In this document: positions 1 to 48,422 of the stretch, piece by piece | How positions within the stretch are numbered: the stretch's first letter is position 1 | Layout of the letters: the number at the start of each line of letters is the position of its first letter | DNA from: Escherichia phage ETEP102 | Sequence record: OR979723.1 | DNA length: 48,422 nucleotides | Direction: 5' to 3' (one strand) | The notes under the pieces: model-generated | What the model saw: the letters and a program-made list of their open reading frames with translations, nothing else | Databases searched by the model: none | What the model was told of the DNA's origin: nothing | Program-made: the position numbers and the translations under genes

Positions 1-169
1 ACTCCGCTTCGTAGTATTCATAGTTGTTGAAACCATCGCGCATGTTCATCTTCTCGCAAACCTGCTTAGCCATCTGTTCACTGAGGCATACGCAGTGAAC
101 GGTCGTATCGTAATTCGGATCACACGGCTCAGATATCACGATGTAGCAATACATTTTTACAGTGCTCAT
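1..169 (-). CDS. hypothetical protein, partial (3' end runs off window start)
   Basis: ATG at 169-167 on minus strand with GGAG about 8 nt upstream; open frame to window edge, reads MSTVKMYCYIVISEPCDPNYDTTVHCV... Confidence 0.4.
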   Translation of the reverse strand, partial: MSTVKMYCYIVISEPCDPNYDTTVHCVCLSEQMAKQVCEKMNMRDGFNNYEYYEAE

Positions 170-236
170 TTATTTTCTCCAGTTCTCTTCACTCGTTTCG
201 ATGGAGTAATAATAGCGAATCACACCTGATCGGTCA

Positions 237-254
237 TTAGCAAAAAAGTGCTAT
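237..254 (-). promoter_or_regulatory. ATAGCAC-N5-TGCTAA motif copy (minus orientation) upstream of gene at 169
   Basis: Minus strand reads AATAGCACTTTTTTGCTAATG, then about 23 nt to TATTAT, then leader CCATCGAAACGA, GGAG and ATG. Confidence 0.45.
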
Positions 255-267
255 TCGTTGGATTTAT

Positions 268-374
268 GGATTGTTGCAGATATTGCAATGATTCACTTCA
301 CTATTGCACATATAGCAATATTGCATCGTTTGCAATGATGTTTTAGATTGTTGCGAATTGAGCAATGATTCATT
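268..374. repeat. array of ATTGCA/TGCAAT palindromes and a 27-bp direct repeat (operator/iteron-like)
   Basis: GATTGTTGC(A/G)...CAATGATTCA at 268-296 and 346-374; inverted repeats TATTGC-N7-GCAATA (302-320) and ATTGCA-N5-TGCAAT (321-337). Confidence 0.5.
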
Positions 375-532
375 GATGGGGGGAATGATGGGGTGAAGTC
401 TGATCCCCTGATCGCCTGGTTGGAACTTTCCGCCACACGTTTTCCATCGCATACGCGTAATTGTGCGTAACGCATGTATAGGCCTTGTATGCTGTGTAAC
501 GATTTGGCCTAAGCATACGCGGCATACGCAGT

Positions 533-622
533 TTTACGCATTAGTTACAATAAAATATCTATATATAACAACCATTTATCTATATTATTATTATTATATA
601 TATCTATGTATACTGTGTAACG
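533..622 (+). repeat. AT-rich ~88-bp element, copy A (second copy at 28967-29056)
   Basis: TTTACGCATTAGTTACAATAAAATATCTATATATAACAACC...ATTATTATTATTATATATAT...CTGTGTAAC; about 85 percent identical to copy B, same orientation. Confidence 0.6.
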
Positions 623-890
623 GTTGTCTAAGTGTGGCATCTGTCAAATTTGATAATATCCCCCACTAATATATAAGAGAGCCATTCCGCCAGGATAATA
701 GGGCCATATGCAGACAATCACCTTTCAGTATGCGTTACACGATATACCGCCTACTTACACCAGTCGTAGCGAGGCCTCCAAGGCGGAAATGTTTCCCGAC
801 CTGTTTTTTACATGCGATTACGGTTGACTTACGCGTTAACTCCCATCATAATTGCCTCACTTAAACGCAACAATCAAATGAGGTAACGAG

Positions 891-1427
891 ATGGATAAGG
901 TAACATTGGGTGATGTGATTCGCGAGATGGTACGCCAGGCAATTAAGTCCGACAAGAAGCTGTGCGTAGTTCCGGTTCGCAAGATATTCAACCTGGTAAA
1001 TGGTCATGATTATCCAGATGAAATACTGGACGAGGTGACGGGGGAGTACATGACTCCCGGGCGTGAGATCGTAGGTCTTAAAAGTTCATACATCTATAAC
1101 ACCGCAGCAAGAATGCAGGAGCTTCGGGATATTGATATGCACGTCAAGCATCGCTTTATCTGGCTGGCGTCAGGAGAGGAAACTGTAGCACGCAAGGCGG
1201 ATGGCGACGGCGCTGATAAGAACCTGTTAATCCAGCTTGAACCCGGGGCACTTAAGCCAACCAAACGAAAGACTGCAGATGTTGAGAGAGAAGTGGCAGC
1301 TATTGAAAGGTTCAAGGCTCGTCTGCTCAAGATCACACCAAACGTCATCGACCTGAAAGGCGAGCAGAAAGAAGGCGCTCTCATTGCCCTGGCACGTTAC
1401 CATGAAATGATTAAGGATACTAACTAA
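891..1427 (+). CDS. hypothetical protein (178 aa)
   Basis: ORF with GAGG about 9 nt upstream of ATG; no recognisable motif. Confidence 0.5.
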   Translation: MDKVTLGDVIREMVRQAIKSDKKLCVVPVRKIFNLVNGHDYPDEILDEVTGEYMTPGREIVGLKSSYIYNTAARMQELRDIDMHVKHRFIWLASGEETVARKADGDGADKNLLIQLEPGALKPTKRKTADVEREVAAIERFKARLLKITPNVIDLKGEQKEGALIALARYHEMIKDTN

Positions 1428-1987
1428 TGTTTAATTTCGACGAAGATAAATTGACCGATGAAAAGGTGATGGAAGTCGCCAGGCAAGATAACCTGCCTCC
1501 ACTTCGTGTGGCAATCAATGCTAATGGATACCGTCAATAATTCAAGTTCTGGCCCAGCGCCGAAGAGATGCTGTGCGTCAAGTTGAGCTACAAATACGGC
1601 GTCGTAGTGAGCAGGATTCGCCGCCAGTGCTGCAACGGGAAGGGAGTGTCTGGCATTCGATCTCTATACGAGGCAATCCGAAAGGTCCAGCCATTCGTCG
1701 GGCGCGAAGGGATTATGCATGACCTGACAAATAACATCATCCCAGCACTACAGGAGGCGGGAATTGTTTGCCTCATTGGCGATAAGATTTATGTGCATCC
1801 GGCCCTGGTGGGAATGTATGAGCGAGACGTGTACAACTGGTGCAGTCAGTACCGATCTGATGCGCCACGCTCTCACTACGTTGAGCCGATTAAGCCGACA
1901 ACCATCCATGGCTATGATGCCGATGAGGTGGAGAAGGCCATCCAGTTCTACCGGAAAGCGAAATCTCTCCTGAATGGTGAATATTAA
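1427..1987 (+). pseudogene. internally deleted remnant paralog of the P-loop ATPase at 44067-45650, with in-frame TAA at 1538-1540
   Basis: 1427-1537 encodes MFNFDEDKLTDEKVMEVARQDNLPPLRVAINANGYRQ (matches N-terminus MFDFNEDKLSIDQVMAVAAADNLPPLRVAINANGYRQ); same frame continues after TAA into ORF 1568-1987 whose GKGVSGIRSLYEAIRKVQPF...IGDKIYVHP matches the ATPase C-terminus; central P-loop region absent. Confidence 0.5.
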
Positions 1988-2199
1988 TGATTATAAAATG
2001 TGTGTATGTAAGGCAAGCCAATCACCACAACCTTTCAGTTGTAAATGGTGGGATATACTCGGCAAAGCCAATCCCTCGCTTTAATGGCTCATACTACATC
2101 AAGGTTGATGGCAATGAGTACATAGTGAAGACGATAGGTGAAGCTCTTATGATAAAGAGCCTTGGTGTGATAATGGCTAAATTCGAAATCGTTCGTTAA
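1987..2199 (+). CDS. hypothetical protein (70 aa)
   Basis: ORF; start overlaps upstream stop (TAATG). Confidence 0.4.
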   Translation: MIIKCVYVRQANHHNLSVVNGGIYSAKPIPRFNGSYYIKVDGNEYIVKTIGEALMIKSLGVIMAKFEIVR

Positions 2200-2217
2200 T
2201 AGCACGAATTGCTAAAC
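2199..2217 (+). promoter_or_regulatory. ATAGCACGAATTGCTAAAC motif copy
   Basis: Palindromic core TAGCA-N5-TGCTA directly after stop codon; 22 nt from TTGCTA to TATGAT (2237-2242); gene ATG at 2273. Confidence 0.5.
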
Positions 2218-2272
2218 AACAAATCGGGTAGTCAGCTATGATTACCCTATCAAAAACGAAGAGGAAATGATT

Positions 2273-2479
2273 ATGGAAACTGTACGCATTGACGATGTTC
2301 ACTTTGACCAAGCAGAGGTCAGCGTTCTGCTCAATCGGACTGGAGTAGTCAAGGCCGTAGTCTCCATTGACTTCGATACTGACGATCAGGGCGTTACCAT
2401 GATGCACTACACACCAGAACAAGCACGCAAGCTGGCGGCAGCGCTTATCCTGGCAGCAGAAGAGGCAGAAAATCAATGA
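2273..2479 (+). CDS. small protein, tandem paralog A (68 aa)
   Basis: ATG 2273 with AGAGGA 7 nt upstream (track start 2267); C-terminal YTPEQARKLAAALILAAEEAE shared with next gene. Confidence 0.5.
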   Translation: METVRIDDVHFDQAEVSVLLNRTGVVKAVVSIDFDTDDQGVTMMHYTPEQARKLAAALILAAEEAENQ

Positions 2480-2694
2480 GAGACATTCGAGTTAACTCAT
2501 CATGGAATCAGGAAACAGAAATCTCAGTAATCAAGGTTCCGTTCGGAAAGATGCGTAAGCGCGTGCACCTGGACCTTTCGCCGGATTCGCAAGTGGATGT
2601 CGCTGGCATGACATACACCGCAGAGCAGGCGCGCGAACTTGCTGCGGCGCTAATTAAGGCAGCTGAGGAAGTGGAGGCGGAAGTCGATGAGTAA
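2476..2694 (+). CDS. small protein, tandem paralog B (72 aa)
   Basis: ATGA start/stop overlap with paralog A; C-terminal YTAEQARELAAALIKAAEEVE. Confidence 0.5.
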   Translation: MRDIRVNSSWNQETEISVIKVPFGKMRKRVHLDLSPDSQVDVAGMTYTAEQARELAAALIKAAEEVEAEVDE

Positions 2695-2887
2695 ATTCAG
2701 GATCGCATTGATTGACACAACAACCGCCTTCGGTCATCCGGTCAAGTGGTATGACGTCCAAAAACGGGTGGCTTTGTTCTGGTGGGTTACAGTGGCCCAT
2801 GCAAGCCAGCTTTCCCAGGCTCGCTACTGGCTGCATAAGTCCGGCGCACCGCATCGCAAAGAGAAAGTAGTGAGGATTATCGAATGA
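2687..2887 (+). CDS. hypothetical protein (66 aa)
   Basis: ORF overlapping neighbours by a few nt (translational coupling). Confidence 0.35.
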   Translation: MSKFRIALIDTTTAFGHPVKWYDVQKRVALFWWVTVAHASQLSQARYWLHKSGAPHRKEKVVRIIE

Positions 2888-3174
2888 AGAAACTAATTTT
2901 ACTGGCAGCACTTGCTCTGGCTGGATGTGATTTCGGAAGCACCCGTGTAGATTCAGAGGCTCGGCAGAAGATGCCAGTGAATGTCAACGATCGCGTCCAG
3001 GTTGTGAAGATTCAGGAGTTCAGTGATGAACTGGCATACGAGAACGTCAGAGCTATATACGTCATCACCGATAAGGACACTGGTCAGGAATATATCGGCT
3101 TAAGCGGTGTCGGGATCGTGGAAGTTGGTCGCCATGGTTGCGGCAAGGGATGCTCCAGAGAAGATGAACGATAG
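2884..3174 (+). CDS. putative lipoprotein (96 aa)
   Basis: N-terminus MKKLILLAALALAGC: signal peptide plus lipobox LAGC. Confidence 0.55.
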   Translation: MKKLILLAALALAGCDFGSTRVDSEARQKMPVNVNDRVQVVKIQEFSDELAYENVRAIYVITDKDTGQEYIGLSGVGIVEVGRHGCGKGCSREDER

Positions 3175-3189
3175 CACTTTTGTTAAAAC
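3171..3189 (+). promoter_or_regulatory. ATAGCACTTTTGTTAAAAC motif copy
   Basis: Overlaps TAG stop of upstream gene; 22 nt to TATAGT (3208-3213) inside hairpin GGAGAC/GTCTCC; ATG at 3255. Confidence 0.5.
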
Positions 3190-3254
3190 TTGCTCGGAGA
3201 CATTAGCTATAGTGTCTCCTGTCAAGTGAACACAAACCAACTGAGGAATCACAT

Positions 3255-3413
3255 ATGAACAGCATCAACCGTTATATCCCTGTGTCAGTGCCAACCAGCG
3301 TCAATATTCACGGCGTCGGAATGCAAGCCTGCGACGATGGAGCATGGGTATCCTACGCAATGCATAAAAAAGAAATCGAGTCCTTACAGGCGCGTTTAAA
3401 GGCCTTAGAATAG
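3255..3413 (+). CDS. small hypothetical protein (52 aa)
   Basis: ATG with GAGGA 8 nt upstream, downstream of motif/hexamer module; below the 60-aa cutoff of the ORF track. Confidence 0.4.
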   Translation: MNSINRYIPVSVPTSVNIHGVGMQACDDGAWVSYAMHKKEIESLQARLKALE

Positions 3414-3494
3414 ACTCAAAAACATCAAATTTCTGCACCGTCGATTATCGCTGACCATGTTGAGCAGGCAATCAAAGAAGCTGTAGGTAAGCTG

Positions 3495-4061
3495 GTGCAC
3501 GAAGCATGTGAGCAATTACTCAAGGATTTGCCTAAGTACAATGGCGATCCGTGTCACAGCACTGTCGATGCATTCGTTAGTGAAATGGCAAAAGCTCCGG
3601 ATGATGGCGTGAAGTGTTATTACCTTGTCGCAGATGAATTGACGAAGAACGGCAAGTTCACTTTCGGTAGCAATTTCGGTGAAGGCAAGGCGCTCACCAT
3701 GTCAACCGCGAAAATGGAACCACGCATCGGCGGTTACGGGTATGGCAATCGTCACGTATGGGCGGTTGGTGAATGTGAATCAGCACGCGATCGCAAGGTG
3801 GCAGTTTGCTACCATGTTAATAACGGCAGTGCGTTTATCAATGGTTGCGAGTACGCGTATGAAATTGATGAATGCGAACCAGGTTGCGAGCCTCGCCTTA
3901 TCCATATCGCACAAGATGCATTCATCTCTGATTTAAAAGGCGATTACCGATGGAAAGCAAAGAGAATTGGTAAGGTTATGAATGCCAAGGCAACGCTAGG
4001 TGACGCATACGCAATAGTAAATCCTGATTGCGGCGTAGTGGCTAAGTTCTATATCAAATAG
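3495..4061 (+). CDS. Cys-rich hypothetical protein (188 aa)
   Basis: ORF in track; first codon is GTG (in-frame TAG three codons upstream), an internal ATG start is possible; many Cys/Gly residues. Confidence 0.45.
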   Translation: MHEACEQLLKDLPKYNGDPCHSTVDAFVSEMAKAPDDGVKCYYLVADELTKNGKFTFGSNFGEGKALTMSTAKMEPRIGGYGYGNRHVWAVGECESARDRKVAVCYHVNNGSAFINGCEYAYEIDECEPGCEPRLIHIAQDAFISDLKGDYRWKAKRIGKVMNAKATLGDAYAIVNPDCGVVAKFYIK

Positions 4062-4076
4062 CACCTTTTGTTAAAA
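4058..4076 (+). promoter_or_regulatory. ATAGCACCTTTTGTTAAAA motif copy with extended -10
   Basis: Overlaps TAG stop; about 24 nt to TGGTATAAT (4095-4103); ATG at 4135. Confidence 0.5.
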
Positions 4077-4134
4077 GGGGTGGTTCATCCTGACTGGTAT
4101 AATCCCCACATCAACCACACGAAAGGATAGCAAC

Positions 4135-4278
4135 ATGCCGCATCAGCAGAGTAACAACAAGTCATGGACCAAGGCCGCAAGGGCTAAGCGTCGCGGTGAA
4201 CTTAAAGATTTCTTTATCAGTGCAGGCCACACACGTAAAGTGGCATTACAATTAGCCAAACAGAGCGAGAAACAATAA
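4135..4278 (+). CDS. small basic protein (47 aa)
   Basis: ATG with GAAAGGA upstream; MPHQQSNNKSWTKAARAKRRGELKDFF...; stop overlaps next start (TAATG). Confidence 0.4.
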   Translation: MPHQQSNNKSWTKAARAKRRGELKDFFISAGHTRKVALQLAKQSEKQ

Positions 4279-4895
4279 TGAATCAGCTTTACACCATGAT
4301 TAAGCATCACCTTCAAACGGTAGCGGTAAACAAGAAAGTTTACATCTTTGATTACGATGGTACTCTGTCGGACAGAACGCACCGCCTGCACAAGCTACCG
4401 ACAAAGGATTTGCGCCTCACTGAGTCATGGCTTGAATTTAACTCATTGAGCAAGTTCGATCGGCCATTCCAGGAAACGATTGACGTAATGAATAGCCTGT
4501 TCGCTTCCGGAGCTTTCATCATCGTGCTCACTGGTCGATCTGATGCGGTTGTTGAGGAATCAACGCAATGGCTGCATGATGCTGGCGCTAAATATAACGT
4601 TCTGGTCATGCGCCGGGCTGATGACAACCGAAAGGATACCATCATCAAGGAAGAGTTTTTACGATACATTGGCTTGCACCGCATCACCGCAGCGTGGGAT
4701 GATAGCGTTAACGTTATTAAGCACTTCCGAAGCCTCGGAATCACTACCTATCATGTGTGCGACTATGGCGATAACGTGCACTCCGCCCTTAAGTCTCACG
4801 GCGTAGAAAAAGTTTGCGAGCACGAATTTAGCGAGCCGCTACCTCCGCATGGTGTTCGCCAGTGCAAAAAATGCAATCTCGTAAGCGGTAAATAA
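4278..4895 (+). CDS. HAD-family polynucleotide 3'-phosphatase (T4 Pnk phosphatase-like)
   Basis: DxDGT motif (IFDYDGTL), LTGRSD, RRADDNRKDTIIKEEF, AWDDSV: pattern of the T4 Pnk C-terminal phosphatase domain as recalled from memory. Confidence 0.65.
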   Translation: MNQLYTMIKHHLQTVAVNKKVYIFDYDGTLSDRTHRLHKLPTKDLRLTESWLEFNSLSKFDRPFQETIDVMNSLFASGAFIIVLTGRSDAVVEESTQWLHDAGAKYNVLVMRRADDNRKDTIIKEEFLRYIGLHRITAAWDDSVNVIKHFRSLGITTYHVCDYGDNVHSALKSHGVEKVCEHEFSEPLPPHGVRQCKKCNLVSGK

Positions 4896-4944
4896 AACTA
4901 ACCTTAACGGGCGCACATCGCGCCCACTACTCAGGAATATAAAA

Positions 4945-5562
4945 ATGTCAAAGATTATCATTCTAAACGGTCCTGCTGGCGTAGGTAAAGACACGATCGG
5001 CAATGCACTGGCAGCAGATTACAACTGCATCCCTACCAGCTTCAAACGTCCGATGTTTGAAATTGCAGCATCCATCCTTGGGGCCAGGGATTTTTCAAAG
5101 TTCATCACAGCATACGACGACCGCGATCAGAAAGAGCAGCCTCAGGGCTTTCTCGGTGGCAAGACCTGCCGTGAGTTCATGATCTGGATTAGCGAAACAG
5201 TGGTCAAGCCGCTTTTTGGCAATCAGCAGTTCGGCAAATTGATGAGCGAACATATCCGTCTGTGTGATGAAGGATTCTGTTTTGTTTGCACTGATGGCGG
5301 GTTCCCTGACGAAGTGATCCAACTCCTTGAAGATGGTCACGATGTCACCCTGGTTCGCCTATTCATGGATGGCAAGACTTTCGATGGCGATAGACGTGAT
5401 TACATTCGTCTTAAGGAATTGTACTACCCTTATTACAAGAAATATAACGAGCATGATGTGCATCTGGTTAATGGTGATATTGAAGGCGGTGTGCTGTCGG
5501 TTGTTAGAGCTTGCGGTATCCGTCCTGCAATCGACGAGTGGGCCGACGATATTCCCTGGTAA
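4945..5562 (+). CDS. P-loop kinase (candidate polynucleotide 5'-kinase partner)
   Basis: Walker A GPAGVGKDT near N-terminus; adjacent to phosphatase gene. Confidence 0.55.
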   Translation: MSKIIILNGPAGVGKDTIGNALAADYNCIPTSFKRPMFEIAASILGARDFSKFITAYDDRDQKEQPQGFLGGKTCREFMIWISETVVKPLFGNQQFGKLMSEHIRLCDEGFCFVCTDGGFPDEVIQLLEDGHDVTLVRLFMDGKTFDGDRRDYIRLKELYYPYYKKYNEHDVHLVNGDIEGGVLSVVRACGIRPAIDEWADDIPW

Positions 5563-5580
5563 ATAGCACGAATTGCTAAG
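5563..5580 (+). promoter_or_regulatory. ATAGCACGAATTGCTAAG motif copy
   Basis: Immediately after TAA stop; 22 nt to TATAGT (5601-5606); ATG at 5636. Confidence 0.5.
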
Positions 5581-5600
5581 CCCGCTCCGGCGGGTTTTGT
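5581..5600 (+). terminator. hairpin plus T-run (terminator-like, embedded in promoter spacer)
   Basis: CCCGC-TCCG-GCGGG followed by TTTTGTT. Confidence 0.45.
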
Positions 5601-5635
5601 TATAGTTAGTTCACACCAAACGAGAGGAAACAAAG

Positions 5636-5794
5636 ATGATTACTATCAACCTGTCAGACAAGCAAGCCGCCACACTGAAATATTTACTCGCAAGCCAGCC
5701 TATGCATTTCTCGGCCGATGAGTACTACGAGATGGTCAAAGAGGTTCACACTCAGATCAACAATCAACAATTCGACGAAAACGAAGGTGAATAG
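5636..5794 (+). CDS. small hypothetical protein (52 aa)
   Basis: ATG with GAGAGGA 7 nt upstream; MITINLSDKQAATLKYLLASQ... Confidence 0.4.
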   Translation: MITINLSDKQAATLKYLLASQPMHFSADEYYEMVKEVHTQINNQQFDENEGE

Positions 5795-5958
5795 CCATGA
5801 AGTTCAATAAGACCGAGAAGAAAAGTTGATCGCATCAATGATAAGCGCCGCCACCGCCGACTCTGCCGACAGTACGGTAAACTTCGATTCAATGAGCCTG
5901 GTATGTTCTGCTTTATCGCTTGGCGAGCAATGAAAGATATTGCGCGAAACCATAAGCG

Positions 5959-5979
5959 ATAGCACTTTTTGTTAAAAAC
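5959..5979 (+). promoter_or_regulatory. ATAGCACTTTTTGTTAAAAAC motif copy
   Basis: 22 nt to TATAGT (5997-6002) inside hairpin GGGGTA/TACCCC; leader CCATCGAAAC; ATG at 6033. Confidence 0.5.
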
Positions 5980-6032
5980 AATTCACGGGGTAGCGGTATA
6001 GTTACCCCATCGAAACTAACGAGGAAGCAGAA

Positions 6033-6254
6033 ATGAAAATTGAAATTATCGACGTTGACTACCAGGTAGATCAGATCGATCAGGGGGTTCTCACACTGCG
6101 TGAATGTGGTTTTCAGGTTGGCGATGTAGTAGAGGTATCCGGTCACTACGTTAATGGAGACTTGTCGATTCAGGCAATCCGTGAAACGGAGCTGGTTAAG
6201 GTCGGCAATGAAATCAGTATCAGTGATCATGAATACAAGGTGGTTGAGGAATGA
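6033..6254 (+). CDS. hypothetical protein (73 aa)
   Basis: ORF with GAGGAAG upstream. Confidence 0.45.
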   Translation: MKIEIIDVDYQVDQIDQGVLTLRECGFQVGDVVEVSGHYVNGDLSIQAIRETELVKVGNEISISDHEYKVVEE

Positions 6255-6589
6255 TTTACATACACACATACGGCGTCGGCAAGTTCGGTAAAGAAATACA
6301 CCGAACCGTCCACGACACGAAGGAATCAGCAGAATCGGCACAAAAAGTTCTCGGCGGTGAGTTCAAGGCTTACCGCGACGCAGAAGACTCTGTTGAATGC
6401 TGGCAGATTGAGCACGTGCGCAATATGCTGGAAAGTGAAGTGTCAGAGCTTATCGATAACATGACGAGTCACAGCCCTGGAGGACCATGGGAAGAACCAG
6501 GCTCACCGGAATGGTATTGTGCAAAGGTTGACACAATGAACAAGATCAGCAAAATCATTGATGAGGTGTACAAATCATGTTTGGATTAA
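6251..6589 (+). CDS. hypothetical protein (112 aa)
   Basis: ORF, ATGA overlap with upstream gene. Confidence 0.45.
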   Translation: MIYIHTYGVGKFGKEIHRTVHDTKESAESAQKVLGGEFKAYRDAEDSVECWQIEHVRNMLESEVSELIDNMTSHSPGGPWEEPGSPEWYCAKVDTMNKISKIIDEVYKSCLD

Positions 6590-6816
6590 CTGACCAGCAG
6601 ATGAACGCAGTAAAGGCCAAGGCCAAGCAATTAAACGCAGAATACAGCGCCCTTGATAAGAAGACCCGCAAGGATGATAAGCTGGTTGCGTCAATTATTA
6701 ACAAGCACCACGAGCCAGTATCAGTACTCATATCTCGCGATAAATTCGTGTGGATCGCAGGTTATCTCAATGGACTGGTTGGCAAGCGTGAAAATGGAGA
6801 TAGTATTTATGAGTAA
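6577..6816 (+). CDS. hypothetical protein (79 aa)
   Basis: ORF overlapping upstream gene end. Confidence 0.4.
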   Translation: MFGLTDQQMNAVKAKAKQLNAEYSALDKKTRKDDKLVASIINKHHEPVSVLISRDKFVWIAGYLNGLVGKRENGDSIYE

Positions 6817-6978
6817 ACTCAAAAAGCTCATTGACAGCCATCTCACTGACTGGTATCTTTAATCACGTACACAAGAGGCTACCAAGTAGCAACGAGCGGT
6901 TCGTAAGCCGCATGTGCAGTGAAGCAAATCGAGGCATTGTGAAAGCCTTACGGATTCCGTAACCGTAACTCATTCAAA

Positions 6979-7053
6979 GCTCCGCTAGCTCAATTGGATA
7001 GCAGCAACGACCTTCTAAGTCGTATGTTACTGGTTCGAATCCAGTGCAGAGCG
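6979..7053 (+). tRNA. tRNA-Arg (anticodon TCT), encoded CCA follows at 7054-7056
   Basis: Hand-folded cloverleaf: acceptor 6979-6985/7046-7052 (one C-A mismatch), D-loop with GG, anticodon stem 7007-7011/7019-7023, loop CTTCTAA, T-loop TTCGAAT. Confidence 0.75.
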
Positions 7054-7060
7054 CCAATTT

Positions 7061-7159
7061 CTCGGCGTTGCTAATATTGGCCTTAGGGTGGAGCTTATAC
7101 CTCCATAAAGCAATCGACAGATAATCGATGTAATGCAGGTTCGATTCCTGCCGCCGAGA
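7061..7159 (+). tRNA. atypical 99-nt tRNA-like gene, anticodon TAT (Ile, AUA) if folded canonically
   Basis: Perfect 7-bp acceptor 7061-7067/7152-7158, T-arm GCAGG-TTCGATT-CCTGC, encoded CCA 7160-7162, anticodon stem-loop TGGAG-CTTATAC-CTCCA; 29-nt region between anticodon and T arms with its own hairpin. Confidence 0.4.
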
Positions 7160-7177
7160 CCAATAACGAGGTTTGAT

Positions 7178-7357
7178 ATGTTCAAAGTCAAGCTGACGAT
7201 ATTGCTGATGGGCCGCACGTGCGCATCATGTAAACAGAACTTTGAGACAACCGTTCAGGCATTAAATGCCGAGGAAGCAGTTTCAAAGGCAAAGAAAATG
7301 AGCGGAGTCGATACGACGACTCACAAATTTTTAGTTAATTATGTAAGTGGTATATAA
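7178..7357 (+). CDS. hypothetical protein (59 aa)
   Basis: ATG 7178 with ACGAGG upstream; MFKVKLTILLMGRTCASCKQNF... Confidence 0.4.
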   Translation: MFKVKLTILLMGRTCASCKQNFETTVQALNAEEAVSKAKKMSGVDTTTHKFLVNYVSGI

Positions 7358-7578
7358 TGCTGACGTTTGTTTATGGTTTCTTGTTCGCTTCCGTCCTTAT
7401 CGTTTCGATGTCGTGCGCTTGGGATTCTCGGATTGTTAAGCGCGGGTTTCTTGCTCAGGCGCGATACGATGAGAAGAAAAAAGAGTGGCGCGTAGCCTGC
7501 AAGTTCATCTCAGTATTCAAAGAGATCGACGACATCCGATCGGGGCGGAAGCCTGGGGCCATAAAATACGTTGACTGA
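7357..7578 (+). CDS. putative membrane protein (73 aa)
   Basis: Hydrophobic N-terminus FVYGFLFASVLIVSMS; TAATG overlap. Confidence 0.4.
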   Translation: MLTFVYGFLFASVLIVSMSCAWDSRIVKRGFLAQARYDEKKKEWRVACKFISVFKEIDDIRSGRKPGAIKYVD

Positions 7579-7584
7579 TTTATT

Positions 7585-7609
7585 AAGCATCCTTCGGGTT
7601 GCTTTTTTT
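7585..7609 (+). terminator. rho-independent terminator
   Basis: AAGCATCC-TTCG-GGTTGCTT then TTTTTTT. Confidence 0.6.
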
Positions 7610-7621
7610 ATGCCTGCAATC

Positions 7622-7630
7622 TGGTATAAT
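7622..7630 (+). promoter_or_regulatory. extended -10 promoter element TGGTATAAT
   Basis: TGnTATAAT about 30 nt upstream of ATG 7660 with AGAGGA RBS. Confidence 0.45.
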
Positions 7631-7659
7631 TCCTTCCTATTCAACAAGAGGATGAAACC

Positions 7660-8178
7660 ATGAAAGATGAAAACTTCACCAGCGCCGCTCAAGAGAAGGT
7701 GCGTATTGGCAACTTCAAGGAGCTGTACAATAAAAAGTATGGCGACATCGCCAACCTGAGCCATCGTCACCCAATGACGCCTGAAACTGTATTCAATCTT
7801 GCGGTTAAATATTTCTCATGGGCTGAGAGTCAGGCCATTAAGGCGATTGAAACAGCAAGTTTTCAAGGCGTAGTTACTGAGAACCTCGTGCATAAGCATC
7901 GCATTTTCACTTTAAACGGATTCTGCCTGTACTGCGGAGTTACAGCAAGCTCAATCCAGAGCTGGCGCGCATCACCTGGATTTGCTGAGGTCGTTGAGTT
8001 CATTGACGCTGTAATACATGAGCAAAAATATCAGCTCGCCGCTTCCAACCTCATCAACGCCGGATTCGTAGGTAAAGAGATCGGAATCGACAAGGCCGCT
8101 GAGGTCAACGTAAGCAATGTAGTGAATGACACTCAAACGATTGAGGATGCCGTGAAAAGCGTACTTGATAAGATTTGA
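7660..8178 (+). CDS. putative terminase small subunit
   Basis: 172-aa ORF at head of packaging module, upstream of large terminase; call by position only. Confidence 0.45.
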   Translation: MKDENFTSAAQEKVRIGNFKELYNKKYGDIANLSHRHPMTPETVFNLAVKYFSWAESQAIKAIETASFQGVVTENLVHKHRIFTLNGFCLYCGVTASSIQSWRASPGFAEVVEFIDAVIHEQKYQLAASNLINAGFVGKEIGIDKAAEVNVSNVVNDTQTIEDAVKSVLDKI

Positions 8179-8205
8179 TAAACTTAGGATATGTTGATAA
8201 TATAA

Positions 8206-8235
8206 CCCCTGACAATTAATGTTTAGGGGTTTTTT
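8206..8235 (+). terminator. hairpin plus T-run, terminator-like
   Basis: CCCCT-(14-nt loop)-AGGGG then TTTTTT directly before ATG 8236. Confidence 0.4.
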
Positions 8236-8748
8236 ATGATTAATGCAAAGCAGTTGCCAGACCTATCAATTCTAAACCATATATTTGATTATGATCCTGA
8301 GAGCGGCGTGCTTTACTGGAAGAACCCAACCAGTAAGAGGGTGAGGCCTGGCCGTGAGGCTGGAACGCTGCATAAACCAAGTGGAAGGTTACAGGTTCAA
8401 ATATCAGGTAGCATCTACAAAGTATCAAGAGTTGTGTTTTACATGCACTACGGAAGGCAACCAGAAGGAGTTGTTGACCATGTTGATCACAACACTCTGA
8501 ACAACAGGCCTGATAATTTAAGGGATGCCACGATGAGTCAGAACGGAATGAATAAATCAATGCAGTCAAATAATACATCTGGATATAAAGGCGTTAGCTT
8601 CCATAAAGGCAGGGGTGAGTTTATAGCTTACGCAAAAGTTGACGGAAAGATGGTGTTTGGTGGGTGGCATAAATCAGCGATAGACGCCGCTTACTCAGCA
8701 GCAAATCTAAGAGAAAAATTGCACGGAGAATTTGTACATCATGGCTAA
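8236..8748 (+). CDS. HNH homing endonuclease
   Basis: VVDHVDHNTLNNRPDNLR HNH core; YKGVSF...FIAYAKVDGK AP2-like tail; inserted between terminase genes. Confidence 0.8.
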   Translation: MINAKQLPDLSILNHIFDYDPESGVLYWKNPTSKRVRPGREAGTLHKPSGRLQVQISGSIYKVSRVVFYMHYGRQPEGVVDHVDHNTLNNRPDNLRDATMSQNGMNKSMQSNNTSGYKGVSFHKGRGEFIAYAKVDGKMVFGGWHKSAIDAAYSAANLREKLHGEFVHHG

Positions 8749-10321
8749 CAAAATATTGATTTGGGAAGAATTGACGCAAAGGGAAAAGTCGGTAGTGAAG
8801 GTGATGAGCGAAAGGTCTTTTAGTGATTTTATGCGCATATGGTTCGCTTTGATACAGGCTCAAAAGTTTAGGTCTAATTGGCACTTCAACTACCTTTGCT
8901 GGAAGGTTGAGCAGATAATCAACGGTGAGATACAAAACATCATATTCAACATTACCCCAGGCTCTGGCAAGACTGAGATCTTCTCCATTCACATGCCAGT
9001 GTATTGCATGTTCAGGAGCGAGAAGATAAGGAATCTTAACCTCTCATTCTCTGATAGTCTCGTTAAGGATAACGGGATCAGGACGCGTGAGATTATCGGG
9101 TCTGATGAGTTCCAGGAGCTTTGGCCATGCAAACTAGCAAAGGCTTCAGGTGGTGACATTACCGCTCTAAACTCAAAGGAAAAGGCATGGTTAACTCTAA
9201 CTTCACGTGCGATCGGTGGTCAGGTAACTGGTAAGCGTGGCGGTTATATGGATGATGGCTTCACCGGAATGCTGACGCTTGATGACCCTGAGAAGCCGAA
9301 AGACCTATACTCAGCAGTAAAGAGAAAGGCTGGTCACACGCTGCTAAAGAACACCGTTCGATCGCGAAGAATGAATGACAAGACACCATGCGTTGTTGTT
9401 CAGCAGCGACTACACGTAAACGATGCGACGTGGTTCCTGATGAATGGCGGCATGGGTGGGATGGAGTTTGAGCAGGTAATCATTCCGGCTCTGGTAACTG
9501 AGGAATACAGAGACACGCTTCCTGACTGGTTGAAAGAAGAGTTTGACCGCGACGTTTTATCGTCAGAGCCTGTTGAGATTGATGGTGTTAAGCATTATTC
9601 ATTCTGGCCTGCAAAAGAAAGCGCGCAAAGTTTACTGGCGTTACGCGAAGCTGACCTGTACACCTTCGAGTCTCAGTATCAGCAAAAGCCTATCGCGCTC
9701 GGTGGTAACGCATTCAAATCGGAATGGTTCCAGTATTACGGCGATGGTGAGAAAGCCAGCATGCCAAAACCTGAACGATTCGAGTACCTTTTCACCACTG
9801 CGGATACAGCTCAAAAGGCTGAGGAGATACACGACTACAGCGTATTTGTTTTGTGGGGTAAGTATAAGGATCGCATTTATTTCATTGATGGCATACGCGG
9901 AAAGTGGGAAGCTCCAGAGCTTGAGAAGATGGCATTGAACTTTTACGGTAATTGTTTCAAGTGGGCCAAGGAGAATCGGGTGTCACTTCGCAGGGTTTAC
10001 ATTGAAGACAAGGCAAGCGGAACGGGCCTGATCCAGTCAATCAATAAGAAGCTGCCTATTGACATTACGCCAGTTCAGCGAGATACAGATAAGGTTACTC
10101 GCGCAATGGATGCGGCACCAATCATGAAGGCAGGGCGGATCGTGTTTCCAGAATCACATCCAATGCTTACCGACATGGAGGCGGAACTCATTGGGTTCAC
10201 ATTTGACGATAGCCATCCTCACGATGACATCGTGGATAACGTGGTTGACGCTGGCAACTTCGAAATGAACTTGCTTGACGATCCTGTAGCGAGAATGAAG
10301 CGACTGGCGGGACTTAAATAA
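8741..10321 (+). CDS. terminase large subunit
   Basis: Walker A-like ITPGSGKTEIFS; 527 aa; ATG 8741 (track start TTG 8732). Confidence 0.8.
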   Translation: MANKILIWEELTQREKSVVKVMSERSFSDFMRIWFALIQAQKFRSNWHFNYLCWKVEQIINGEIQNIIFNITPGSGKTEIFSIHMPVYCMFRSEKIRNLNLSFSDSLVKDNGIRTREIIGSDEFQELWPCKLAKASGGDITALNSKEKAWLTLTSRAIGGQVTGKRGGYMDDGFTGMLTLDDPEKPKDLYSAVKRKAGHTLLKNTVRSRRMNDKTPCVVVQQRLHVNDATWFLMNGGMGGMEFEQVIIPALVTEEYRDTLPDWLKEEFDRDVLSSEPVEIDGVKHYSFWPAKESAQSLLALREADLYTFESQYQQKPIALGGNAFKSEWFQYYGDGEKASMPKPERFEYLFTTADTAQKAEEIHDYSVFVLWGKYKDRIYFIDGIRGKWEAPELEKMALNFYGNCFKWAKENRVSLRRVYIEDKASGTGLIQSINKKLPIDITPVQRDTDKVTRAMDAAPIMKAGRIVFPESHPMLTDMEAELIGFTFDDSHPHDDIVDNVVDAGNFEMNLLDDPVARMKRLAGLK

Positions 10322-10333
10322 GAGTGATAAACT

Positions 10334-10356
10334 AGCCCCTTAAATGGGGCTTTTTA
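10334..10356 (+). terminator. rho-independent terminator
   Basis: AGCCCC-TTAAAT-GGGGCT then TTTTT; followed by GGAG and ATG. Confidence 0.6.
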
Positions 10357-10370
10357 TTGGAGTAAACAAA

Positions 10371-11645
10371 ATGGTAAAAGCAGATTCATACGCAAGCCAA
10401 TTCCTCTCGGGGGATGATGGTAGCGAGATTTACGGCCACTTCGGTAGCGCATACCTTGAGCCGCAATACGCTGATTCACTGTACGTGGCCAACTCACTGG
10501 TTCGTAGAATTGTTGATACTGTGCCAGAGACTGCGATCGCGGCAGGCTTTCATATCGACGGCGTTAATGATGAGGGTGAGTTCTGGTCTCGCTGGGATTA
10601 TCTTAAGGTTAACGAGTCAATCTCTGATGCATGGTCATGGGCGCGTCTATTTGGTGGGTCCGCAATCGTGGCTATCGTCAAGGACAATCGCGCTCTAACA
10701 AGTCCTGTTCGTGAAGGGGCAGAACTTGAATCACTTCGAGTGTATGACCGTAGCCAGATTAAGGTTTGGACTAAGGAGGAGAATCCTCGCAACGTTAGAT
10801 TTGGTAAGCCACTAACATACCGAATAAATCCAACTGGAAGTGATACGTTCTACGATATTCACTATTCACGCGTTCACGTAATGGATGGAGATAAGGTTCC
10901 AAACTCACTTCGTAGAGGTAATGACGGATGGGGTGCAAGCGTCTTAGTCCCTGACCTCATGGCGGCAATCAATGACTACGACGTCTGTGAGAAACTGGCA
11001 ACTCAGTTACTGCGCCGTAAGCAACAGGCGGTATGGAAAGCCAAGGGATTGGCTGAATTGTGCGATGACAATGAAGGATTCGGTGCTGCAAGGTTAAGGT
11101 TGGCGCAGGTTGATGATAACTCAGGAGTGGGGCGAGCGATTGGCATCGATGCAGAGGCTGAGGAATACGACGTCCTGAACTCTGATATTAGTGGCATCGA
11201 CTCGTTTCTGGAGAGTAAATTCAACAGGATTGTTGCTCTGAGCGGCATTCATGAAATCATTCTTAAAGGTCAGAACACTGGCGGCGTATCATCAAGTCAG
11301 AACACAGCATTGGAGACTTTCCATAAGATGGTTGATCGCAAGCGCAACGAGGAGCTGCTTCCAGTGCTTGGTTTCTTAATTCCGTTCATCGCAACGGAGA
11401 AAGAGTGGTCAGTTGAATTTAACCCACTGGCTCAGGAGTCCAATCTGGACCGCGCCAAGGTACTGAAGGATAACGTTGACTCAATTACTGCACTCATCAC
11501 TAATGGAATAATGGATGCTGATGAGGCGAGAGATACCTTGCGTGCAATTGCTCCAGAAGTTAAGATTGGTGAAGGTTCAATTGAGACAGAGGTAACGATT
11601 AATGAAACAAGTAACGACCCGCTGGACGTATCCGCAGGCGATTGA
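10371..11645 (+). CDS. portal protein
   Basis: 424-aa ORF directly after large terminase; ATG 10371 with GGAG upstream. Confidence 0.7.
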   Translation: MVKADSYASQFLSGDDGSEIYGHFGSAYLEPQYADSLYVANSLVRRIVDTVPETAIAAGFHIDGVNDEGEFWSRWDYLKVNESISDAWSWARLFGGSAIVAIVKDNRALTSPVREGAELESLRVYDRSQIKVWTKEENPRNVRFGKPLTYRINPTGSDTFYDIHYSRVHVMDGDKVPNSLRRGNDGWGASVLVPDLMAAINDYDVCEKLATQLLRRKQQAVWKAKGLAELCDDNEGFGAARLRLAQVDDNSGVGRAIGIDAEAEEYDVLNSDISGIDSFLESKFNRIVALSGIHEIILKGQNTGGVSSSQNTALETFHKMVDRKRNEELLPVLGFLIPFIATEKEWSVEFNPLAQESNLDRAKVLKDNVDSITALITNGIMDADEARDTLRAIAPEVKIGEGSIETEVTINETSNDPLDVSAGD

Positions 11646-12339
11646 GAATCAGATTAACCGCAACCTTAGCGTTGCGGTAACTGAACTTGTATCTGCGATG
11701 AAGGACTCAGCGACAAGACTTAAGATTGACTCAGCGGAAGAGTTGGAGCAAGAGGATGGCTATCTTGATACCATTATAGCAGCGCTTCTTGCTTCTGTTG
11801 TCTCTACTCTGCCAGCCATTGGTGCCGCTATATACAGACAAAATTCAGCCAGGTTCCTGGTGCTGGCAATCAAGACTGGTGGCAAGTCATCTCCATCAGT
11901 TCTTGATCTGAAAGTTAACGGAATTAACGGAAACGAGTCATGGTATCGAGATGAGATGAGTCAGTGGATTTTCACCACGCGCAAATCAGCCAGCAAACTA
12001 CTTAACAATATCAAAGATGACTTTATTCAGACGGCCAGCCAGATTCAGACAGGAGATCACGTTAATTTGGCTGATAAGTACAAGATTTACCGCAAGAGAA
12101 CTGCTAATATAGCATCTGGAATTACGGCAAGCTTGAACTCCACTCTCATGCGCAGGCGGCTTGAGGATGCAGGCGTTAGCGAATACATATGGCATGGAAT
12201 GCTTGATGATCGAGAGAGATTATCTCACATCGCGCGAGAGGGTAAGAGCTTCAGCTTAAATAGCACTGATATTTTTCCCGGTCAGGAATACGGATGTCGC
12301 TGTTGGGCTGTGCCAGATTGGGAATCAGCAAAGGAGTAA
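11602..12339 (+). CDS. head morphogenesis protein (Mu F / SPP1 gp7-like)
   Basis: C-terminal GKSFSLNSTDIFPGQEYGCRCW typical of the family; follows portal. Confidence 0.6.
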   Translation: MKQVTTRWTYPQAIENQINRNLSVAVTELVSAMKDSATRLKIDSAEELEQEDGYLDTIIAALLASVVSTLPAIGAAIYRQNSARFLVLAIKTGGKSSPSVLDLKVNGINGNESWYRDEMSQWIFTTRKSASKLLNNIKDDFIQTASQIQTGDHVNLADKYKIYRKRTANIASGITASLNSTLMRRRLEDAGVSEYIWHGMLDDRERLSHIAREGKSFSLNSTDIFPGQEYGCRCWAVPDWESAKE

Positions 12340-12341
12340 AA

Positions 12342-13451
12342 ATGAAAGCAAAAGTTCGTTATGACTCGGCGAGTGTAAAGGCTCGCTTCGATGAAAATGG
12401 TTTTCTGGTGGACACGCCTGTCGTTGCGCGTGTCGGGGTGCAATCATACTTCCTGCCAGATGGATCTGAGCGTCGAGAGTTCAGACCAGCATCGGAGGTA
12501 TTCAAGCCTGATTCACTGGCAAGCTACCAGGGCAAGCCGATTACCTTGGGTCACGTGTTTGTTAACGTGGACAACGCGAAACAGGTTGTTGTGGGATCTG
12601 TGTCTGGATCAGCTGTGCGTCAGGACTCTAACGTTGTCGTTCCACTAACCGTCTACGACAAGGAATCCATTGAGAAAGCAAAGTCAGGTGTTGCTGGTGA
12701 GCTATCTGTGGGCTATTCTACTGTTGATGTTGAGACTCCTGGTTGGGGTAGCAATGAGACTGGAGAGTATAAGTTGGATGGAGATTACGATTCGCAAGAT
12801 GACATTCCTTCTGACTGGGTTCGCTTTGACGCGCTGCAAACTAACATCGTTGTCAACCACGTTGCCATGGTCTATAAAGGTCGAGCTGGTGTGGCGAAAT
12901 TGAATATGGACTCCCAGCAAGAAAACCCGTATACTGATGACGTTAAATCAAACATTGAGGAAAAAGACATGACAGTAAGATTGACTCAGCGGAAGGCGGA
13001 AGTTGAGGTAAGCAAGGATGTTGCAGACCACATTGCCAAACTTGATTCCGCCATTGAAGCGCAGAAGGCTAAAGTAGACACCATTGAAGCCGAACGCGAC
13101 GCACTGAAGGCGAAAGTTGACGGCATTCCCGCAGAGATTGAAAAGGCTGTTAAAGCTGCTAAAGCTGACGCTGAAGCGCTGGCCGCTCTGGTTACTGTAG
13201 CTACCGAGGCTGGTGTTAAGGCGGATGGTCTTGATGCTAAAGGTATCAAAGTTGCCTACGTTAAAGAAGTGTCTGGCCTTGACGTTTCTGAGAAATCTGA
13301 CGCATATATCGACGCGGCGTTCGACATTGCCAAGGATTCTGATAAAATGGCTGAAGTTCGTAAAGCTACTGTAGCTTCCGAAAAATCTGACGCAGATGAC
13401 GCACCTAAAAAATTAGACCCGCGCGCTCGTCTGGCTAAAATCAAAAAGTAA
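12342..13451 (+). CDS. putative scaffold (possibly protease-scaffold) protein
   Basis: ATG 12342 with AAGGAG upstream; Ala/Lys/Glu-rich coiled-coil-like C-terminus KAKVDTIEAERDALKAKVDGIPAEIEKAVKAAKADAEALAAL. Confidence 0.45.
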   Translation: MKAKVRYDSASVKARFDENGFLVDTPVVARVGVQSYFLPDGSERREFRPASEVFKPDSLASYQGKPITLGHVFVNVDNAKQVVVGSVSGSAVRQDSNVVVPLTVYDKESIEKAKSGVAGELSVGYSTVDVETPGWGSNETGEYKLDGDYDSQDDIPSDWVRFDALQTNIVVNHVAMVYKGRAGVAKLNMDSQQENPYTDDVKSNIEEKDMTVRLTQRKAEVEVSKDVADHIAKLDSAIEAQKAKVDTIEAERDALKAKVDGIPAEIEKAVKAAKADAEALAALVTVATEAGVKADGLDAKGIKVAYVKEVSGLDVSEKSDAYIDAAFDIAKDSDKMAEVRKATVASEKSDADDAPKKLDPRARLAKIKK

Positions 13452-13462
13452 GGAGATTCATT

Positions 13463-13942
13463 ATGGCAATTCGTTCCGTAGCACTGGCAGGCATGGTATC
13501 TGATACTTCCCTGTATAATATCGACGGCGCTTGTGTAGTTGGCGGTGCAGCATCAATTCCGGTTGGCACTGTTGTTAAGTTTACAACCGCTCAGCCTGTG
13601 GATGGGCACAAGATTATTGAAGCAAGTGACCTCACTACAGGTAATTCTCTCGGTGTGGTTGTTCGCTCTCATTATGAGACACCTGATGGCACCGCTCGCG
13701 TAAATGAAGCGGTTAACGTAATGACTCACGGTCGTATCTGGGTTCGAACTGATATTTCGTTAGCTTCCGACGTAGTCTTCGGCGCTCCCGTTAAAGTATC
13801 TGCAACTGGTATCGTCCAGAAGGAAGGCACTGTTGAAACTGGCTGGACTTTTGCTGGTGGTTACATCGCAAACACTGGCAAAGACCCGCAAAACCTGAGC
13901 CCCGATGGCGCGCTGGTTGAAGTTCAGGTTAAGCAAAAGTAA
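13463..13942 (+). CDS. putative head decoration/minor capsid protein
   Basis: 159-aa ORF between scaffold and major capsid genes; AGGAG RBS; call by position. Confidence 0.4.
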   Translation: MAIRSVALAGMVSDTSLYNIDGACVVGGAASIPVGTVVKFTTAQPVDGHKIIEASDLTTGNSLGVVVRSHYETPDGTARVNEAVNVMTHGRIWVRTDISLASDVVFGAPVKVSATGIVQKEGTVETGWTFAGGYIANTGKDPQNLSPDGALVEVQVKQK

Positions 13943-13960
13943 TTGAGTGAAATGTAAACT

Positions 13961-13983
13961 AACCTCCTTCTGGAGGTTTTTTA
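13961..13983 (+). terminator. rho-independent terminator
   Basis: AACCTCC-TTCT-GGAGGTT then TTTTATT. Confidence 0.65.
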
Positions 13984-13995
13984 TTGTCCAAATCA

Positions 13996-14004
13996 TGTTA
14001 CAAT
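13996..14004 (+). promoter_or_regulatory. extended -10-like element TGTTACAAT
   Basis: Upstream of mini-ORF 14040. Confidence 0.35.
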
Positions 14005-14039
14005 GGCTTTTACCACACTAAACGAAAGGAGAGTACAAA

Positions 14040-14120
14040 ATGGCACTTAATTTTAAGCAAATCACAGCCGATACAACTTACAACCTTGATAATGAAGATG
14101 TGAAATGTGATGATAATTAA
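14040..14120 (+). CDS. mini-ORF (26 aa) with strong RBS upstream of capsid gene
   Basis: AAAGGAGAG 7 nt upstream of ATG; MALNFKQITADTTYNLDNEDVKCDDN. Confidence 0.25.
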   Translation: MALNFKQITADTTYNLDNEDVKCDDN

Positions 14121-14166
14121 GCTAAAAAAATACTTGCCAGATACCATTGTTCACCTGAGAGAATCG

Positions 14167-14174
14167 TGTATAAT
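14167..14174 (+). promoter_or_regulatory. extended -10 promoter TGTATAAT
   Basis: 35 nt upstream of ATG 14210; leader AACGAAAGGA. Confidence 0.45.
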
Positions 14175-14209
14175 TAACCCGTAAACTCATAACGAAAGGA
14201 AATTACAGA

Positions 14210-15160
14210 ATGACTATCAAATTTGATGCTGAAAAGGAAAAAATCATTAACCACCTGCGCGAAATGGGCGTTGAAAAGGCTGATGCGGCTGGCATCTGGA
14301 CCGTCAAGCAGCTTATCGCCACCCTGAATCGCGCTTACGAAAAAGAGTACCCGGACAATTCAGTAGTTAAGATTTTCCCGGTCAGTAACGAGATTCCTTC
14401 TCATGCTAAATACTTCGAGTATCCGGAGTTCGACGGTGTATCTATCGCGCAGATTATCGCAGATTACTCCGATGACCTTCCGCTGGTTGACGCATTCATG
14501 ACTGAGAAGCAGGGCAAGGTTTTCCGCTTTGGTAACGCATTCCTGATTTCTACTGACGAAATCATGGCTGGCGCTGCTACTGGTCAATCGCTGTCAGCTC
14601 GCAAGCAGGCATTGGCATTCGAAGCGCACGATAACCTGCTTGATAAGCTGGTGTGGAAAGGCTCCTCTCCTCACGGTATCAAGTCAGTATTTAACGCTGA
14701 TAACGTAAACCAGGTTGAGGCCAACCCTACAGGATGGGCTAGCGCGGCTGATGCGGTTGCTGATGTCACCAACATGATTGACGCTATTGAGACTGCGACT
14801 CAAGGCCTTCATAGTGCAACTCACATCATTCTTCCGGCATCAGCTCGTCGATTGATGCAGGTATTGGTTCCTATGACCACAATTAGTTACGGTGAGTTGT
14901 TCACTCGTAACAACCCTGGCGTTAGCGTTAGGTATCTGCAGTTCCTGGACAACTACGATGACGCAGGTGGTAAAGCTGCACTGGCTTTCGAGTATGACCC
15001 GCTTAACCTGGCCATCGAGATTCCAGAAGCCACCAACGTACTGCCTGGGCAGCCGAAGGATTTGCACTTTAAGTATCCTGTTACATCAAAGTCTACGGGT
15101 TTGATTATCTTCCGCCCACTGACAGTTTCTGTCCTAAAGGGCATTACCTACCCTGCGTAA
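14210..15160 (+). CDS. major capsid protein
   Basis: 316-aa ORF with own promoter, strong RBS GAAAGGA and terminator after it; position after scaffold and decoration genes. Confidence 0.6.
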   Translation: MTIKFDAEKEKIINHLREMGVEKADAAGIWTVKQLIATLNRAYEKEYPDNSVVKIFPVSNEIPSHAKYFEYPEFDGVSIAQIIADYSDDLPLVDAFMTEKQGKVFRFGNAFLISTDEIMAGAATGQSLSARKQALAFEAHDNLLDKLVWKGSSPHGIKSVFNADNVNQVEANPTGWASAADAVADVTNMIDAIETATQGLHSATHIILPASARRLMQVLVPMTTISYGELFTRNNPGVSVRYLQFLDNYDDAGGKAALAFEYDPLNLAIEIPEATNVLPGQPKDLHFKYPVTSKSTGLIIFRPLTVSVLKGITYPA

Positions 15161-15174
15161 GTTAAAGCCAAATA

Positions 15175-15198
15175 GCCATCCTTCGGGGTGGCTTTTTT
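15175..15198 (+). terminator. rho-independent terminator
   Basis: GCCATCC-TTCG-GGGTGGC then TTTTTT. Confidence 0.65.
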
Positions 15199-15244
15199 GT
15201 CTGTGTGGGTATATAATCAAGCAATCAAAACAAAGGAGGAAAAC

Positions 15245-15490
15245 ATGATTACTTTAGAACATACTGGCGCTTGTCTTATTATGATGCGCGGAAAGCGGTT
15301 ACTGCCTGGCGACACTATCGAGGTCGATGAGCTGAGTGATGGTATTAAGAGTTTCATCGCAGAAGGTAGGTTGACTATTAGCAATGACACCAAGAAGCAA
15401 AAGCAGATTGTTGATGAGGTTGTTGGCGCTAAGAAGAAGAAGGAACCCAAAACCATCTCAGAAGCTGAGAAAGGTTTAGAGTACAAATAA
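15245..15490 (+). CDS. hypothetical protein (81 aa), head module
   Basis: ATG 15245 with AAAGGAGG upstream; Lys-rich C-terminus. Confidence 0.45.
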   Translation: MITLEHTGACLIMMRGKRLLPGDTIEVDELSDGIKSFIAEGRLTISNDTKKQKQIVDEVVGAKKKKEPKTISEAEKGLEYK

Positions 15491-15497
15491 ATCACAT

Positions 15498-15519
15498 GGA
15501 CGCTTCGGCGTCCGTTTTT
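15498..15519 (+). terminator. rho-independent terminator
   Basis: GGACGC-TTCG-GCGTCC then GTTTTT. Confidence 0.6.
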
Positions 15520-15532
15520 GTATGGAGGCAAT

Positions 15533-15640
15533 ATGTTGTTATTTTTAGCAGTTATGTCGCTACTACTATTCATCCCACTTTCTTTAGTTGGTTTGATTCT
15601 TCTTATTGGATTCATTAAAGGCGGTCCATCCTGGAGGTAA
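15533..15640 (+). CDS. small hydrophobic peptide (35 aa, single predicted TM helix)
   Basis: GGAGG 5 nt upstream of ATG; MLLFLAVMSLLLFIPLSLVGLILLIGFIKGGPSWR; stop 2 nt before next ATG. Confidence 0.35.
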   Translation: MLLFLAVMSLLLFIPLSLVGLILLIGFIKGGPSWR

Positions 15641-15641
15641 T

Positions 15642-16040
15642 ATGAACGAAGATATTTTATCTTTCATGCGAGGACTTGCTCCGGCATTGAAATCAGTTTC
15701 AGACGAAACGCTTAACGTGTGGATTGACCTAGCCAGGCTTTTCGTGTGCGAAAGCAAGTTTGGCACTGACGCATATAAGGCAACAGGCCTGTACGCCATG
15801 CACCTGATGTTTCTTGATGGAGCTATGAAGGCAGAGAATGAGAGTATTGAGAACTACTCACGCAGGCTGGCAAGTTACTCCCTGACCGGTGAGTTCTCCA
15901 TGACATACGGCAGTGTTACCACAAATACAGATGGAAGGCAGATTACCCAGACCCCATGGGGTAAGATGTACGACATCCTCAACAAGAAAAAAGGCGGCGG
16001 ATTTGGCCTTCTTTCAGGAATGCGTAGAGGTTGTTGCTAA
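15642..16040 (+). CDS. putative head-tail connector/head completion protein
   Basis: 132-aa ORF, ATG 15642 with GGAGG upstream; call by position between capsid and tail genes. Confidence 0.35.
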   Translation: MNEDILSFMRGLAPALKSVSDETLNVWIDLARLFVCESKFGTDAYKATGLYAMHLMFLDGAMKAENESIENYSRRLASYSLTGEFSMTYGSVTTNTDGRQITQTPWGKMYDILNKKKGGGFGLLSGMRRGCC

Positions 16041-16420
16041 TGGTAAACTATGATGAAGTTCAAAGATTAACCAATCAGGGCATCAACGCTTTCTCTGGCA
16101 ATAATGAGATCGGCTTCGATATCATCATCACTGGCGGAGGTGTTCAGATGGTTGATGGCGAAGAAGTCAAAGTGCCCGAGGTTCGCGGGAAAGTTTTCGG
16201 CGCTGTGCGTGCGATCAGTTACCACATGATTGATGGTGAGTCTATCAAGCTGGGTGATAAGCGAGCTTTCTTTTCTAACGTGACGCCGATTGAAAACGGG
16301 ATGATTATCATCCTTGAGGGCCAACATTGGCGTGTCGTGGATAGCCGACCAGTTAACCCAACTCAATCTCACGTTATCGCTTACCGTCCGATACTTCGCA
16401 AGGTGGCTACTCATGGCTAA
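16040..16420 (+). CDS. putative head-tail joining protein
   Basis: TAATG-coupled 126-aa ORF in neck region. Confidence 0.35.
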   Translation: MVNYDEVQRLTNQGINAFSGNNEIGFDIIITGGGVQMVDGEEVKVPEVRGKVFGAVRAISYHMIDGESIKLGDKRAFFSNVTPIENGMIIILEGQHWRVVDSRPVNPTQSHVIAYRPILRKVATHG

Positions 16421-16856
16421 CTACATCGTCAGGAAGTTCCAGGGCGATATAGATAAGTGGATTAAACAGGTTAAATCAGGCCTTGATGACGTAATTCGTG
16501 AGTTCGTCAAGGCTGTTCATGCTGATTTAGTTAAAGGATCACCAGTTGATACTGGTCGTTTCAGGGCTAACTGGCAGATAACATACAACCACATCCCGAT
16601 GTACGCACTGAATGAGTACGATAAATCAGGTAGTAAAACCATCGCGTCAGGCATAAGGACGGCTAACGCATTGCCTTTAGGTCGTGGCGGTGCGGTGACT
16701 ACCATCCACTTTTCCAACATGCTGATATATGCCAATGCTCTTGAGTACGGTCACTCTAAACAGGCTCCCGCTGGCGTGCTTGGCGTGGTTGCGGTAAGAT
16801 TGAGATCCTATATATCGCAGGCAATCATTGAATCAAGGAGAAAAAATGGTTTATGA
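16413..16856 (+). CDS. putative neck protein (HK97 gp10-like)
   Basis: ATG 16413; motif SPVDTGRFRANW resembles that family as recalled; overlaps neighbours. Confidence 0.4.
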   Translation: MANYIVRKFQGDIDKWIKQVKSGLDDVIREFVKAVHADLVKGSPVDTGRFRANWQITYNHIPMYALNEYDKSGSKTIASGIRTANALPLGRGGAVTTIHFSNMLIYANALEYGHSKQAPAGVLGVVAVRLRSYISQAIIESRRKNGL

Positions 16857-17247
16857 CGATTATGATCTGGCTAAGGCGGCTCGCGTCGCCTTGTTCCAGG
16901 AGTTCGGCAGCAGGTTTAAAATAATGGCTGAGAACGTGGAGTTCAAAGAACCTAATGACGGAGGAACATGGCTAAAGTTTGATTACATGCCCGCTGAGAA
17001 AACCTACAAATCCTTGAGTCGTAAGTGCATCAGGATTCGCGGCCTCGTTCAGATTGGCATCGTATTCTCACCTGACACTGGCACTGACGAAGCCCGTAGG
17101 CTGGCGAAAGAAATTGCTAATTTCTTCGAAGATGGTAAAATCCTCTCTGTAGGTTTTATTTTTGAAGGTGCGAGCCAAAAGCCCGTACAGAAATCACAAA
17201 GAGGCTGGTTAATACCGATCCGCTTCACAGTACAACACGACGAATAA
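16846..17247 (+). CDS. putative tail completion protein
   Basis: ATG 16846 with AAGGAG upstream; position before major tail gene. Confidence 0.35.
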   Translation: MVYDDYDLAKAARVALFQEFGSRFKIMAENVEFKEPNDGGTWLKFDYMPAEKTYKSLSRKCIRIRGLVQIGIVFSPDTGTDEARRLAKEIANFFEDGKILSVGFIFEGASQKPVQKSQRGWLIPIRFTVQHDE

Positions 17248-17260
17248 AGGAGCATTAATT

Positions 17261-17935
17261 ATGGCACTTCCTAACGGTTCCCAAGTTTTTATTGAGCAGA
17301 CCCGATCCGCTACCGAGATTGAAGCTACGGCAGTTAGCAACGCAGAAAACCCTGTAGCGACAGTGGCATCAACTACTGGCATTGTTGCTGGTGATTATGT
17401 TCTGGTTCTTGAAAGCGTGTGGGCTTCGTTCAAAAACCGAGTTATGCGAGTAAAAGAAGTAACCCTGAATACATCTCTGACTCTCGAAGGTGACAAGAAT
17501 ACCTCGACGGCGGACACTAACAAGTTCCCAGCTGGCGGCGCGTCAACTCTGGTTAAGATCGAAAGCTGGATTGAGATCCCATGCGTGAGCGATATTGCAA
17601 AATCTGGTGGCGAGCAGCAGTTCTACACCAAGCAGTGTCTATCTGATGACCGTGAAAAGCAGATCCCGACCTTTAAGTCTGCGACTTCCATCGCGTATAC
17701 TTTCGACTTCGACTACGCGAACCCGATCACTCAGCTACTGATTGGTTACGACGAAGACGGCAAGACCCGCGCTATGCGAATGTTTGTTCCGAAGGCAAGC
17801 TATCCGATCCGCACATTCTCTGGCACGCCATCTTTCGATGACATCCCCAATACGGTCATGAACGAAGATGAAACGACCATCCTGACCATCTCACTTGATG
17901 GTAAATATACTCACATGAAAGAGTTTGTGGTGTAA
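17261..17935 (+). CDS. major tail protein
   Basis: 224-aa ORF with AAAGGAG RBS and strong terminator after it, directly before chaperone and tape measure genes. Confidence 0.6.
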   Translation: MALPNGSQVFIEQTRSATEIEATAVSNAENPVATVASTTGIVAGDYVLVLESVWASFKNRVMRVKEVTLNTSLTLEGDKNTSTADTNKFPAGGASTLVKIESWIEIPCVSDIAKSGGEQQFYTKQCLSDDREKQIPTFKSATSIAYTFDFDYANPITQLLIGYDEDGKTRAMRMFVPKASYPIRTFSGTPSFDDIPNTVMNEDETTILTISLDGKYTHMKEFVV

Positions 17936-17938
17936 CAC

Positions 17939-17965
17939 GAGGGGGCTATTGCCCCCTCTTTTTAT
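17939..17965 (+). terminator. rho-independent terminator
   Basis: GAGGGGGC-TATT-GCCCCCTC then TTTTT. Confidence 0.7.
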
Positions 17966-18007
17966 TTGTGATTTAATAGATACTCAATTAACGAGAGGGC
18001 ATTTCAA

Positions 18008-18322
18008 ATGGCTGCAAAATTTAAAGTAACTCTGGGCGCACTGCCTGATTTCATTCTTCCGGTTTCTTTCGTCATGCCAAACGGTGATGAGGCTGAGATT
18101 AAATTCAAGGTTCGCCACAAGAAAGCAAGCGAAATCAAAGCACTATATGACGGAGAGGCGAAGGATTATACCTTTATCAACGAGGTTTGCACTGGCTGGG
18201 ATCTGGAGGATGAGTTTAATTCCGAAAACGCGCAGGCGATTGTTGATCTCTTCCCATCCATTGCACTGGCGCTGGCTCAAGCCTACATGGGCGCTCTCGT
18301 TGGTCAGCGAGTAAAAAACTAA
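18008..18322 (+). CDS. tail assembly chaperone (lambda G-like)
   Basis: 104-aa ORF before tape measure; ends ...VGQRVKN with slippery heptamer in last codons. Confidence 0.6.
   Translation: MAAKFKVTLGALPDFILPVSFVMPNGDEAEIKFKVRHKKASEIKALYDGEAKDYTFINEVCTGWDLEDEFNSENAQAIVDLFPSIALALAQAYMGALVGQRVKN
18313..18319 (+). other. programmed -1 frameshift slippery site A_AAA_AAC
   Basis: X_XXY_YYZ heptamer in zero frame of chaperone ORF 3 codons before its stop; -1 frame is open into ORF 18337-18633. Confidence 0.55.
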
Positions 18323-18633
18323 AAAGGGCGATCCGGTTGATGTTCCAAAAATCACCGACTGATGCAGAGCTTGAAGCGTACGGATTGACCCGTGAAGATT
18401 ACGAGGATGAAGAGCCTGAGATATTAATCTTTGATGAGTCAATGTATCAGTCATGGGAGATATTCAACGCAATGAATACTCAGTGGAGATCATCCGGAGG
18501 CGTCCCTTACGGTCTTGATTATAATGTGTTGCCGATGTTGTTCAGAATCTATAAAATAGACGATGAGGAAATGGCACTCAATGACGTGCGAGTAATGGAG
18601 GGCTTATCCCTACAGCTCATGCACAAAAAGTAA
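18319..18633 (+). CDS. -1 frame extension giving a GT-like chaperone fusion
   Basis: Frame of ORF 18337-18633 is -1 relative to 18008-18322 and open from the slippery site (LKRAIRLMFQKSPTDAEL...). Confidence 0.45.
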   Translation, partial: LKRAIRLMFQKSPTDAELEAYGLTREDYEDEEPEILIFDESMYQSWEIFNAMNTQWRSSGGVPYGLDYNVLPMLFRIYKIDDEEMALNDVRVMEGLSLQLMHKK

Positions 18634-18635
18634 TA

Positions 18636-18658
18636 AGCGCCTACGGGCGCTTTTTTTG
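18636..18658 (+). terminator. hairpin plus T-run, terminator/attenuator
   Basis: GCGCC-TACG-GGCGC then TTTTTTT, then GGGGG and ATG 18671. Confidence 0.5.
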
Positions 18659-18670
18659 TTTGGGGGTTTT

Positions 18671-21600
18671 ATGACAGATAAACTTGCAGGGCTATCCCTT
18701 GGTGTTGACGTTTCCCAGGTTGATAGGGCGGTGAAATCACTGGAGAACTTCTCCAAGGCTAACAATAAGGCGGCTGGCTCTCTCTCTGATTTTGTCGATA
18801 ATGAACAGGTAGCAAGGGTGAAGGCAAAAGAGCTTGCGGCTGAATTGGCACGACAGCGTGCCGAGTTCCAGAAGCTTGAGGGAGTCATTGACCCGACAGC
18901 TAGCAAAATGGCACGACTTAAAACTGCTAGTGAGCAACTTGATGCGGCGTGGCAAAAGGGAGTTGTACCTGATAAAAAGTTTTTCGAATTAGGTGAAATG
19001 CTTGAGGCGCAGAATAACGCGCTCATCAAGTCACGCTCTATATTGACAGCAGAGGGGCGTGCTGCTGCGGAGAATGCCAAGCAGAAAGCCAGAGCCAAAG
19101 CTGATGCCGATAGCTTCATTCGAAGCCTTGAGCGTCAAGCACAAGCGGCTACGATGACGAAGCAAGAAATGCTTGAGCTTAGGGCAGCTGAGTTGGGCGT
19201 ATCGGACAAAGCGGCTCCTTTGATTTCTAAGTTAAATCAGCAAACGGAAGCATTCAAACTCAGCGGAATCTCAGCGGGTGAATACCGAAACGCAATGAAG
19301 ATGCTACCTGCGCAGATTACTGATGTTGTAACATCAATGGCGACTGGGATGCCGATATGGATGGTTGCCATCCAGCAGGGCGGACAGATCAGCGATTCAT
19401 TCGGCGGAATTGGTAACGCGATGCAGTTAGCTAAGGATGGCGTGATTGATTATATATCATCTATTACAGAGCTTAAATCAGCATTCGCAGATGTAAGAAC
19501 CTTGGGTCAAGATGCGATTGCCAGATTCGGACGTGCGGCAACGATTTTCGGTGGCGGAATTTTCACTGCGGTTGCTGCTATTGGTTATGCGGCTTACTCC
19601 TCATACTCTGAGCTGAGTGAGCTTCAAAGCGCTATCGTTCTGAGCGGTGGATATGCGGTTCAATCAGCGTCCGAAATGGATACATTGACCGATGCGATCA
19701 CCGAAAACAGCAAGGCAAGCGGAGGGGCGGTTAATGACATCGCTGTATCTATGGCTAAGTCTGGCAAGTACACATCCGATCAAATCAAAATCATCACCGC
19801 ATCCACGGCAGATTGGGCGACAGTAACAAGCACAAGCGCAGATAAGATCCTTGCGGAGTTCGATAAGATTGCAAAAGATCCGGTTAGCGGACTGATAGAG
19901 TTAAACAAGACATATAACTTCCTAGAGAAAGGCCAGTTAACATACATCAACAAGCTTAAGAAAACGGAAGGTCAAACTGCGGCGGTTACTGCTGCGACGA
20001 AAATTTTCGCCGATGTAATGGATGATCGAATTGCAAAGCTTGCGGAATCAGCAAACCCACTAGAGAAAATGTGGTGGAATATCAAGAAATGGTCTAGCGA
20101 CGCGTGGGGTTCCGTTTCCGACAGGACGCTAGGGGCGCTAAATCTGATCACCGATGTAGTTGCTGGCACGGTTGAGCAGGTCAAGGTGATCCTCAACTAT
20201 GGAGATCAGTACATTGGTGAGTTCGTCATTTCAGCTACAAAGGCGATGCAAGGGATTCCTGGCATGGGCACTTTCGGTCAATCGGTGATCGACGAGCAGC
20301 AGAAAATTGTTGACGCAGCCAAAAAACAAAACGAGGAGTTGTTAAAATCCATCGCAGAGCGCGATGCTAGGATCAGAAAGGGGGAAGCTGGATACCTTGA
20401 AGCGGGCAAGAATGATAAGGTAGGAGACGGTTATTCATCAAAAACAAAAGAAGCTGTAGACAAAGAGGCCGAGGATCTAAAAAAATTAAACAAGGAAAAG
20501 AAATATTCAGTCGATCAGGGGGTTAAAATCACCGAACAGTACGAAATGGATATTGTCGCCTTGCAGTCTCAGCTAAAAGTATTGCAGGAGCATAAGACCA
20601 TCAACGACAGCATCAGCCAGCAGCGCAAAACGCAATGGAACGAGCAAGCGCGAATCCTGATTCTGGAGGGTATTGCGGCGGATCAGAAAGGGAGAGCGCT
20701 GACTCAGGAAGAGAAATCAATCCTTTTAAACAAGTCCAAGATTCTAGACCTTGCGGAACAGAAAGCGGCGTTGGGGGATCAGATTGTTGTCCAAGAGCGG
20801 TTGAACAAGTTGCAGGACGATTCAGAGAAGTTCGTGAATAAGACGCTGGCGGCAACAAGATCGCTCAATGATACCAAGGCGATGGGCGACAGGGACGCAA
20901 AACGCTACGCTGAACGAGAGGCTATGAAAGCCAATTGGACGAGCAAGGGCGGGAAAGATACTGATCCAGCATTCAAGAGAATGATTGATGAGCAGGATAA
21001 GTACTACGCGGCGGAAGATGCGAAGCGTGCTGACTGGTTGGCTGGGGCTGAAAACGCTTTTGAAAACTACGGCGAAGCGGCAACGGATATGTATACCAAC
21101 GTAGGAGGCATTGCAACTAATGCTCTGACTGGTTTGTCTGATATGATGACTGAGTTTTTAACTACCGGTCAGGCCAACTTCGCTGACTTCGCAAAGAGCA
21201 TTATCAGCCAGATTATTAAGATGATCACGCAGATGGTAATCTTCAACTCAATCTCCGGTATGATGGGAGGCTCGGCTGGTGGTAAGGGATTCTCCTTCGC
21301 TAACTCAGGATGGTTCGCTGCTGGCGGGTACACTGGAGACGGTGGGAAATATGAGCCTGCTGGAACAGTCCATAAAGGTGAGTTTGTCATGACCAAGGAA
21401 GCGACAAAGCGTATCGGCGTTGATAACCTTTACAGAATGATGCGAGGTTATGCGAATGGCGGTATGGTTGGCGGAGCTTCTAGAGGTGGGGGCGGAAGTG
21501 CAATCATGGCTGGCGGAGTGACAATCGGGAGTATCCCTGTTAGCATCAATAACAGAAGCGATCCGAATGGAATGGAGCAGGGCGTGAAAATGATTTTCAA

Positions 21601-21673
21601 GCAAATGATTCAGGAGTCGTGCTCTCAAGGCGGCGAGGTTTACAACTACATCAACGGCAAAGCAGGAGCGTAA
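18671..21673 (+). CDS. tail tape measure protein
   Basis: 1000-aa largely alpha-helical protein after chaperones; Gly-rich C-terminus. Confidence 0.8.
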   Translation: MTDKLAGLSLGVDVSQVDRAVKSLENFSKANNKAAGSLSDFVDNEQVARVKAKELAAELARQRAEFQKLEGVIDPTASKMARLKTASEQLDAAWQKGVVPDKKFFELGEMLEAQNNALIKSRSILTAEGRAAAENAKQKARAKADADSFIRSLERQAQAATMTKQEMLELRAAELGVSDKAAPLISKLNQQTEAFKLSGISAGEYRNAMKMLPAQITDVVTSMATGMPIWMVAIQQGGQISDSFGGIGNAMQLAKDGVIDYISSITELKSAFADVRTLGQDAIARFGRAATIFGGGIFTAVAAIGYAAYSSYSELSELQSAIVLSGGYAVQSASEMDTLTDAITENSKASGGAVNDIAVSMAKSGKYTSDQIKIITASTADWATVTSTSADKILAEFDKIAKDPVSGLIELNKTYNFLEKGQLTYINKLKKTEGQTAAVTAATKIFADVMDDRIAKLAESANPLEKMWWNIKKWSSDAWGSVSDRTLGALNLITDVVAGTVEQVKVILNYGDQYIGEFVISATKAMQGIPGMGTFGQSVIDEQQKIVDAAKKQNEELLKSIAERDARIRKGEAGYLEAGKNDKVGDGYSSKTKEAVDKEAEDLKKLNKEKKYSVDQGVKITEQYEMDIVALQSQLKVLQEHKTINDSISQQRKTQWNEQARILILEGIAADQKGRALTQEEKSILLNKSKILDLAEQKAALGDQIVVQERLNKLQDDSEKFVNKTLAATRSLNDTKAMGDRDAKRYAEREAMKANWTSKGGKDTDPAFKRMIDEQDKYYAAEDAKRADWLAGAENAFENYGEAATDMYTNVGGIATNALTGLSDMMTEFLTTGQANFADFAKSIISQIIKMITQMVIFNSISGMMGGSAGGKGFSFANSGWFAAGGYTGDGGKYEPAGTVHKGEFVMTKEATKRIGVDNLYRMMRGYANGGMVGGASRGGGGSAIMAGGVTIGSIPVSINNRSDPNGMEQGVKMIFKQMIQESCSQGGEVYNYINGKAGA

Positions 21674-21676
21674 TAA

Positions 21677-22024
21677 ATGGCCCTAGACGTGTTTAATTGG
21701 TGCGTACAGGTTCAGGATGGTGGCGGCGTAATGACCGTCACCAACAATGACAGACAGGTGCAATTTGGTAATGGTTTTCGTCAGGTTGCATCGTCTGGAT
21801 ATAACACTGAGCGACGAGAGTATGCGATAAGTTATGTGGGAAAGGACTGGATTGAGGTTAGAGAGTTTTTAAGATCTCACCGACTAAAAGCCTTCGCCTT
21901 CACCCCGCCGGAAGACAGGATCGGCGTTTTCCTACTGAAGCCTGATACGCTGAATACTCAGCCAATAGGTCGAGGTCTTCTTGTTGTAAAATGCACCATT
22001 GTGGAAACATTCACAGCGGTGTAG
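21677..22024 (+). CDS. minor tail protein (lambda M-like)
   Basis: 115-aa ORF immediately after tape measure; size and position. Confidence 0.65.
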   Translation: MALDVFNWCVQVQDGGGVMTVTNNDRQVQFGNGFRQVASSGYNTERREYAISYVGKDWIEVREFLRSHRLKAFAFTPPEDRIGVFLLKPDTLNTQPIGRGLLVVKCTIVETFTAV

Positions 22025-22027
22025 AAT

Positions 22028-22051
22028 AAAGCCTCCTAGCGGGGCTTTTTT
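22028..22051 (+). terminator. hairpin plus T-run, terminator/attenuator
   Basis: AAAGCC-(loop)-GGCTTT then TTTT, followed by GGAGG and ATG 22067. Confidence 0.45.
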
Positions 22052-22066
22052 ATTGGAGGTAATCAC

Positions 22067-22813
22067 ATGACACCTAAGTTTGAAAACGTCTTGCAGGGGC
22101 TTTTCCCTGGCGAGATTATGACACTGATTGACGTTGACGGGACGAAGTTCGGCGCTCAGGTCTACCGATTCCACAACGAGAACATCCAGTTTACGCCGGA
22201 GGAGATTCTCGCAGCCACGCAGCCAGGCGGGAGCCTTCAGCCAAAAACAATCACCTTTCAGGGAAATGAATATGGCGCTCGTCCTTTCGGCATATCAGGC
22301 ATTGACCTAAACGGTAACGGAAAGGCAGGAAAACCACAGTTAACCTTATCCAACCTTGATAGCCGAGTATCGGCCCTTATCCGATCCTACAACGGCATGA
22401 TGCAGGCTAAGGTGACTATCTGGATAACATCACGAGAAATGCTCGGCAGCAACGGCGATGTTTCCCCCGGTGACTTCAGAAAATACGTTTACTACGTTGA
22501 GAGACCGAACTTTGTGGATCAGAACGTTGCGCGATTTGATCTGACTTCACCATACGACATGGACGGAATCATGATTCCACCGCGAGTTACTCAGAGTGTT
22601 TGTTTTTGGGCACAGCGTGGCTGGTACAGAAGCGGCAACGGTTGCGGTTACAACGGAAGCAGGATGTTTGACAAAGACAACAATCCAGTAACAGATCCAT
22701 CCAGGGACGTATGCGCGGGAACTGTAACGGCATGCAAGATAAGGTTCGGCTCTGAAAACGAATTAGATTTCGGCGGCTGTGCGGTAGCATCACTTGACAG
22801 GAAAAACCAATGA
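22067..22813 (+). CDS. minor tail protein (lambda L-like)
   Basis: 248 aa; C-terminal Cys cluster CFWAQ...CGYNG...CAGTVTAC as in gpL-type proteins. Confidence 0.7.
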   Translation: MTPKFENVLQGLFPGEIMTLIDVDGTKFGAQVYRFHNENIQFTPEEILAATQPGGSLQPKTITFQGNEYGARPFGISGIDLNGNGKAGKPQLTLSNLDSRVSALIRSYNGMMQAKVTIWITSREMLGSNGDVSPGDFRKYVYYVERPNFVDQNVARFDLTSPYDMDGIMIPPRVTQSVCFWAQRGWYRSGNGCGYNGSRMFDKDNNPVTDPSRDVCAGTVTACKIRFGSENELDFGGCAVASLDRKNQ

Positions 22814-23535
22814 TTAACGGCAAAATCAAGATGGCAATCTTCGAACATGCGAAATCAGTATACCCCAATGAATGCTGCGGCGTGGTAACTCAAAAAGGCC
22901 GAGTGCAAAAATACTGGCCCATTGACAACGTTCACTCTGAACCGGAAAAAGGATTCCAGCTTGACTCTGTGCAATACGCCTGCGTTGATGATAACGCTGA
23001 CCTAACCACGATCGCCATTGTTCACAGCCACACCGGAGACGGGGCTACGACCTTACCAAGCGCTCACGACTTGTGCGTATTGAATGAGATGGAATTGCCT
23101 TGGGTGATTGTCAGTCTGCCGGAAGGTGACATGAGAATTGTTCATCCTGAAGCCATGCCTCTGATTGGTCGTCCTTGGTCGCTTGGATCTTTCGATTGCT
23201 GGGGACTGGTTATGGCATGGCACAAAGAGCACGGCGTAATCCTGAATGACTTCCGAAAGCCTTACGAGTGGTGGAAGCCTGAATATGGTGAGAATCTCTA
23301 CCAGGACAACTACATTAAAGAGGGTTTTATTGAAACCGGAAAGGATCCTGAACCTGGCGATATGATCATCATGAAATTGCAAGCTGAGGTATGGAACCAC
23401 GCGGGGATTTACCTTGGAAATAATCAACTCCTGCATCATGCATTTGGTAAGCTGTCAAAGACAGATATTTATTCAGGATGGTTCCAGGAGCATACGGTAA
23501 TGGTATGTAGGCATAAGGAGTTAGAGAAATGTTAA
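22810..23535 (+). CDS. tail assembly protein (lambda K-like, JAB/MPN plus NlpC/P60)
   Basis: HSHTGDGATTLPSAHD metalloprotease-like motif and CWGLVMAW...H cysteine peptidase-like motif. Confidence 0.7.
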   Translation: MINGKIKMAIFEHAKSVYPNECCGVVTQKGRVQKYWPIDNVHSEPEKGFQLDSVQYACVDDNADLTTIAIVHSHTGDGATTLPSAHDLCVLNEMELPWVIVSLPEGDMRIVHPEAMPLIGRPWSLGSFDCWGLVMAWHKEHGVILNDFRKPYEWWKPEYGENLYQDNYIKEGFIETGKDPEPGDMIIMKLQAEVWNHAGIYLGNNQLLHHAFGKLSKTDIYSGWFQEHTVMVCRHKELEKC

Positions 23536-24122
23536 AAACAATCAAGCTATCAGGTTCGCTTGGCCGCAGGTTCGGCGTTTTCCACAAATATGACGTTGAC
23601 TCATACCCAGAGGCTATCCGAGCGCTGTCATCTCAGGTTGCAGGATTCAAGGAGTTCATGCAAAGCGAGATCGGCTCTCGTATGCACTTTGCTGTGTTCG
23701 TTGATGGTAAAAACGTTGGGCCGCATGATGAATCAGCATTCAGTTGCGCGAAAGAGGTTCGTATTATACCAATTCCAACAGGCTCAAAAAATGGCGGTAT
23801 GTTCCAGATTGTTGTCGGTGCAGTGATGATGGTAGCGGCATTCTACACTGGCGGCGCCTCACTGGCTCTCATGGGTACATTCGCCACGTCAGCATTCATG
23901 ATGGGCGGCGCCATGGTCCTTGGCGGAGTGATGCAAATGATTTCACCGCAGCAAGGCGGCTCAAAGATGGAGGTTCAGAGCAGCAAGAATAAGCCTTCAT
24001 ATGCTTTCGGTGGCGCAGTTAACACAACGGCAGCTGGAAACCCGATCCCGGTCCCTTATGGTTATCGAACCGTTGGCGGAGCGACATTCTCAGCGTATTC
24101 AGTTGCAGAGGATATGTCATAA
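23529..24122 (+). CDS. tail assembly protein (lambda I-like)
   Basis: 197 aa with hydrophobic Gly/Ala/Met-rich central segment; position before J-like gene. Confidence 0.65.
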   Translation: MLKTIKLSGSLGRRFGVFHKYDVDSYPEAIRALSSQVAGFKEFMQSEIGSRMHFAVFVDGKNVGPHDESAFSCAKEVRIIPIPTGSKNGGMFQIVVGAVMMVAAFYTGGASLALMGTFATSAFMMGGAMVLGGVMQMISPQQGGSKMEVQSSKNKPSYAFGGAVNTTAAGNPIPVPYGYRTVGGATFSAYSVAEDMS

Positions 24123-24129
24123 GAACAAA

Positions 24130-24151
24130 CCCGCCTTGCGCGGGTTTTTTT
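24130..24151 (+). terminator. rho-independent terminator
   Basis: CCCGC-CTTG-CGCGGG then TTTTTTT. Confidence 0.6.
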
Positions 24152-24156
24152 ACGCC

Positions 24157-24164
24157 TGTATAAT
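24157..24164 (+). promoter_or_regulatory. extended -10 promoter TGTATAAT
   Basis: 35 nt upstream of ATG 24200; leader CACGAAAGG. Confidence 0.45.
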
Positions 24165-24199
24165 GAATCTTCTATAAATCGCACGAAAGGCTAAACATC

Positions 24200-27100
24200 A
24201 TGATTAAAAATAATGTAGTGACTGGCCGAAAGGGTGGAAGCAGTAAACCTCATACCCCACAGGAGATGGAAGACAACCTGATCTCAATCAACAAGATTAA
24301 GGTTTTGCTCGCTGTCAGTGATGGTGAGGTTGACGCGAATTTCTCATTAAAGGACTTATATCTTAATGATGTTCCTGTAATTGCACCCTCTGGAGAAGTT
24401 AACTATGAAGGCGTTAAGGCTGAGTTTCGCCCAGGCACACAGACGCAGGACTACATCAAAGGATTTAACGACACGGCGGCTGAGTTCACTGTAGGTCGTG
24501 AATTGAAAACAACTACGCCTTACGTGATCTCGGTAACGAATAAGCAGCTATCAGCCGTTCGCGTAAAAATCCTGATGCCTCGAGGCGTTACAACGAAAGA
24601 AAACGGCGATATGGTCGGGGTTGTCGTGAAGTGGGCCGTAGATATGGCGGTTGATGGAGGGAGCTACCAGGAAGTTTTGCTTGACACTATAGACGGGAAA
24701 ACACTAAGCGGATATGACAAAACTAAGCGTATTGACTTGCCGGCGTTTAATAGTCAAGTCCTGCTGCGGGTTCGGCGGGTTACTCCTGATTCAACTAATT
24801 CGCGCGTCGTTGACACGATAAACATACAGTCTTACGCCGAGGTTATTGATGCAAAGTTCCGTTACCCTCTGACTGGTCTTGTTTACGTTGAGTTTAACAG
24901 CGAGCTATTCCCGCAGATTCCAAGCATTAGCACGAAAAAGAAATGGAAGATCATCAACGTTCCGAGCAACTACGACCCAGTACTGAGAGAATACAGCGGC
25001 ACATGGGATGGCAGTTTTAAAAAAGCGTGGTCAAATAACCCAGCGTGGGTGCTTTATGATTTGATTACCAATCAGAGATATGGACTCGACCAACGAGAGT
25101 TGGGTATCGCCGTTGATAAGTGGTCGCTCTATGATGCTGGTCAATACTGCGATCAGAAAGTTCCTGACGGTCACGGAGGGTTGGAGCCTCGCTACCTTTG
25201 CGACGTGGTAATCCAGTCTCAGGTTGAGGCTTACAATCTGGTTAGAGATATTTGCTCAATATTCCGAGGGATGAGCTTTTGGAACGGCGAGAGCCTTTCA
25301 ATTGTCATAGACCGACCGAGAGAGGCTTCATACATTTTCACTAACGATAACGTCGTTGATGGCTCATTTGCCTATACGTTCGCAAGTGAAAAAAGCATGT
25401 ATACAACTTGTAACGTCACATTTGACGACGAGCAAAACATGTACAGCCAGGATATTGAGGGAGTATTCGACCTTAACGCATCGTTACGGTTCGGGCACAA
25501 CCCTACAAGCATCACGGCGATCGGATGCACTCGACGCAGTGAGGCTAACCGTCGAGGCCGATGGGTTCTTAAAACAAACCTTCGCAGCACGACGGTAAGT
25601 TTTGCAACTGGTCTTGAGGGTATGATCCCGATGATTGGCGACGTAGTGGCGATCGCTGATAACTTCTGGTCAAGCAACCTGACTCTCTCATTGTCAGGTC
25701 GCGTCATGGAAGTTTCTGGTCTGCAAGTGTTCACTCACTTTAAGGTTGATGCTCGCGCTGGTGATTTTATCATCGTCAACAAACCTGATGGAAATCCTGT
25801 GCGCCGCACGATTTCAAAGGTGTCGGCAGATGGCAAGACGATTGAGCTTAATGTTGGTTTTGGCTTTGATGTTCAGCCTAACACTGTTTTCGCAATCGAC
25901 AGAACTGACATAGCTTTGCAGCAATACGTCGTAACTGGAATCACGAAGGGCGACGGTGATGATGAGTTCACATACAGCATCACGGCGGTTGAGTATGACC
26001 AAAACAAATACGACGAGATCGACTACGGCGTAAATATTGATGACCGACCAACCAGTATTGTAGATCCTGACAACATGCAGCCACCTAAAAACATTGTAGT
26101 TTCATCATACTCTCGCATTGTCCAGGGGATGAGCGTAGAAACAATGGTTATTGGATGGGGTAAGGTTCAGTACGCAAGCAAGTACGATGTGCAGTGGCGA
26201 AAGGATAACGGTAACTGGATGAACGTACCGCGCACAGCAAGCTCAGAGGTTGAGGTAGAAGGTATTTATGCTGGTAATTATCACGTACGCGTAAGGAGCA
26301 TCTCAAGCGGCGGAAACACGTCCCCATGGTCTGACGTTGTCAGCGTTGGGTTGACTGGTAAGATTGGGAAGCCAGATAAACCAACGGTCATAACCGCGTC
26401 TGACGACCAGGTATTTGGGATCAGAGTTAAATTGGGCTTCCCGGAAGGTTCTGGCGACACTGCCTACACTGAATTGCAGCAGATACCAGATAATGGTGCC
26501 GGAGGTCACACTGGTGAGGAGAATGCAAGTCTATTAACAATGATTCCTTACCCTCAGTACGAGTACTGGCACTCAACATTACCAGCAGGTTATGTAAACT
26601 GGTACAGGGCGAGATTGGTAGACAGGATTGGGAACGCCTCTGACTGGTCTGATATTGTTCGCGGAATGTCAAGCGATGACGTTGAGTCCATCATTGGAGA
26701 AATAAAGGTTGATATCGAGGGTTCCGAGGGTTTTAAGTACCTACAGCAGAACTCCATTGATTCAAACGTAGCTATTCAGGCGCAAGCGGAATCAATCCTT
26801 GAGAACGCCCTTGCAAACGACACAGACGTACGTCGAATGACCAAGGAGAACGGCAAGAGAAAGGCTGAATACGTTCAGGCGGTGAATCTTATTGCCGATG
26901 AAACTCAGGCTCGCGTAGAGGCTCTCACGCAGCTTAAAGCGCAGATTGATGATGAGGTCGTAGCCTCAATAACTGAAGTTCAGACGGCACTAGCCACCGA
27001 AACGGAAGCAAGGACCACGGCGGATACAGTTCTGAGCGCTCAGCTTGGAGATACTCAGGCAGCACTGAATGAAAAGCTTGATTCCTGGGTGGATGCGGAA

Positions 27101-27580
27101 TCCGCTGGTGCTCAGTACGGTGTTAAGTTAGGTCTAAAATATAATGGGGTTGAGTATAGCGCAGGGATGAGCATGGAACTTGTTGGCAGTGGTGCTGGCG
27201 TTAAGAGTCAGCTCATCTTTGACGCAAGCAGATTCGCTATCAGTAATGGCATTGGATCTGGTTCCGGTCAGTGGGCATTGCCTTTTGTTGTTGAGAGCAA
27301 CCAGGTGTTCATACAGAGCGCCGTGATCAAGGATGGCTCAATCACTAACGCCAAGATTGGTAACAGGATTCAATCAAATAACTACGTGGCAGGTAGCACT
27401 GGCTGGGCGATTGATAAATCAGGAAGTGCTGAATTTAGTAACGCAACCGTAAGGGGCAACCTGTACGCAAACAGCGGAAACTTCGCATTCAACGGCACCA
27501 ATAACACGGTTCAGATTAACGGAAACGGAATCACTGTTAACCTGGCGAATGGTGGGAGGGTTGTTGTAGGAACATTCTAA
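24200..27580 (+). CDS. tail tip / central fiber host-specificity protein (lambda J-like)
   Basis: 1126-aa ORF following the M/L/K/I-like genes. Confidence 0.8.
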   Translation: MIKNNVVTGRKGGSSKPHTPQEMEDNLISINKIKVLLAVSDGEVDANFSLKDLYLNDVPVIAPSGEVNYEGVKAEFRPGTQTQDYIKGFNDTAAEFTVGRELKTTTPYVISVTNKQLSAVRVKILMPRGVTTKENGDMVGVVVKWAVDMAVDGGSYQEVLLDTIDGKTLSGYDKTKRIDLPAFNSQVLLRVRRVTPDSTNSRVVDTINIQSYAEVIDAKFRYPLTGLVYVEFNSELFPQIPSISTKKKWKIINVPSNYDPVLREYSGTWDGSFKKAWSNNPAWVLYDLITNQRYGLDQRELGIAVDKWSLYDAGQYCDQKVPDGHGGLEPRYLCDVVIQSQVEAYNLVRDICSIFRGMSFWNGESLSIVIDRPREASYIFTNDNVVDGSFAYTFASEKSMYTTCNVTFDDEQNMYSQDIEGVFDLNASLRFGHNPTSITAIGCTRRSEANRRGRWVLKTNLRSTTVSFATGLEGMIPMIGDVVAIADNFWSSNLTLSLSGRVMEVSGLQVFTHFKVDARAGDFIIVNKPDGNPVRRTISKVSADGKTIELNVGFGFDVQPNTVFAIDRTDIALQQYVVTGITKGDGDDEFTYSITAVEYDQNKYDEIDYGVNIDDRPTSIVDPDNMQPPKNIVVSSYSRIVQGMSVETMVIGWGKVQYASKYDVQWRKDNGNWMNVPRTASSEVEVEGIYAGNYHVRVRSISSGGNTSPWSDVVSVGLTGKIGKPDKPTVITASDDQVFGIRVKLGFPEGSGDTAYTELQQIPDNGAGGHTGEENASLLTMIPYPQYEYWHSTLPAGYVNWYRARLVDRIGNASDWSDIVRGMSSDDVESIIGEIKVDIEGSEGFKYLQQNSIDSNVAIQAQAESILENALANDTDVRRMTKENGKRKAEYVQAVNLIADETQARVEALTQLKAQIDDEVVASITEVQTALATETEARTTADTVLSAQLGDTQAALNEKLDSWVDAESAGAQYGVKLGLKYNGVEYSAGMSMELVGSGAGVKSQLIFDASRFAISNGIGSGSGQWALPFVVESNQVFIQSAVIKDGSITNAKIGNRIQSNNYVAGSTGWAIDKSGSAEFSNATVRGNLYANSGNFAFNGTNNTVQINGNGITVNLANGGRVVVGTF

Positions 27581-27583
27581 AAT

Positions 27584-27610
27584 AAAAGCCCCGAAAGGGG
27601 CTTTATCTTT
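27584..27610. terminator. bidirectional rho-independent terminator
   Basis: AGCCCC-GAAA-GGGGCT flanked by A-run and T-rich run between convergent genes. Confidence 0.65.
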
Positions 27611-28565
27611 AATACATATTTGGAAGGTATGGAAGTGACATTGAGATGTTTGTGTTGAATGGGAACTGAGCACCAGTCTGAGTCGAGTAGTTACCAATTA
27701 CGCTGCCAAACTCACTCCTAACGGATCCTCCTGACATTACAACTCCCTTGTATCGAAGGTTATTGTACCCGCCAGTTACCCTTGTATATGCGCCAGTCCT
27801 GAGTATTGGGAAGTAACCACCTCCTATTGACTGGAATGAGTTACTCAATTGAAGGAATCCACCAAGCACAAATGGCCTTTTAACGGTTGAGAAAACAACC
27901 TGACCTGAAGGATTCACTATGGTAATCCCCCTGCCTCCAACTGGAGCTGTGTTGTTGAAAATAACCAGATCGACACTGGCACTAGCCGCTACATTGTCAA
28001 TTCCTGTGTATGTATTGCTTCTACAGAGAATTCTTGAACCATCAAACTCAAGCGTCACGTTTGGATTATTCCATCTTCCGAAAGGAACGCCAGTAACTGG
28101 AAGTGTGTAGCTACCATTCACGGTAACTGTTCCAACATACTGAGCCGTTAAAAGCCTTGAGTTGGTAGTGATCGATACAAAATCAGTTGAGTCGGCAACA
28201 AGAATACCCTGACCAGTAGAGGCGCCCATCACCTCAAAGCAATTACCTGAGAAGTTTATCAACCTACCATTAGCGCCGTTAAAGTTACTAACGTTTATCC
28301 GTCCTTGCGTGTTTGATACGCGCTGGAATCCATTCAAATAATAAACCTCTGGTATTACATCGAAATCTATTACATCAACAGCCTTTGTTGGTAGCATGAA
28401 TGCAGTAGATCCGCTTGTGTGAGCAAGTCCAAATGTCAACCCACCATTTGATGAGTCAAATCCAGATGTTGGAACGCTTCCTGTTACGTTTGGCATTCTA
28501 AGTCCTGCCGTAATCTCCATCGCTGGCCTTCCATCATTCAGGTCGATTAGAATACCCTGTGGCAT
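27609..28565 (-). CDS. putative receptor-binding / tail fiber-like protein
   Basis: 318 aa rich in Gly/Ser/Thr/Asn/Val; ATG 28565 with AAGGAG 8 nt upstream (track start GTG 28574); TAATG-coupled to upstream lipoprotein gene. Confidence 0.4.
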   Translation of the reverse strand: MPQGILIDLNDGRPAMEITAGLRMPNVTGSVPTSGFDSSNGGLTFGLAHTSGSTAFMLPTKAVDVIDFDVIPEVYYLNGFQRVSNTQGRINVSNFNGANGRLINFSGNCFEVMGASTGQGILVADSTDFVSITTNSRLLTAQYVGTVTVNGSYTLPVTGVPFGRWNNPNVTLEFDGSRILCRSNTYTGIDNVAASASVDLVIFNNTAPVGGRGITIVNPSGQVVFSTVKRPFVLGGFLQLSNSFQSIGGGYFPILRTGAYTRVTGGYNNLRYKGVVMSGGSVRSEFGSVIGNYSTQTGAQFPFNTNISMSLPYLPNMY

Positions 28566-28807
28566 TATTTCCACTCCTTAGAGCCGTGGTCTTTAACGGA
28601 GCCGCCGTAACCGCCACCATTAGCCTTAATTCCGTCGTAGCGCACGTCAACTTCGCCGGAAGGTACAACCACACCATTTTTCCATTTAGCTACGCACGCG
28701 CCGTTTGCTTGCGTTGCACACCAACCGTCAGGACGATGACCTGATGAACAACCAACCGTCATGATTACTGCCGCTGAGATGATTGCTAATTTGATGAAGT
28801 TAGTCAT
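28565..28807 (-). CDS. small lipoprotein, Cor/Llp-like superinfection-exclusion candidate
   Basis: 80 aa; [22 protein letters not shown] signal peptide plus lipobox; GAGGA RBS; function inferred from size and context. Confidence 0.5.
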
Positions 28808-28873
28808 TTTGTATTCCTCATTAAGTTGTTTCGTTTCGATGGAGTAACTATACACGCAACGAGCGATCGAGTC

Positions 28874-28893
28874 TTTAGCTATTCGTGCTATTG
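28874..28893 (-). promoter_or_regulatory. ATAGCACGAATAGCTAAA motif copy (minus orientation)
   Basis: Minus strand: CAATAGCACGAATAGCTAAAG, about 23 nt, TATAGT, leader CCATCGAAACGA, then lipoprotein ATG 28807. Confidence 0.45.
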
Positions 28894-28966
28894 TATACGC
28901 GTAACCGATGTAACTCGATGTATACAATATCATCCGCGGAAAATGATATACGCGCTGTTACGCCAA

Positions 28967-29056
28967 TTTACGCATTGGTTACATTAAAATATCTATATAT
29001 ATCAACCTTTTACTCTTATTATTATTATATATATATTACTGTGTATATCATGTAAC
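28967..29056 (+). repeat. AT-rich ~88-bp element, copy B
   Basis: TTTACGCATTGGTTACATTAAAATATCTATATATATCAACC...ATTATTATTATATATATATTACTGTGTA...GTAAC. Confidence 0.6.
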
Positions 29057-29322
29057 TACTTCTATAGAGTGTTCCGCTTATAAATTTCTAATATGTACAT
29101 TTATACAGTGTTTAGTCACACGCACACCAATGCACCATCTGTTGAAAATGATATACACGATATACAAGCTATTTACATTGAGCTATGGCTGGTCCTGATA
29201 GCCTTTTTATGTAACTAACACCAATGTATACATCGAATTACAGCTATATACGTGTAACCACTTGACTAATGCGACTAAGCGAGTATAGTTAGCCACATCA
29301 ACAACAAGTGAGGATTAAAGAG

Positions 29323-30363
29323 ATGACCAAGCCACTATTTCAATACTTCACGTCAGAAGAAATGAGCAACGATTTCTATCACAGCAAAGACGAATGGACC
29401 GCTGAGTATGTGTCAGGTTCATCACTAAGCAAGATTCACAGCACTTGCCCTGCGGCGTGGAAGTTTGAAATGAACGCTACGACTAAGGCTCTTGTTTTCG
29501 GCACTCAGTCACACACTAACTTTGAGAGCAAGGCGATGTTTGAACGTCAATATCGCCGCGCACCGAAAGAAAGCGAGATTGAAAACGTGATAACAAGCCA
29601 GGCAGCTTTAGCAACTAAGTTAAAATCATTTGGCCTGACTGGTACAAGCGGCAAGCAATATCCAGAGTTGATTAAAATGATGGTTGATTGTGGTGAAGAC
29701 CTCAACGTCATGTGGCTGATTGATATGATCGCACAGTGTCAGGCGTGGTCCGATGGCGTGGAACTTGTTAAGGCGGAGGACTACGACGCCTGCGTCAGTA
29801 TGCGCCAGGTTCTTGAGATGATTCCTGAACATAACGCCTGCATGAACAGTGAGACTGCATTCCGTGAGTATTCATTGTTTGGCGTGATTTGTGGCGTTAA
29901 AGTTAAGGTGCGACTTGACAATGTTGATATCGTTAAGGATCCAGAGGCAATCCGGCGCATGGGTTACGATCCTGAAGTCCACCCAGAGATTGTCGTTATC
30001 ACAGATTACAAAACGACGATGAGCGCTAACCCGATTGAGTTTCCTCGCCTGGCATTCAACCTTGGTTATTACCTCAAGATGGCATTGCAGCGTGATTTGT
30101 TCGTTAAGTGCTTTGAAGAGACACGCCCAGTAGTAGTCCGATTGTTGGCGCAGGAGAAGAAAGAGCCTTACTTGCCTATGGCTTACCGCATGAGTAGCGA
30201 TCAGCTTAAGATTGGTCGCGCGCAGTATATGAGCGTTATTCATACTTTCTCAATGTGCGAAGCGAATGACGTATGGCCTTCATACAGCAACGGAGAACCA
30301 GAGATTGAGCTTGAGACTCCTGATTGGATTAAAAAGCAGTTCAAGCACATTCTGGAAGCGTAG
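29323..30363 (+). CDS. PD-(D/E)xK recombination exonuclease (YqaJ / lambda Exo-like)
   Basis: KVRLDNVD ... VVITDYKT D-(D/E)xK arrangement; ATG 29323 with GAGGA upstream; upstream of annealing protein and SSB genes. Confidence 0.5.
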   Translation: MTKPLFQYFTSEEMSNDFYHSKDEWTAEYVSGSSLSKIHSTCPAAWKFEMNATTKALVFGTQSHTNFESKAMFERQYRRAPKESEIENVITSQAALATKLKSFGLTGTSGKQYPELIKMMVDCGEDLNVMWLIDMIAQCQAWSDGVELVKAEDYDACVSMRQVLEMIPEHNACMNSETAFREYSLFGVICGVKVKVRLDNVDIVKDPEAIRRMGYDPEVHPEIVVITDYKTTMSANPIEFPRLAFNLGYYLKMALQRDLFVKCFEETRPVVVRLLAQEKKEPYLPMAYRMSSDQLKIGRAQYMSVIHTFSMCEANDVWPSYSNGEPEIELETPDWIKKQFKHILEA

Positions 30364-30378
30364 CACTTTTTGCTAAAC
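30361..30378 (+). promoter_or_regulatory. TAGCACTTTTTGCTAAAC motif copy
   Basis: Overlaps TAG stop; 21 nt to TGATATAAT (30395-30402) in hairpin CGGTGATT/AATCACCG; ATG 30440. Confidence 0.5.
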
Positions 30379-30439
30379 ACGAGCGCGGTGATTTGATATA
30401 ATCACCGTAAATCAAACGAAGTAAACAAAGGTATATATA

Positions 30440-31096
30440 ATGCGTACATCAGAGAAGTTTTCGACTGTTTCATCAGCTCTAATTGCAGCTAAAAAGCAGT
30501 TTGCTATCGCAAAGAAATCAGGATATAACACTCACCTAAAAAGTCACTATTCAAACCTGACTGACGTTTTAGAGGCCATTGAGCCAGCATTGAAAGAGCA
30601 TGACTTGATGGTGATTCAGTCAAATCTTGATACATCAACCGAAAAGGTTATGCATATTGAGACGCTCATACTTCACAGCTCCGGAGAATGGCTTTCCTTC
30701 CAGTACAACATGCCGATCGAGAAGATTAGCGCGCAGGCATACGGATCTACAACTTCATACGGTCGCCGTTACGCATTATGCGCTGCGCTCGGAATCACTC
30801 AGAGCGATGACGACGCAGAAATCGCTAAGCGCACAGCAGCAGATTACAAAAAGCTGATCACCAATTGTGAAAAGCTGGAGGACCTTCAGGTTATTTACAA
30901 GAGCGCGAAGGGTTCACTTGGCGCTGCAGAGTGGAAGATCGCAGAAGACCATTTGCAGAAGCGAAAGGCTGAGCTTAGCATTGGTAACGCTCGCGGATTC
31001 CAGCCAGCCAAAAAGGCTGATCCTCAAAAGGTTGATGATAAGGTTGCAAATGCACCGTCAGAACCTGTACAATCTGAATCCATCGAAAAATTCTAA
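30440..31096 (+). CDS. putative single-strand annealing protein (Erf-like)
   Basis: 218 aa between exonuclease and SSB; call by context and size. Confidence 0.4.
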   Translation: MRTSEKFSTVSSALIAAKKQFAIAKKSGYNTHLKSHYSNLTDVLEAIEPALKEHDLMVIQSNLDTSTEKVMHIETLILHSSGEWLSFQYNMPIEKISAQAYGSTTSYGRRYALCAALGITQSDDDAEIAKRTAADYKKLITNCEKLEDLQVIYKSAKGSLGAAEWKIAEDHLQKRKAELSIGNARGFQPAKKADPQKVDDKVANAPSEPVQSESIEKF

Positions 31097-31134
31097 TTAA
31101 CGTGGCTTCTGCCCCATCAAAAAAGGAAAATATA

Positions 31135-31581
31135 ATGCCACACGTAATTACTGGTCAGATCCGTAAAGCACCATTCACAATGGAAGGTAGCAACAATAAT
31201 GGGCGATGGAAAATGTATGCCGTAGAGCTTTCTGAACGAATGAAGATTCGAAATCAGAATGGCGAGGATGAGACAGTTTATAGCAACTACCGCGCTACAT
31301 TCTTCGCAAAAGAAAACGTTATGCAGTGGTATGATGAATCGTTCCAGGAAGGAAAGGTTGTTTCAATTTATTCCGATACCCTTCATCTATCGTCTAGACA
31401 GGGTAATGACGGGACTGTTTACGTCACCGCTGAAATGATCCGTCCTCAGTTGCAATTCAGTCAGCGCGAGCCAGCGCAACAGCATAGTCAAGGTCAGAAG
31501 CGACAGCAGCCCCAGCAGCAACAACGTCAGCAGCAGCAACCAAATCAGTCAATGCAATTCGACGACGACATTCCATTCTAA
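31135..31581 (+). CDS. ssb: single-stranded DNA-binding protein
   Basis: Gln/Pro-rich linker and C-terminal QFDDDIPF tail identical in type to the bacterial SSB tip; ATG 31135 with AAGGA upstream. Confidence 0.85.
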   Translation: MPHVITGQIRKAPFTMEGSNNNGRWKMYAVELSERMKIRNQNGEDETVYSNYRATFFAKENVMQWYDESFQEGKVVSIYSDTLHLSSRQGNDGTVYVTAEMIRPQLQFSQREPAQQHSQGQKRQQPQQQQRQQQQPNQSMQFDDDIPF

Positions 31582-31587
31582 AGATAA

Positions 31588-31613
31588 AGCCCCTTTCGGG
31601 GCTTTTATTTTTT
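31588..31613. terminator. bidirectional rho-independent terminator
   Basis: AGCCCC-TTTC-GGGGCT then TTTTATTTTTT between convergent ssb and tail fiber genes. Confidence 0.7.
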
Positions 31614-31616
31614 ACA

Positions 31617-33536
31617 TCAACGCCAAGTGCTTTGATTTATTATATAAGTTGATATTTCAGACCAATAAATCGCTGTAATTAAGCAAGTTTTTGTAGTGGA
31701 GGTGTTAGCCCCAGTAACATCAAGGGAAATTCCATTAAATGACAGACTTTGAATGTTTGCCCCCCTTAAAATTAAATTAATACACTCACCATCCCTTGGT
31801 GTTGTTGTCGTAACATCAAGCCCTGAAGTAACGTTAATTCTGTAAGATGAATAACCTTCTCTTGTATTTATTGGCAATGATGATGATGAGTATTGTTTTA
31901 AAGAGTTATTTCCAAGATCAAGGATTAATCCTCCAACAACGCCAATTTTATTAAGGAACCCACCCCAGATCTTAGAGCCATCTGCCCTACAGTTTACTCC
32001 AGAAGCGAAGTTGTACAAGCCAATAGATCTATCTGCTGGATTGAAAGCTCCTATAGTTGCGTGGTTTGCGCCAGAACCTTTGAAACATGACTCACCAACA
32101 TTAAGACTGTGATGTGTGGCGTTGCTTGTAAAATAATAACTTCCACTTGACAAAGCAACATCTGACACTCCATTCCTTTCAAGGTAAGTACCATTAACCA
32201 AAGTGCTAACACCAGAATCTAGTATGCCGTACTTTGATGTATTTTGAGAGTAACCACCGTTGATTACTGTAGCAGCGGTAGGCCAAAGATCGGAGCCTTC
32301 AGGGAAATTAAATGAACCATCACTTCCGTTAAATATTACAATTCCATAATCTGGGAGCGCACCTGAATGATCACCACTATAACCTATGTGATTGTTTATA
32401 AGAACAGAGTTTGGGCCATTCCTTAAAAGCACCCTAATGGAGCCTACCCCGCCATTTAAAATCTCAGAGTCATTAAACCTAAAACCATAGCTAAACTTTT
32501 CAATTATAACCCCATTATTAGAGGAACCAAGACCCAGATCAAGCCACAAACCATCAACCCCAGAGTTATTCCTTGCGTTAAAAGCGTGAAGTCCAATGCA
32601 ATTGTTAAAACCAACGGTAGAAAGTCTAGGATTGTAAACCTTGCAGTTCCTAATGAATGCAGATGATACATCTTCCGATGACATTCTAAGTAAAGTAACG
32701 TTATTTGATGAAGCAGAGAGAAGTGCACCAGCAGACCAATACAATCTAGTGTTTTGAGCGAGCGCCCATGTCTGAGTTGCTGATGCAACATAATACTGAC
32801 CACTATTAACAAAAATATCCCCACCAGATAAAAGGATAGCCCTTATCTCCTGATTAGTCATAGTTGGATATATGTTTTTAAAGTTTAATGTTTCAATCTT
32901 AGAGTATACATTAAGGTTCAACCTTGCTAGTGGCTTATCAGTTAGATCAGACAAAGCCAGGTCTTTTCTTAAAAGTATTGATGTATCGAGAGATGCCGCG
33001 TAATACTCTGCCTCCTGAGCCGAAGTGGCTGCTGAATTCTTGCTGCTTTCGGCTGCTAGTGCGCTGGCCGAAGCCGCATCCTTATCAGCTGATACTTTGG
33101 AGGCGTCAGTAGATACTTGTAATCCAATTGATACAATATCTCCGTGTTGCGTGTTAACCTGCGCAACCTTCGCGCTAAAGTCATTAGCATCAAAGTTATT
33201 AAATGCATCAACTGCATCTGCAACCTCAGTTTCACGTGACTGATAGTAACGAAGCGTCTCAGCAACATCCTGAGCTAAGCCCTGAACGGTAATCCCATCG
33301 TGAGCAAGAATCGCGTAACCAGTTCCGGCAGGAACAGTTTCAGAATTAGGGTTATAAACATTAATCTGCGTATCGCTGATAATTTCTGAGATAGTGTAAA
33401 TCTGTACTGGTTCAGTTTTGAAAACAATGGTAGCACCAACGCGAATCAGTGTAAGCGGTGCTTTCCATGTCGTCCCGACGCCAGTAACCTCGCCATTTGC
33501 GGCTAGCGATGCTGTTCCTAAGTCATAAATTGCCAT
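31617..33536 (-). CDS. tail fiber / tailspike with beta-helix-like central region
   Basis: 639 aa; ATG 33536 with GGAG upstream (track start TTG 33545); N/G/S-rich repeats (NCKVYNPRLSTVGFNNCIGLHAFNARNNSG) suggest a right-handed beta-helix. Confidence 0.6.
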   Translation of the reverse strand: MAIYDLGTASLAANGEVTGVGTTWKAPLTLIRVGATIVFKTEPVQIYTISEIISDTQINVYNPNSETVPAGTGYAILAHDGITVQGLAQDVAETLRYYQSRETEVADAVDAFNNFDANDFSAKVAQVNTQHGDIVSIGLQVSTDASKVSADKDAASASALAAESSKNSAATSAQEAEYYAASLDTSILLRKDLALSDLTDKPLARLNLNVYSKIETLNFKNIYPTMTNQEIRAILLSGGDIFVNSGQYYVASATQTWALAQNTRLYWSAGALLSASSNNVTLLRMSSEDVSSAFIRNCKVYNPRLSTVGFNNCIGLHAFNARNNSGVDGLWLDLGLGSSNNGVIIEKFSYGFRFNDSEILNGGVGSIRVLLRNGPNSVLINNHIGYSGDHSGALPDYGIVIFNGSDGSFNFPEGSDLWPTAATVINGGYSQNTSKYGILDSGVSTLVNGTYLERNGVSDVALSSGSYYFTSNATHHSLNVGESCFKGSGANHATIGAFNPADRSIGLYNFASGVNCRADGSKIWGGFLNKIGVVGGLILDLGNNSLKQYSSSSLPINTREGYSSYRINVTSGLDVTTTTPRDGECINLILRGANIQSLSFNGISLDVTGANTSTTKTCLITAIYWSEISTYIINQSTWR

Positions 33537-33559
33537 AATAATCAACTCCTATATTGTTG

Positions 33560-33579
33560 TTTAGCACGAATTGCTAAAG
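33560..33579. promoter_or_regulatory. TAGCACGAATTGCTAAAG motif copy (orientation ambiguous)
   Basis: Perfect palindromic core between primase gene terminator and tail fiber start. Confidence 0.4.
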
Positions 33580-33603
33580 TGCAGTATAGCATTGCTTTAG
33601 GCA

Positions 33604-33628
33604 TAAAAAAACCTCCCGAAGGAGGTTA
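33604..33628 (-). terminator. rho-independent terminator for primase gene
   Basis: Minus strand: ACCTCC-TTCG-GGAGGT then TTTTTTT; hairpin overlaps stop codon. Confidence 0.6.
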
Positions 33629-34549
33629 GTTTAGCAAGTCGTTTGCTTTGTAAACTTTCTTTCTAATGCCTGTTTTAAATGACTTGCCATCATTTGGGAT
33701 GACTACACCAACAGACCTGTCATCAGCAATAGAGAGTATATCAAAATCATGATCACGACAAGCAATCCTGAAGCTGCGGGACTTGTCTCGGTGAATAACC
33801 ATTTCCATGTTATAACAGGAGAAAGCAACAAACACCTCACGCCCCCCAGTAGCAATATGAACACGCACGCCATCAATAAAATTATCAACAACATAAGTGT
33901 AACCATCAACCTGCCAAGAACCAATGACAGCAACAGAATCACGAGTGTAATCACCAGCAAGGAATTTAACATTTGAATCTCCATCAATAAACATTAAGTT
34001 GCAGAACTCATTACCAATCCCATCCTCGTAAACCATCGAGCAAGGTACGGCATGAATCATTGATCCATCCTTAGCTATACCAACATCGAATCCATCATCA
34101 AGATAAATACCCTCATATGTTGTGAGTGGGCTTGATTCAACTCTTACAGTCCGCTCCATGACTTCAAGAACTTTTTCATGATCTACTTGAGCGCCCATTT
34201 TGTAATGCTGAGTCCTTGATGCTTGCTTGTTTGCCTTATTAACCACTTCTACAGGGATAAGGTTTAACCACTCACCGAGAACATCGATACATTCACTAAA
34301 TGACTCACCTCGCAGCTTCTGGACCCAAATAATACCATCTCCTGAACCGCATTGGTTGCAGATAATTCCACCATCACCATTTTCGCTAACTTTGTTGGTC
34401 CATCTCGCGCGATCGCTTCCTCCGCAATAAATGCATGGCTGGTGTTTTTTGGTCTGGAAAAACTTAGGATCTGCGCCACATATATTGATAAGCGCCTTAT
34501 CCCATAGGCCGCGCATTCTTGGTAAAACCTCTCTCTTATCGTAGTGCAT
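33626..34549 (-). CDS. putative DNA primase (zinc-ribbon plus TOPRIM-like)
   Basis: CIYCGG...CNQCGSGDG zinc-binding pair near N-terminus, Asp/Gly-rich acidic core; next to helicase. Confidence 0.5.
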   Translation of the reverse strand: MHYDKREVLPRMRGLWDKALINICGADPKFFQTKKHQPCIYCGGSDRARWTNKVSENGDGGIICNQCGSGDGIIWVQKLRGESFSECIDVLGEWLNLIPVEVVNKANKQASRTQHYKMGAQVDHEKVLEVMERTVRVESSPLTTYEGIYLDDGFDVGIAKDGSMIHAVPCSMVYEDGIGNEFCNLMFIDGDSNVKFLAGDYTRDSVAVIGSWQVDGYTYVVDNFIDGVRVHIATGGREVFVAFSCYNMEMVIHRDKSRSFRIACRDHDFDILSIADDRSVGVVIPNDGKSFKTGIRKKVYKANDLLN

Positions 34550-34606
34550 ATAAATAATCTCTTAACAAATAAAAAAGGTTGCACCGATTATGGCACAACC
34601 TTAATT

Positions 34607-35080
34607 TTACTCTTTAGCTTTTCGTGCTGCTTCGTTAGCGGCCTTAATCTTGCGCCACGATCGACATTCTGGCTTCGTAGCTAATTCAGCATCAGTAACA
34701 ACGCGCAGCATGTGACGTTTTTTGCACCGGAGTGTCAGCGGCTTTCCGTTGCCATCGAATTGCAGATCCGGTCGGCAAAAAGTCGCGCGAAAACCCTCTC
34801 CAGTTCGCTTGTATCGGTTGTGCGCCAGTTGAGCGCCTCGGGCCGACATCATGCCCCTCTTGAACCATTCCTCAACCGCCTGGCGACTAACCTTCAGTTG
34901 CTTTGCGATATTGGCCTTCGTTCCGTAGAAGTCGAGAACCATCTCCAGTCGCGCCAGAAGCCCGGCCTTTACTTCATCTTTTAAAACGTAGTAACCTGAA
35001 GGTCGTTTTCGTTGCTTTTTGTCTTCAGTTCGGACTGTTCCGTTGTTGCCGTTAATGGTTCGCTTGTCGACTGCATTCAT
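34607..35080 (-). CDS. HTH DNA-binding regulator
   Basis: Helix-turn-helix ANIAKQLKVSRQAVEEWFKRG; basic tails; divergent from helicase gene. Confidence 0.5.
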   Translation of the reverse strand: MNAVDKRTINGNNGTVRTEDKKQRKRPSGYYVLKDEVKAGLLARLEMVLDFYGTKANIAKQLKVSRQAVEEWFKRGMMSARGAQLAHNRYKRTGEGFRATFCRPDLQFDGNGKPLTLRCKKRHMLRVVTDAELATKPECRSWRKIKAANEAARKAKE

Positions 35081-35092
35081 CTCATCACCTCA

Positions 35093-35111
35093 ATAGCACT
35101 TTTTGTTAAAC
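35093..35111 (+). promoter_or_regulatory. ATAGCACTTTTTGTTAAAC motif copy
   Basis: In divergent intergenic region; 21 nt to TATTAT (35130-35135); helicase ATG 35173. Confidence 0.45.
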
Positions 35112-35172
35112 ATTGGTTTCGATGGCTGTTATTATAACGTCAATCGAACGAACATGAAAGGCATTTAATACT

Positions 35173-37275
35173 ATGGCTATGCGCATTAAATCCATCAAAA
35201 AACAGATAGAGGAACTCGGTCCTCAGAAGATAAAAGAAATTCAGGATAAGTTTACCTTTGGTGACATGGTTCCGTATGAGTACCAGTGCGTGATGTATGA
35301 TGAGATCGGCAAGCGCATTGCTCGCTATAAGCATCCATTCATTGTTAAGGCTTCCGTATCTGCTGGTAAAACAATTGGCTTTGCCATGATCGCGTCTCGA
35401 GTTAAAGAGATGGGACTTTCAATGATGATACTTGCGCGCCAGGGCGACATCGTCGCTCAGGATAGCGAGGAGATCTCAAACTTCGGCGTTCCAAACTCTG
35501 TTTACTGTGCTGGCCTGAATACAAAATCCGCATACTTCCCTATAGTTGTAGGATCGGAAGGTTCAGTGGCGAACGGTCTATTCAAGGCTCTGGGTGACTT
35601 TACTCCAATGGTGCTGGGTATTGATGAATGTCACCAGGTAGACTGGGAAGACCTTGCTGCAGCCATCGGCAATGAAGAAACGATTGAGATGATGCTAACT
35701 GAAAAGGATGAGCGAGTATTCATTGATTACCCTAAAAATCGCGATGGTTATGTCAATGGTTATCTTAATGGCGTAGAGGTTGGCGCCCAGGTAATGGATA
35801 AGCAATTGCTAATCAGCCGGAAGACTGGCGAGCCTGTGTTGGGAACAAAGCGAAGCCAATACACGATCATAATCACTGAGCTAATGAGGCGCTGCAAAGA
35901 GAAGAATGGCAAGGAATTAAGGATATTCGGGATGACTGGTTCTGAGTTCAGAGGAACAGCTCCAATCGTAGTTGACAACCCAAAGCTACCTGGATTCTGG
36001 CGTGAGCAGGTGACTAATATTGACACAAATTACCTTATTGAGTTCGGATCTGTGGTTCCGACTGTTTTTGGTAGTGTCGGTGATGCTGGTTATGATCTTG
36101 ATGAGTTCAAGGCATCAAGTCAGGACGGCACGGCTGACTTCAGCCAGAAAGATATGAAGGCGATGGAAAAGAAAATCCATGACAACGCCAGCATGACCAA
36201 GCGAATCATGGAAATGGTTGTTGAGGAGGCAAAGAAGCGAAACGGGGTTCTTATTACATGCTCAGGGCAGCGCCACTGCAAAGAGGCAGCGAGCTATCTG
36301 CCACCTGACGCCACCTATGAGATCATCACCGAGAAGACAAACACCAAAAAGCGACAAGCAATACTGGAAGCGGCTAACCGTGGTGAAATTAAATACATTT
36401 TCCAGGTTATAGCGCTAACTACTGGAGTTAACGTTCCGTTTTGGGATTTCTCAGTCATCCTGCGTAAGATTGGTTCTCTTACACTACTGATCCAGCTTCT
36501 CGGTCGCGGAATGCGATTGCTTAAACCGTGGCAAAAAGCAATGGGTATGGTTAAGGAAGATCACCTTGTGTGGGATTTCGCGGGTTGCATGGACGAGTTA
36601 GGTCAGTTATACTTTGACCCCATCCTTGAGGAATCACAGTATCAGCGCCGCTTTGACGGTAAGAAAGAACCGAAGAAATGTGAGTTGTGCGGAACTGAGA
36701 ACAGTTTTTACGCTCGCCGTTGCATTCACAGAGACGAAAACGGCAATCGTTGTGAGTATTTCTGGAAGTCTCGCGTATGTGAAGACCAGATTGATGATCG
36801 CACTGGCGAAGTGCTCGCTAAGGGTTGCGGAACTGAGAATGACGTAGTTGCTAGAATATGCCGCTGCTGTGACGTGAGCTTGAAAGACCCCAATGACAAT
36901 CTGACTGGTAAGGCTTACACAAAAAACGACTGGTGCACAGTTAATAGCTTTGAAGTGACGCTGACGAGAAATCAGACTGGTATTCTTTATCGTTACGACC
37001 TTACCGACTCGATGGGGGTTAACTTCATTGCTTATGAAAAATTTTTCCCTCAATCAACGGCGCAGGTATGCCACACGATATGGAAACAAAAAGGTGTATT
37101 GCCTCATGTGCATGACAGCAAGATCGCAAAGTTAATGGCAGCTTACAGAAGTGCGAAAATGATTTTAAACAACGCTCACCACATAGCACATCCGGTGCGG
37201 GTAACACACCGAAAAAATGCAAAAGGTGATGATATTATTTCACGTAAAGATTTCGGATTGGATGGTAACTTATGA
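35173..37275 (+). CDS. SF2 DEAD/DEAH-box helicase with C-terminal Cys-rich domain
   Basis: Walker A SAGKT, Walker B GIDECHQ, C-terminal CELCG...CIHRD...CRCC cysteine clusters. Confidence 0.75.
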   Translation: MAMRIKSIKKQIEELGPQKIKEIQDKFTFGDMVPYEYQCVMYDEIGKRIARYKHPFIVKASVSAGKTIGFAMIASRVKEMGLSMMILARQGDIVAQDSEEISNFGVPNSVYCAGLNTKSAYFPIVVGSEGSVANGLFKALGDFTPMVLGIDECHQVDWEDLAAAIGNEETIEMMLTEKDERVFIDYPKNRDGYVNGYLNGVEVGAQVMDKQLLISRKTGEPVLGTKRSQYTIIITELMRRCKEKNGKELRIFGMTGSEFRGTAPIVVDNPKLPGFWREQVTNIDTNYLIEFGSVVPTVFGSVGDAGYDLDEFKASSQDGTADFSQKDMKAMEKKIHDNASMTKRIMEMVVEEAKKRNGVLITCSGQRHCKEAASYLPPDATYEIITEKTNTKKRQAILEAANRGEIKYIFQVIALTTGVNVPFWDFSVILRKIGSLTLLIQLLGRGMRLLKPWQKAMGMVKEDHLVWDFAGCMDELGQLYFDPILEESQYQRRFDGKKEPKKCELCGTENSFYARRCIHRDENGNRCEYFWKSRVCEDQIDDRTGEVLAKGCGTENDVVARICRCCDVSLKDPNDNLTGKAYTKNDWCTVNSFEVTLTRNQTGILYRYDLTDSMGVNFIAYEKFFPQSTAQVCHTIWKQKGVLPHVHDSKIAKLMAAYRSAKMILNNAHHIAHPVRVTHRKNAKGDDIISRKDFGLDGNL

Positions 37276-37769
37276 TTATAAACTTTGTCGAATACAAAGA
37301 TGGTGGGCTCTACTGGACTAAACCGTCAGGGCCAAGGGCTAGAGTTAGCATTGGATCAAGGGTAGGTCACGTAAATCGTGAAGGCTACAGGGTATTCAAG
37401 TTCGAAGGCGCTCACCTAAAGGAGCATAGGGTGATATGGTATATACATAATGGTGAAATACCAGAAGGGATGGAGGTTGATCACATAAATCACGAAAGGG
37501 ATGATAATAGAATTTCAAACTTAAGACTAGTTAGCAGATCCGACAACATGAAAAATACATCAATAAGAAAGTCGAATAGTAGCGGATTTACTGGTGTTAG
37601 TTGGTGCTCAACCAGTAAAAAGTGGAAGGCTCAGATACAAGTAAACGGAAAGAAAATATCGTTAGGTTACTTTAGTGATATTGATTTAGCTATAAGTGCA
37701 AGAACCGAGGCGAATATTAAATATAACTTCCACGACAATCATGGTGGCAAAAATGGCTATAAAAGATAA
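37272..37769 (+). CDS. HNH homing endonuclease
   Basis: EVDHINHERDDNRISNLR core and TGVSW...WKAQIQVNGK tail, paralogous to 8236-8748; ATGA overlap with helicase stop. Confidence 0.8.
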   Translation: MIINFVEYKDGGLYWTKPSGPRARVSIGSRVGHVNREGYRVFKFEGAHLKEHRVIWYIHNGEIPEGMEVDHINHERDDNRISNLRLVSRSDNMKNTSIRKSNSSGFTGVSWCSTSKKWKAQIQVNGKKISLGYFSDIDLAISARTEANIKYNFHDNHGGKNGYKR

Positions 37770-38184
37770 AGGTGACTACCTGGAGTATTACACTCCAGAC
37801 AAAACGGATACGTGGACTGAGAACAAGCACCAGGTCGACTGCGTAACCTGGACAAAGGTTAGGCATGGTGAGTTATTGTTCTGGCACGCTGTTAATGAGA
37901 ATAAAAAACACATTCATACCGCTATAAAGGATGCTCAGAGCGGGTTATTGAAGGGTGTTAGTGACTTTGTATTCCTTCTCGGTCCGTTCGGTAAATACCC
38001 GTTTGGGGCCATAGAATTGAAGAGGGTAAATAAGAGCGGAAAAGGCAAAGCGTCACCAGTCAGCAAGGAGCAGAAAGATTTCCTTCGTCTCGTTCGTGAG
38101 CGTGGCGGTTTCGCGGCGGTGGCGTACGGCCAGGAAGAATATAAGAAAGCGGTTCATGATATGCTGAATAGCACGAATTGCTAA
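37753..38184 (+). CDS. VRR-NUC-type PD-(D/E)xK nuclease
   Basis: GVSDFVFLL ... GAIELKR arrangement; ATG 37753 (track start 37696). Confidence 0.5.
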   Translation: MAIKDKGDYLEYYTPDKTDTWTENKHQVDCVTWTKVRHGELLFWHAVNENKKHIHTAIKDAQSGLLKGVSDFVFLLGPFGKYPFGAIELKRVNKSGKGKASPVSKEQKDFLRLVRERGGFAAVAYGQEEYKKAVHDMLNSTNC

Positions 38185-38186
38185 AG
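38168..38186 (+). promoter_or_regulatory. ATAGCACGAATTGCTAAAG motif copy
   Basis: Encodes last residues NSTNC of upstream gene; 22 nt to TGTATTAT (38204-38211); leader CATCGAAACGAAG; ATG 38251. Confidence 0.5.
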
Positions 38187-38250
38187 ACGAATCGGTGAGG
38201 TGGTGTATTATCACTTCATCGAAACGAAGTGACCAACTAAGGGAATCAAA

Positions 38251-38523
38251 ATGAAAAAGTCAATCATCGCTTTACTGGCAGTTTTGGCAATGGCAGGTTG
38301 TGCTGAAGACACTAAATTCTACGATTGCGGTAGCGAATCTTTCACAGTAACTAAGTCTCAAATTGTGTCAGATAAAGGCGTTATCATTGAACGTGAAGGC
38401 GATCACTACGAACTGCAAACTTTCTTGGGAAAGGCAATTTACAACGTGACTGAAAGTCAGGTAAACGTTAGCGTTGGCGGGTTCGTTGCTGTCAATAACT
38501 GCAAAGTAACTGAGGTTGAATAA
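38251..38523 (+). CDS. putative lipoprotein (90 aa)
   Basis: MKKSIIALLAVLAMAGC signal peptide plus lipobox. Confidence 0.5.
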   Translation: MKKSIIALLAVLAMAGCAEDTKFYDCGSESFTVTKSQIVSDKGVIIEREGDHYELQTFLGKAIYNVTESQVNVSVGGFVAVNNCKVTEVE

Positions 38524-38524
38524 T

Positions 38525-38656
38525 ATGTGGAATGTATATATTGATGAAGATATGTATTACTCATTTGAAAATAAAGATGATGCATATTATTTCGCAAGTG
38601 TTGTTATCAATCAAGGTAAAGAGTGCCTTGTTAAATTTGAGACTGAGGTTGAATAA
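38525..38656 (+). CDS. small hypothetical protein (43 aa)
   Basis: ATG 2 nt after upstream stop; last 15 nt ACTGAGGTTGAATAA identical to the 3' end of the preceding gene. Confidence 0.25.
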   Translation: MWNVYIDEDMYYSFENKDDAYYFASVVINQGKECLVKFETEVE

Positions 38657-38658
38657 AG

Positions 38659-39387
38659 ATGATCGAATCAGACGACAAATATACTCATGACGAATTCGTT
38701 AGCTTTGAACAGATTGAGCGTGAGAACTTCGTGGCAAATGCCCTCGTTCCTGGTTACGGGCACTACCAAGCAGTTAAGCCTGACACATTTTATCATGTAA
38801 CTGGAAAACGATACGCCGGAAGTAAGACACCTGACGCAGTAAGAGATCTTTGGGCCACCGACAGGGAGCTGATCTCATGGATGGAGTCGCGTTATGGAAA
38901 GTATGACATCGACGCCGCCGCCAGCGCTAACAATGCGGTTTGCGAAAAGTTCTATAGCGAGCAATTGAACTGCCTTAAGATCTGGTGGGGCAGAAATAAG
39001 CACATATGGCTTAACCCTCCTTACTCACATCCAGATCCTTTCGTTAAGAAAGCGATTGAGCAGATGGAGCACGGGAACCAGATTGACATGCTCTTGCCTG
39101 GCGATAACTCGACGGCGTGGTTCGCTGAGGCGAGACGCAATGCGGCTGAGATCATCTGGATTGAGGCAGAGATAACAGAAATTGACCAGCAGGAATACTG
39201 CCGAACAGGACGACTAGCTTTCATATCTGGACTGGCCGGAAAGCCTGTGGATGGAAACAATAAAGGATCTGTCATCTTCGTCATGCGAAAGCTGAAAGAA
39301 GGTGAGGAACAGAAAACGACGTATGTTAGCGTCTCTGAGATTTGCCCTGGCGTAAGCCGAAAGAAACCACGTAAGCGGAGTGTTTAA
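38659..39387 (+). CDS. dam: DNA N6-adenine methyltransferase (Dam-like)
   Basis: Catalytic NPPY motif (WLNPPYS) and context typical of phage Dam methylases. Confidence 0.8.
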   Translation: MIESDDKYTHDEFVSFEQIERENFVANALVPGYGHYQAVKPDTFYHVTGKRYAGSKTPDAVRDLWATDRELISWMESRYGKYDIDAAASANNAVCEKFYSEQLNCLKIWWGRNKHIWLNPPYSHPDPFVKKAIEQMEHGNQIDMLLPGDNSTAWFAEARRNAAEIIWIEAEITEIDQQEYCRTGRLAFISGLAGKPVDGNNKGSVIFVMRKLKEGEEQKTTYVSVSEICPGVSRKKPRKRSV

Positions 39388-39388
39388 G

Positions 39389-39619
39389 ATGGAAAAGTTG
39401 CAATTTGATTTAACTGAGCAGGCTCAGTTCCTTTTGTTTCGCGGTCTTGTTTGCACGGCTCTTACAAAGGCTGGGTTCAAGGGTGATGCTTGGGTATTCT
39501 CAAATCTTGACATGTCATTTGAAGAGGTCCAAGGCACTCCATTTGAATCATGGTCAAGATCAATAGCAAAAGATCTCGCAGACTATAAGCGCGATTGCCC
39601 TGAGGATTTTCACGAATAG
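39389..39619 (+). CDS. hypothetical protein (76 aa)
   Basis: ATG 39389 with GGAG upstream. Confidence 0.4.
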   Translation: MEKLQFDLTEQAQFLLFRGLVCTALTKAGFKGDAWVFSNLDMSFEEVQGTPFESWSRSIAKDLADYKRDCPEDFHE

Positions 39620-39634
39620 CACGAATTTCTAAAC
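39616..39634 (+). promoter_or_regulatory. ATAGCACGAATTTCTAAAC motif copy
   Basis: Overlaps TAG stop; 22 nt to TGGTATACT (39651-39659) in hairpin ATACCAGC/GCTGGTAT; ATG 39690. Confidence 0.5.
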
Positions 39635-39689
39635 ATACCAGCCGCTGTGCTGGTATACTTCTTTCACGCCAACGAAACGAGGAATCAAC

Positions 39690-39923
39690 ATGAAAAAGCA
39701 ACCTTTTGTTACTCACAACCACGCAGCATACCGTAACAAGGTTTTATTTCCGCACCTGCTTCGCCTGGCTAACGATAGCGCAAAGGACGCGATCGCACTT
39801 GGTAAGGACGGCGGTCTGGACGAGGTTATTGCGGTGACTTATCTCAAGGGCGCTTATGGTCACTTGCCAGTTGCTGACTATCAGGCTATGTCGGGGAGCT
39901 TTGACATTTATGGTAACTGTTGA
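39690..39923 (+). CDS. hypothetical protein (77 aa)
   Basis: ORF with ACGAGGAA RBS. Confidence 0.4.
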   Translation: MKKQPFVTHNHAAYRNKVLFPHLLRLANDSAKDAIALGKDGGLDEVIAVTYLKGAYGHLPVADYQAMSGSFDIYGNC

Positions 39924-40155
39924 GGTTGGGCGTCAGGCAGTGTGGACGCACTGCAAAGAAGCCGGAATAAGTGAAGACATCGCGCTTATATCCAAGTATT
40001 TTGATATCAAAGACATATGCGTCATATTCAACGGTAAGATGACGTATATACATGAAAGGCCGCGTAAGCTGATCAGAGTTCCTGCAACTCCTGTGAAGAT
40101 TGACTACAAGGCTTGCATTCAGGCGACAAAAGACGCCGCGAGGAGATACAAGTGA
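39910..40155 (+). CDS. hypothetical protein (81 aa)
   Basis: ATG 39910 overlapping upstream gene end (track start 39856). Confidence 0.35.
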   Translation: MVTVEVGRQAVWTHCKEAGISEDIALISKYFDIKDICVIFNGKMTYIHERPRKLIRVPATPVKIDYKACIQATKDAARRYK

Positions 40156-40403
40156 ATTTACCAGGGCTTGATTTTGACGCTGGAATTTATCCTACGTGTA
40201 GCAATAATGATGAGACGTTCGCAATTATCCATTTCTCTGACTGGTTGCCTTCAGACTTCGAAGATGTGCCATGTTCGCGCGGCGGCGGGTATCGACTGAT
40301 GTATTTCAGCCCGTCAACTGGTATGATGGTTCCAAGCGAATCAGAGATAGCAGGCGAGGCGGTTGAGCCAAATACTTTGACAACATGGTTGAAAAAGATT
40401 TGA
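40113..40403 (+). CDS. hypothetical protein; start uncertain (GTG 40152 possible)
   Basis: ORF in track; possible GTGA-coupled start. Confidence 0.3.
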   Translation: MHSGDKRRREEIQVNLPGLDFDAGIYPTCSNNDETFAIIHFSDWLPSDFEDVPCSRGGGYRLMYFSPSTGMMVPSESEIAGEAVEPNTLTTWLKKI

Positions 40404-40474
40404 TGCGCTGCTTAATTGCTGTATTATTGCCGCCGATAATTGGTTTTATTATCATCTACTTAATAACACGATAA
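40403..40474 (+). CDS. very small hydrophobic peptide (23 aa)
   Basis: TGATG-coupled ORF MRCLIAVLLPPIIGFIIIYLITR in the 80-nt gap before the next gene. Confidence 0.25.
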   Translation: MRCLIAVLLPPIIGFIIIYLITR

Positions 40475-40484
40475 GGATTTAAAA

Positions 40485-41627
40485 ATGGCTATTCAGAAAA
40501 TTAGTGACGAACAATTCATTGCCGAGCGCGAAGCTGGTAAAACTCTACGTCAAATAGCTCAAGAATACGGTATGAATATTCGAACTGTAGAGCAGCGTTC
40601 AAGTCGCCTCGCGAAGCGTGGAGAGTTTCACGGAAACAAGCACGTAAGCGTACATGTTCCAGAAGGGTTTCAGGTTAAAGGTACATCGACAATGATTCGA
40701 GCCGATGGCTCAGAGGTTGTGCGGTGGGTAAAGACAGATCAGGACAAGGAGAAGTTAGCCGCCATGATGGATGCCGCGATTGAAGCATTCTGTGAAGAAA
40801 TCCCACGCGCAGATCCTCAGCCTATTCTTGGCGAGCCTAACTATGATGAGAATCTCCTGGCACTGTATCCAGTGTTCGATCTACACATCGGCGCAATGGC
40901 ACACAAGCATGAGTGCGGTGAAAACTACAGCACCGACATCTCTGAGAAAGTCCTCAAGAACTTCTTTGATTACTCGGTTGGCGTAGCTCCTAAAGCAAAG
41001 AAAGCCGTATTGCTAATCGGTGGTGACTTCCTTCACTCTGATGGCCTGGACGCTGTAACGCCCGCAAGCGGTCACGTACTGGATCAGGATAGTCGATACG
41101 CTAAGCTCGTGCATGTTGCAATTCGTTCCGTCCGCCGCGCTGTGGCAAAAATGCTGGATAAACACGAGGATGTCGAAATTCAGATCATTGAGGGCAATCA
41201 TGATCAGGCGGGAATGATTTGGTTGCGTGCTGCCATGGCTGCATACTTCGAAGATGAATCGCGCGTAAAAGTTGACGTATCCCCAATGATTCTCCACCGA
41301 ACCAAGTGGGGTAAGACGCTACTCGGATACACTCATGGTCACACCATGAAGAAGGCTGACACTCGACTGGCGGCGATGGCAACAGATTTCCGTGAGGAGT
41401 TCGGGACCAGTAAATATATCTATACGCATAGCGGCCATTGGCACCATCAGACGATCACGGAAGGAACTTTGGGAATTGATGAGGTTCACGGTCAACTAGG
41501 AGCAAAAGACGCATATGCGGCTCGCGGCGGATGGCGCTCTTATCGACAGGCAGCTGTGATCTTGTATTCAAAAGAGTTCGGTGAGGTTGGTCGATTCGTT
41601 TACCGTCCAGAGATGAGTGATATTTGA
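40485..41627 (+). CDS. calcineurin-like metallophosphoesterase with N-terminal HTH domain
   Basis: Phosphoesterase motifs DLHIG, GGDFLHSD, EGNHDQ, GHTH, GHWHH; N-terminal HTH-like GKTLRQIAQEYGMNIRTVEQ. Confidence 0.6.
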   Translation: MAIQKISDEQFIAEREAGKTLRQIAQEYGMNIRTVEQRSSRLAKRGEFHGNKHVSVHVPEGFQVKGTSTMIRADGSEVVRWVKTDQDKEKLAAMMDAAIEAFCEEIPRADPQPILGEPNYDENLLALYPVFDLHIGAMAHKHECGENYSTDISEKVLKNFFDYSVGVAPKAKKAVLLIGGDFLHSDGLDAVTPASGHVLDQDSRYAKLVHVAIRSVRRAVAKMLDKHEDVEIQIIEGNHDQAGMIWLRAAMAAYFEDESRVKVDVSPMILHRTKWGKTLLGYTHGHTMKKADTRLAAMATDFREEFGTSKYIYTHSGHWHHQTITEGTLGIDEVHGQLGAKDAYAARGGWRSYRQAAVILYSKEFGEVGRFVYRPEMSDI

Positions 41628-41645
41628 TAGCACTTTTTGCCTAAC
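41627..41645 (+). promoter_or_regulatory. ATAGCACTTTTTGCCTAAC motif copy
   Basis: Follows TGA stop; 22 nt to TATATT (41665-41670) in hairpin TAGCGCC/GGCGCTA; ATG 41698. Confidence 0.45.
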
Positions 41646-41697
41646 ATGTAGCGCCGATTGGCGCTATATTTACATCTCACTATCAGAGGATTCAATC

Positions 41698-41871
41698 ATG
41701 GTTAAATTGTTTTGCATTAAGAATACATCTAAGACACTTCCTTTCACTGTAAACAGTCCATACATCGGTGAGTATCAGGGTGACGGATACTACAAGATTT
41801 ATGGTGACGATATGACGTGGATTTTAGCGCCGATTAATGGTTCGCTTGTTGAATTTATTATTGCAGATTAG
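41698..41871 (+). CDS. small hypothetical protein (57 aa)
   Basis: ATG 41698 with AGAGGA upstream (track start 41617). Confidence 0.4.
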   Translation: MVKLFCIKNTSKTLPFTVNSPYIGEYQGDGYYKIYGDDMTWILAPINGSLVEFIIAD

Positions 41872-41897
41872 CGTATCCAAAACATAGCGTTACAAGC

Positions 41898-41923
41898 GGG
41901 GAGCCTTTTGGCTCCCCTTTTTT
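41898..41923 (+). terminator. rho-independent terminator
   Basis: GGGGAGCC-TTTT-GGCTCCCC then TTTTTT. Confidence 0.7.
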
Positions 41924-42002
41924 ATGCTTCTTTTCCGAGCGACGATAATGTATCATGTTTTTACTAACTTAATATTGACAAACAAAATAAAAGGCGGTTC
42001 AC

Positions 42003-42218
42003 ATGAGAGAGGTAATCAACGCTGCTACAGCGTCAACTGGCGGAGCTGCGGTAACTGGCGCAGCAACTGGTCAAATGACTATAGCAATAATCAGCCTTAT
42101 CGCTTTAATAATTTTTGGTGCGTGGGGGGCTTACTGGAAGTTTAAGGATAGCCAGGCGATTCGGCGCGCTCTTGAATCAGGAGACTTAAAAACAGCAATC
42201 AATATAAGGAGTAAGTAA
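42003..42218 (+). CDS. putative holin
   Basis: 71 aa, one hydrophobic helix MTIAIISLIALIIFGAWGAYW and charged C-terminus; immediately upstream of endolysin. Confidence 0.55.
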   Translation: MREVINAATASTGGAAVTGAATGQMTIAIISLIALIIFGAWGAYWKFKDSQAIRRALESGDLKTAINIRSK

Positions 42219-42704
42219 ATGAAGCAGAAGCTGTTAATTAGCGCGGCGACAGCTGCGGCAATATACATCGCAGCACCGCTTATTGAGCTTGTTGAGGGTG
42301 TGGAGAACAGACCTTACATTGACATTGCTGGGGTGAAAACCGTCTGCGCTGGGATCACTGGCCCAGACGTAGTTTGGGGTAAAACTTACAGTAACAGGGA
42401 GTGCCGGAGCCTGCTGGAGAAACACATTCAGATTCATGTTAAGCATGTTCAGAACGCCGTCACCTACCCAATTGCACCAGAGACAATGGCGGCTTTAATC
42501 AGTTTTAGCTACAATGTTGGCGGCTCAGCGATGAGGAAATCTACTGCCGTTAAGTTAATTAACCAGGGTAAGATTGAGCAGGGTTGCAAGGCTCTCGGGA
42601 TGTGGACAAAGGCTACCGTTAATGGCAAGAAGGTTGTCGTTAAGGGGTTAGTGAATCGCAGGAATGAGGAGATTAAGTTATGTTTAAGTGGATTGCAGCG
42701 TTAG
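42219..42704 (+). CDS. SAR endolysin (lysozyme-like)
   Basis: N-terminal signal-anchor-release-like segment LLISAATAAAIYIAAPLI then E-x8-D-x5-T catalytic triad ELVEGVENRPYIDIAGVKT. Confidence 0.8.
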   Translation: MKQKLLISAATAAAIYIAAPLIELVEGVENRPYIDIAGVKTVCAGITGPDVVWGKTYSNRECRSLLEKHIQIHVKHVQNAVTYPIAPETMAALISFSYNVGGSAMRKSTAVKLINQGKIEQGCKALGMWTKATVNGKKVVVKGLVNRRNEEIKLCLSGLQR

Positions 42705-43069
42705 TAATGTGCATGGCTTTATCTGGGTGCTCAGCAACATCTGCGCTGACTGGTTTAATTGGCAGCAAGCCAGAAATTAGCGCGCAGGCTGGGGCCGAGA
42801 ACGTGAAACAAACGGTAGGCGTTACCGGAAAGGTTGATAAGTCAAACGACAACGACACCAATATCAAAGACTCAAAGGTAGGAAAGGTTGATACGTCAAG
42901 CGGGAAGTCTGTCAGCACATCAAGCATCAAGGCTGACACCATCATCGCTGATAAGATTGAGATCAGGAATGAGGAGGTAGGTGGAAGAATTGCATTTGGA
43001 CTTGCTTTAATTCTAATTAGCCTATTGCTTTTCTCGTTCACGATATGGACTACTTTTCGCAAAAAATAA
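42680..43069 (+). CDS. unimolecular spanin (T1 gp11-like)
   Basis: N-terminal lipoprotein signal with lipobox LSGC and C-terminal TM helix IAFGLALILISLLLFSF; overlaps endolysin 3' end. Confidence 0.65.
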   Translation: MFKWIAALVMCMALSGCSATSALTGLIGSKPEISAQAGAENVKQTVGVTGKVDKSNDNDTNIKDSKVGKVDTSSGKSVSTSSIKADTIIADKIEIRNEEVGGRIAFGLALILISLLLFSFTIWTTFRKK

Positions 43070-43071
43070 AA

Positions 43072-43095
43072 GGAGCCGAAAGGCTCCATTTTTTT
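43072..43095. terminator. bidirectional rho-independent terminator
   Basis: GGAGCC-GAAA-GGCTCC flanked by A-run and T-run between convergent operons. Confidence 0.7.
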
Positions 43096-43288
43096 ATCCA
43101 AATATTTGCACAGGCAGCAACAATTCACCTTCATTATTGCATAGAGTATGCTCATCACGTCGTCCGGCGCGCATGGATGAGTTAAGCATTGAAGGAAGGG
43201 CTTGGTTAAGCCAGTCCTCACTGATACCATTCTCAGAACTGCATCTGATTATCGCGTCGATTACGACCTGGCTTTCCGAATAACTCAT
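43094..43288 (-). CDS. possible overlapping small ORF (64 aa)
   Basis: ORF in track overlapping the last 56 nt of upstream gene in another frame; weak RBS. Confidence 0.2.
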   Translation of the reverse strand: MSYSESQVVIDAIIRCSSENGISEDWLNQALPSMLNSSMRAGRRDEHTLCNNEGELLLPVQIFG

Positions 43289-43607
43289 TATCGCTCATCT
43301 TCTCTATGTTCATCATCTCACATGTATAGCGATCACTCTCACCGCCATAGCACCTGAAATGAAATTCAAACGGCCTTTTTTGCGCCCCTTTGGACCAGTA
43401 CCAGTTATTAACGCCGTCTAGGTATCCCTCACCCATACACCTTGCTATGAACTCCTTTGATGATGATGAGGCGAAGTAGCGAGGCGTAACTCCAGCAGAC
43501 TTTGCCAGTCGTTCGCACTCCCTATGCTTGTATATGAATACCGCCAGGTGCTGACGGTTGAATTTTTCATAGCCTTCGCAAAAACGGTACAGATCCAGAA
43601 GAAACAT
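43233..43607 (-). CDS. hypothetical protein (124 aa)
   Basis: ORF starting 2 nt after the HNH stop. Confidence 0.45.
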   Translation of the reverse strand: MFLLDLYRFCEGYEKFNRQHLAVFIYKHRECERLAKSAGVTPRYFASSSSKEFIARCMGEGYLDGVNNWYWSKGAQKRPFEFHFRCYGGESDRYTCEMMNIEKMSDNELFGKPGRNRRDNQMQF

Positions 43608-43609
43608 GA

Positions 43610-44134
43610 TTAGCGCCCGTGGTTATGGTGGAATTTAAGCCTTGCCCTAGCATCAATCACGGCCTGGCAGGCATCATCAAACAGGTAAAAAGTTCCTAGT
43701 GCAATTCTTTTACCGCTCAGGGATATTCTGGCCTTGAACTTCCCGTTCTTTTCAATCGTAACGCCAGGGAATCCGCTGGTGTTATTCTTATATACACTTT
43801 TGTTTTTTGAGTTATCTTGAGCCGATACAAGCCTGAGATTTACTCGTCTATTATCCATTCTATTATGATTTATGTGGTCAATCTGCATCCCCTTCGGTAT
43901 TTCACCCTCTCAAATATTCCATATTACAACGTGATTTGTCAGCCTCTTACCACCATAATCGAAACGCCTATAGCCACCTCTTGACTTATTGCCGCAATAG
44001 TTACCTTCTATCGCGGTTGGGTTTATTGTCCTAAGCCAGACTAAATCAATACCATCATAACCAATGTCAGGATAGCAATCGTGGGTTAACATATACCTTG
44101 TCTCCAATTGTGCAGGTGTAATATTTCTCATCAA
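43610..44134 (-). pseudogene. HNH homing endonuclease interrupted by in-frame TGA (43910-43912)
   Basis: Track ORFs 43910-44134 and 43610-43888 are in the same frame; joined reading ...HVVIWNI-stop-EGEIPKGMQIDHINHNRMDNRRVNLR matches intact paralog ...HRVIWYIHNGEIPEGMEVDHINHERDDNRISNLR. Confidence 0.6.
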
Positions 44135-45650
44135 GCATTGGCAGTAAGTGATCTTTAATCTTTGTCATTATCCCGGCCTGAGATTCGAATGGCTTAACCT
44201 TACGCGCCGCTTCATATAGGGATCGGACACCTACAACGCCTTTCCCGTTCTTGCCTTGCTTGATCAGGATGTCAATCAGCTTGTTCATCTCAGCATGGTC
44301 GCCAGCATGACCAGCAGCGTTTGCAGATGACAGATAAGTCTTACTCAGTTCCTGGAACATAATTACCGCTTCCTGCATTGTGTCAAGCTCAATCTCTCTG
44401 GACTTCTGCGGACTCCCGCCATTGGGATTAAACCAGTTACGCACAGTGTGAAGAACAGCAGCAATCCTGATGGCCTGCTTATCGAACTTACCCAACGCGC
44501 CGCGCAACATTGTGTGTGAATACTTCCCGCCGTCCGCAAGGTGAGGCTCCATATCCTGACGCGCACGGTTGAGATATTTCATCGCCGACGTGCTCACTGT
44601 CAGGTTGACTTCGTGTTCGCTCATGATCTCATGGACCAGACGGAAGTAGTCCGCCTTGAGTCCGCCATCAATCGGCTCGTATGTTGATTCGCCTTTTTCG
44701 TCAACGAATACACGCTCGCCAAGGAATGACTTCTCACGCACAAGCAAGAAACGTTCTGACACACCGATACCACGCGCACCAGCATTCATGATCGCGTTGA
44801 TTGTTTCATCCTGTGCAATTACAGAGATGCAACCCATCGCAATAAAGCTCATGTTATTGTCTGCGTTCGCACGCGCGATAGATACGTTACCAGCATCCCA
44901 TGCTTTCAGCACAAGCTCGCTGTTCGTTTTCTTTGAACCGTCACCATAGGTCATGCCTAAAAGTGAGTTCACGCTCGTCGCTTCATCCGAGATCACAGAG
45001 AAGTTGCCCTGGCGGTTGTTGATTCTCGCAAGACCTTCCGGCGTGGTGTCTGATACGGGGAACACGATGTCACAAAGGCGTTCCAGTTTTTCTTCCAGTT
45101 CTTCTTTTTCCTCAAACAGCGCCGCCATGTCAGATGGTGATTTCTCCTGCTTCATCTCCTTGGATAGAGCGGAAAGCTTAGCCATAATCTTCTTGCGGTC
45201 ACGCCTTCGGATCTCGTTGAGTCGCTCAGTCTCGGCGATCATCGGGGCCAGTGAAAGTGAGTTGATAGCTGATTTACCCGTCGATGGTGGCTGACTGGTT
45301 ACGACGTACAGCGCGGTAGGCTGTTGTGTTCCGTGATACTCAACCGTAAATCGTCCAAGCATCGCAGCAGAGATACATCCCAGGAAGTGCATATAAGCAG
45401 ATGACTCGGGGAACTGGACTGAGCGAGCAGCGTTGCTCGATAGTTTACCAACGACATCATGATCGTTTCCCAGGGAGATGACGGGATATTTGTCACCGCC
45501 TGAGTCAATCTCTGTAGGAGCTTTCCAGAATGACTGGCTCTGCCTGTATCCGTTGGCATTGATGGCGACGCGCAGAGGCGGGAGGTTATCGGCGGCGGCG
45601 ACAGCCATAACCTGATCAATTGACAATTTATCTTCGTTGAAATCAAACAT
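44067..45650 (-). CDS. P-loop ATPase, putative replicative primase-helicase C-terminal-type (DUF3987-like)
   Basis: Walker A-like SQPPSTGKSA; 527 aa; AAGGAG RBS; family name from recollection only. Confidence 0.5.
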   Translation of the reverse strand: MFDFNEDKLSIDQVMAVAAADNLPPLRVAINANGYRQSQSFWKAPTEIDSGGDKYPVISLGNDHDVVGKLSSNAARSVQFPESSAYMHFLGCISAAMLGRFTVEYHGTQQPTALYVVTSQPPSTGKSAINSLSLAPMIAETERLNEIRRRDRKKIMAKLSALSKEMKQEKSPSDMAALFEEKEELEEKLERLCDIVFPVSDTTPEGLARINNRQGNFSVISDEATSVNSLLGMTYGDGSKKTNSELVLKAWDAGNVSIARANADNNMSFIAMGCISVIAQDETINAIMNAGARGIGVSERFLLVREKSFLGERVFVDEKGESTYEPIDGGLKADYFRLVHEIMSEHEVNLTVSTSAMKYLNRARQDMEPHLADGGKYSHTMLRGALGKFDKQAIRIAAVLHTVRNWFNPNGGSPQKSREIELDTMQEAVIMFQELSKTYLSSANAAGHAGDHAEMNKLIDILIKQGKNGKGVVGVRSLYEAARKVKPFESQAGIMTKIKDHLLPMLDEKYYTCTIGDKVYVNPRLLS

Positions 45651-45720
45651 TAATTTTACTCCTTAGTGGTGCGCTAATGTTAACGCACCTATATTAAATC
45701 CGACCACTAATAAATGCTAC

Positions 45721-46074
45721 TTATTTGTACGCCGCTTCAAATTTATAAGTTTCGCAAATGGTATTGAATCCGACCTCATCATCTCGGTAAATCTGCCACG
45801 CAAAGCCTTCTTCGTCAAAGATATACCCAGCGTTACTTCCCAGACCTGCGTGCATATCAACCTGGTATCGCTTGCCGTTCTTGAAACTCTTCTCCACTGG
45901 CGAATTGTGGTTAATTTTTGTAACGTAAAGTGTTTTGGTCTTGATGTATCTGCCTTTGATACTCAGGTTGACCCACTTACCATCGATCTTGACCTGTTCA
46001 AATCCATTCTTGCTGACGCGAGCTTTCAGGAGGCGATTGGCGGAGGTAACGAAGTTTTTAGTGGTTATTGTCAT
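45721..46074 (-). CDS. hypothetical protein (117 aa)
   Basis: ORF downstream of motif/hexamer/leader module on minus strand. Confidence 0.45.
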   Translation of the reverse strand: MTITTKNFVTSANRLLKARVSKNGFEQVKIDGKWVNLSIKGRYIKTKTLYVTKINHNSPVEKSFKNGKRYQVDMHAGLGSNAGYIFDEEGFAWQIYRDDEVGFNTICETYKFEAAYK

Positions 46075-46137
46075 TTTGATTTCCTTTATGTGTTTCGTTT
46101 CGATGAGATGAATATACAGGAAAAGCCCAGAATGGCT

Positions 46138-46158
46138 TTAGCAATTAGTGCTATTTTA
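46138..46158 (-). promoter_or_regulatory. ATAGCACTAATTGCTAAA motif copy (minus orientation)
   Basis: Minus strand: follows TAA of methyltransferase gene; 22 nt to TATATT; leader CATCGAAACGAAAC; ATG 46074. Confidence 0.45.
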
Positions 46159-46830
46159 GCTGTTGGCGAGGTATACGGCACGGGCGAACCCGCGCGGGGT
46201 TAGAGAGCGAAACTGCTTGGTCTTTGCTGACTTACCTCCAAGGAAGCGCCAACCCCAAAAGAAACCAATGTTGATGGGGCCAGGCTTCTTAACTGGCTCA
46301 ATAAATCCGTTACCATGCCAGATGCAGGTCTTTTTTGTATAACCGTCGTATTTCGGCATTTTATCGTGATAAGGCATATCGCCAGCCTTCATGAGTCCGC
46401 CGTACTCGTGAGGGTTAAAGTAAAAATCAGGCTTACGCCATAGCGTTGACAGTTTGCCTACCGGATTCTCAACCATCCATGGAGCGTCAAAGTGATTTCC
46501 AACCTCCTCCACCAGCTTTGCATTAGCCAAGGCGTAAGCAAGCTCATCTTCGCTGCGGTCGTGCTGAGATCCTGACTGAGAAAACAGCGTGCAGTCAGGG
46601 AATCCGATAACCATTTGTGCCGGAGGTATTCCGAACAATTCGCACTTCGTTATGAAATCCTTATCAATCCACATATTGACATAGTGAATGTTCTCATGCT
46701 GCATCTTGACTTGATACTCGCCATGATTACCGGAGTCAGCATTAAAGCAGTAAACGGTGTGCCCGTTCTCAGCCCATGGGAGTCCAGCGATACCGGAACC
46801 GTCAAACATGCAGTAAATTACCTTTTTCAT
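46156..46830 (-). CDS. DNA cytosine-5 methyltransferase-like protein
   Basis: Motif I-like MFDGSGIAG, motif IV-like GFPDCTLFS (PC dipeptide), motif VI-like MVENPVG; short (224 aa). Confidence 0.45.
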   Translation of the reverse strand: MKKVIYCMFDGSGIAGLPWAENGHTVYCFNADSGNHGEYQVKMQHENIHYVNMWIDKDFITKCELFGIPPAQMVIGFPDCTLFSQSGSQHDRSEDELAYALANAKLVEEVGNHFDAPWMVENPVGKLSTLWRKPDFYFNPHEYGGLMKAGDMPYHDKMPKYDGYTKKTCIWHGNGFIEPVKKPGPINIGFFWGWRFLGGKSAKTKQFRSLTPRGFARAVYLANS

Positions 46831-46985
46831 TTCTTCATTGCCTTCTTGATTGCTTTCTGTGTGATTTCGAAACTGCTTTGCAGGTCTTCAACTTGCGCGG
46901 ATGTGATCCATGGATACCATCCTTTACCCGACATCTTCGCTATCGTGTCATTATCGTAATAGTTCAGATCTGAAGGTTTAAGCAT
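46827..46985 (-). CDS. small hypothetical protein (52 aa)
   Basis: ATG with GAGGTG 5 nt upstream; stop overlaps methyltransferase ATG (ATGA). Confidence 0.35.
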   Translation of the reverse strand: MLKPSDLNYYDNDTIAKMSGKGWYPWITSAQVEDLQSSFEITQKAIKKAMKK

Positions 46986-47226
46986 CTTTCACCTCATCAA
47001 AAGTTGCAATTCCAGGAATAAACATTCCAACCTTCCAGCCAGCGATGGCAACCCATCCAGAATCGTGCTTGTGCGGTCGCTCAGCGCCATTAATCAACCA
47101 CTCGTTCGGGATTGTCTTGCCGTTAATGATTAGCGGCTCAGCGTCGTATACAGAGCCTTTTACAAATGGCGTTAAAACCTTTTTGTCGGTGCTGGTGATT
47201 ACGTTCGTGCAGCGAATTTTCATCAT
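46978..47226 (-). CDS. hypothetical protein (82 aa)
   Basis: ORF in minus-strand early operon. Confidence 0.4.
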   Translation of the reverse strand: MMKIRCTNVITSTDKKVLTPFVKGSVYDAEPLIINGKTIPNEWLINGAERPHKHDSGWVAIAGWKVGMFIPGIATFDEVKDA

Positions 47227-47232
47227 GAGTCC

Positions 47233-47448
47233 TTAAAACGGTATGCCGTCATCAAATTTTAATCGATAGTCGAAGTCATCCCCGATTCCATCGACTGACT
47301 GGTTGCTCTCGCTTTCCAGATCCATATCCATAATTCCGAGAGCGTCATCAAGTTCTATACATCCATAAGCTACCTTGAGCGCCCACTCTTCATTAAGTCC
47401 GGCTTCAAGTGCCGCGCGGTGGCGGCTCCAGAAATTATCTTGATTCAC
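47233..47448 (-). CDS. small acidic protein with SSB C-terminal tail mimic (KFDDGIPF)
   Basis: 71 aa, GTG start with GGAG 6 nt upstream; acidic C-terminal half ending FDDGIPF, the same motif that ends the phage SSB (FDDDIPF). Confidence 0.5.
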   Translation of the reverse strand: MNQDNFWSRHRAALEAGLNEEWALKVAYGCIELDDALGIMDMDLESESNQSVDGIGDDFDYRLKFDDGIPF

Positions 47449-47450
47449 CG

Positions 47451-47675
47451 TTAGCTCCAGGAGTTGATATAAAGTGAGTTGTCGTTTAACAGATTGATCA
47501 TCTCGGCACGGGTGAGGCTACGGATTATTTGGCCTGGATGAGTGCCAAAAACGTAGCGATCGAACTCACGGCGCGTAATGGTGATCTGACTAACGCCTGC
47601 TGAGCGGTCAAGTTTGATGATTGCGCGGCCTTTGGCTTCGATGTGTGCTACTACGTTCTGAACTTTAACTGACAT
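47451..47675 (-). CDS. hypothetical protein (74 aa)
   Basis: ORF with GAGGAAG RBS downstream of motif/leader module. Confidence 0.4.
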   Translation of the reverse strand: MSVKVQNVVAHIEAKGRAIIKLDRSAGVSQITITRREFDRYVFGTHPGQIIRSLTRAEMINLLNDNSLYINSWS

Positions 47676-47738
47676 TTTTACTTCCTCTTGTGTACTTCGT
47701 TTCGATGAAATGATTATGCCTCAATCCGTGAGGCTTAG

Positions 47739-47757
47739 TTTAGCAATTCGTGCTATT
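47739..47757 (-). promoter_or_regulatory. ATAGCACGAATTGCTAAAC motif copy (minus orientation)
   Basis: Minus strand: follows TAA stop of gene 47757-48188; hairpin GCCTCA/TGAGGC; about 22 nt to CATAAT; leader TTCATCGAAACGAAG; ATG 47675. Confidence 0.5.
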
Positions 47758-48188
47758 TAACGATTTTTTGGTGGTCGTTTACAGTGAGAATAAAACGGCG
47801 TTGGCGGAAAGCATGGCTGATAACCAGTCAGGCGTTGACGTGCCGCTTTGCCGAAAGCAGCAGCCGCATTTTGTTGTGCCATTGCAATCTCACCTTTGCG
47901 GAACAATCGTCTTTTACTAAACCGATGCCCCATGAACTCAACGGCAAAGTAGTCAATCGGATCGAGCGCTACACGCTTTTCCATGAACACCTTGCGACTT
48001 GATGCCAGGTATATATTGCTAACGCCATTCCCGATACAGGATCGCAAGCTATTGTAGATCGACTCATTGAATTGGTGCTGGAAGCGCCAGGCTCCGTAGG
48101 CCCACATATAAACCCTGCATGATGGCGTAACAAACCTTACCTTTCCGTCAGTTTTTCCATTATAGATAACACCGTGAACAATGCTCAT
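47757..48188 (-). CDS. hypothetical protein (143 aa)
   Basis: ORF with GGAG RBS; basic C-terminus. Confidence 0.45.
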   Translation of the reverse strand: MSIVHGVIYNGKTDGKVRFVTPSCRVYMWAYGAWRFQHQFNESIYNSLRSCIGNGVSNIYLASSRKVFMEKRVALDPIDYFAVEFMGHRFSKRRLFRKGEIAMAQQNAAAAFGKAARQRLTGYQPCFPPTPFYSHCKRPPKNR

Positions 48189-48199
48189 TTGTCAACTCC

Positions 48200-48415
48200 T
48201 TAAATTAGTGAAATATCAACAGTGATTTTGGCCTTGCCAATTACCCGTGCCACACCACCGTAAAGTAGCGCCAACTCAATAGTCTTAGCATTCATAGCGG
48301 TTGCCTGTACTGGCATCTCACCCACCAGGCGGAACACTTCAGGACTTGAGTTGTCGCAACGGATTAGATACTCGTTACCGCTGCCAATCAGTGCACATTC
48401 TTGGCGTAACTCCAT
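48200..48415 (-). CDS. hypothetical protein (71 aa)
   Basis: ORF starting 7 nt from window end. Confidence 0.35.
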   Translation of the reverse strand: MELRQECALIGSGNEYLIRCDNSSPEVFRLVGEMPVQATAMNAKTIELALLYGGVARVIGKAKITVDISLI

Positions 48416-48422
48416 TTCTGCA

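Follow-up and report, generated by a model that had tools for sequence, protein, structure and literature searches.

The genome of the T1-like coliphage ETEP102 (sequence record OR979723.1) was analysed as a single stretch of 48,422 nt, referred to here as the window. A minus-strand cassette in its tail region leads from a predicted motif-type promoter through a lipoprotein gene and a gene for a 318-aa protein to a bidirectional hairpin, and all of the elements given for it in a preliminary description of this DNA are present (Table 1).

Table 1 Features of the cassette and its surroundings in the window
Feature	Position	Strand	Basis or detail
Cassette: lipoprotein gene and 318-aa gene	27609-28807	minus	all described elements present
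J-like central tail fibre/tip attachment protein, 1126 aa	24200-27580	plus	Pfam and PHROG 31
Bidirectional intrinsic terminator hairpin, common to the J-like gene (plus) and the cassette (minus)	27585-27604	both	8-bp stem
Predicted RBP gene of the central tail fibre, 318 aa (DUF6453/LptD-RBP family)	27609-28565, stop codon included	minus	Pfam, PHROG and PDB match
Coupling junction	28565-28578	minus	AGGAG Shine-Dalgarno (28574-28578) within the last lipoprotein codons, and TAATG
Predicted outer-membrane lipoprotein gene, 80 aa, Rtp45-type exclusion factor	28565-28807	minus	PF24052, 9rps_D
Conserved 5' leader (TTACTCCATCGAAACGAAACA...)	28808-28846	minus	alignment; Shine-Dalgarno GAGGAA (28814-28819) before the lipoprotein ATG
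Predicted cassette promoter	28847-28890	minus	recurrent motif and cross-phage conservation

The larger product of the cassette had been described as rich in glycine, serine, threonine and asparagine, and these four residues do make up 40.3% of the protein. Profile searches assign it to DUF6453 (PF20051; E 1e-135, 452 bits), matching the whole of the profile (1-291 of 291), and to PHROG 1265 (E 2e-119). It also matches PDB 9rpt_C, the receptor-binding protein (RBP) of Oekolampad on LptDE, at 46% identity (E 8.6e-67), with residues 2-318 aligned to 2-321. This end-to-end match to a solved chain fixes the fold of the ETEP102 protein, which we would expect to be a double β-sandwich with tip loops that insert into LptD. 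Of the homologues compared, the closest are those of CY1 (87% identity), DTL (85%) and CJ19 (75%), followed by the OzMSK RBP (65%), SH6 (60%) and Rtp44 (50%); more distant are Oekolampad and JeanPiccard (both 46%) and ChristophMerian (43%). The comparisons with OzMSK (65%), Bas18 (46%), Bas02 (46%) and Bas19 (43%) each extend over 308-318 aligned residues, and coverage by tblastn is complete (residues 1-318, 100%). Membership of the LptD-specific RBP family of small siphophages, to which Rtp44, Bas18_0025 and OzMSK_038 belong, has been defined by >30% identity and >99% coverage (bioRxiv 10.64898/2026.04.02.716166); the ETEP102 protein lies above this threshold, has the full-length profile match and is encoded directly downstream of a gpJ homologue. 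A GTG codon 9 nt upstream in the open-reading-frame list would lengthen the protein to 321 aa; since all homologues begin M[PGA]QGI, 318 aa is the right length.

The 80-aa product carries a T-V-G-C lipobox, in agreement with the VGC motif noted previously, with a signal peptide at residues 1-19 and Cys20 as the lipidated residue. Cys20 is followed by SSG, which places a serine rather than an aspartate at +2, and sorting to the outer membrane is therefore predicted. The protein spans the complete PF24052 profile (1-80 of 80; E 1e-38, 131.6 bits against a cut-off of 27) and matches PDB 9rps_D, which is Rtp45, with an E value of 3e-37. Sequence identity is 91% to the DTL protein, 82% to Rtp45, 81% to OzMSK_039 and 36% to the SH6 protein. 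Cys20, Cys30 and Cys38 are conserved between the ETEP102 lipoprotein and Rtp45, the latter two forming the disulfide pair, and the strand at residues 30-35 reads CATQAN, compared with CATQAS in Rtp45. In the Rtp45 structure the Cys30-Cys38 disulfide is present and strand 30-35 pairs with LptD residues 318-323 (PMC12685063). A Gly-rich insertion of four residues (ANGGGYGG) distinguishes the ETEP102 lipoprotein from Rtp45 and is found also in DTL, CY1 and OzMSK.

The two genes meet at AAG GAG TGG AAA TAATG CCA, with TAATG at about 28565-28569, so that the lipoprotein stop codon and the RBP start codon overlap by a single base at 28565. The reported TAATG overlap was thus confirmed, and the junction AAGGAGTGGAA(A/T)TAATG is kept in 7 phages (ETEP102, CJ19, Rtp, OzMSK, CY1, JeanPiccard and DTL). 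At the other end of the cassette, the J stop (27580) and the RBP stop (27609) of these convergent genes are separated by a gap of 28 nt. The bidirectional terminator that had been proposed here is well founded: the hairpin has an 8-bp GC-rich stem with 5 GC pairs and T-runs on either strand, scores as a terminator in both directions and has a minimum free energy of -15 kcal/mol (z -3.18), with 0/200 shuffled sequences as stable.

The J-like protein that ends at this hairpin matches the Pfam families FNIII-A_GpJ, Phage-tail_3 and Phage_Tail_Tip (residues 956-1094) as well as PHROG 31, and by tblastn its tip shares 93% identity with the corresponding part of the phage P817 protein. Its C-terminal tip domain is presumably the docking site of the RBP. 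The arrangement of gpJ followed by an RBP locus has been described (PMC8594841; bioRxiv 10.64898/2026.04.02.716166), and J itself makes certain relatives dependent on a second receptor, as with NupG for Bas01 (bioRxiv 10.64898/2026.04.02.716166). The order of J, terminator and then RBP and lipoprotein genes on the opposite strand is shared by CJ19, Rtp, OzMSK, Oekolampad, CY1, JeanPiccard, DTL and SH6. RBP and lipoprotein identities to ETEP102 are incongruent across phages, at 60% versus 36% for SH6 and 50% versus 82% for Rtp, a sign that the genes of the cassette have been shuffled. Kuravirus podophages also have all three parts of the module, as distant copies.

Upstream of the lipoprotein gene lies an operator-like motif, TAGCACGAATAGCTAAAGAC, at 28871-28890 on the minus strand, which contains the imperfect inverted repeat TAGCA-N5-AGCTA. 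The predicted promoter consists of a -35 element AAGACT (28875-28870), a 17-nt spacer and a -10 element TATAGT (28852-28847). The motif TAGCACGAATWGCTAAAGAC is present in 6 copies in the window where 0 are expected, and four of these, the cassette's own and three others, are accompanied by a 17-nt spacer, a TATAGT-like -10 element, the leader CATCGAAACGAA, a Shine-Dalgarno sequence and an ATG. In CJ19, Rtp, DTL, OzMSK and JeanPiccard the motif, the position of the -10 element and the leader are kept upstream of the lipoprotein gene, with a variable spacer. Recurrence of the motif together with its conservation in these five other phages upholds the motif-type promoter of the preliminary description, and it is on this recurrence and cross-phage footprint that the call rests, not on a generic sigma-70 scan. 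That scan did not pick the cassette promoter, owing to its weak -35 element, and its count of matches in the region was not above chance. A second candidate promoter motif, GTATATCATTTTC, was rejected, as just two exact copies exist, each within the intergenic hub, with no enrichment across the window. The 18-nt inverted pair TGTATACATCGA[AG]TTACA is likewise specific to the intergenic hub.

LptD is the essential outer-membrane exporter of LPS. Taken together, the homologies make it very probable that the 318-aa protein is a tail-tip protein that binds LptD and that the lipoprotein locks LptD from the inside, excluding other phages. The idea of a receptor-blocking lipoprotein paired with a receptor-binding protein thus gains support from the homology to Rtp45 (82%) and to the Oekolampad and OzMSK RBPs, which would imply LptD(E), not FhuA, as the receptor; both receptor use and the exclusion phenotype of ETEP102 are predictions from sequence.

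The published work on related loci gives these predictions their experimental counterpart. Mutants in lptD are resistant to phages carrying this type of locus (PMC8594841), the deletions Y658-Y678 and L394-V396 being ones that block LptD phages (Maffei 2021), and OzMSK fails on strains with an lptD loop deletion (PMC13035648). In a set of 64 T1-like phages, LptD was the only receptor with which the RBP family, taken at >30% identity, correlated (bioRxiv 10.64898/2026.04.02.716166). Cryo-EM structures are available for LptDE with the RBP (PDB 9RPT) and for LptDE with Rtp45 (PDB 9RPS); the Oekolampad RBP, which was purified in soluble form, was resolved bound to LptDE from the extracellular side. 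Rtp45 docks on LptD from the periplasm, forces extracellular loop 4 outwards and thereby blocks attachment of the RBP (PMC12685063). The Rtp45 hairpin passes through the LptD lumen, which is the path of LPS, and both Rtp45 and its complex are mispredicted by AlphaFold3 (PMC12685063).

We propose that transcription would start at the phage-specific motif promoter, as its conservation suggests, and run to the hairpin shared with gene J, and that translation of the lipoprotein and the RBP would be coupled by the conserved AGGAG...TAATG junction. The RBP, a predicted soluble β-sandwich protein, would dock non-covalently through its conserved N-terminus on the C-terminal tip of the J-like fibre, and its distal loops would enter LptD through its extracellular mouth while the LptDE translocon for LPS is open, leading to irreversible adsorption. 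These RBP steps are modelled on the Oekolampad RBP and on the RBP of the LptD-dependent phage OzMSK, given full-length identities of 46% to the former and 65% to the latter. After export and lipidation at Cys20, the lipoprotein would reach the inner leaflet of the outer membrane, where it would attach to the LptD barrel from the periplasm, at a site between LptE and LptM. Its β-hairpin, reaching up the LptD lumen, would move extracellular loop 4 by about 20 Å, so that the RBP could no longer bind; this part of the scheme follows Rtp45, as the two lipoproteins are 82% identical and the Rtp45 complex is solved. As a result, superinfecting LptD-dependent phages would be excluded, and progeny would be spared wasteful adsorption to debris of the lysed host.

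The subtype that the ETEP102 RBP shares with CY1 and DTL could in principle have kept this architecture while moving to another outer-membrane receptor in place of LptD, or to the LptD of a different host range. The RBP is indeed only 43-50% identical to Rtp44, Bas02, Bas18 and Bas19 and 65% identical to OzMSK, residues 31-50 form its least conserved block, and homologues are present in phages of Klebsiella, Cronobacter and Enterobacter. Published analysis places the absolutely conserved residues of the family at the base rather than at the receptor-contacting tip, so that the details of binding may differ in ETEP102. We nevertheless consider a change of receptor improbable, as the lipoprotein retains both the LptD-pairing strand and 82% identity to LptD-bound Rtp45, and a cognate lipoprotein would be useless after such a switch. 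The exclusive correlation with LptD among the 64 T1-like phages argues in the same direction, as does the requirement for LptD of OzMSK, the closest experimentally tested relative. It is scarcely credible that the 318-aa protein is a host membrane protein or a ‘moron’ instead of a virion component, a reading that comes from database labels only (RefSeq, and PHROG 1265 with ‘membrane protein; moron, auxiliary metabolic gene and host takeover’). The protein has no signal peptide and no hydrophobic segment (the maximum Kyte-Doolittle value over 19 residues is 1.07), its full-length homologue is a soluble RBP whose structure shows it attached to LptDE from outside the cell, and in all relatives the locus directly follows gpJ; we therefore rejected the label.

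A further question is whether exclusion is the main role of the lipoprotein, which might instead throttle LPS export, weaken the outer membrane late in infection or act as a spanin-like lysis factor. Occupation of the LPS path by the Rtp45 hairpin is compatible with such a role, one homologue is annotated as ‘u-spanin’ in its phage record, and the text of the Rtp45 paper contains neither an in vivo exclusion assay nor physiology data for an Rtp45-type lipoprotein (PMC12685063). Yet the gene always accompanies that of the RBP rather than the lysis genes, the structural clash with RBP binding is direct, and E. coli with leaky expression of Rtp45 alongside LptDE yielded purifiable material (PMC12685063). 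Receptor blocking and modulation of LptD can moreover coexist, and a main role other than exclusion appears very unlikely. More speculatively, lipoproteins of the ANGGGYGG type might, besides blocking the receptor, modulate LPS export or outer-membrane integrity through the LptD lumen and act as a universal lock against all LptD-binding phages, whatever their RBP subtype. Such a lock is conceivable because the pairing of RBP and lipoprotein types changes from phage to phage, although we hold this extension of the exclusion role to be doubtful.

Exclusion through LptD, as proposed here, adds nothing conceptually new, as work published in 2021-2025 had already covered this type of locus, the receptor it targets and the structural basis of both binding and exclusion. 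The analysis does put names to two genes whose entries in public records mostly read ‘hypothetical’ or, incorrectly, ‘membrane protein’. From sequence it also predicts LptD as the terminal receptor of the phage, a prediction of use in choosing resistant production strains and in designing phage cocktails; an lptD loop deletion has already served as a resistant production strain approach against OzMSK.

The lipoprotein had previously been called Cor/Llp-like, a term that stands as a functional analogy but not as a statement of homology. We compared it with T1 Cor and T5 Llp using Pfam profiles and blastp of the mature parts. No significant similarity was found between the mature parts of T1 Cor and the ETEP102 lipoprotein (E = 3 over 13 aligned residues), and Cor falls short of the PF24052 cut-off of 27 with 17.7 bits, in a match over residues 3-51 that reaches from the N-terminal signal peptide into the N-terminal half of the protein. 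The mature part of T5 Llp gave E = 211, and Llp has no PF24052 match at E <= 1; homology to either protein was accordingly discarded. The T5 pair of pb5 (oad) and Llp follows the same logic, a dedicated RBP with, next to it, a small outer-membrane lipoprotein that binds the receptor from within the periplasm and keeps the RBP from binding, although Llp acts on FhuA by long-range allostery whereas Rtp45 displaces extracellular loop 4 sterically through the barrel lumen (PMC12685063). The T5 proteins are unrelated to those of ETEP102, with pb5 at 640 aa against 318 aa for the RBP; the pb5 and llp genes are divergent rather than overlapping, and the T5 receptor is FhuA whereas that of ETEP102 is predicted to be LptD. 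Cor (T1, phi80, N15, HK022) is also a small lipoprotein, encoded beside gpJ in T1-like phages, that excludes phages with the same receptor, and it shares with the ETEP102 lipoprotein its genomic position relative to the recE/erf genes. The Cor cassette, however, goes with FhuA (PMC13164509), in contrast to the LptD predicted for ETEP102. The partners of T1 Cor, ST31 and ST32, are encoded by two upstream membrane-protein genes, have no Pfam match, are unrelated to DUF6453 and are co-directional with J; this gene pair is not present in ETEP102, where a single DUF6453 gene lies between J and the lipoprotein gene.

A much closer likeness is seen with the Rtp44/Rtp45 locus of coliphage Rtp and those of the BASEL phages Bas01, Bas02 and Bas18 and of OzMSK, termed the LptD-specific ‘bona fide RBP locus’ downstream of gpJ, which resemble ETEP102 in gene order, orientation, stop/start overlap, motif and leader. 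Loci of the Rtp44/Rtp45 type also share with it the combination of DUF6453 and PF24052 and the three lipoprotein cysteines, and their RBPs align with that of ETEP102 from end to end. Within this framework the ETEP102 RBP forms, with those of CY1 and DTL, a subgroup separate from Rtp44 and Oekolampad, the lipoprotein has the Gly-rich four-residue insertion that Rtp45 lacks, and the genome backbone is closest to CJ19 (Nouzillyvirus) rather than to Rtpvirus. ETEP102 therefore adds another member to a locus type that has already been characterised (Maffei 2021; Black 2025; Dunbar 2025).

The window represents the genome of a T1-like siphophage; its left 24 kb is nearest to Escherichia phage CJ19 (Drexlerviridae, Nouzillyvirus; 89% identity, 64% of the query). 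A minus-strand cassette is flanked by the J-like tail-tip gene on one side and by recombination genes of the recE/erf type on the other; within it the stop codon of a lipoprotein gene overlaps the ATG of a second ORF (TAATG), with an AGGAG Shine-Dalgarno placed within the final lipoprotein codons. The lipoprotein, the overlap and the Gly/Ser/Thr/Asn-rich ORF named in the preliminary description are all in place, and the two genes are probably translationally coupled. The same gene order was found in all eight relatives examined (CJ19, Rtp, OzMSK, Oekolampad, CY1, JeanPiccard, DTL and SH6).

Positions of the cassette, its surroundings and related elements in the window
Feature	Position	Strand	Remarks
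TAGCACGAATWGCTAAAGAC copy	2200-2219	+	
J-like tail-tip gene	24200-27580	+	Pfam FNIII-A_GpJ, Phage-tail_3, Phage_Tail_Tip
318-aa ORF (RBP)	27609-28565	-	downstream gene of pair
Lipoprotein precursor gene, 80 aa	28565-28807	-	upstream gene of pair
Intergenic hub	28808-29307		500 bp, divergent
TAGCACGAATWGCTAAAGAC copy	28871-28890	-	
18-nt inverted pair	28909-28926 and 29225-29242		
Terminator-like hairpin	29187-29203	+	
Recombination gene, PDDEXK-like	29308-30363		
Recombination gene, ERF	30440-31096		
TAGCACGAATWGCTAAAGAC copy	33562-33581	+	
Candidate regulator gene	34607-35080	-	PHROG 2856
TAGCACGAATWGCTAAAGAC copy	34610-34629	-	
TAGCACGAATWGCTAAAGAC copy	38169-38188	+	
Second lipoprotein-like gene, 90 aa	38251-38523	+	PHROG 7420 (unknown function)
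TAGCACGAATWGCTAAAGAC copy	46134-46153	-	

The 318-aa protein (Gly+Ser+Thr+Asn 40.3%) belongs to Pfam DUF6453 over its whole length (E 1e-135), and one solved protein aligns with it from end to end: chain C of PDB 9RPT, 9RPW and 9RQI (for 9RPT, E 8.6e-67, residues 2-318 against 2-321). These matches support the proposal that the lipoprotein's partner is the receptor-binding protein (RBP); in 9RPT, chain C is the Oekolampad RBP, bound to LptDE. Its N-terminus is conserved, 12 of residues 1-23 being invariant, and probably docks on the J tip. According to a 2026 preprint on 64 T1-like phages, this RBP family, delimited by >30% identity at >99% coverage, associates specifically with the outer-membrane LPS exporter LptD; the window protein lies above both limits.

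The lipoprotein carries a lipobox Cys20 together with Cys30 and Cys38 (...30ATQANGAC38...). Its whole length fits Pfam PF24052 at 131.6 bits (cut-off 27), and it matches Rtp45 of phage Rtp, chain D of PDB 9RPS, with E 3e-37. [quoted passage not shown] The window lipoprotein retains all three cysteines of Rtp45 and five of the six residues in the LptD-pairing strand (CATQAN, against CATQAS in Rtp45). Compared with Rtp45, it has a Gly-rich insertion of four residues close to the C-terminus. The Rtp45 paper (PMC12685063) reports no in vivo exclusion assay in its text, so exclusion at the level of the family rests on structure; we infer that the window lipoprotein has the same phenotype.

For homologues, LptD dependence and the binding of both the RBP and Rtp45 to LptDE, the complex with LptE, are known. 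Mutations in lptD block phages that carry this RBP locus (PMC8594841), and two strains with lptD loop deletions resist OzMSK (PMC13035648). LptD is the probable receptor of the window phage; beside these data, a switch of receptor within this RBP subgroup appears improbable. It is very unlikely that LptD modulation or lysis is the main task of the lipoprotein. RefSeq ('membrane protein') and PHROG 1265 ('membrane protein, moron') offer another reading of 27609-28565, as a non-virion protein. However, the 318-aa protein has neither a hydrophobic nor a transmembrane segment, and the homologue whose structure is solved is a soluble RBP. The moron reading is scarcely credible, and the database labels for this family are outdated or wrong.

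Identity of RBPs and lipoproteins of related phages, each to the window protein
Phage	RBP	Lipoprotein
CY1	87%	85%
DTL	85%	91%
CJ19	75%	78%
OzMSK	65%	81%
SH6	60%	36%
Rtp (Rtp44 / Rtp45)	50%	82%
Oekolampad (Bas18)	46%	37%
JeanPiccard (Bas02)	46%	75%
ChristophMerian (Bas19), Nonagvirus	43%	no annotated lipoprotein gene adjoining RBP gene

The RBP and lipoprotein do not co-vary among these phages: SH6 combines a closer RBP with a distant lipoprotein of the Oekolampad type, while the opposite holds for Rtp. This indicates that the halves of the cassette have been shuffled, as would be expected if any LptD-locking lipoprotein serves any LptD-binding RBP. Other arrangements were also seen. Klebsiella Webervirus TAH8 has a DUF6453 homologue (L010:2001-2957, ~32% identity) directly after gpJ and co-directional with it, with no annotated lipoprotein gene beside it. 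In Enterobacter phage F20 (NC_043469.1) a PF24052-type lipoprotein match lies ~10 kb from the RBP match (10994-11224 and 20832-21785).

The 28-nt gap separating the 318-aa gene from the convergent J gene contains a hairpin with a GC-rich 8-bp stem and T-runs on either strand, which scores as a terminator in both directions (folding z-score -3.2) and bears out the proposed bidirectional terminator common to the cassette and the J-like gene. The motif-type promoter claimed for the cassette was likewise identified. The motif TAGCACGAATWGCTAAAGAC, an inverted repeat (TAGCA-N5-TGCTA) leading into a -35-like GAC, has six copies in the window, where 0 are expected. After four of them, that at 28871-28890 (-) included, a ~17-nt spacer comes next, then a TATAGT-like -10, the conserved leader CATCGAAACGAA, a Shine-Dalgarno and an ATG. 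Ahead of the lipoprotein gene, the motif, -10 position and leader are kept in CJ19, Rtp, DTL, OzMSK and JeanPiccard, whereas the spacer between motif and -10 differs among them and, in OzMSK and JeanPiccard, the sequence further upstream, a methylase gene, is unrelated. A real promoter would be expected to leave such a footprint, and the element is probably used. A generic sigma-70 scan, whose match count was at chance, did not pick it because its -35 is weak. The 2006 paper on the Rtp genome reportedly proposed that conserved inverted repeats are sites for Rtp52, a putative regulator, and we take TAGCACGAATWGCTAAAGAC to resemble these.

The hub is packed with repeats. Its 18-nt inverted pair, TGTATACATCGA[AG]TTACA (0.05 expected), places one copy upstream of each of two divergent promoters, and a 41-nt direct repeat containing GAAAATGATATAC is present twice, spaced 205 nt. 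The terminator-like hairpin has no obvious preceding gene. The left part of the hub is kept in CJ19, Rtp and DTL. Elsewhere, a second small secreted or lipoprotein-like gene, beginning MKKSIIALLAVLAMAG, lies directly under another TAGCACGAATWGCTAAAGAC + CATCGAAACGAA copy, with a DNA methyltransferase gene next. Its product gives an LPAM_1 match just below threshold and could be another surface-modifying or exclusion factor.

Kuravirus podophages (~77 kb) carry the module in pieces, with distant copies of all three parts (MN03, MT129653.1, L013:3983-5987; SU10, NC_027395.1, L014:2483-2764). A 322-aa trimeric 'tail tip fiber protein' shares the Phage_Tail_Tip domain of the J C-terminus and corresponds to the 'putative tail tip fiber protein' of SU10 (PDB 7Z4B chain EA, E 6e-209). 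The adjoining gene encodes a 344-aa DUF6453 protein (E 1.2e-24) whose only PDB match is 9rpt_C (E 1.7e-9), and the early region encodes a 93-aa PF24052 lipoprotein (124 bits). These similarities suggest that LptD may be the terminal receptor of kuraviruses; no such link was found in the literature searched.

The cassette finding is accurate and its preliminary interpretation essentially right; 'Cor/Llp-like' holds for function by analogy and not for family membership. T5 Llp does not match PF24052, and T1 Cor, with 17.7 bits, falls short of the cut-off of 27; its match spans residues 3-51 and starts in the signal peptide. Between mature parts, blastp gave no significant similarity to the window lipoprotein (Cor E = 3, Llp E = 211). 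The Cor cassette has another layout and goes with FhuA (PMC13164509). The signal peptide and lipobox, MKKLITIIAAAFILTGC, are identical in the SH6 lipoprotein (L009:1768-1998) and T1 Cor (L011:5624-5851), but their mature parts are unrelated; this pattern suggests that two Tunavirus exclusion genes recombined precisely at the lipobox. Together, the scores, layout and receptor argue that the window lipoprotein belongs to neither family, though it probably works like Cor and Llp: by analogy, it would be a periplasm-facing lipoprotein disabling its own phage's receptor, with a mechanism that is steric, not allosteric (PMC12685063). The cassette rediscovers a system already characterised genetically and structurally.

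Follow-up and report, generated by a model that had tools for sequence, protein, structure and literature searches.

We analyzed a window consisting of the 48,422-nucleotide stretch of sequence record OR979723.1, from the T1-like Escherichia phage ETEP102 (Drexlerviridae). The window contains two open reading frames of interest, one at 38659 to 39387 on the plus strand and one at 46156 to 46830 on the minus strand. An earlier note, made from the sequence alone, had read them as two DNA methyltransferases of different classes, and HMM, motif, and fold evidence bears this out, with a Dam-type m6A enzyme encoded by the first and a short C5-like enzyme by the second. The dam and C5 genes belong to convergent transcription units on opposite strands and do not form one operon; a lysis cassette and a bidirectional terminator (43072 to 43087) separate them. 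A motif scan of the window detected no third methyltransferase-like motif set elsewhere. A linked restriction endonuclease was considered and none was found, and no nuclease partner adjoins either methyltransferase gene in the window, in ESCO41, or in a prophage copy.

The gene at 38659 to 39387 encodes a T1-type phage Dam N6-adenine methyltransferase of 242 amino acids and is preceded by a ribosome-binding site, GAGG, 10 nucleotides upstream of its ATG. The NPPY catalytic motif, which is also present in T1 Dam, occupies amino acids 119 to 122 (39013 to 39024, plus strand). The protein matched PF05869 (1.3e-58, 197.8 bits; curated cutoff, 28.1), TIGR01712 (4e-53, 179.3 bits; curated cutoff, 97.05), and phrog_111 (1.5e-77). 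It is 67% identical over 221 amino acids to T1 Dam (YP_003925.1, ST20; E value, 2e-116), and the NPPY motif and its surrounding block are alike in the two proteins, whereas the 22 N-terminal residues fall outside the alignment and the window protein is 5 amino acids longer. The gene also sits in the same slot as T1 dam, between a VRR-NUC gene and an SbcD-like exonuclease gene with the lysis cassette. With HMM scores far over the cutoffs and T1 Dam orthology and synteny, the Dam-type assignment proposed from the NPPY motif stands. In T1, deletion of dam abolished GATC methylation in a dam mutant host, as determined by DpnI and MboI digests (PMC10470545). The product of T1 Dam is G6mATC, and host Dam replaces the phage enzyme only partly (PMC10470545). 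By analogy, the product of ETEP102 Dam on replicating phage DNA is very probably G6mATC as well; the window contains 198 GATC sites.

The gene at 46156 to 46830 (minus strand) encodes a compact Dcm-like C5-cytosine DNA methyltransferase of 224 amino acids, as identified by its motifs, its membership in phrog_757, and its predicted fold. Motifs I, IV, and VI, which the earlier note had listed, are present in that order and are followed by equivalents of VIII and IX, all on the minus strand. Motif I (FDGSG, amino acids 9 to 13; 46792 to 46806) is the AdoMet-binding loop and aligns with FSGAG of M.HaeIII. Motif IV (FPDC, amino acids 77 to 80; 46591 to 46602) contains the presumed nucleophile, C80, but the canonical Pro-Cys dipeptide is absent and Asp-Cys stands in its place. 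This variant, also remarked on before, is genuine; a profile alignment in which motifs I, IV, and VI all align places FPDC opposite GPPC of M.HaeIII. Motif VI is ENPVG (amino acids 121 to 125; 46456 to 46470), and the motif VIII equivalent is KKT (amino acids 166 to 168; 46327 to 46335). A reduced variable region containing FWGW (amino acids 191 to 194) takes the place of the target-recognition domain (amino acids 169 to 207; 46210 to 46326) and leads into motif IX (RSLTPR, amino acids 208 to 213; 46192 to 46209). The protein ends 11 residues past motif IX, without a separate motif X and without a GN(S/A)V sequence. Spacings I to IV, IV to VI, and VI to VIII are 69, 43, and 45 residues, compared with 83, 48, and 50 in E. 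coli Dcm, whereas only 42 residues separate VIII from IX, compared with 126. Because of this last difference, the remark that the protein has no obvious target-recognition domain was right in substance.

Profile searches alone gave a fainter picture. The window protein had no match to PF00145 in Pfam, even at an E value of ≤1, and none in NCBIfam; among 30 close relatives, 6 had weak PF00145 matches, the best at 3.1e-6. A phmmer search against solved structures returned no match, family profile searches reached M.HaeIII alone (E values of 0.14 to 1), and when the family profile was compared with E. coli Dcm by hhalign, motif IV was the sole segment aligned (probability, 1.9%), a comparison against one sequence rather than a canonical-family alignment and hence of little informative value. 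Because these sequence-profile matches are too weak by themselves, we built the case for a C5 enzyme on fold and motifs. The AlphaFold2 model of the 224-amino-acid protein is confident, and its best structural matches are the C5-methyltransferases DNMT3B, DNMT3A, and M.HhaI, with about 180 to 190 residues aligned.

The protein also belongs to a large and conserved family. It matched phrog_757 over residues 1 to 223, its full length (4.1e-78, HMM), and 224 amino acids is within the range of about 200 to 260 for these single-domain "Dcm-like" proteins. We counted 1,290 family proteins; at 50% identity there were 1,888 representatives, and the family occurred in 1,488 phage records. Across 92 diverse members, C80 is invariant and E121 nearly so; K166 and T168 are invariant, and throughout the family little or no variation occurs at the Cys, ENP, and K-x-T positions. 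In 229 aligned members, the residue preceding the cysteine is most often D (100) or P (96), with S (14), E (8), and V (8) less frequent; Asp-Cys is therefore a maintained subfamily state. FWGW follows the same division; its positions are at least 92% conserved where Asp is present and are gaps in 78 to 88% of the members with Pro. The same FPDCT allele occurs in PeterMerian (Bas05). Values of dN/dS are about 0.03 to 0.05 (about 0.03 against the closest relative). The C5 gene is translationally coupled to a 52-amino-acid open reading frame upstream and is flanked by small open reading frames of phrog_4548, phrog_4448, and phrog_2684; the genes that flank family members vary from phage to phage.

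Evidence for activity comes from phage K42 Dcm. Expressed by itself in E. coli, this enzyme is reported to increase 5mC in msDNA, trigger retron Ec86, and cause Ec86-dependent toxicity (Wang et al., bioRxiv 10.1101/2023.08.16.553469). LC-MS detected the 5mC in msDNA from K42 Dcm-expressing cells, and the C82A/E128A/K175A/K176A variant produced neither the 5mC rise nor Ec86 triggering (bioRxiv 10.1101/2023.08.16.553469). We compared K42 Dcm with the window protein through its JK16 ortholog, the residues of which match the published numbering exactly. The JK16 gene is 711 bp long and places C82, E128, K175, and K176 as published for K42 Dcm; its product is 45% identical to the window protein (E value, 1e-66), and the four residues correspond to C80, E121, K166, and K167. 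The Asp-Cys allele of ETEP102 is thus probably active, judging from this ortholog. The earlier note had raised the possibilities that the short enzyme is inactive, requires a partner, or has a different substrate, none of which is favored by a conserved family, a dN/dS of about 0.03, and a K42 Dcm that is active alone. Inactivity or dependence on a partner in particular appears unlikely because a 45%-identical enzyme is active, the catalytic residues match, and dN/dS is about 0.03.

We weighed these readings against the same data. If the protein were a dead C5-methyltransferase relic or a DNA-binding pseudoenzyme, then the Pro-to-Asp exchange and the loss of the target-recognition domain and motif X would be marks of decay, and the missing PF00145 and NCBIfam matches, the DC where PC is expected, and the short distances from VIII to IX and from IX to the end of the protein are what one would expect. 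However, the near invariance of the Cys, ENP, and K-x-T positions across a diverse family, the Asp in 100 of 229 members, the purifying selection, the activity of an equally compact K42 ortholog, and the retention of FPDCT in PeterMerian all point away from decay, and we consider this reading very unlikely. A partner subunit, either a second chain that carries the target-recognition domain, as split C5-methyltransferases have, or a DNMT3L-like cofactor from a small open reading frame nearby, would fit the oligomeric function of DNMT3A and DNMT3B with DNMT3L, as well as the coupled 52-amino-acid open reading frame and the conserved small flanking genes. In contrast, motifs I to IX lie on a single chain, the flanking genes are not constant among phages that carry the family, and K42 Dcm, supplied alone on a plasmid, was enough to methylate msDNA and trigger Ec86. 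Given this activity of the K42 enzyme by itself, we rejected the partner model as a leading idea and regard it as very improbable. Homo-oligomerization of the C5 enzyme is compatible with the data and would not amount to a partner in the split-enzyme sense.

The target sequence leaves more room for alternatives. Mutation of the CCTGG site of msDNA led to loss of defense, and the K42 assignment to CCWGG is based on such msDNA site mutants and not on methylome mapping (bioRxiv 10.1101/2023.08.16.553469); a literature search for a direct methylome or specificity determination in the compact family turned up the work on retron Ec86 and otherwise mentions at the level of annotation. Because the window protein has FPDCT and FWGW and is only 34% identical to the JK16 protein in the variable region (amino acids 174 to 205), the K42 specificity is not transferable to it, and CCWGG is a candidate target. 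CCWGG and GATC are mildly underrepresented in the window and equally so in T1, a phage without the C5 gene (for CCWGG, the O/E values are 0.78 and 0.82, respectively), and site counts of this kind give no guide to specificity. It is possible, if not the reading we would choose, that the enzyme is active but on something other than CCWGG, with another or relaxed specificity, a preference for hairpin or single-stranded DNA, or transfer of a group other than methyl. The minimal variable region, its divergence from the K42 type, the subfamily-specific FWGW, and a similarity to E. coli Dcm that stops at motif IV are consistent with this. Furthermore, MG1655, the host used for K42 Dcm, has an annotated dcm gene, yet msDNA 5mC was low in its empty-vector control (bioRxiv 10.1101/2023.08.16.553469) and was raised by the phage enzyme. 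Arguing for the conventional reading are the LC-MS detection of 5mC, the loss of defense with the CCTGG mutation, and the fact that no carboxy-SAM synthesis or other hypermodification gene lies near the C5 gene. A more specific and rather doubtful proposal is that the Asp-Cys/FWGW subfamily recognizes DNA unconventionally, as a homodimer, through hairpin or single-stranded structure, or with short or relaxed specificity, and has targets unlike those of host Dcm; this would explain why the phage enzyme raised msDNA 5mC whereas the MG1655 control stayed low.

Taken together, these results make it quite likely that ETEP102 carries two unlinked orphan DNA methyltransferases, a T1-type Dam and an active compact phrog_757 C5 enzyme, without a cognate restriction enzyme. 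The gene models, family membership, motif and fold conservation, purifying selection, and synteny are established here; GATC m6A by T1 Dam and 5mC with retron triggering by K42 Dcm are taken from the literature on orthologs. Judged by relatives of both that are active in other phages, the pair is genuine but ordinary. In the compact enzyme, C80 would act as the nucleophile while E121 and K166/K167 hold the flipped cytosine in place, and the methyl group would pass from AdoMet to C5 unaided. Both enzymes would methylate phage DNA more quickly and more fully than host enzymes can, which would mask those restriction sites that overlap each enzyme's motif and may also aid replication or packaging. 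The suggestion of broad anti-restriction was overstated because each enzyme would mask sites of its own motif only. In addition, the BASEL study found methyltransferase content to be uncorrelated with restriction resistance in Drexlerviridae, and T1 Δdam has a burst size reduced by about 40% even without a restriction system (PMC10470545). The cost of marking would be methylation detectable by methylation-triggered defenses, such as retron Ec86, and phages with a compact C5 gene are predicted to be sensed by them. Although it escapes Pfam and NCBIfam, the gene for the 224-amino-acid protein should be annotated as a compact Dcm-like C5-cytosine methyltransferase and should not be presumed dead. 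Possible 5mC in such phages would affect restriction mapping, nanopore basecalling, and host-range engineering. The sequence specificity of the family, and the means by which some 40 residues of variable region confer it, are of moderate interest to methyltransferase enzymologists, although these questions are not peculiar to ETEP102.

Compared with known systems, the window protein resembles DNMT3A and DNMT3B in fold. Their catalytic domains are 11 to 17% identical to it (TM, about 0.5), and we saw nothing to suggest shared ancestry closer than membership in the C5-methyltransferase superfamily; these proteins are eukaryotic, larger (about 280 amino acids), and oligomerize with DNMT3L. E. coli Dcm, of the M.EcoRII type (PF00145), has motifs I, IV, VI, and VIII in like order and spacing, and its motif IX, RRLTPRE, resembles RSLTPRG of the window protein. 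However, E. coli Dcm is 472 amino acids long, with a 92-amino-acid N-terminal extension and a motif X (GNSV) that the window protein lacks, and its motif VIII is Q-x-R-x-R rather than K-K-T. In genome context, the window gene and the K42/KarlJaspers-type gene both lie upstream of a DUF3987 helicase gene. The two types differ at motif IV, which is the canonical FPPCT in K42 and JK16 and FPDCT in the window, and FWGW belongs to the window subfamily.

ETEP102 is a Drexlerviridae (T1-like) phage; over the region examined, its nearest relatives are the Nouzillyvirus phages XT34, TH21, TH30, and ESCO41, at ~86 to 87% nucleotide identity. A Dam-type N6-adenine methyltransferase with an NPPY motif had been described at 38659-39387 (+), and we found this open reading frame (ORF) as described. 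It encodes 242 amino acids, with NPPY at residues 119 to 122 (nucleotides 39013-39024, +), and matches the phage Dam profiles Pfam PF05869 "Dam" (1.3e-58; 197.8 bits, cutoff 28.1), NCBIfam TIGR01712 "phage N-6-adenine-methyltransferase" (4e-53; 179.3 bits, cutoff 97.05), and phrog_111 (1.5e-77). The protein is 67% identical to T1 Dam, YP_003925.1 (E = 2e-116). T1 DNA from a dam- host is still DpnI sensitive and so GATC methylated, whereas T1 with a CRISPR-made deletion of dam has unmethylated GATC; host Dam achieves only partial modification of T1 DNA, and the deletion lowers burst size by ~40% even when a restriction system is absent (PMC10470545). From the likeness to T1 Dam and the T1 deletion data, it is a safe inference that the ETEP102 Dam makes m6A at GATC, of which the window holds 198 sites. 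The gene is ordinary for Drexlerviridae, and T1 carries it in synteny (ST20).

The second gene, C5-like and at 46156-46830 (-), is unlinked to Dam, the two lying in separate convergent units. The rightward unit runs HNH endonuclease, VRR-NUC, small lipoprotein, Dam, small ORFs, SbcD-like exonuclease, holin, endolysin, and spanin; the C5-like gene belongs to the leftward early/replication unit, upstream of a DUF3987 helicase gene. The layout of ESCO41 is identical, and both of its genes are labeled "DNA methyltransferase." Because phage T1 has no homolog of the C5-like gene, we regard it as accessory and part of the variable early region.

Several neighboring features were also recorded. A GC-rich hairpin at 43072-43087 (GGAGCC-GAAA-GGCTCC), with T-runs beside it on each strand, has the appearance of a bidirectional terminator dividing the lysis operon from the replication operon that converges on it. 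An HNH_3/AP2-type homing-endonuclease gene (43610-44134, -), inserted between the helicase gene and ORF 43233-43607, is broken by one in-frame stop (…HVVIWNI*EGEIPKGMQIDHINH…), which could reflect a pseudogene, a sequencing error, or read-through; ESCO41 has nothing matching it at this site, and an intact paralog lies at 37272-37769 (+). Directly upstream of Dam, a 90-amino-acid ORF (38251-38523, +) has an N-terminal lipoprotein signal and lipobox (MKKSIIALLAVLAMAGC); this small predicted lipoprotein may act in superinfection exclusion. Upstream of the C5-like gene, a conserved 52-amino-acid ORF (46827-46985, -; phrog_4548) shares an ATGA stop/start overlap with it, implying translational coupling.

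The C5-like ORF encodes 224 amino acids and contains motifs I, IV, and VI, as the earlier note had stated. We located FDGSG at residues 9 to 13, FPDCT at 77 to 81 (thus PDC in place of the usual PC dipeptide, also as noted), ENPVG at 121 to 125, KKT at 166 to 168, and RSLTPR at 208 to 213; apart from this ORF and Dam, no ORF of the window had methyltransferase-type motifs. Motifs I, IV, VI, VIII, and IX start at residues 9, 78, 121, 166, and 208, compared with 93, 176, 224, 274, and 400 in E. coli Dcm. The catalytic-core spacing of Dcm is therefore kept, but its N-terminal extension is missing and the variable region between motifs VIII and IX is a third as long (42 versus 126 residues), which bears out the lack of an obvious target-recognition domain (TRD). 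The chain stops 11 residues past motif IX, and motif X is absent. There was no Pfam or NCBIfam match, and a sequence search matched no PDB chain. Searches with profiles of the family reached M.HaeIII alone, and weakly (E = 1 and 0.14), the alignment nevertheless placing FDGSG on FSGAG, FPDC on GPPC, and ENP on ENV. The AlphaFold2 model was confident (pLDDT 84.5, pTM 0.85), and its best Foldseek matches in the PDB were the DNMT3B and DNMT3A catalytic domains (E = 2e-7 to 1e-5), aligned over 174 to 186 residues, whereas generic Rossmann methyltransferases of similar Z aligned over only ~130. Together with the motif spacing, the modeled structure indicates a genuine, strongly reduced C5-methyltransferase fold.

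An enzyme this short had been suspected of being inactive or in need of a partner, and its relatives speak against both. Every phage K42 escaper of retron Ec86 that was isolated had a mutation in a 711-bp "dcm" gene; K42 dcm alone sickened Ec86-carrying cells and raised 5mC in the retron DNA (msDNA) by LC-MS, and K42 Dcm C82A/E128A/K175A/K176A did neither (Wang et al., bioRxiv 10.1101/2023.08.16.553469). In the related Warwickvirus JK16, the gene of 711 bp encodes C82, E128, K175, and K176 at exactly the published K42 positions. Its product shares 45% identity with the window protein (E = 1e-66), in which these residues correspond to C80, E121, K166, and K167. Within its own subfamily, the window gene has a dN/dS of ~0.03 versus TH30 and ~0.05 versus ESCO41, with dS near saturation. 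These data weigh against an inactive enzyme and against the need for a partner encoded by the phage.

The match of the window protein to phrog_757 "DNA methyltransferase" is full length (4.1e-78). A search found 1,290 proteins at E ≤ 1e-3, the best 120 of which are mostly ~215 to 250 amino acids long. This compact family, which the BASEL authors call "Dcm-like C5 cytosine methyltransferase," is large and uniform in size, with 1,888 representatives at 50% identity and 1,488 phage records from hosts including Escherichia, Klebsiella, Salmonella, Vibrio, and Campylobacter. A chromosomal copy lies beside an integrase in a lambdoid-type prophage, with no nuclease partner. Across 92 diverse members, C80, P123, P140, Y164, K166, T168, W171, and P179 are invariant, and F77, P78, T81, G87, E121, N122, R208, S209, and P212 are at least 90% conserved, a pattern that points to a working active site. 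Two very large proteins of uncultured phages in BFVD, A0A6J5SE15 (1,397 amino acids) and A0A6J5NPY6 (1,126 amino acids), contain the compact fold as one domain (23 to 26% identity, TM ~0.6), and for one of the two the annotation includes a helicase/UvrB N-terminal domain.

The tested K42 Dcm has the canonical FPPCT, unlike the FPDCT of the window protein. The residue before the catalytic Cys is D in 100 of 229 aligned members (P 96, S 14, E 8, V 8), and a regex tally of the full set of 270 retrieved sequences counted D 104, P 94, S 15, E 9, and V 8. Thus, Asp is a maintained subfamily state; it also occurs in the BASEL phage PeterMerian. JK16 (L002:2995-3705) and PeterMerian (L005:2938-3678), both Warwickvirus phages, carry different compact alleles at one position, FPPCT and FPDCT, 45% and 64% identical to the window protein, respectively, and T1 has none, which suggests that phage lineages exchange these alleles.

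The CCWGG specificity of K42 was inferred from a mutated CCTGG site of msDNA; in MG1655, which has an annotated dcm gene, msDNA 5mC was low with the empty vector (bioRxiv 10.1101/2023.08.16.553469). In motifs VIII and IX, JK16 and the window protein share ~75% identity, but in the variable segment (residues 174 to 205) they share only 34%; there the window protein has FWGW, an element that is typical of the Asp-variant members and that most Pro-variant ones lack. The window has 95 CCWGG sites (observed/expected 0.78); because T1, without the C5 gene, gives 0.82, site statistics are uninformative on specificity.

Broad anti-restriction by self-methylation, proposed for the pair, fared less well: in the BASEL study, restriction resistance of Drexlerviridae showed no pattern with methyltransferase content. 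Several six-base palindromes are strongly avoided in the whole window relative to Markov expectation (GAGCTC, 0 versus 7.3; GGTACC, 0 versus 1.5; GAATTC, 3 versus 11.5; RCCGGY, 3 versus 13.4; CTGCAG, 4 versus 11.4), which suggests a restriction pressure against which neither methyltransferase would help. In the mechanism we propose, both would be orphan, early- or middle-expressed enzymes modifying phage DNA during replication. Dam would act at GATC; in the compact enzyme, C80 would attack and direct methylation to cytosine C5 while E121 and K166/K167 hold the flipped base. The benefit would be the masking of restriction sites overlapping their motifs, with an unexplained burst-size gain from Dam; the cost would be visibility to methylation-sensing defenses, such as retron Ec86.

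What remains is only mildly interesting, namely, how so TRD-poor an enzyme as the compact C5 type selects its target. Drexlerviridae commonly combine a T1-type Dam with this short C5 enzyme, a pairing already present in annotations, and the ETEP102 pair belongs to known kinds, orthologs of both having experimental support.

Follow-up and report, generated by a model that had tools for sequence, protein, structure and literature searches.

What might a phage metallophosphoesterase (MPE) that carries a helix-turn-helix (HTH) domain, and is encoded just before the lysis genes, act upon? The question is raised by a gene of Escherichia phage ETEP102, a T1-like (Drexlerviridae) coliphage whose 48,422-nt sequence (OR979723.1) is referred to here as the window. 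A preliminary description of this locus, made from the sequence, had offered three options: a Mre11/SbcD-type nuclease, a protein phosphatase, or a cyclic-nucleotide phosphodiesterase with a possible anti-defence role. Its observations proved correct save for a detail of the promoter, while its interpretation is partly supported by the analyses reported below.

Gene and domain architecture

The 380-aa gene proposed previously is confirmed as an open reading frame with a ribosome-binding site and an ATG start codon, the choice of which is supported by homologues aligning from residue 1. A homologue from Escherichia phage vB-EcoS-XT34 is 97% identical to the window protein, and the DNA of the region is 83-87% identical to that of phages such as vB-EcoS-XT34, TH30 and CJ19. 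The gene and the domains and motifs of its product are as follows.

40473-40477, + strand: Shine-Dalgarno-like AAGGA, 7 nt before the ATG (read from the sequence)
40485-41627, + strand: coding sequence of the 380-aa HTH-metallophosphoesterase, PHROG 704 (open reading frame list; PHROG 704 match; 97% identical homologue)
40485-40619, + strand: three-helix HTH domain, aa 1-45, basic and fast-evolving (models; Pfam matches in relatives)
40668-40799, + strand: conserved beta-hairpin (aa 62-86, W81-V-K83-T motif) and helix 88-105, joining the HTH to the core
40845-41624, + strand: MPE catalytic domain, aa 121-380
40878-40886, + strand: MPE motif I, D132-L-H134 (sequence; invariant in 81 relatives)
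41022-41036, + strand: MPE motif II, G180-D181-F-L-H184 (G180 and D181 invariant; H184 96%)
41040-41096, + strand: family-specific conserved loop past motif II (D186...T192-P193...L199-D200-x-D202-x-R204)
41193-41204, + strand: MPE motif III, G237-N238-H239-D240 (N238 and H239 invariant)
41334-41342, + strand: MPE motif IV, H284-G285-H286 (H284 invariant)
41433-41447, + strand: MPE motif V, G317-H318-W-H320-H321 (G317 and H320 invariant; H318 96%)

Conservation was assessed in an alignment of 81 relatives, representatives of 50%-identity clusters that are themselves 29-69% identical to the window protein. Nine residues (D132, H134, G180, D181, N238, H239, H284, G317 and H320) are invariant across this set; for H184 and H318, conservation is at least 96%. 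Given this degree of conservation among divergent relatives, the five motifs named in the preliminary description, all of which are present at the residues listed above, are not chance matches. They correspond to the dinuclear-metal-ligand motifs that define the calcineurin-like MPE superfamily (DxH, GDxx, GNH[DE], H and GHxH), and the predicted structure of the protein has the beta-sandwich fold of that superfamily. The GDxxH spacing of motif II is that of the archaeal and eukaryotic Mre11 'GDLFH'. The loop that follows motif II is also strongly conserved (T192 and D200 in 99% of relatives, L199 in 96%, R204 in 95% and D202 in 94%); its pLDDT is low in a model built from a shallow alignment and about 72-76 in one built from a deep alignment. 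A Pfam search with the window protein returned no match to PF00149 (Metallophos) or Metallophos_2 above the curated threshold, and at E<0.01 only 18 of the 81 relatives matched PF00149 and 14 matched PF12850. The divergence of the family exceeds what the Pfam models capture, and its assignment to the MPE superfamily is carried by fold and motifs.

The N-terminal region tells a different evolutionary story from the core: mean identity across the family falls to 21% in the HTH, compared to 40% in the beta-hairpin and 39% in the MPE core. Three helices, at residues 8-16, 21-28 and 32-44, are present in both AlphaFold models, and residues 1-60 have a pI of 9.4. For the window protein alone, Pfam HTH matches to the segment noted earlier (residues 18-37) are sub-threshold (E 0.014-0.19), whereas relatives give significant matches to Sigma70_r4_2 (1.5e-9), GerE (2.4e-8) and HTH_38 (8e-7), as well as to HTH_23, HTH_28, Sigma70_r4 and other families. 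A profile of the family also matched MarR/LuxR/GerE-type regulators in the PDB (E 2.8e-4 to 0.08). The N-terminal region is occupied in 94% of the relatives in the 81-sequence alignment. The HTH is thus supported at the level of the family, though weak for the window protein alone, and DNA binding is predicted from its sequence and models. In the hairpin (modelled strands 62-71 and 77-86), 98% of the 81 diverse relatives share W81 and 84% share K83; a 317-aa homologue from a Campylobacter phage is without the HTH and has kept the beta-hairpin.

A large family of phage proteins

There is nothing unusual in the window protein as a member of its phage family, which is very large and already catalogued. 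It matches the PHROG 704 profile with an E-value of 7.9e-153 (residues 4-378 against positions 2-389 of 390) and is distantly related to PHROG 284 ('exonuclease'; 1.1e-12). Searches with tblastn found matches in 2,040 of 50,697 phage genome records (~4%), 1,942 of which cover at least 80% of the query, with hosts that include Escherichia, Klebsiella, Salmonella, Vibrio, Campylobacter, Flavobacterium and Rhodobacter. At E <=1e-3, 4,627 clusters at 50% identity were matched, nearly all of 370-420 aa, and the same length and architecture recur in phages of the Drexlerviridae, Guernseyvirinae, Dhillonvirus, Casjensviridae and Autographiviridae (Nifs112), in mEp021-like phages, and in those of Vibrio, Rhodobacter and Flavobacterium. 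Deposited names range from hypothetical protein, phosphoesterase, oxidoreductase and winged helix-turn-helix domain-containing protein to 'HTH and metallophosphatase domains containing protein' and DNA repair exonuclease. The last is also the label of PHROG 704, where it is an automatic annotation; a literature search found no experimental work on any member of the family, nor escape mutants mapping to it. Within the Drexlerviridae the gene is a persistent, syntenic core gene, and 39 of 42 Tunavirus genomes have kept the module of exonuclease, SH3, holin, endolysin and spanin genes, which is classed as persistent (PMC13164509).

Promoters and neighbouring genes in the window

The preliminary description had the gene expressed from one of the promoters built on a repeated motif. 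This motif, TAGCAC-N3-TTGYTAA, occurs 12 times in the window against 0.12 expected (motif search), with copies some 70-80 bp ahead of early and middle genes. Our gene is preceded by a gap of 81 nt that holds no copy of it and in which a promoter scan identified only two 9-of-12 sigma-70-like matches. The claim therefore survives only indirectly, through the nearest copy on the + strand (39617-39632, with an extended -10), which lies about 870 bp before the gene and beyond three small open reading frames. Two predicted promoters frame the locus.

39617-39659, + strand: nearest upstream motif promoter (TAGCACGAATTTCTAA, then TGgTATACT; motif search, promoter scan and sequence)
41627-41670, + strand: variant motif promoter overlapping the stop codon of the gene (repeat family D1; promoter scan)

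From the 39617 promoter to position 41898, no terminator-like site was found on the + strand except a hairpin at 39635-39656, within the promoter spacer. Given the position of this nearest motif and of the three small open reading frames that follow it, the promoter probably drives an operon in which our gene is the distal member. The second promoter, comprising a variant motif copy at 41627-41644 and a promoter-like CTAACA-18-TATATT at 41641-41670, would serve the SH3-like open reading frame and the lysis genes, not the gene in which it begins. In some other Drexlerviridae (L030, L031, L041 and L043), a copy of the motif lies 140-270 bp upstream of the homologous gene.

The genes around ours are those usual for Drexlerviridae. 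Upstream, it is preceded by a helicase gene (35173-37275), then by HNH, VRR-NUC-like and Dam methylase genes and small open reading frames. A second helicase and a methyltransferase are encoded nearby on the opposite strand. Elsewhere the phage encodes a HAD phosphatase and a dNMP kinase (4278-5562), a RecE-like exonuclease in addition to its HNH and VRR-NUC nucleases, and a separate dedicated regulator (PHROG 2856). No Rad50/SbcC/SMC-like gene was found among the large open reading frames of the window. Downstream, a 57-aa SH3-like open reading frame (41698-41871) precedes the holin, endolysin and spanin genes, and the reported location just before the lysis cassette is accurate (PMC13164509).

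Predicted fold of the catalytic core

Sequence and profile searches of the PDB returned only weak HTH matches and marginal matches to SbcD/Mre11 (E 0.5-2.9), and a comparison of folds was therefore required. A first AlphaFold model, based on close homologues, had a pLDDT of 73.7; a second, based on 139 sequences that included distant environmental relatives, reached a pLDDT of 84.4 and a pTM of 0.75. Structure prediction and fold comparison, which had been suggested in the preliminary description, recovered an MPE fold with Mre11, SbcD and DP1 marginally first. The values obtained were 14.2 for Mre11, 13.8 for SbcD, 13.7 for both the PolD DP1 proofreading exonuclease and the phosphodiesterase MJ0936, 12.7 for the Pol delta B-subunit, 12.6 for LpxH, 12.0 for YfcE, 11.7 for Rv0805, which with CpdA and Icc represents the class III cyclic-nucleotide phosphodiesterases, 8.5 for a PdeM-type 'nuclease MPE' and 8.3-8.6 for the protein phosphatase PP5. 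DP1 and the Pol delta/alpha/epsilon B-subunits, which are among the best matches, also gave the longest alignments (198-202 residues). This ranking, with protein phosphatases clearly outside, suggests a generic phosphodiesterase- or nuclease-type MPE core; nucleases come marginally first in the models, and the fold alone leaves the substrate unfixed.

Genomic context across phages

Gene neighbourhoods were compared at 86 loci, mostly from close relatives, which were sorted into 14 lineages on the identity of their MPE proteins; 6 contigs from metagenomes and a number of annotated phages were added to these. The 14 lineages and 86 loci have no conserved partner gene in common, the only gene family shared by more than three lineages being a mobile HNH endonuclease, and no conserved ATPase neighbour was found in the 14 lineages.

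Two patterns recur, the first being neighbours from DNA and nucleotide metabolism. Several genes of nucleotide metabolism lie directly beside the MPE gene. In Klebsiella Drexlerviridae it is followed by a PNK-type HAD phosphatase and then a dNMP kinase; the same type of phosphatase comes directly after it in a distinct group (L091), and a dNMP kinase does so in Dhillonvirus/Jersey-like phages. A dNMP kinase precedes it in L100, as does a dGTP-diphosphohydrolase-like gene in L099. The T7-like Pantoea phage Nifs112 presents an extended version of this arrangement, with genes for a 5'-3' exonuclease, HNH, endonuclease VII, the HTH-MPE, a phosphatase, a dNMP kinase and DNA ligase.

To the same pattern belong neighbours from DNA replication and recombination. 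In mEp021, a temperate phage with integrase and repressor genes, the order is replication protein, Zn-ribbon protein, MPE, HNH and DnaB-like helicase, and a DnaB-like helicase follows the MPE directly in group L045. Further neighbours include endonuclease VII, immediately downstream in L102; DNA ligase, immediately upstream in Campylobacter phage F372; a Holliday-junction resolvase, also in a Campylobacter phage; and SSB in a Vibrio phage. RusA, VRR-NUC or RecA-dependent nucleases are encoded within 3 kb of the gene.

In the second pattern, no fewer than eight divergent lineages have the gene next to their lysis cassette, on one side or the other: it lies before the lysis genes in the Drexlerviridae, L097 and L099, and after them in the Dhillonvirus-like L064, L101, L102, Rhodobacter phage RcLkye and Vibrio phage 98E28.6a. 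This adjacency may reflect a module boundary or late co-expression.

Proposed function and alternative readings

Together, the invariant active site, the nuclease-like core, the retained HTH and the neighbouring genes of DNA and nucleotide metabolism best support a DNA-directed phosphodiesterase. More specifically, we tentatively favour, at somewhat less than an even chance, a DNA-tethered, stand-alone DNase that feeds nucleotide salvage through bulk DNA breakdown in the manner of T5 A1. We favour breakdown of this kind because dNMP kinase, phosphatase and pyrophosphohydrolase genes lie immediately beside the MPE gene time and again, in phage families unrelated to one another; the precedent of T5 A1 and the core status of the gene count in its favour too. 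With every metal ligand and the catalytic His invariant in the 81 relatives, the protein would be an active two-metal (probably Mn2+) phosphodiesterase with a catalytic core like those of the Mre11, SbcD and PolD-DP1 nucleases. Its basic N-terminal HTH, as predicted from sequence, would keep it on DNA. There it would act alone, with no Rad50-type ATPase, and serve as a DNase in the DNA and nucleotide economy of the phage. The host chromosome and/or unpackaged or branched DNA would be converted to 5'-mononucleotides, which the dNMP kinase and HAD-type nucleotide phosphatase encoded by the phage itself would then handle. The fold, the intact and invariant active site, the HTH, the missing partner ATPase and the genomic associations are what the analysis shows; that the enzyme acts on DNA, the direction in which it cuts, what it releases, and this biological role are inferred. 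The role would make the protein a functional analogue of the T5 A1 metallophosphatase, not a member of its family.

Three observations count against this reading. First, mEp021 is temperate and has its MPE gene inside the replication module, a position more in keeping with replication or repair than with destruction of the host chromosome. Second, the RecE-like exonuclease, HNH and VRR-NUC of the window could themselves degrade host DNA. Third, the similarity to T5 A1 is not significant at the level of sequence. Phage T1 degrades host DNA according to older literature, on which our literature search retrieved no source. In its boldest and rather doubtful form, the proposal would make PHROG 704 a Rad50-independent, HTH-guided DNase and the missing nuclease of host-DNA degradation and nucleotide salvage in T1-like and many other siphophages, its co-inheritance with lysis genes resulting from late action. 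If this were true, such late action would clear host and unpackaged DNA before lysis, and the enzyme would also set whether these phages trigger defences such as Metis or PUA-Cal-HAD, sensors of mononucleotides from degraded host DNA.

The main rival, a possible though on present evidence unlikely answer, is an accessory nuclease of replication and recombination, which would leave bulk DNA aside and process phage ends, hairpins, stalled or branched intermediates or concatemer junctions. It would be the equivalent, working independently of Rad50, of Mre11/SbcD or of a DP1-like 3'-5' exonuclease. Its strongest support is again mEp021, where the gene lies within the replication module, with the replication initiator and the Zn-ribbon protein on one side and a DnaB-like helicase on the other. 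The helicase directly after the gene in L045, the SSB, ligase, resolvase and endonuclease VII neighbours, the RusA, VRR-NUC or RecA-dependent nucleases within 3 kb, and the long alignments to DP1 and the polymerase B-subunits point in the same direction. Conversely, L101 possesses an SbcC/SbcD-like pair of its own besides the MPE, no partner gene is conserved across the 14 lineages, and this reading would not account for the dNMP kinase, phosphatase and pyrophosphohydrolase genes that are linked to it again and again. We rank the salvage-feeding DNase above this accessory nuclease, and the remaining readings lower.

Action on small nucleotides appears improbable. Here the enzyme would be a phosphodiesterase or diphosphatase of cyclic oligonucleotide signals, dNTP/dNDP, Ap4A or NAD-derived molecules, serving pool remodelling or anti-defence. 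The fold would permit such a substrate. Nearly all members have retained the HTH, however, and the gene is a persistent, syntenic part of the core genome rather than a variable accessory. PADLOC and NCBIfam searches with the window protein gave no meaningful match, and no known signal-degrading family was matched. Core status, abundance (2,040 records), the HTH and a neighbourhood of DNA and nucleotide metabolism form a profile unlike that of typical accessory anti-defence genes, and the earlier suggestion of cyclic-nucleotide degradation thus gains no support.

A transcription factor, in which the sigma-region-4/GerE-like HTH binds a promoter or RNA polymerase to time late or lysis genes while the MPE domain has an enzymatic or sensing part, is more improbable still. 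The matches of relatives to Sigma70_r4_2, GerE and Sigma70_r4, the abutting lysis cassettes in at least eight divergent lineages, the SH3/lysis promoter that begins at the stop codon of the gene, and the reported interaction of T5 A1 with host RNA polymerase would each be consistent with such a role. Against it, the gene is downstream of the lysis genes in L101, L102, RcLkye and Dhillonvirus, the invariant catalytic residues indicate catalysis as the selected function, and the window has its separate regulator in PHROG 2856. The HTH was also considered as the binder of the promoter motif of the window and rejected, since that motif is confined to the Drexlerviridae, being absent at the loci of every other lineage with the protein, which is far more widespread; a regulatory role is disfavoured on the same ground, the motif and the protein differing in their distribution.

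A lambda-PP-like Ser/Thr/Tyr protein phosphatase, the other option raised earlier, would belong to the same superfamily and have a positional parallel in lambda NinI, whose gene, part of the nin region, likewise comes before Q and the lysis genes, but it is effectively excluded by fold and motifs: the protein falls clearly outside such enzymes in the fold comparison, lacks the GDxVDRG and GNHE signatures and the PPP-specific fold elements, and has no clear homology to a housekeeping-type phage protein phosphatase.

Returning to the salvage-feeding DNase, a nuclease that supplied dNMPs to the phage kinase and phosphatase would explain how T1-like phages exploit host DNA, provide a Rad50-free model of a Mre11-like enzyme, and allow a prediction of which phages set off or evade defences responsive to the products of DNA breakdown. 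Were the protein instead an accessory of replication or repair, the replication modules of siphophages would gain a new component. The gene itself is unsurprising; it is the size of the family, its core status, its automatic annotation and its odd linkage to lysis cassettes that make it worth attention.

Comparison with known systems

Mre11 and SbcD combine a nuclease with a capping domain and work with a Rad50 or SbcC partner; their characteristic activities are a Mn2+-dependent 3'-5' exonuclease and an endonuclease on ssDNA and hairpins. The window protein shares their nuclease-like core, and they are marginally its top fold matches, in keeping with part of the preliminary description, but identity is only 12-17% and the protein ends with the MPE core, with neither a capping domain nor a Rad50-binding region and with no Rad50/SbcC gene in the window. 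Unlike Mre11 and SbcD, it possesses an N-terminal HTH and a beta-hairpin. Lacking both the capping domain and a cognate ATPase, it was not assigned to that family. Furthermore, in relative L101 the MPE gene adjoins a separate SbcC/SbcD-like pair, and the presence of both suggests that HTH-MPE and SbcCD are not interchangeable.

Identity to DP1 and the polymerase B-subunits is lower again (7-12%). DP1 works with DP2, whereas neither DP2 nor a polymerase accompanies the window protein, the window encodes no DNA polymerase, and the full OB fold of DP1 and the B-subunits is not evident. PdeM ('Nuclease MPE', a ligase-associated DNA-damage-response endonuclease) is likewise small and acts by itself on DNA; its independence of Rad50 demonstrates that Rad50-free MPE DNA nucleases exist. 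Membership in the PdeM family itself (TIGR04123) was rejected at 18.4 bits against a required score of at least 150, with similarity limited to the motif III region.

The remaining comparison is with T5 A1, a pre-early predicted metallophosphatase that is necessary and sufficient for host DNA degradation, resembles nucleases of double-strand-break repair and polymerase proofreading, and has been reported to interact with host RNA polymerase (bioRxiv 10.64898/2026.04.02.716235). Relatives of A1 occur in 1,135 phage records; a weak HTH match was found in one of eight examined. Both A1 and the window protein are stand-alone phage MPEs with all motifs and an N-terminal non-catalytic region, and they are locally alike around motif III (NHD...WL) and at the C-terminus. 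They differ in that A1 has 556 aa, a 300-aa N-terminal part, its MPE motifs in the C-terminal half, HD rather than GD at motif II, and pre-early expression. Profile searches gave no significant similarity between the two (hmmsearch 1.7 bits; hhalign 24% probability, E 8.5e-4, over 67 columns covering motifs IV-V only). In T5, a HAD-type dNMP phosphatase, Dmp, is encoded in the pre-early cluster of A1, two small open reading frames away. Although not demonstrably of the same family, T5 A1 is, by analogy, the nearest functionally studied counterpart of the window protein.

Genomic neighbourhood of the HTH-MPE gene

From comparison of the window locus with loci of other phages and contigs (L-numbers), a lysis cassette was found to adjoin the helix-turn-helix metallophosphoesterase (HTH-MPE) gene in no fewer than eight highly divergent lineages of phages (the window locus, L003, L004, the Dhillonvirus-like L064, L097, L099, L101 and L102). 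The gene lies upstream of the cassette in some lineages and downstream in others, and the adjacency is kept although the location of the cassette differs among those genomes. In the metagenomic phage contig L097, we also observed an Acb2/Tad1 hairpin-domain gene (8565-8927; the anti-CBASS/anti-Thoeris sponge fold) just after the lysozyme gene; the HTH-MPE gene lies 1.4 kb upstream of it.

Two features separate the HTH-MPE gene from the holin gene in the window:

41698-41871, + strand, 57-aa ORF of PHROG 4788, between the HTH-MPE gene and the holin gene
41898-41917, strong terminator-like hairpin (GGGGAGCC-TTTT-GGCTCCCC followed by a T-run), between the 57-aa ORF and the holin gene

The ORF is the counterpart of a stand-alone SH3/DUF7244 protein described in phage KanT1 (PMC13164509). 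Because this hairpin precedes the holin gene, read-through or another promoter may be needed for the lysis genes to be expressed.

Among six different lineages, an HNH homing-endonuclease gene was inserted immediately beside the HTH-MPE gene, a pattern that fits homing beside strongly conserved genes. DNA methyltransferases repeatedly flank phage MPE genes, both homologues of A1, the pre-early MPE of phage T5, and members of the HTH-MPE family. For example, the A1-like gene of Caulobacter phage CcrPW has one methyltransferase immediately upstream and a second two genes downstream. This neighbourhood might hint at methylation-based self/non-self discrimination.

HNH genes and methyltransferase-associated MPE genes
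HNH genes: L040 4317-4997; L004 5064-5573; L088 6121-6597; L084 6137-6610; L095 6909-7412
Several HNH ORFs of the window: 37272-37769; 8236-8748; 43610-43888
Regions with MPE genes and methyltransferase neighbours: L010 (CcrPW) 492-4563; L003 5544-6833; L006 2039-3988

Temperate mEp021-like coliphages possess a 59%-identical HTH-MPE homologue within their replication module. In phage mEp021 (L095, 2893-8862), where it was deposited as a 'hypothetical protein', the module comprises a replication protein, a Zn-ribbon protein, HTH-MPE, HNH and a DnaB-like helicase.

A recurrent promoter-associated motif

A motif search of the window identified 12 copies, versus 0.12 expected, of the partly palindromic, promoter-associated sequence TAGCAC-N3-TTG(C/T)TAA, which precedes early and middle genes by approximately 70-80 bp:

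2200, 4059, 5564, 5960, 30361, 33562, 35094, 38169, 39617, + strand, motif copies
28875, 46138, 47740, - strand, motif copies
3171, 41627, + strand, variant copies

The TTGCTA within the motif looks like a -35 box. Every Drexlerviridae locus fetched carries the motif, and none was found in the fetched loci of other phage families. A candidate motif-binding protein is the PHROG 2856 'transcriptional regulator' (34607-35080, - strand).

Elsewhere in the window, two distant intergenic sites (525-594 and 28959-29028) share a direct repeat of 70 nt at 84% identity, which is AT-rich and contains TACGC-N5-TACGC. Another related pair maps to 28931-28971 and 29136-29176. These sites may represent regulatory or origin-like regions.

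An adjacent phosphatase and kinase pair

The gene for a PNK-type HAD phosphatase (DxDGT motif) lies next to one for a dNMP kinase. In several phage families these two genes come directly after the HTH-MPE gene. Locations of the pair:

Window 4278-4895 and 4945-5562, + strand
L018/L020 6160-7226
L103 4169-5361

The HAD protein has its motif-I region in common with T5 Dmp (BLASTP E 0.007), an anti-Kongming dNMP phosphatase (bioRxiv 10.1101/2024.12.20.629578).

Follow-up and report, generated by a model that had tools for sequence, protein, structure and literature searches.

A probably recent nonsense mutation in a free-standing HNH–AP2-type homing endonuclease gene of Escherichia phage ETEP102

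Free-standing homing endonucleases that combine HNH and AP2 domains have been described from phages, cyanobacteria and protists (Magnani, Sjolander and Hake 2004, as cited in PMC10448857), and the 'IPA-HNH' genes of vibriophage ICP1 have been reported as well (PMC10448857). Nuclease genes sit at boundaries of genetic exchange, and one split HNH–AP2 homing gene, ICP1 gp115–gp116, was attributed to a frameshift (PMC10448857). In such proteins an N-terminal HNH nuclease is followed by a C-terminal AP2-like DNA-binding domain, and the genes are small, free-standing and located between conserved phage genes, with variable presence at an exchange boundary. I-HmuI from Bacillus phage SPO1 (1u3e) has an N-terminal beta region, a beta-beta-alpha-metal core and a DNA-binding tail; it is intron-encoded and ends in a helix-turn-helix rather than an AP2 domain. 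In the Goddard–Burt cycle, homing genes are expected to degenerate once fixed. In the coliphage Qbeta, the UGA of the coat-protein gene is read through to produce A1; in that phage the stop codon is conserved and A1 is essential.

Escherichia phage ETEP102 (Drexlerviridae) has been placed in Nouzillyvirus. The window analysed here was its complete genome (OR979723.1, 48,422 bp), which had approximately 86% nucleotide identity to phages TH21, P817 and CJ19 across the arm containing the locus (Table 1). A mechanical ORF list contained two ORFs in the same frame, 43910–44134 (TTG start) and 43610–43888, and the preliminary description had interpreted them as one HNH homing endonuclease gene interrupted by a single TGA. 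The minus-strand translation bore this out: it ran as one continuous frame, MLTHDCYPD...NHVVIWNI-TGA-EGEIPKGMQIDHINHN...HNHGR-TAA, with seven sense codons (EGEIPKG) between the TGA and the ATG at 43888, after which the sequence continued MQIDHINHN.... The upstream boundary had to be corrected. Since all relatives begin with MLTH or MSTL and the deposited product has 60 aa, the true start is almost certainly the ATG at 44092 and not the TTG at 44134, and the gene therefore spans 43610–44092. Its first 26 nt overlapped the 3' end of the helicase gene, and the ATG and a GGAG/AAGG purine tract sat within the final 26–40 nt of that gene. The two pieces and both neighbouring proteins had exact matches among the ETEP102 entries, and the public record lists both pieces as separate proteins. 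In the text of PMC11267873, 'HNH' does not occur, 'homing' occurs once, in a figure legend, and the two pieces are not discussed.

Table 1. Features of the ETEP102 genome referred to in the text.
Feature	Coordinates	Strand	Remarks
HNH_3 + AP2-like homing endonuclease, complete frame	43610..44092	-	483 nt, 160 sense codons + TAA
In-frame TGA, codon 61	43910..43912	-	Sole interruption of the 160-codon frame
N-terminal piece, 60 codons	43913..44092	-	UniRef A0AAU6PXZ4 'uncharacterized protein'
C-terminal ORF, 92 aa	43610..43888	-	Opens at internal Met69; UniRef A0AAU6PY00 'HNH homing endonuclease'
DUF3987 'helicase' gene	44067..45650	-	Directly upstream; Pfam DUF3987 E=4e-39
Downstream gene, 124 aa, phrog_2794 (unknown function)	43233..43607	-	ATG 2 nt after the endonuclease TAA
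HNH_3 paralog, 165 aa, intact	37272..37769	+	Weak AP2 match (E=0.0012); His at the stop position
HNH_3 paralog, 170 aa, intact, more distant	8236..8748	+	Identified by profile and alignment
tRNA-Arg, anticodon TCT	6979-7056	+	Sole tRNA gene; one tRNA-Arg also in PMC11267873

The Pfam profile HNH_3 (PF13392; curated gathering threshold 24.8 bits) matched the read-through product with 55.5 bits at residues 54–95 and thus straddled the stop at residue 61. The C-terminal piece alone scored 34 bits, and the N-terminal piece alone gave no match to this profile. The phrog_99 family 'HNH endonuclease' was matched with E=8e-49, and in tblastn residues 1–160 of an intact protein, encoded on the relative contig L012, aligned to 44092–43613 as one ungapped segment (98.1% identity, E=3e-107). 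An uninterrupted ORF would be expected for an HNH_3 or His-Me finger homing endonuclease, and this frame has a TGA at codon 61; the ETEP102 copy is a member of the HNH_3 family by descent, in the form of a disrupted (pseudo)gene.

The fold was examined with an AlphaFold model of the intact relative P0003 from the family alignment (alignment A5; mean pLDDT 81.7). In this model, residues 10–52 formed a confident beta region, followed by a helix (53–61) of which residue 61 was the last. The core consisted of strand 69–73 (MQVDH; beta1), strand 86–90 and helix 91–105, corresponding to a beta-beta-alpha-metal arrangement, and residues ~108–152 formed a three-stranded sheet and a helix resembling an AP2 DNA-binding domain. 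D72, H73, N81, R82, N85, L86, R87, N94 and N97 were invariant in the alignment and present in ETEP102, and the beta-beta-alpha-metal motif (D-H ... N ... N) was kept, with D72-H73, N85 and N94 all in the C-terminal piece. The 60-codon N-terminal piece comprised the beta-sheet region and the helix 53–61 of the model up to the stop, without any catalytic residue. Because the entire catalytic core lies after codon 61, the stop strips everything catalytic from the primary translation product. Residue 61 itself was V, H, F, Y or L in the wider family, and Cys was not conserved there.

The first Foldseek match in the PDB was I-HmuI (1u3e; E=5.8e-4, probability 1.00, 161 aligned columns), which shares the order of N-terminal beta region, beta-beta-alpha-metal core and DNA-binding tail. 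Identity to I-HmuI was 20%, and the global superposition was poor (TM 0.36, rmsd 12.7 Å), as expected for an extended multi-domain protein. Residues ~105–152 superposed on the AP2 domain of TEM1 (7et5) with an rmsd of 1.9 Å over 52 columns, and the C-terminal part superposed on 7et4_A (0.7 Å over 46 columns) and also on AtERF1 (1gcc); these AP2/ERF domains are from plants. A Pfam search of the ETEP102 endonuclease for AP2 gave no match, and the AP2 matches of a phmmer search of the PDB were non-significant (E=0.36–0.8). The predicted architecture of HNH plus AP2 was therefore apparent at the level of the modelled fold, with a weak signal at the sequence level. Together, the HNH_3 profile, the fold search and phrog_99 upheld the assignment to the HNH homing endonucleases made in the preliminary description.

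Both halves of the gene were under purifying selection across the family (dN/dS 0.04–0.14). Between ETEP102 and the relative L003, dN/dS was 0.05 for codons 1–60 and 0.04 for codons 62–160; between ETEP102 and the ortholog in phage Phagiculus, it was 0.12 for the whole gene. Selection thus acts on the full-length protein as the functional unit. Alignment of the read-through product along its whole length with two intact paralogs in the same genome had also been proposed. This held for the paralog at 37272–37769, which aligned with residues 17–159 (48% identity, E=3e-42), but for the paralog at 8236–8748 only residues 56–152 aligned (36% identity, E=2e-16); both alignments crossed the stop. With these two intact genes, the genome thus contains three homing-type genes, one of which is broken. 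The paralog at 37272–37769 directly follows a 700-aa ORF (35173–37275), and the one at 8236–8748 directly precedes a 529-aa ORF (8732–10321), each with an overlap of a few bases; both neighbours are large conserved genes.

Relatives of the gene carried a sense codon at position 61. A cluster at 90% identity that included both ETEP102 pieces had 30 members. Among the 13 listed besides the two pieces, 12 were uninterrupted proteins of 160 aa and one (P0009) had 94 aa; residue 61 in these 13, P0009 included, was Cys in 12 and Phe in one. P0009, from a 49,571-bp contig, ended ...LVSAQDN at residue 94, either through a separate disruption of this gene or because the contig end cuts it. At the nucleotide level, codon 61 was TTC (Phe) in L003 and GTA (Val) in Phagiculus. 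The closest comparison was provided by L012, a 49,420-bp Logan contig from SRR29999940 found through a shared holin protein, which read ATT TGC GAG (Cys) where ETEP102 reads ATT TGA GAG. Over the gene the two were 97.7% identical, with 11 differences in 483 nt: the stop, eight synonymous and two nonsynonymous changes. The first 392 nt contained just two of these, the stop and a change in codon 71 (Ile/Val), and the N-terminal 60 codons were 100% identical in nucleotide sequence. Compared with the TGC of L012, the stop arose when the third base of the Cys codon changed from C to A, equivalent to G-to-T at position 43910 of the + strand.

The other nine differences between ETEP102 and L012 clustered in nt 393–450, and beyond the gene the sequences diverged sharply (43610–43700 versus L012 7444–7534), which suggests a recombination breakpoint within the AP2-coding part. 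The FYLFDD version of ETEP102 was shared with the cluster members P0006 and P0011.

Products identical to the 60-aa or the 92-aa piece were on record in no other assembly. Exact-pattern scans for the neighbourhood of codon 61, with NNN at the codon, gave no match in IMG/VR, JGI metagenomes or GTDB genomes, and a protein-based scan of IMG/VR for the gene gave no match either. Megablast produced no match in complete E. coli genomes and matched only the flanks in phage records, in which a more sensitive blastn detected the Phagiculus gene only (73%). As far as these data go, the stop appears private to the ETEP102 isolate. Since the rest of the gene is undecayed, the nonsense event is very recent. 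The best reading of the locus, with a probability of about 0.8, is a dispensable free-standing HNH–AP2 homing endonuclease gene that has very recently acquired a real nonsense mutation (TGC to TGA). A recent nonsense mutation was among the explanations offered in the preliminary description, which had pointed to orthologs as the comparison to make, and it is strongly favoured by the intact relatives of at least 90% identity, the lack of further damage and the uniqueness of the stop allele.

It is unlikely that the TGA results from an error in sequencing or assembly or from a variant that does not represent the phage population, i.e., that the population really has TGC and the record holds a wrong base or the allele of a sub-population from laboratory propagation. 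The stop allele differs from the intact relatives by a single base and is not on record elsewhere, and the change on the + strand is of the G-to-T type; library damage is known to produce artefactual changes of this type on one strand. Such damage, however, occurs at low allele fractions, and the codon-61 site lies outside any homopolymer or repeat. The genome was assembled de novo from MiSeq 2x250 reads of Nextera XT libraries, with a consensus at a coverage of at least 30-fold (PMC11267873), and at such depth a substitution error makes it into the consensus practically never.

We find it very improbable that the TGA is a tolerated or selected attenuator that supplies a dose of a few percent through Trp readthrough and/or a 92-aa HNH+AP2 fragment made by re-initiation. 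If it were, some homing or DNA-binding function would be kept while nuclease toxicity is avoided. Still less credence is given to each of the two routes when taken as a reading of its own. In the first, the TGA would be a selected leaky stop that throttles a potentially harmful nuclease, with readthrough by Trp-tRNA on the model of A1 in Qbeta. Of the stop codons, UGA leaks most in E. coli: in K-12 reporters, Trp-tRNA reads through it at a rate of ~2% (37 °C) or ~4% (25 °C) (PMC10570021). Position 61 is variable and accepts the aromatic residues F, H and Y (alignment A5), so a product with Trp should fold, and the remainder of the gene is undamaged. An undamaged remainder, however, is equally expected after a very recent mutation. 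The stop was also not conserved among relatives, as it would be in programmed readthrough, but unique to ETEP102, with Cys (TGC), Phe (TTC) or Val (GTA) in its place. Since the first 392 nt matched the TGC-bearing L012 except for the stop and one base of codon 71, nothing had co-evolved with the stop. Folding of 76 nt at and after the TGA, compared with 200 shuffles, revealed no stimulatory RNA structure or stable hairpin 3' of the stop: the minimum free energy was -4.1 kcal/mol, whereas the shuffles had a mean of -7.4 kcal/mol (z = +1.5), and 195 of the 200 shuffles folded at least as well as the native sequence. Readthrough to a low level of full-length nuclease, as the preliminary description had envisaged, therefore survives at most as a passive background leak, the stop being unconserved and accompanied by neither a structure nor a suppressor tRNA. 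The UGA can, as in Qbeta, occasionally be read by the Trp-tRNA of E. coli, but unlike the Qbeta stop it is unique to one isolate and lies in a dispensable gene.

Other forms of recoding were rejected. Structure-driven readthrough was dismissed on the basis of the weaker-than-shuffled fold and of an Rfam search around the stop, which matched no family. Selenocysteine insertion was an attractive candidate since the ancestral residue is Cys, but there was no SECIS-like hairpin and Cys was unconserved in the wider family. Reassignment of TGA or a suppressor tRNA of the phage was discounted because TGA terminates 14 of 68 non-overlapping ORFs, among them the genes on either side, and the only tRNA was Arg-TCT.

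The second route, a functional split gene in which the 92-aa C-terminal ORF is re-initiated at Met69 and acts alone, as a DNA-binding protein or a minimal nuclease, or reassembles with the 60-aa N-terminal piece, is as hard to credit as the selected leaky stop. The C-terminal piece begins exactly at core strand beta1, keeps D72-H73, N85, N94 and the whole AP2-like domain, and exceeds the HNH_3 threshold (34 versus 24.8 bits); its ATG lies 21 nt past the stop and is preceded by GAAGGGG. This purine-rich stretch, however, abuts the ATG, and a spacing of about 0–2 nt is poor for a Shine-Dalgarno site. Intact relatives shared Met69 and the bases upstream of it, which means that the piece had gained no new start signal; a new promoter or start for this piece was likewise rejected, since promoter-like matches were at chance level. 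The N-terminal 60 residues, moreover, were conserved (dN/dS 0.05 versus L003) and modelled with a pLDDT of around 90 as an integral part of the fold, and their loss should therefore matter.

The endonuclease gene was absent from the closest relatives in Nouzillyvirus (TH21, P817, CJ19, ESCO41, XT34 and others). In the gene-less relatives, a 1001-bp query around the gene matched by megablast as two pieces that together spanned 545 bp. In ESCO41, the ATG of the downstream 124-aa ORF followed 3 nt after the helicase stop, compared with 459 nt in ETEP102, and the endonuclease gene thus represents an insertion of ~456 nt between the helicase gene and the next gene. Among ten contigs anchored by the holin, one carried this gene, eight had no such insertion and the remaining one had another HNH gene in its place. 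The genomes were otherwise collinear, and presence and absence of the gene were polymorphic at one precise site.

The helicase gene was a mosaic around this site. Compared with the gene-less CJ19, P817 and ESCO41, identity was 89–90% in its first 400 nt and 93–98% in nt 400–1434, falling to 65–75% in the last 150 nt. Compared with the gene-carrying L012, it was 88–95% in the bulk of the gene and 97–100% in the last 150 nt. The flanks of the endonuclease gene were 79–91% identical between ETEP102 and L012, versus 97.7% for the gene itself. A helicase 3' tract of ~150 nt (about 44067–44216) therefore travels with the endonuclease gene, as in co-conversion. All 12 alleles without this gene, L009 included, contained ...TGCCTGATTGGTGATAAA(A/G)TTTA(C/T)AT(T/C)AATCC..., encoding YTCLIGDK(I/V)YINPRLLG, and the gene-less helicase 3' ends all shared TGCCTGATTGGTGATAAA-TTTACATTAATCC. 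The gene-less junction in CJ19 and ESCO41 spanned ...TGCCTGATTGGTGATAAAATTTACATTAATCCGCGACTGCTGGGGTAAATTATG.... The gene-carrying alleles had ...TGCACAAT(T/A)GGAGA(C/G)AA(G/A)(G/A)T(A/T)TATGT(T/C)AACCC..., encoding YTCTIG(D/E)K(V/I)YVNPRLLS. Judged from sequence, these patterns are the classic footprints of homing with co-conversion, and of nuclease genes placed at exchange boundaries (PMC10448857). The putative target site would be the helicase 3' end or the junction in gene-less alleles; endonuclease activity, target site and homing are all predicted from family membership and sequence mosaicism.

The T1-like contig L009 (ENA ERZ28620904 scaffold_360) contained, at 7404–7934 on the minus strand, a different HNH_3 gene of 176 aa (MNWHEYFYYKDGKL...) in the same gap, and the junction therefore looks like an independently invaded hot spot. 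The downstream phrog_2794 gene ('YdbL' in UniRef) encoded 124 aa in ETEP102, ESCO41 and XT34, but its annotated or predicted length was only 67 aa in CJ19 and in many metagenomic contigs. The DNA just past the helicase stop nevertheless looked alike in CJ19 and P817, which suggests that the start site is assigned differently or that the gene is disrupted further in.

In its domain order, small size, free-standing position between conserved genes and variable presence, the ETEP102 gene resembles the known HNH–AP2 homing genes, from which it differs by the premature TGA and by an AP2 domain seen by fold and not by Pfam. An ortholog occupies the same site in the distant phage Phagiculus (WWD11038.1; OR896821 22401–22883). 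This protein has 160 aa and is 68% identical to that of ETEP102, and its gene likewise overlaps the 3' end of a DUF3987 helicase gene and is followed by the same downstream gene family. In contrast to the ETEP102 copy, it is intact, with Val at codon 61, and the genome belongs to another subfamily, Rogunavirinae.

Four Hanrivervirus phages, BEK7 (MN158209; L016 577–1221), BEK1-23, BEC3 and BEK12B, carried an HNH–AP2 gene that was frameshifted between its HNH and AP2 parts and located near the same 527-aa helicase gene. This gene was annotated as 'homing endonuclease' plus 'hypothetical protein', and the frameshift represents either another decayed copy or a homopolymer sequencing error. In ETEP102, in ICP1 gp115–gp116 and in the BEK7-type gene, a single lesion has in each case led to the annotation of an HNH–AP2 gene as a pair of neighbouring ORFs. 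The lesions in ICP1 and the BEK7-type gene are frameshifts that part HNH from AP2, whereas that of ETEP102 is an in-frame nonsense substitution inside HNH_3. Split HNH–AP2 homing genes have thus been described already, and the ETEP102 gene, which holds nothing surprising to specialists, is a further damaged example of a well-known kind. Its state is in keeping with the phase of degeneration in the life cycle of homing genes.

The following history would account for the locus. An intact nuclease would cut gene-less alleles at or near the helicase 3' end or the junction, and repair from a gene-carrying genome during co-infection would copy in the gene together with ~150 nt of helicase flank. In ETEP102, one C-to-A transversion turned codon 61 from TGC (Cys) into TGA. 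The main product would now be the N-terminal fragment of 60 aa, which lacks catalytic residues. At most a few percent of ribosomes may insert Trp at the UGA by ordinary near-cognate decoding and complete the full-length protein. This protein would probably be active, given that homologs have F, H, Y, V or L at position 61, and some re-initiation could also take place at Met69. No sign appears that either readthrough or re-initiation has been selected for. Because basal readthrough of UGA is ~2–4% and a single stop alone is no proof of lost function, the stop allele is probably leaky rather than null.

The TGA at codon 61 is an ordinary first step in the decay of a selfish gene and not a special decoding mechanism. 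For annotation, the deposited 60-aa and 92-aa ORFs make up a single disrupted gene and should be marked accordingly. The locus is of some use for studying homing in T1-like phages, because its junction holds at least two different HNH genes and a clear travelling tract. With one lesion and a near-identical intact allele in another phage, it shows cleanly, in a natural isolate, how the decay of a homing gene begins.

What the first reader, a model, noticed from the sequence alone, without database searches (positions are those of the whole stretch)
47233..47448. Small acidic protein ending in the SSB C-terminal tip motif (KFDDGIPF): candidate SSB-tail mimic
The 71-aa minus-strand ORF ends ...DDFDYRLKFDDGIPF. 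The phage SSB at 31135-31581 ends ...QSMQFDDDIPF, the canonical acidic tip that, from established knowledge, bacterial SSB uses to recruit partner proteins. This ORF has the tip but no OB-fold-sized body. It sits in the right-end early operon downstream of the ATAGCAC motif promoter. Inference: a decoy that competes for SSB-tip binding partners (host takeover or anti-defence).
Basis: partly seen in the sequence, partly recalled or inferred. Interest (0 to 1): 0.8.

Follow-up and report, generated by a model that had tools for sequence, protein, structure and literature searches.

The report
Small phage protein with SSB-like tail
A conserved 71-residue protein of T1-like phages has no DNA-binding body but ends in nearly the same tail that the bacterial single-strand DNA-binding protein uses to recruit its partners, so it probably docks onto one of those partners, although no binding has been tested.

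Summary
ORF 47233-47448 (minus strand, GTG start, good Shine-Dalgarno) encodes a 71-aa acidic protein ending KFDDGIPF. The phage SSB ends QFDDDIPF.

This is not chance. About 0.04 IPF endings are expected among the window's 319 ORFs. 77 of 81 short family members end in hydrophobic-Pro-Phe/Trp. Across eight congeneric phages the last 15 codons carry 64 synonymous and 0 non-synonymous differences. The tail was not copied from the SSB gene, because the codons differ.

The protein is a three-helix module followed by a disordered tail. It belongs to PHROG 9085 (function unknown) and is an accessory gene in roughly half of Drexlerviridae.

A third protein, a dNMP-kinase-like enzyme at 4945-5562, carries a clade-specific disordered tail ending DEWADDIPW.

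The tail therefore looks like a shared docking label, not necessarily a decoy. The strongly conserved helical module and the phage's dependence on the host polymerase argue against a bulk decoy. They favour a selective two-contact competitor or an adaptor.

Tip variants (IPW, IPFW, FPF, a Cys4 knuckle) are a caveat. No binding evidence exists and I found no literature on this family. I judge it a new variant of a known kind, of moderate to high interest.

The parts
47233..47448 (-). 71-aa ORF (GTG start, TAA stop at 47233-47235). Member of PHROG 9085. Acidic: 17 D+E against 5 K+R, pI about 4.05.
47314..47448 (-). Codons 1-45: conserved three-helix module (helices 4-15, 20-28, 33-44), ending in the family-wide ALGxMDMD motif.
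   Evidence: AlphaFold2 pLDDT 72-75; invariant columns F6 R9 R11 A13 G17 L18 N19 W22 V26 Y28 G29 A36 L37 G38 M40 E45; pN/pS 0.19
47236..47313 (-). Codons 46-71: disordered acidic linker plus tail, ESESNQSVDGIGDDFDYRLKFDDGIPF.
   Evidence: Block mean pLDDT 43-53, with residues 45-59 below 50; pN/pS 0.05 for the linker and 0 for the last 15 codons
47236..47256 (-). Codons 65-71: FDDGIPF, the SSB-tip-like C-terminal motif.
   Evidence: 6 of 7 residues identical to the phage SSB tail FDDDIPF. 77 of 81 short family members end in a hydrophobic residue, Pro, then Phe or Trp.
47455..47458 (-). Shine-Dalgarno GGAG, 6 nt upstream of the GTG. The stop of the upstream ORF (47451-47453) lies between them, an arrangement consistent with translational coupling.
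47451..47675 (-). Upstream 74-aa ORF (PHROG 4344, unknown function). Same transcription unit; also adjacent to the target's ortholog in T1, N5822 and EF3-1.
47713..47756 (-). ATAGCAC-gaa-TTGCTAA cassette with an internal hairpin and a CATAAT -10-like hexamer, upstream of the 74-aa and 71-aa ORFs. Promoter-like, function unproven.
   Evidence: the same repeat is described in TLS (PMC11447400)
31135..31581 (+). Phage SSB (148 aa) with a Gln-rich linker and the canonical tip ...QFDDDIPF. This is the model that the 71-aa tail resembles.
   Evidence: The tail codons differ from the target's at 5 of 6 synonymous third positions.
4945..5562 (+). 205-aa P-loop dNMP-kinase-like protein with an appended tail ...RPAIDEWADDIPW (tail codons 5521-5559). 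This is the second non-SSB carrier of the tail in this phage.
   Evidence: phrog_139; fold ends at helix 179-190; residues 199-205 have pLDDT below 50; best full-length match is T4 dNMP kinase 1DEK

Best explanation
The ORF is a real accessory gene of T1-like (Drexlerviridae) phages encoding a two-part protein. The first part is a small conserved three-helix module. The second is a disordered acidic tail whose last residues (FDDGIPF-COOH) reproduce the C-terminal tip of bacterial and phage SSB.

Shown: the gene is real; the tail is under stronger purifying selection than the rest of the protein; the hydrophobic-Pro-aromatic C-terminus is kept across the family; the tail is not a DNA copy of the SSB gene.

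Inferred: the tail inserts its terminal aromatic residue and carboxylate into the kind of pocket that recognises the SSB tip on a genome-maintenance protein. That protein could be a host one such as exonuclease I, RecQ, PriA, RecG, the chi subunit or DnaG, or a phage one such as Erf. The helical module makes a second contact.

The protein would then act as a selective two-point competitor or modulator of one or a few SSB partners, uncoupling them from SSB-coated DNA. It would not be a bulk decoy for the whole SSB interactome.
For: Sequence: KFDDGIPF against the phage SSB's QFDDDIPF; homolog P0037 ends in the exact DDDIPF.

Chance: about 0.04 IPF endings expected among 319 ORFs.

Selection: the last 15 codons show 64 synonymous and 0 non-synonymous differences in 8 congeneric phages, against pN/pS 0.19 for the module.

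Family: 77 of 81 short members keep the tip, with Pro at -1 in 76 of 77, even though the region before it is completely remodelled (acidic type against CxC...CxxC type).

Convergence: the tail codons differ from the SSB's at 5 of 6 synonymous third positions.

Architecture: folded module, disordered linker, then tip, laid out as in SSB.

Second surface: invariant R9, R11, W22, Y28 and ALGxMD. The module occurs without the tip in PHROGs 4823, 3786 and 15368.

Context: the gene always lies a few genes upstream of the DUF3987 replicative helicase. T1-like phages use host replication enzymes (PMC11447400).

Known rules of tip recognition: a hydrophobic pocket, a basic residue for the alpha-carboxylate and a basic ridge for the Asp residues (PMC3159472). 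Phage annealing proteins also bind the tip (PMC6393309).
Against: There are no binding, structural or genetic data, and I could not run any complex prediction.

The AlphaFold2 model of the module has only moderate confidence (pLDDT about 72-75), and it has no fold or profile match in the PDB.

Position -3 is Gly, not Asp.

Orthologs end in DDYIPW (T1), CIPFW (Webervirus, Hafnia phage) and CFPF (Tempevirinae). Some have no acidic residues next to the tip (P0081 ...SAYIPF, P0062 ...FMGIPF). An extra Trp after Phe should disturb canonical recognition of the carboxylate. In contrast, the phage SSB keeps the canonical tail in all five reference genomes (DDDIPF in four, EEDIPF in Rogue1).

A monomer with one tip must compete with tetrameric SSB.

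The kinase tail suggests recruitment rather than inhibition.
Confidence: 0.42

Rival explanations
1. Address label or adaptor. The acidic hydrophobic-Pro-Phe/Trp tail is a docking tag that this phage lineage attaches to several proteins (SSB, the dNMP-kinase-like enzyme, the 71-aa protein) to bring them to a common hub at the replication or recombination site. The hub would be a host SSB-tip-binding protein such as chi or DnaG, or the phage helicase, primase or Erf. The 71-aa protein would then be an adaptor that delivers whatever its helical module binds, not an inhibitor.
For: The kinase tail ...DEWADDIPW is conserved in 84 orthologs, with Pro and Trp invariant. It is absent from homologs at or below 53% identity, which end at the core fold. 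It is predicted to be a disordered appendage. The same IPW ending occurs on the T1 ortholog of the 71-aa protein. The helical module is conserved as an independent unit. A kinase gains nothing from being a decoy. From established knowledge, T7 gp2.5 and gp4 share acidic Phe-terminated tails that dock on the polymerase, and T4 dNTP-synthesis enzymes associate with gp32.
Against: No hub has been identified. The kinase tail and the small protein do not always co-occur: T1, IMGroot, tonijn and Pocis76 have the small protein but untailed kinases. No cargo for the module is known. The gene is accessory, detected in 428 of about 900 helicase-bearing records, which is unusual for a core replisome adaptor.
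Confidence: 0.3
2. Bulk decoy. The protein is produced in excess and saturates SSB-tip pockets of many host proteins, shutting down host repair, recombination or defence pathways that depend on SSB.
For: The tip is nearly identical to SSB's. The protein is small, acidic and lies in a putative early region. Published SSB-tip mimetic inhibitors are designed against SSB-partner interfaces such as ExoI and RecO (PMC10143822, abstract).
Against: The strong conservation of the helical module is unnecessary for a pure decoy. The phage depends on host replication enzymes and keeps a canonical tip on its own SSB, so general blockade would be self-harming. Tip peptides bind with only nM to 10 uM affinities (PMC6393309) and SSB is an abundant tetramer. 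The tip drifts in orthologs while the SSB's tip does not.
Confidence: 0.12
3. The tip is unrelated to the SSB network. The Ile-Pro-Phe ending would be a family-specific motif that binds a dedicated phage or host partner by another mode, or originally packed against the C-terminal Cys4 zinc knuckle. Its likeness to SSB in Nouzillyvirus would be coincidental convergence on an acidic tail.
For: 29 of 77 tipped members have CxC...CxxC directly followed by IPF, with few acidic residues. IPFW, FPF, EPF and ISF variants exist. The only universal feature is hydrophobic-Pro-aromatic.
Against: The motif survives complete loss of the cysteines in several lineages (T1 type, Nouzillyvirus type, P0062, P0065, P0077), so it is not merely part of a knuckle. 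In the window's lineage 6 of 7 residues match the SSB tip, including the aromatic at -6. From established knowledge I know of no other receptor class in E. coli for an acidic ...IPF-COOH ending.
Confidence: 0.16

Closest known systems
C-terminal tip of bacterial SSB (E. coli ...MDFDDDIPF) and its partner-binding pockets (ExoI, RecQ, PriA, chi, DnaG, RecO, RecG and others)
   Same: Same terminal motif (aromatic at -6, two Asp, Ile-Pro-Phe with a free carboxylate) at the end of a disordered acidic segment. The recognition rules are documented in PMC3159472.
   Different: No OB fold and no evidence of DNA binding or tetramerisation. It has 71 aa with a three-helix module instead. Gly is at -3. 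Orthologs vary the tip (IPW, IPFW, FPF) whereas SSBs do not.
Phage T7 gp2.5 (SSB) and gp4 (helicase-primase), with acidic C-terminal tails ending in Phe that dock on T7 DNA polymerase (established knowledge; gp2.5 tail discussed in PMC10359462, listed)
   Same: Several proteins of one phage share an SSB-like acidic tail with a terminal aromatic residue, used as a docking element. Here the carriers are SSB, the kinase-like protein and the 71-aa protein.
   Different: A different tail sequence. T7 docks its tails on its own polymerase, whereas T1-like phages have no polymerase. The receptor here is unknown.
Bas52_0087, a phage SSB-like protein with two OB folds and an FDDDIPF tip that triggers the DRT10 defence system together with host SbcB (bioRxiv 10.64898/2026.04.29.721553)
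   Same: A phage protein other than the standard SSB that carries the tip and is proposed to interfere with host exonuclease I.
   Different: Bas52_0087 is a large OB-fold protein, that is, an SSB relative. The 71-aa protein has no OB fold and is unrelated in sequence.
Lambda Red-beta C-terminal domain and lambda Orf (PMC6393309)
   Same: Small three-helix phage modules that take part in the SSB-tip network.
   Different: They bind the tip; they do not carry one. I detected no sequence or fold similarity to the module here.
Synthetic SSB-tip mimetics (peptides and small molecules) used as inhibitors of SSB-partner interactions (PMC10143822, PMC5872125; abstracts)
   Same: The same principle as the decoy reading: a free tip analogue competes with SSB for partner pockets.
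   Different: Man-made. I found no natural protein equivalent in the literature.

Membership tests
OB-fold single-strand DNA-binding proteins (SSB, Pfam PF00436 type) | OB-fold DNA-binding domain of about 100 residues or more | tested here: not met
   71 aa in total. AlphaFold2 predicts three helices and no strands. No Pfam hit. No PDB profile or fold match.
OB-fold single-strand DNA-binding proteins (SSB, Pfam PF00436 type) | Disordered linker followed by an acidic C-terminal tip ending Ile-Pro-Phe | tested here: met
   Residues 45-59 have pLDDT below 50 and the remaining tail averages 43-53. The protein ends FDDGIPF.
PHROG 9085 / 9323 (Drexlerviridae small proteins of unknown function) | Full-length profile match | tested here: met
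   phrog_9085 at E 1.6e-35 over residues 1-71. phrog_9323 at E 7.5e-23 over residues 1-48 only, the Cys-type relatives.
Carriers of an SSB-tip-like C-terminal docking motif (functional class) | Terminal aromatic residue with a free carboxylate, Pro at -1, hydrophobic at -2, acidic residues at -3 to -5 | tested here: met
   F(0) P(-1) I(-2) G(-3) D(-4) D(-5) F(-6), so 2 of the 3 acidic positions are filled.
Carriers of an SSB-tip-like C-terminal docking motif (functional class) | Motif maintained by selection | tested here: met
   0 non-synonymous against 64 synonymous differences in the last 15 codons. Tip retained in 77 of 81 short homologs.
Carriers of an SSB-tip-like C-terminal docking motif (functional class) | Physical binding to an SSB-tip pocket, competitive with SSB | not testable with these tools
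   No complex prediction or binding assay was available.
DNA-mimic anti-restriction or anti-RecBCD proteins (Ocr, ArdA, gp5.9) | Rigid scaffold displaying rows of carboxylates that imitate the DNA backbone; sequence or fold relationship to known mimics | tested here: not met
   No Pfam, PHROG or PDB relationship. Acidity (pI 4.05) is concentrated in the disordered tail, not on a rigid surface. Mimicry itself is not testable here.
DNA cytosine methyltransferase (the label given to this ORF in some GenBank records) | Methyltransferase catalytic domain | tested here: not met
   The labelled CDSs are the same 69-79 aa proteins and are not fused to the neighbouring methylase. No Pfam domain.

The most novel reading that the evidence does not exclude
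T1-like phages may encode the first natural protein antagonist of the SSB interactome. It would be a 71-residue bivalent inhibitor that plugs the SSB-tip pocket of a specific host genome-maintenance or defence-linked enzyme, for example exonuclease I, RecQ, RecG or PriA, while its helical module supplies specificity. The same lineage would reuse the tail as an address label to tether a dNMP kinase to the replication machinery. Together this would be a phage-encoded network of short linear motifs built on the host SSB code.
Probability: 0.25. Interest if true: 0.8.

Novelty: new variant of a known kind. Interest (0 to 1): 0.6.

Why it matters
[quoted passage not shown] If a phage displays that signal on a non-SSB protein, it would show how viruses rewire or block this hub. 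It would also point to which partner matters most during infection and provide a natural, evolvable template for inhibitors. The tail on the nucleotide kinase would be sequence-level evidence for physical coupling of nucleotide supply to replication in a phage that borrows the host polymerase. Both ideas are cheap to test with peptides, tail deletions and pull-downs.

Tried and rejected
- **Pfam scan of the 71-aa protein:** only sub-threshold noise (DUF6491 at E 0.05).
- **PDB searches:** the profile search and the Foldseek search of the model found nothing significant, so the module's fold gives no functional lead.
- **Family-wide profile search of 1.84 billion representatives:** 38 hits, all small phage proteins or phage proteins of unknown function. 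Two long hits, P0051 and P0080, are repeat or low-complexity artefacts.
- **Tail copied from the SSB gene by recombination:** rejected, because the codons differ at 5 of 6 synonymous third positions.
- **A downstream ATG as the real start:** rejected on N-terminal conservation, the Shine-Dalgarno sequence, and GTG starts in all eight orthologs.
- **Fusion with, or function as, the neighbouring cytosine methylase:** rejected. The 'methylase' labels are mis-annotations of the same short CDS, and T1 has the gene without an adjacent methylase.
- **DNA-mimic idea:** no support.
- **Literature searches (8 of 10 used)** for a natural SSB-tip decoy, or for this family, found nothing directly relevant.
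- **Timing of expression:** I found no transcript data for T1-like phages.
- **Complex prediction** with candidate receptors was not possible with the tools available.

Full report
**What is there.** The window is a T1-like siphovirus of the family Drexlerviridae, genus Nouzillyvirus. Its closest relatives are CJ19 (92.8% identity over the region) and ESCO41. On the minus strand, 47233..47448 encodes a 71-aa protein ending ...DDFDYRLKFDDGIPF. The start is GTG, preceded by GGAG at a 6-nt distance. The stop codon of the upstream 74-aa ORF lies 2 nt before the start, an arrangement consistent with translational coupling. The phage SSB at 31135-31581 ends ...QSMQFDDDIPF and matches the PHROG for single-strand DNA-binding proteins.

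**More than chance.** I scanned all 319 ORFs of at least 40 aa in the window. Only three end in a hydrophobic residue followed by Pro and Phe/Trp, whereas 0.04 IPF endings are expected from composition. The gene is annotated as a 216-nt CDS in each of the seven related records I fetched. Among the eight orthologs (window plus these seven), pN/pS is 0.19 for the N-terminal 45 codons and 0.05 for the linker. It is 0 for the last 15 codons, which carry 64 synonymous and no non-synonymous differences over 28 pairs. The tail is thus the most constrained part of the protein. The tail codons differ from those of the SSB gene at 5 of 6 synonymous third positions (ttt/ttc, gat/gac, ata/att, ccg/cca, ttt/ttc). 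The likeness is therefore maintained at the protein level and is not a recent DNA copy.

**The family.**
- The protein matches PHROG 9085 over its full length (E 1.6e-35) and PHROG 9323 over residues 1-48. Both have unknown function, and there is no Pfam domain.
- tblastn finds it in 428 phage records, essentially all Drexlerviridae. The core DUF3987 helicase is found in about 900 records. Rogue1 lacks the small protein by homology search. It is therefore a widespread accessory gene.
- A profile search of 1.84 billion representative proteins found only 38 relatives.
- Alignments show a conserved N-terminal module with invariant F6, R9, R11, G17, L18, N19, W22, V26, Y28, G29 and ALGxM. This is followed by a freely remodelled middle and an almost invariant C-terminus.
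- Of 81 short members, 77 end in hydrophobic-Pro-aromatic, and Pro at -1 occurs in 76 of those 77. The four exceptions are truncated fragments or oddities.
- There are two tail architectures. The acidic type includes Nouzillyvirus LKFDDGIPF, one homolog with the exact DDDIPF, and T1 ...DVDDYIPW. The Cys type has CxC...CxxC, probably a zinc knuckle, placed directly or nearly directly before IPF.
- Variants include IPW, IPFW (Webervirus, Hafnia phage), FPF (Tempevirinae), LPF and VPF.
- In contrast, the phage SSB keeps the canonical tail (DDDIPF in four, EEDIPF in Rogue1) in all five reference genomes I scanned completely.

**Structure.** AlphaFold2 with the family alignment gives three helices (4-15, 20-28, 33-44; pLDDT about 72-75) and a low-confidence, unstructured tail. 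This is the SSB layout (folded domain, disordered linker, tip) with a helical module in place of the OB fold. Foldseek and profile searches of the PDB found nothing. The same helical module occurs inside longer phage proteins of unknown function (PHROGs 4823, 3786, 15368) that lack the tip. The module is therefore an independent functional unit and the tip is an add-on.

**An unexpected third carrier.** The ORF scan also flagged 4945-5562 (plus strand, 205 aa), which ends ...RPAIDEWADDIPW. It has a Walker A motif and matches PHROG 139, deoxynucleoside monophosphate kinase. Its model is confident (pLDDT 88), and its best full-length structural match is T4 dNMP kinase 1DEK. Among 120 listed homologs, 84 unique sequences carry the tail, with consensus D-E-W-A-D-D-I-P-W and invariant Pro and Trp. 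This includes orthologs of only 54-57% identity. Homologs at or below 53% identity end at the last helix of the fold. The tail is predicted to be a disordered appendage. The kinases of T1, IMGroot, tonijn and Pocis76 lack it. So this lineage has attached an acidic Ile-Pro-aromatic tail to at least three different proteins.

**Interpretation.** From the literature, SSB-tip recognition uses a hydrophobic pocket for the terminal Phe, a basic residue for its carboxylate and a basic ridge for the Asp residues (PMC3159472). Affinities range from about 0.1 uM (ExoI) to about 10 uM (Red-beta), and phage annealing proteins also bind the tip (PMC6393309). T1-like phages have no DNA polymerase and rely on host enzymes (PMC11447400), which explains why their SSB keeps a host-type tip.

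Given these facts, the tail of the 71-aa protein most likely docks in an SSB-tip pocket.
- the helical module is strongly conserved;
- a general blockade would harm the phage's own replication;
- a single tip has modest affinity compared with tetrameric SSB;
- the same kind of tail sits on an enzyme that has no reason to be a decoy.

I therefore favour a selective two-contact competitor or modulator of one or a few SSB partners (0.42). A recruitment adaptor or address label comes second (0.30). A motif unrelated to the SSB network (0.16) and a bulk decoy (0.12) are less likely. The tip variants IPW, IPFW and FPF and the non-acidic Cys-type tails are the main evidence against the SSB link. The survival of the motif after loss of the cysteines, in several lineages, is the main evidence that it is a binding motif in its own right.

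**Context.** The gene always lies one to five genes upstream of the DUF3987 helicase in the same leftward gene block, often directly before a Dcm-like methyltransferase. Upstream, at 47713-47756, lies a cassette of ATAGCAC-N3-TTGCTAA, a hairpin, and then CATAAT. The core heptamer occurs 16 times in the window against 6 expected, in intergenic positions co-oriented with the genes. The same 21-nt repeat is described in phage TLS with unknown function. Promoter function and early timing are plausible but not shown.

**Novelty.** Eight literature searches found no description of this family, nor of any natural non-SSB protein acting through an SSB-like tip. The nearest item is a 2026 preprint on a large phage SSB-like protein with two OB folds and an FDDDIPF tip, linked to host exonuclease I and the DRT10 defence system. 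The closest mechanistic analogue for a shared tail is T7 gp2.5 and gp4 (established knowledge). I rate this a new variant of a known kind. The finding is solid at the sequence level and mechanistically open, and it is easy to test.

Noticed in passing
window 4945-5562 (+): A dNMP-kinase-like P-loop protein carries a clade-specific, disordered acidic tail ending DEWADDIPW. The tail is conserved in 84 orthologs and absent from more distant homologs and from the kinases of T1, IMGroot, tonijn and Pocis76. It suggests tethering of nucleotide supply to a replication hub.
   Followed up: yes
window, 16 sites, e.g. 5563-5569 (+), 46148-46154 (-), 47750-47756 (-): ATAGCAC is the core of a longer cassette: ATAGCAC-N3-TTG(C/T)TAA, then about 22 nt often containing a hairpin, then a TATAGT-like hexamer. 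It lies in intergenic positions, co-oriented with the genes, with 16 copies against 6 expected. The same repeat is reported in phage TLS with unknown function (PMC11447400).
   Followed up: partly
L016 1183-1422 (Klebsiella phage PWKp17), L017 1201-1410 (Escherichia phage EF3-1): Orthologs of the 71-aa protein are labelled 'putative cytosine DNA methylase' in several GenBank records. These are 69-79 aa CDSs without any methylase domain, so this is a propagated mis-annotation.
   Followed up: yes
proteins P0067, P0071, P0079, P0083, P0085, P0086: The helical module, with its ALGDMDxDxE motif, also occurs inside 160-310 aa phage proteins (PHROGs 4823, 3786, 15368) that lack the Ile-Pro-Phe ending. 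Two of them carry a C-terminal CPAC...CPAC zinc-ribbon-like segment.
   Followed up: partly
L002 2483-2722, L008 45828-46091, P0060, P0064: A subclade (Klebsiella Webervirus, Hafnia phage) ends in ...CxECIPFW, with an extra Trp after the Phe. This should not fit canonical recognition of the terminal carboxylate and remains unexplained.
   Followed up: no
window 47451-47675 (-): The 74-aa ORF (PHROG 4344, unknown function) is adjacent to the 71-aa ORF, with its stop codon 2 nt before the GTG. A homolog precedes the target's ortholog in T1, N5822 and EF3-1, so it may be a functional partner.
   Followed up: no
window 31135-31581 (+): The Gln-rich linker plus tip of the phage SSB also matches the C-terminal ends of PHROGs 6599, 2544 and 4477 (unknown function, 245-393 aa). 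Other unannotated phage protein families therefore end in an SSB-like tail.
   Followed up: no
window 4278-4895 (+): A HAD-type PNKP phosphatase-domain protein (PF25109, PHROG 415 polynucleotide kinase) lies immediately upstream of the tailed kinase.
   Followed up: no
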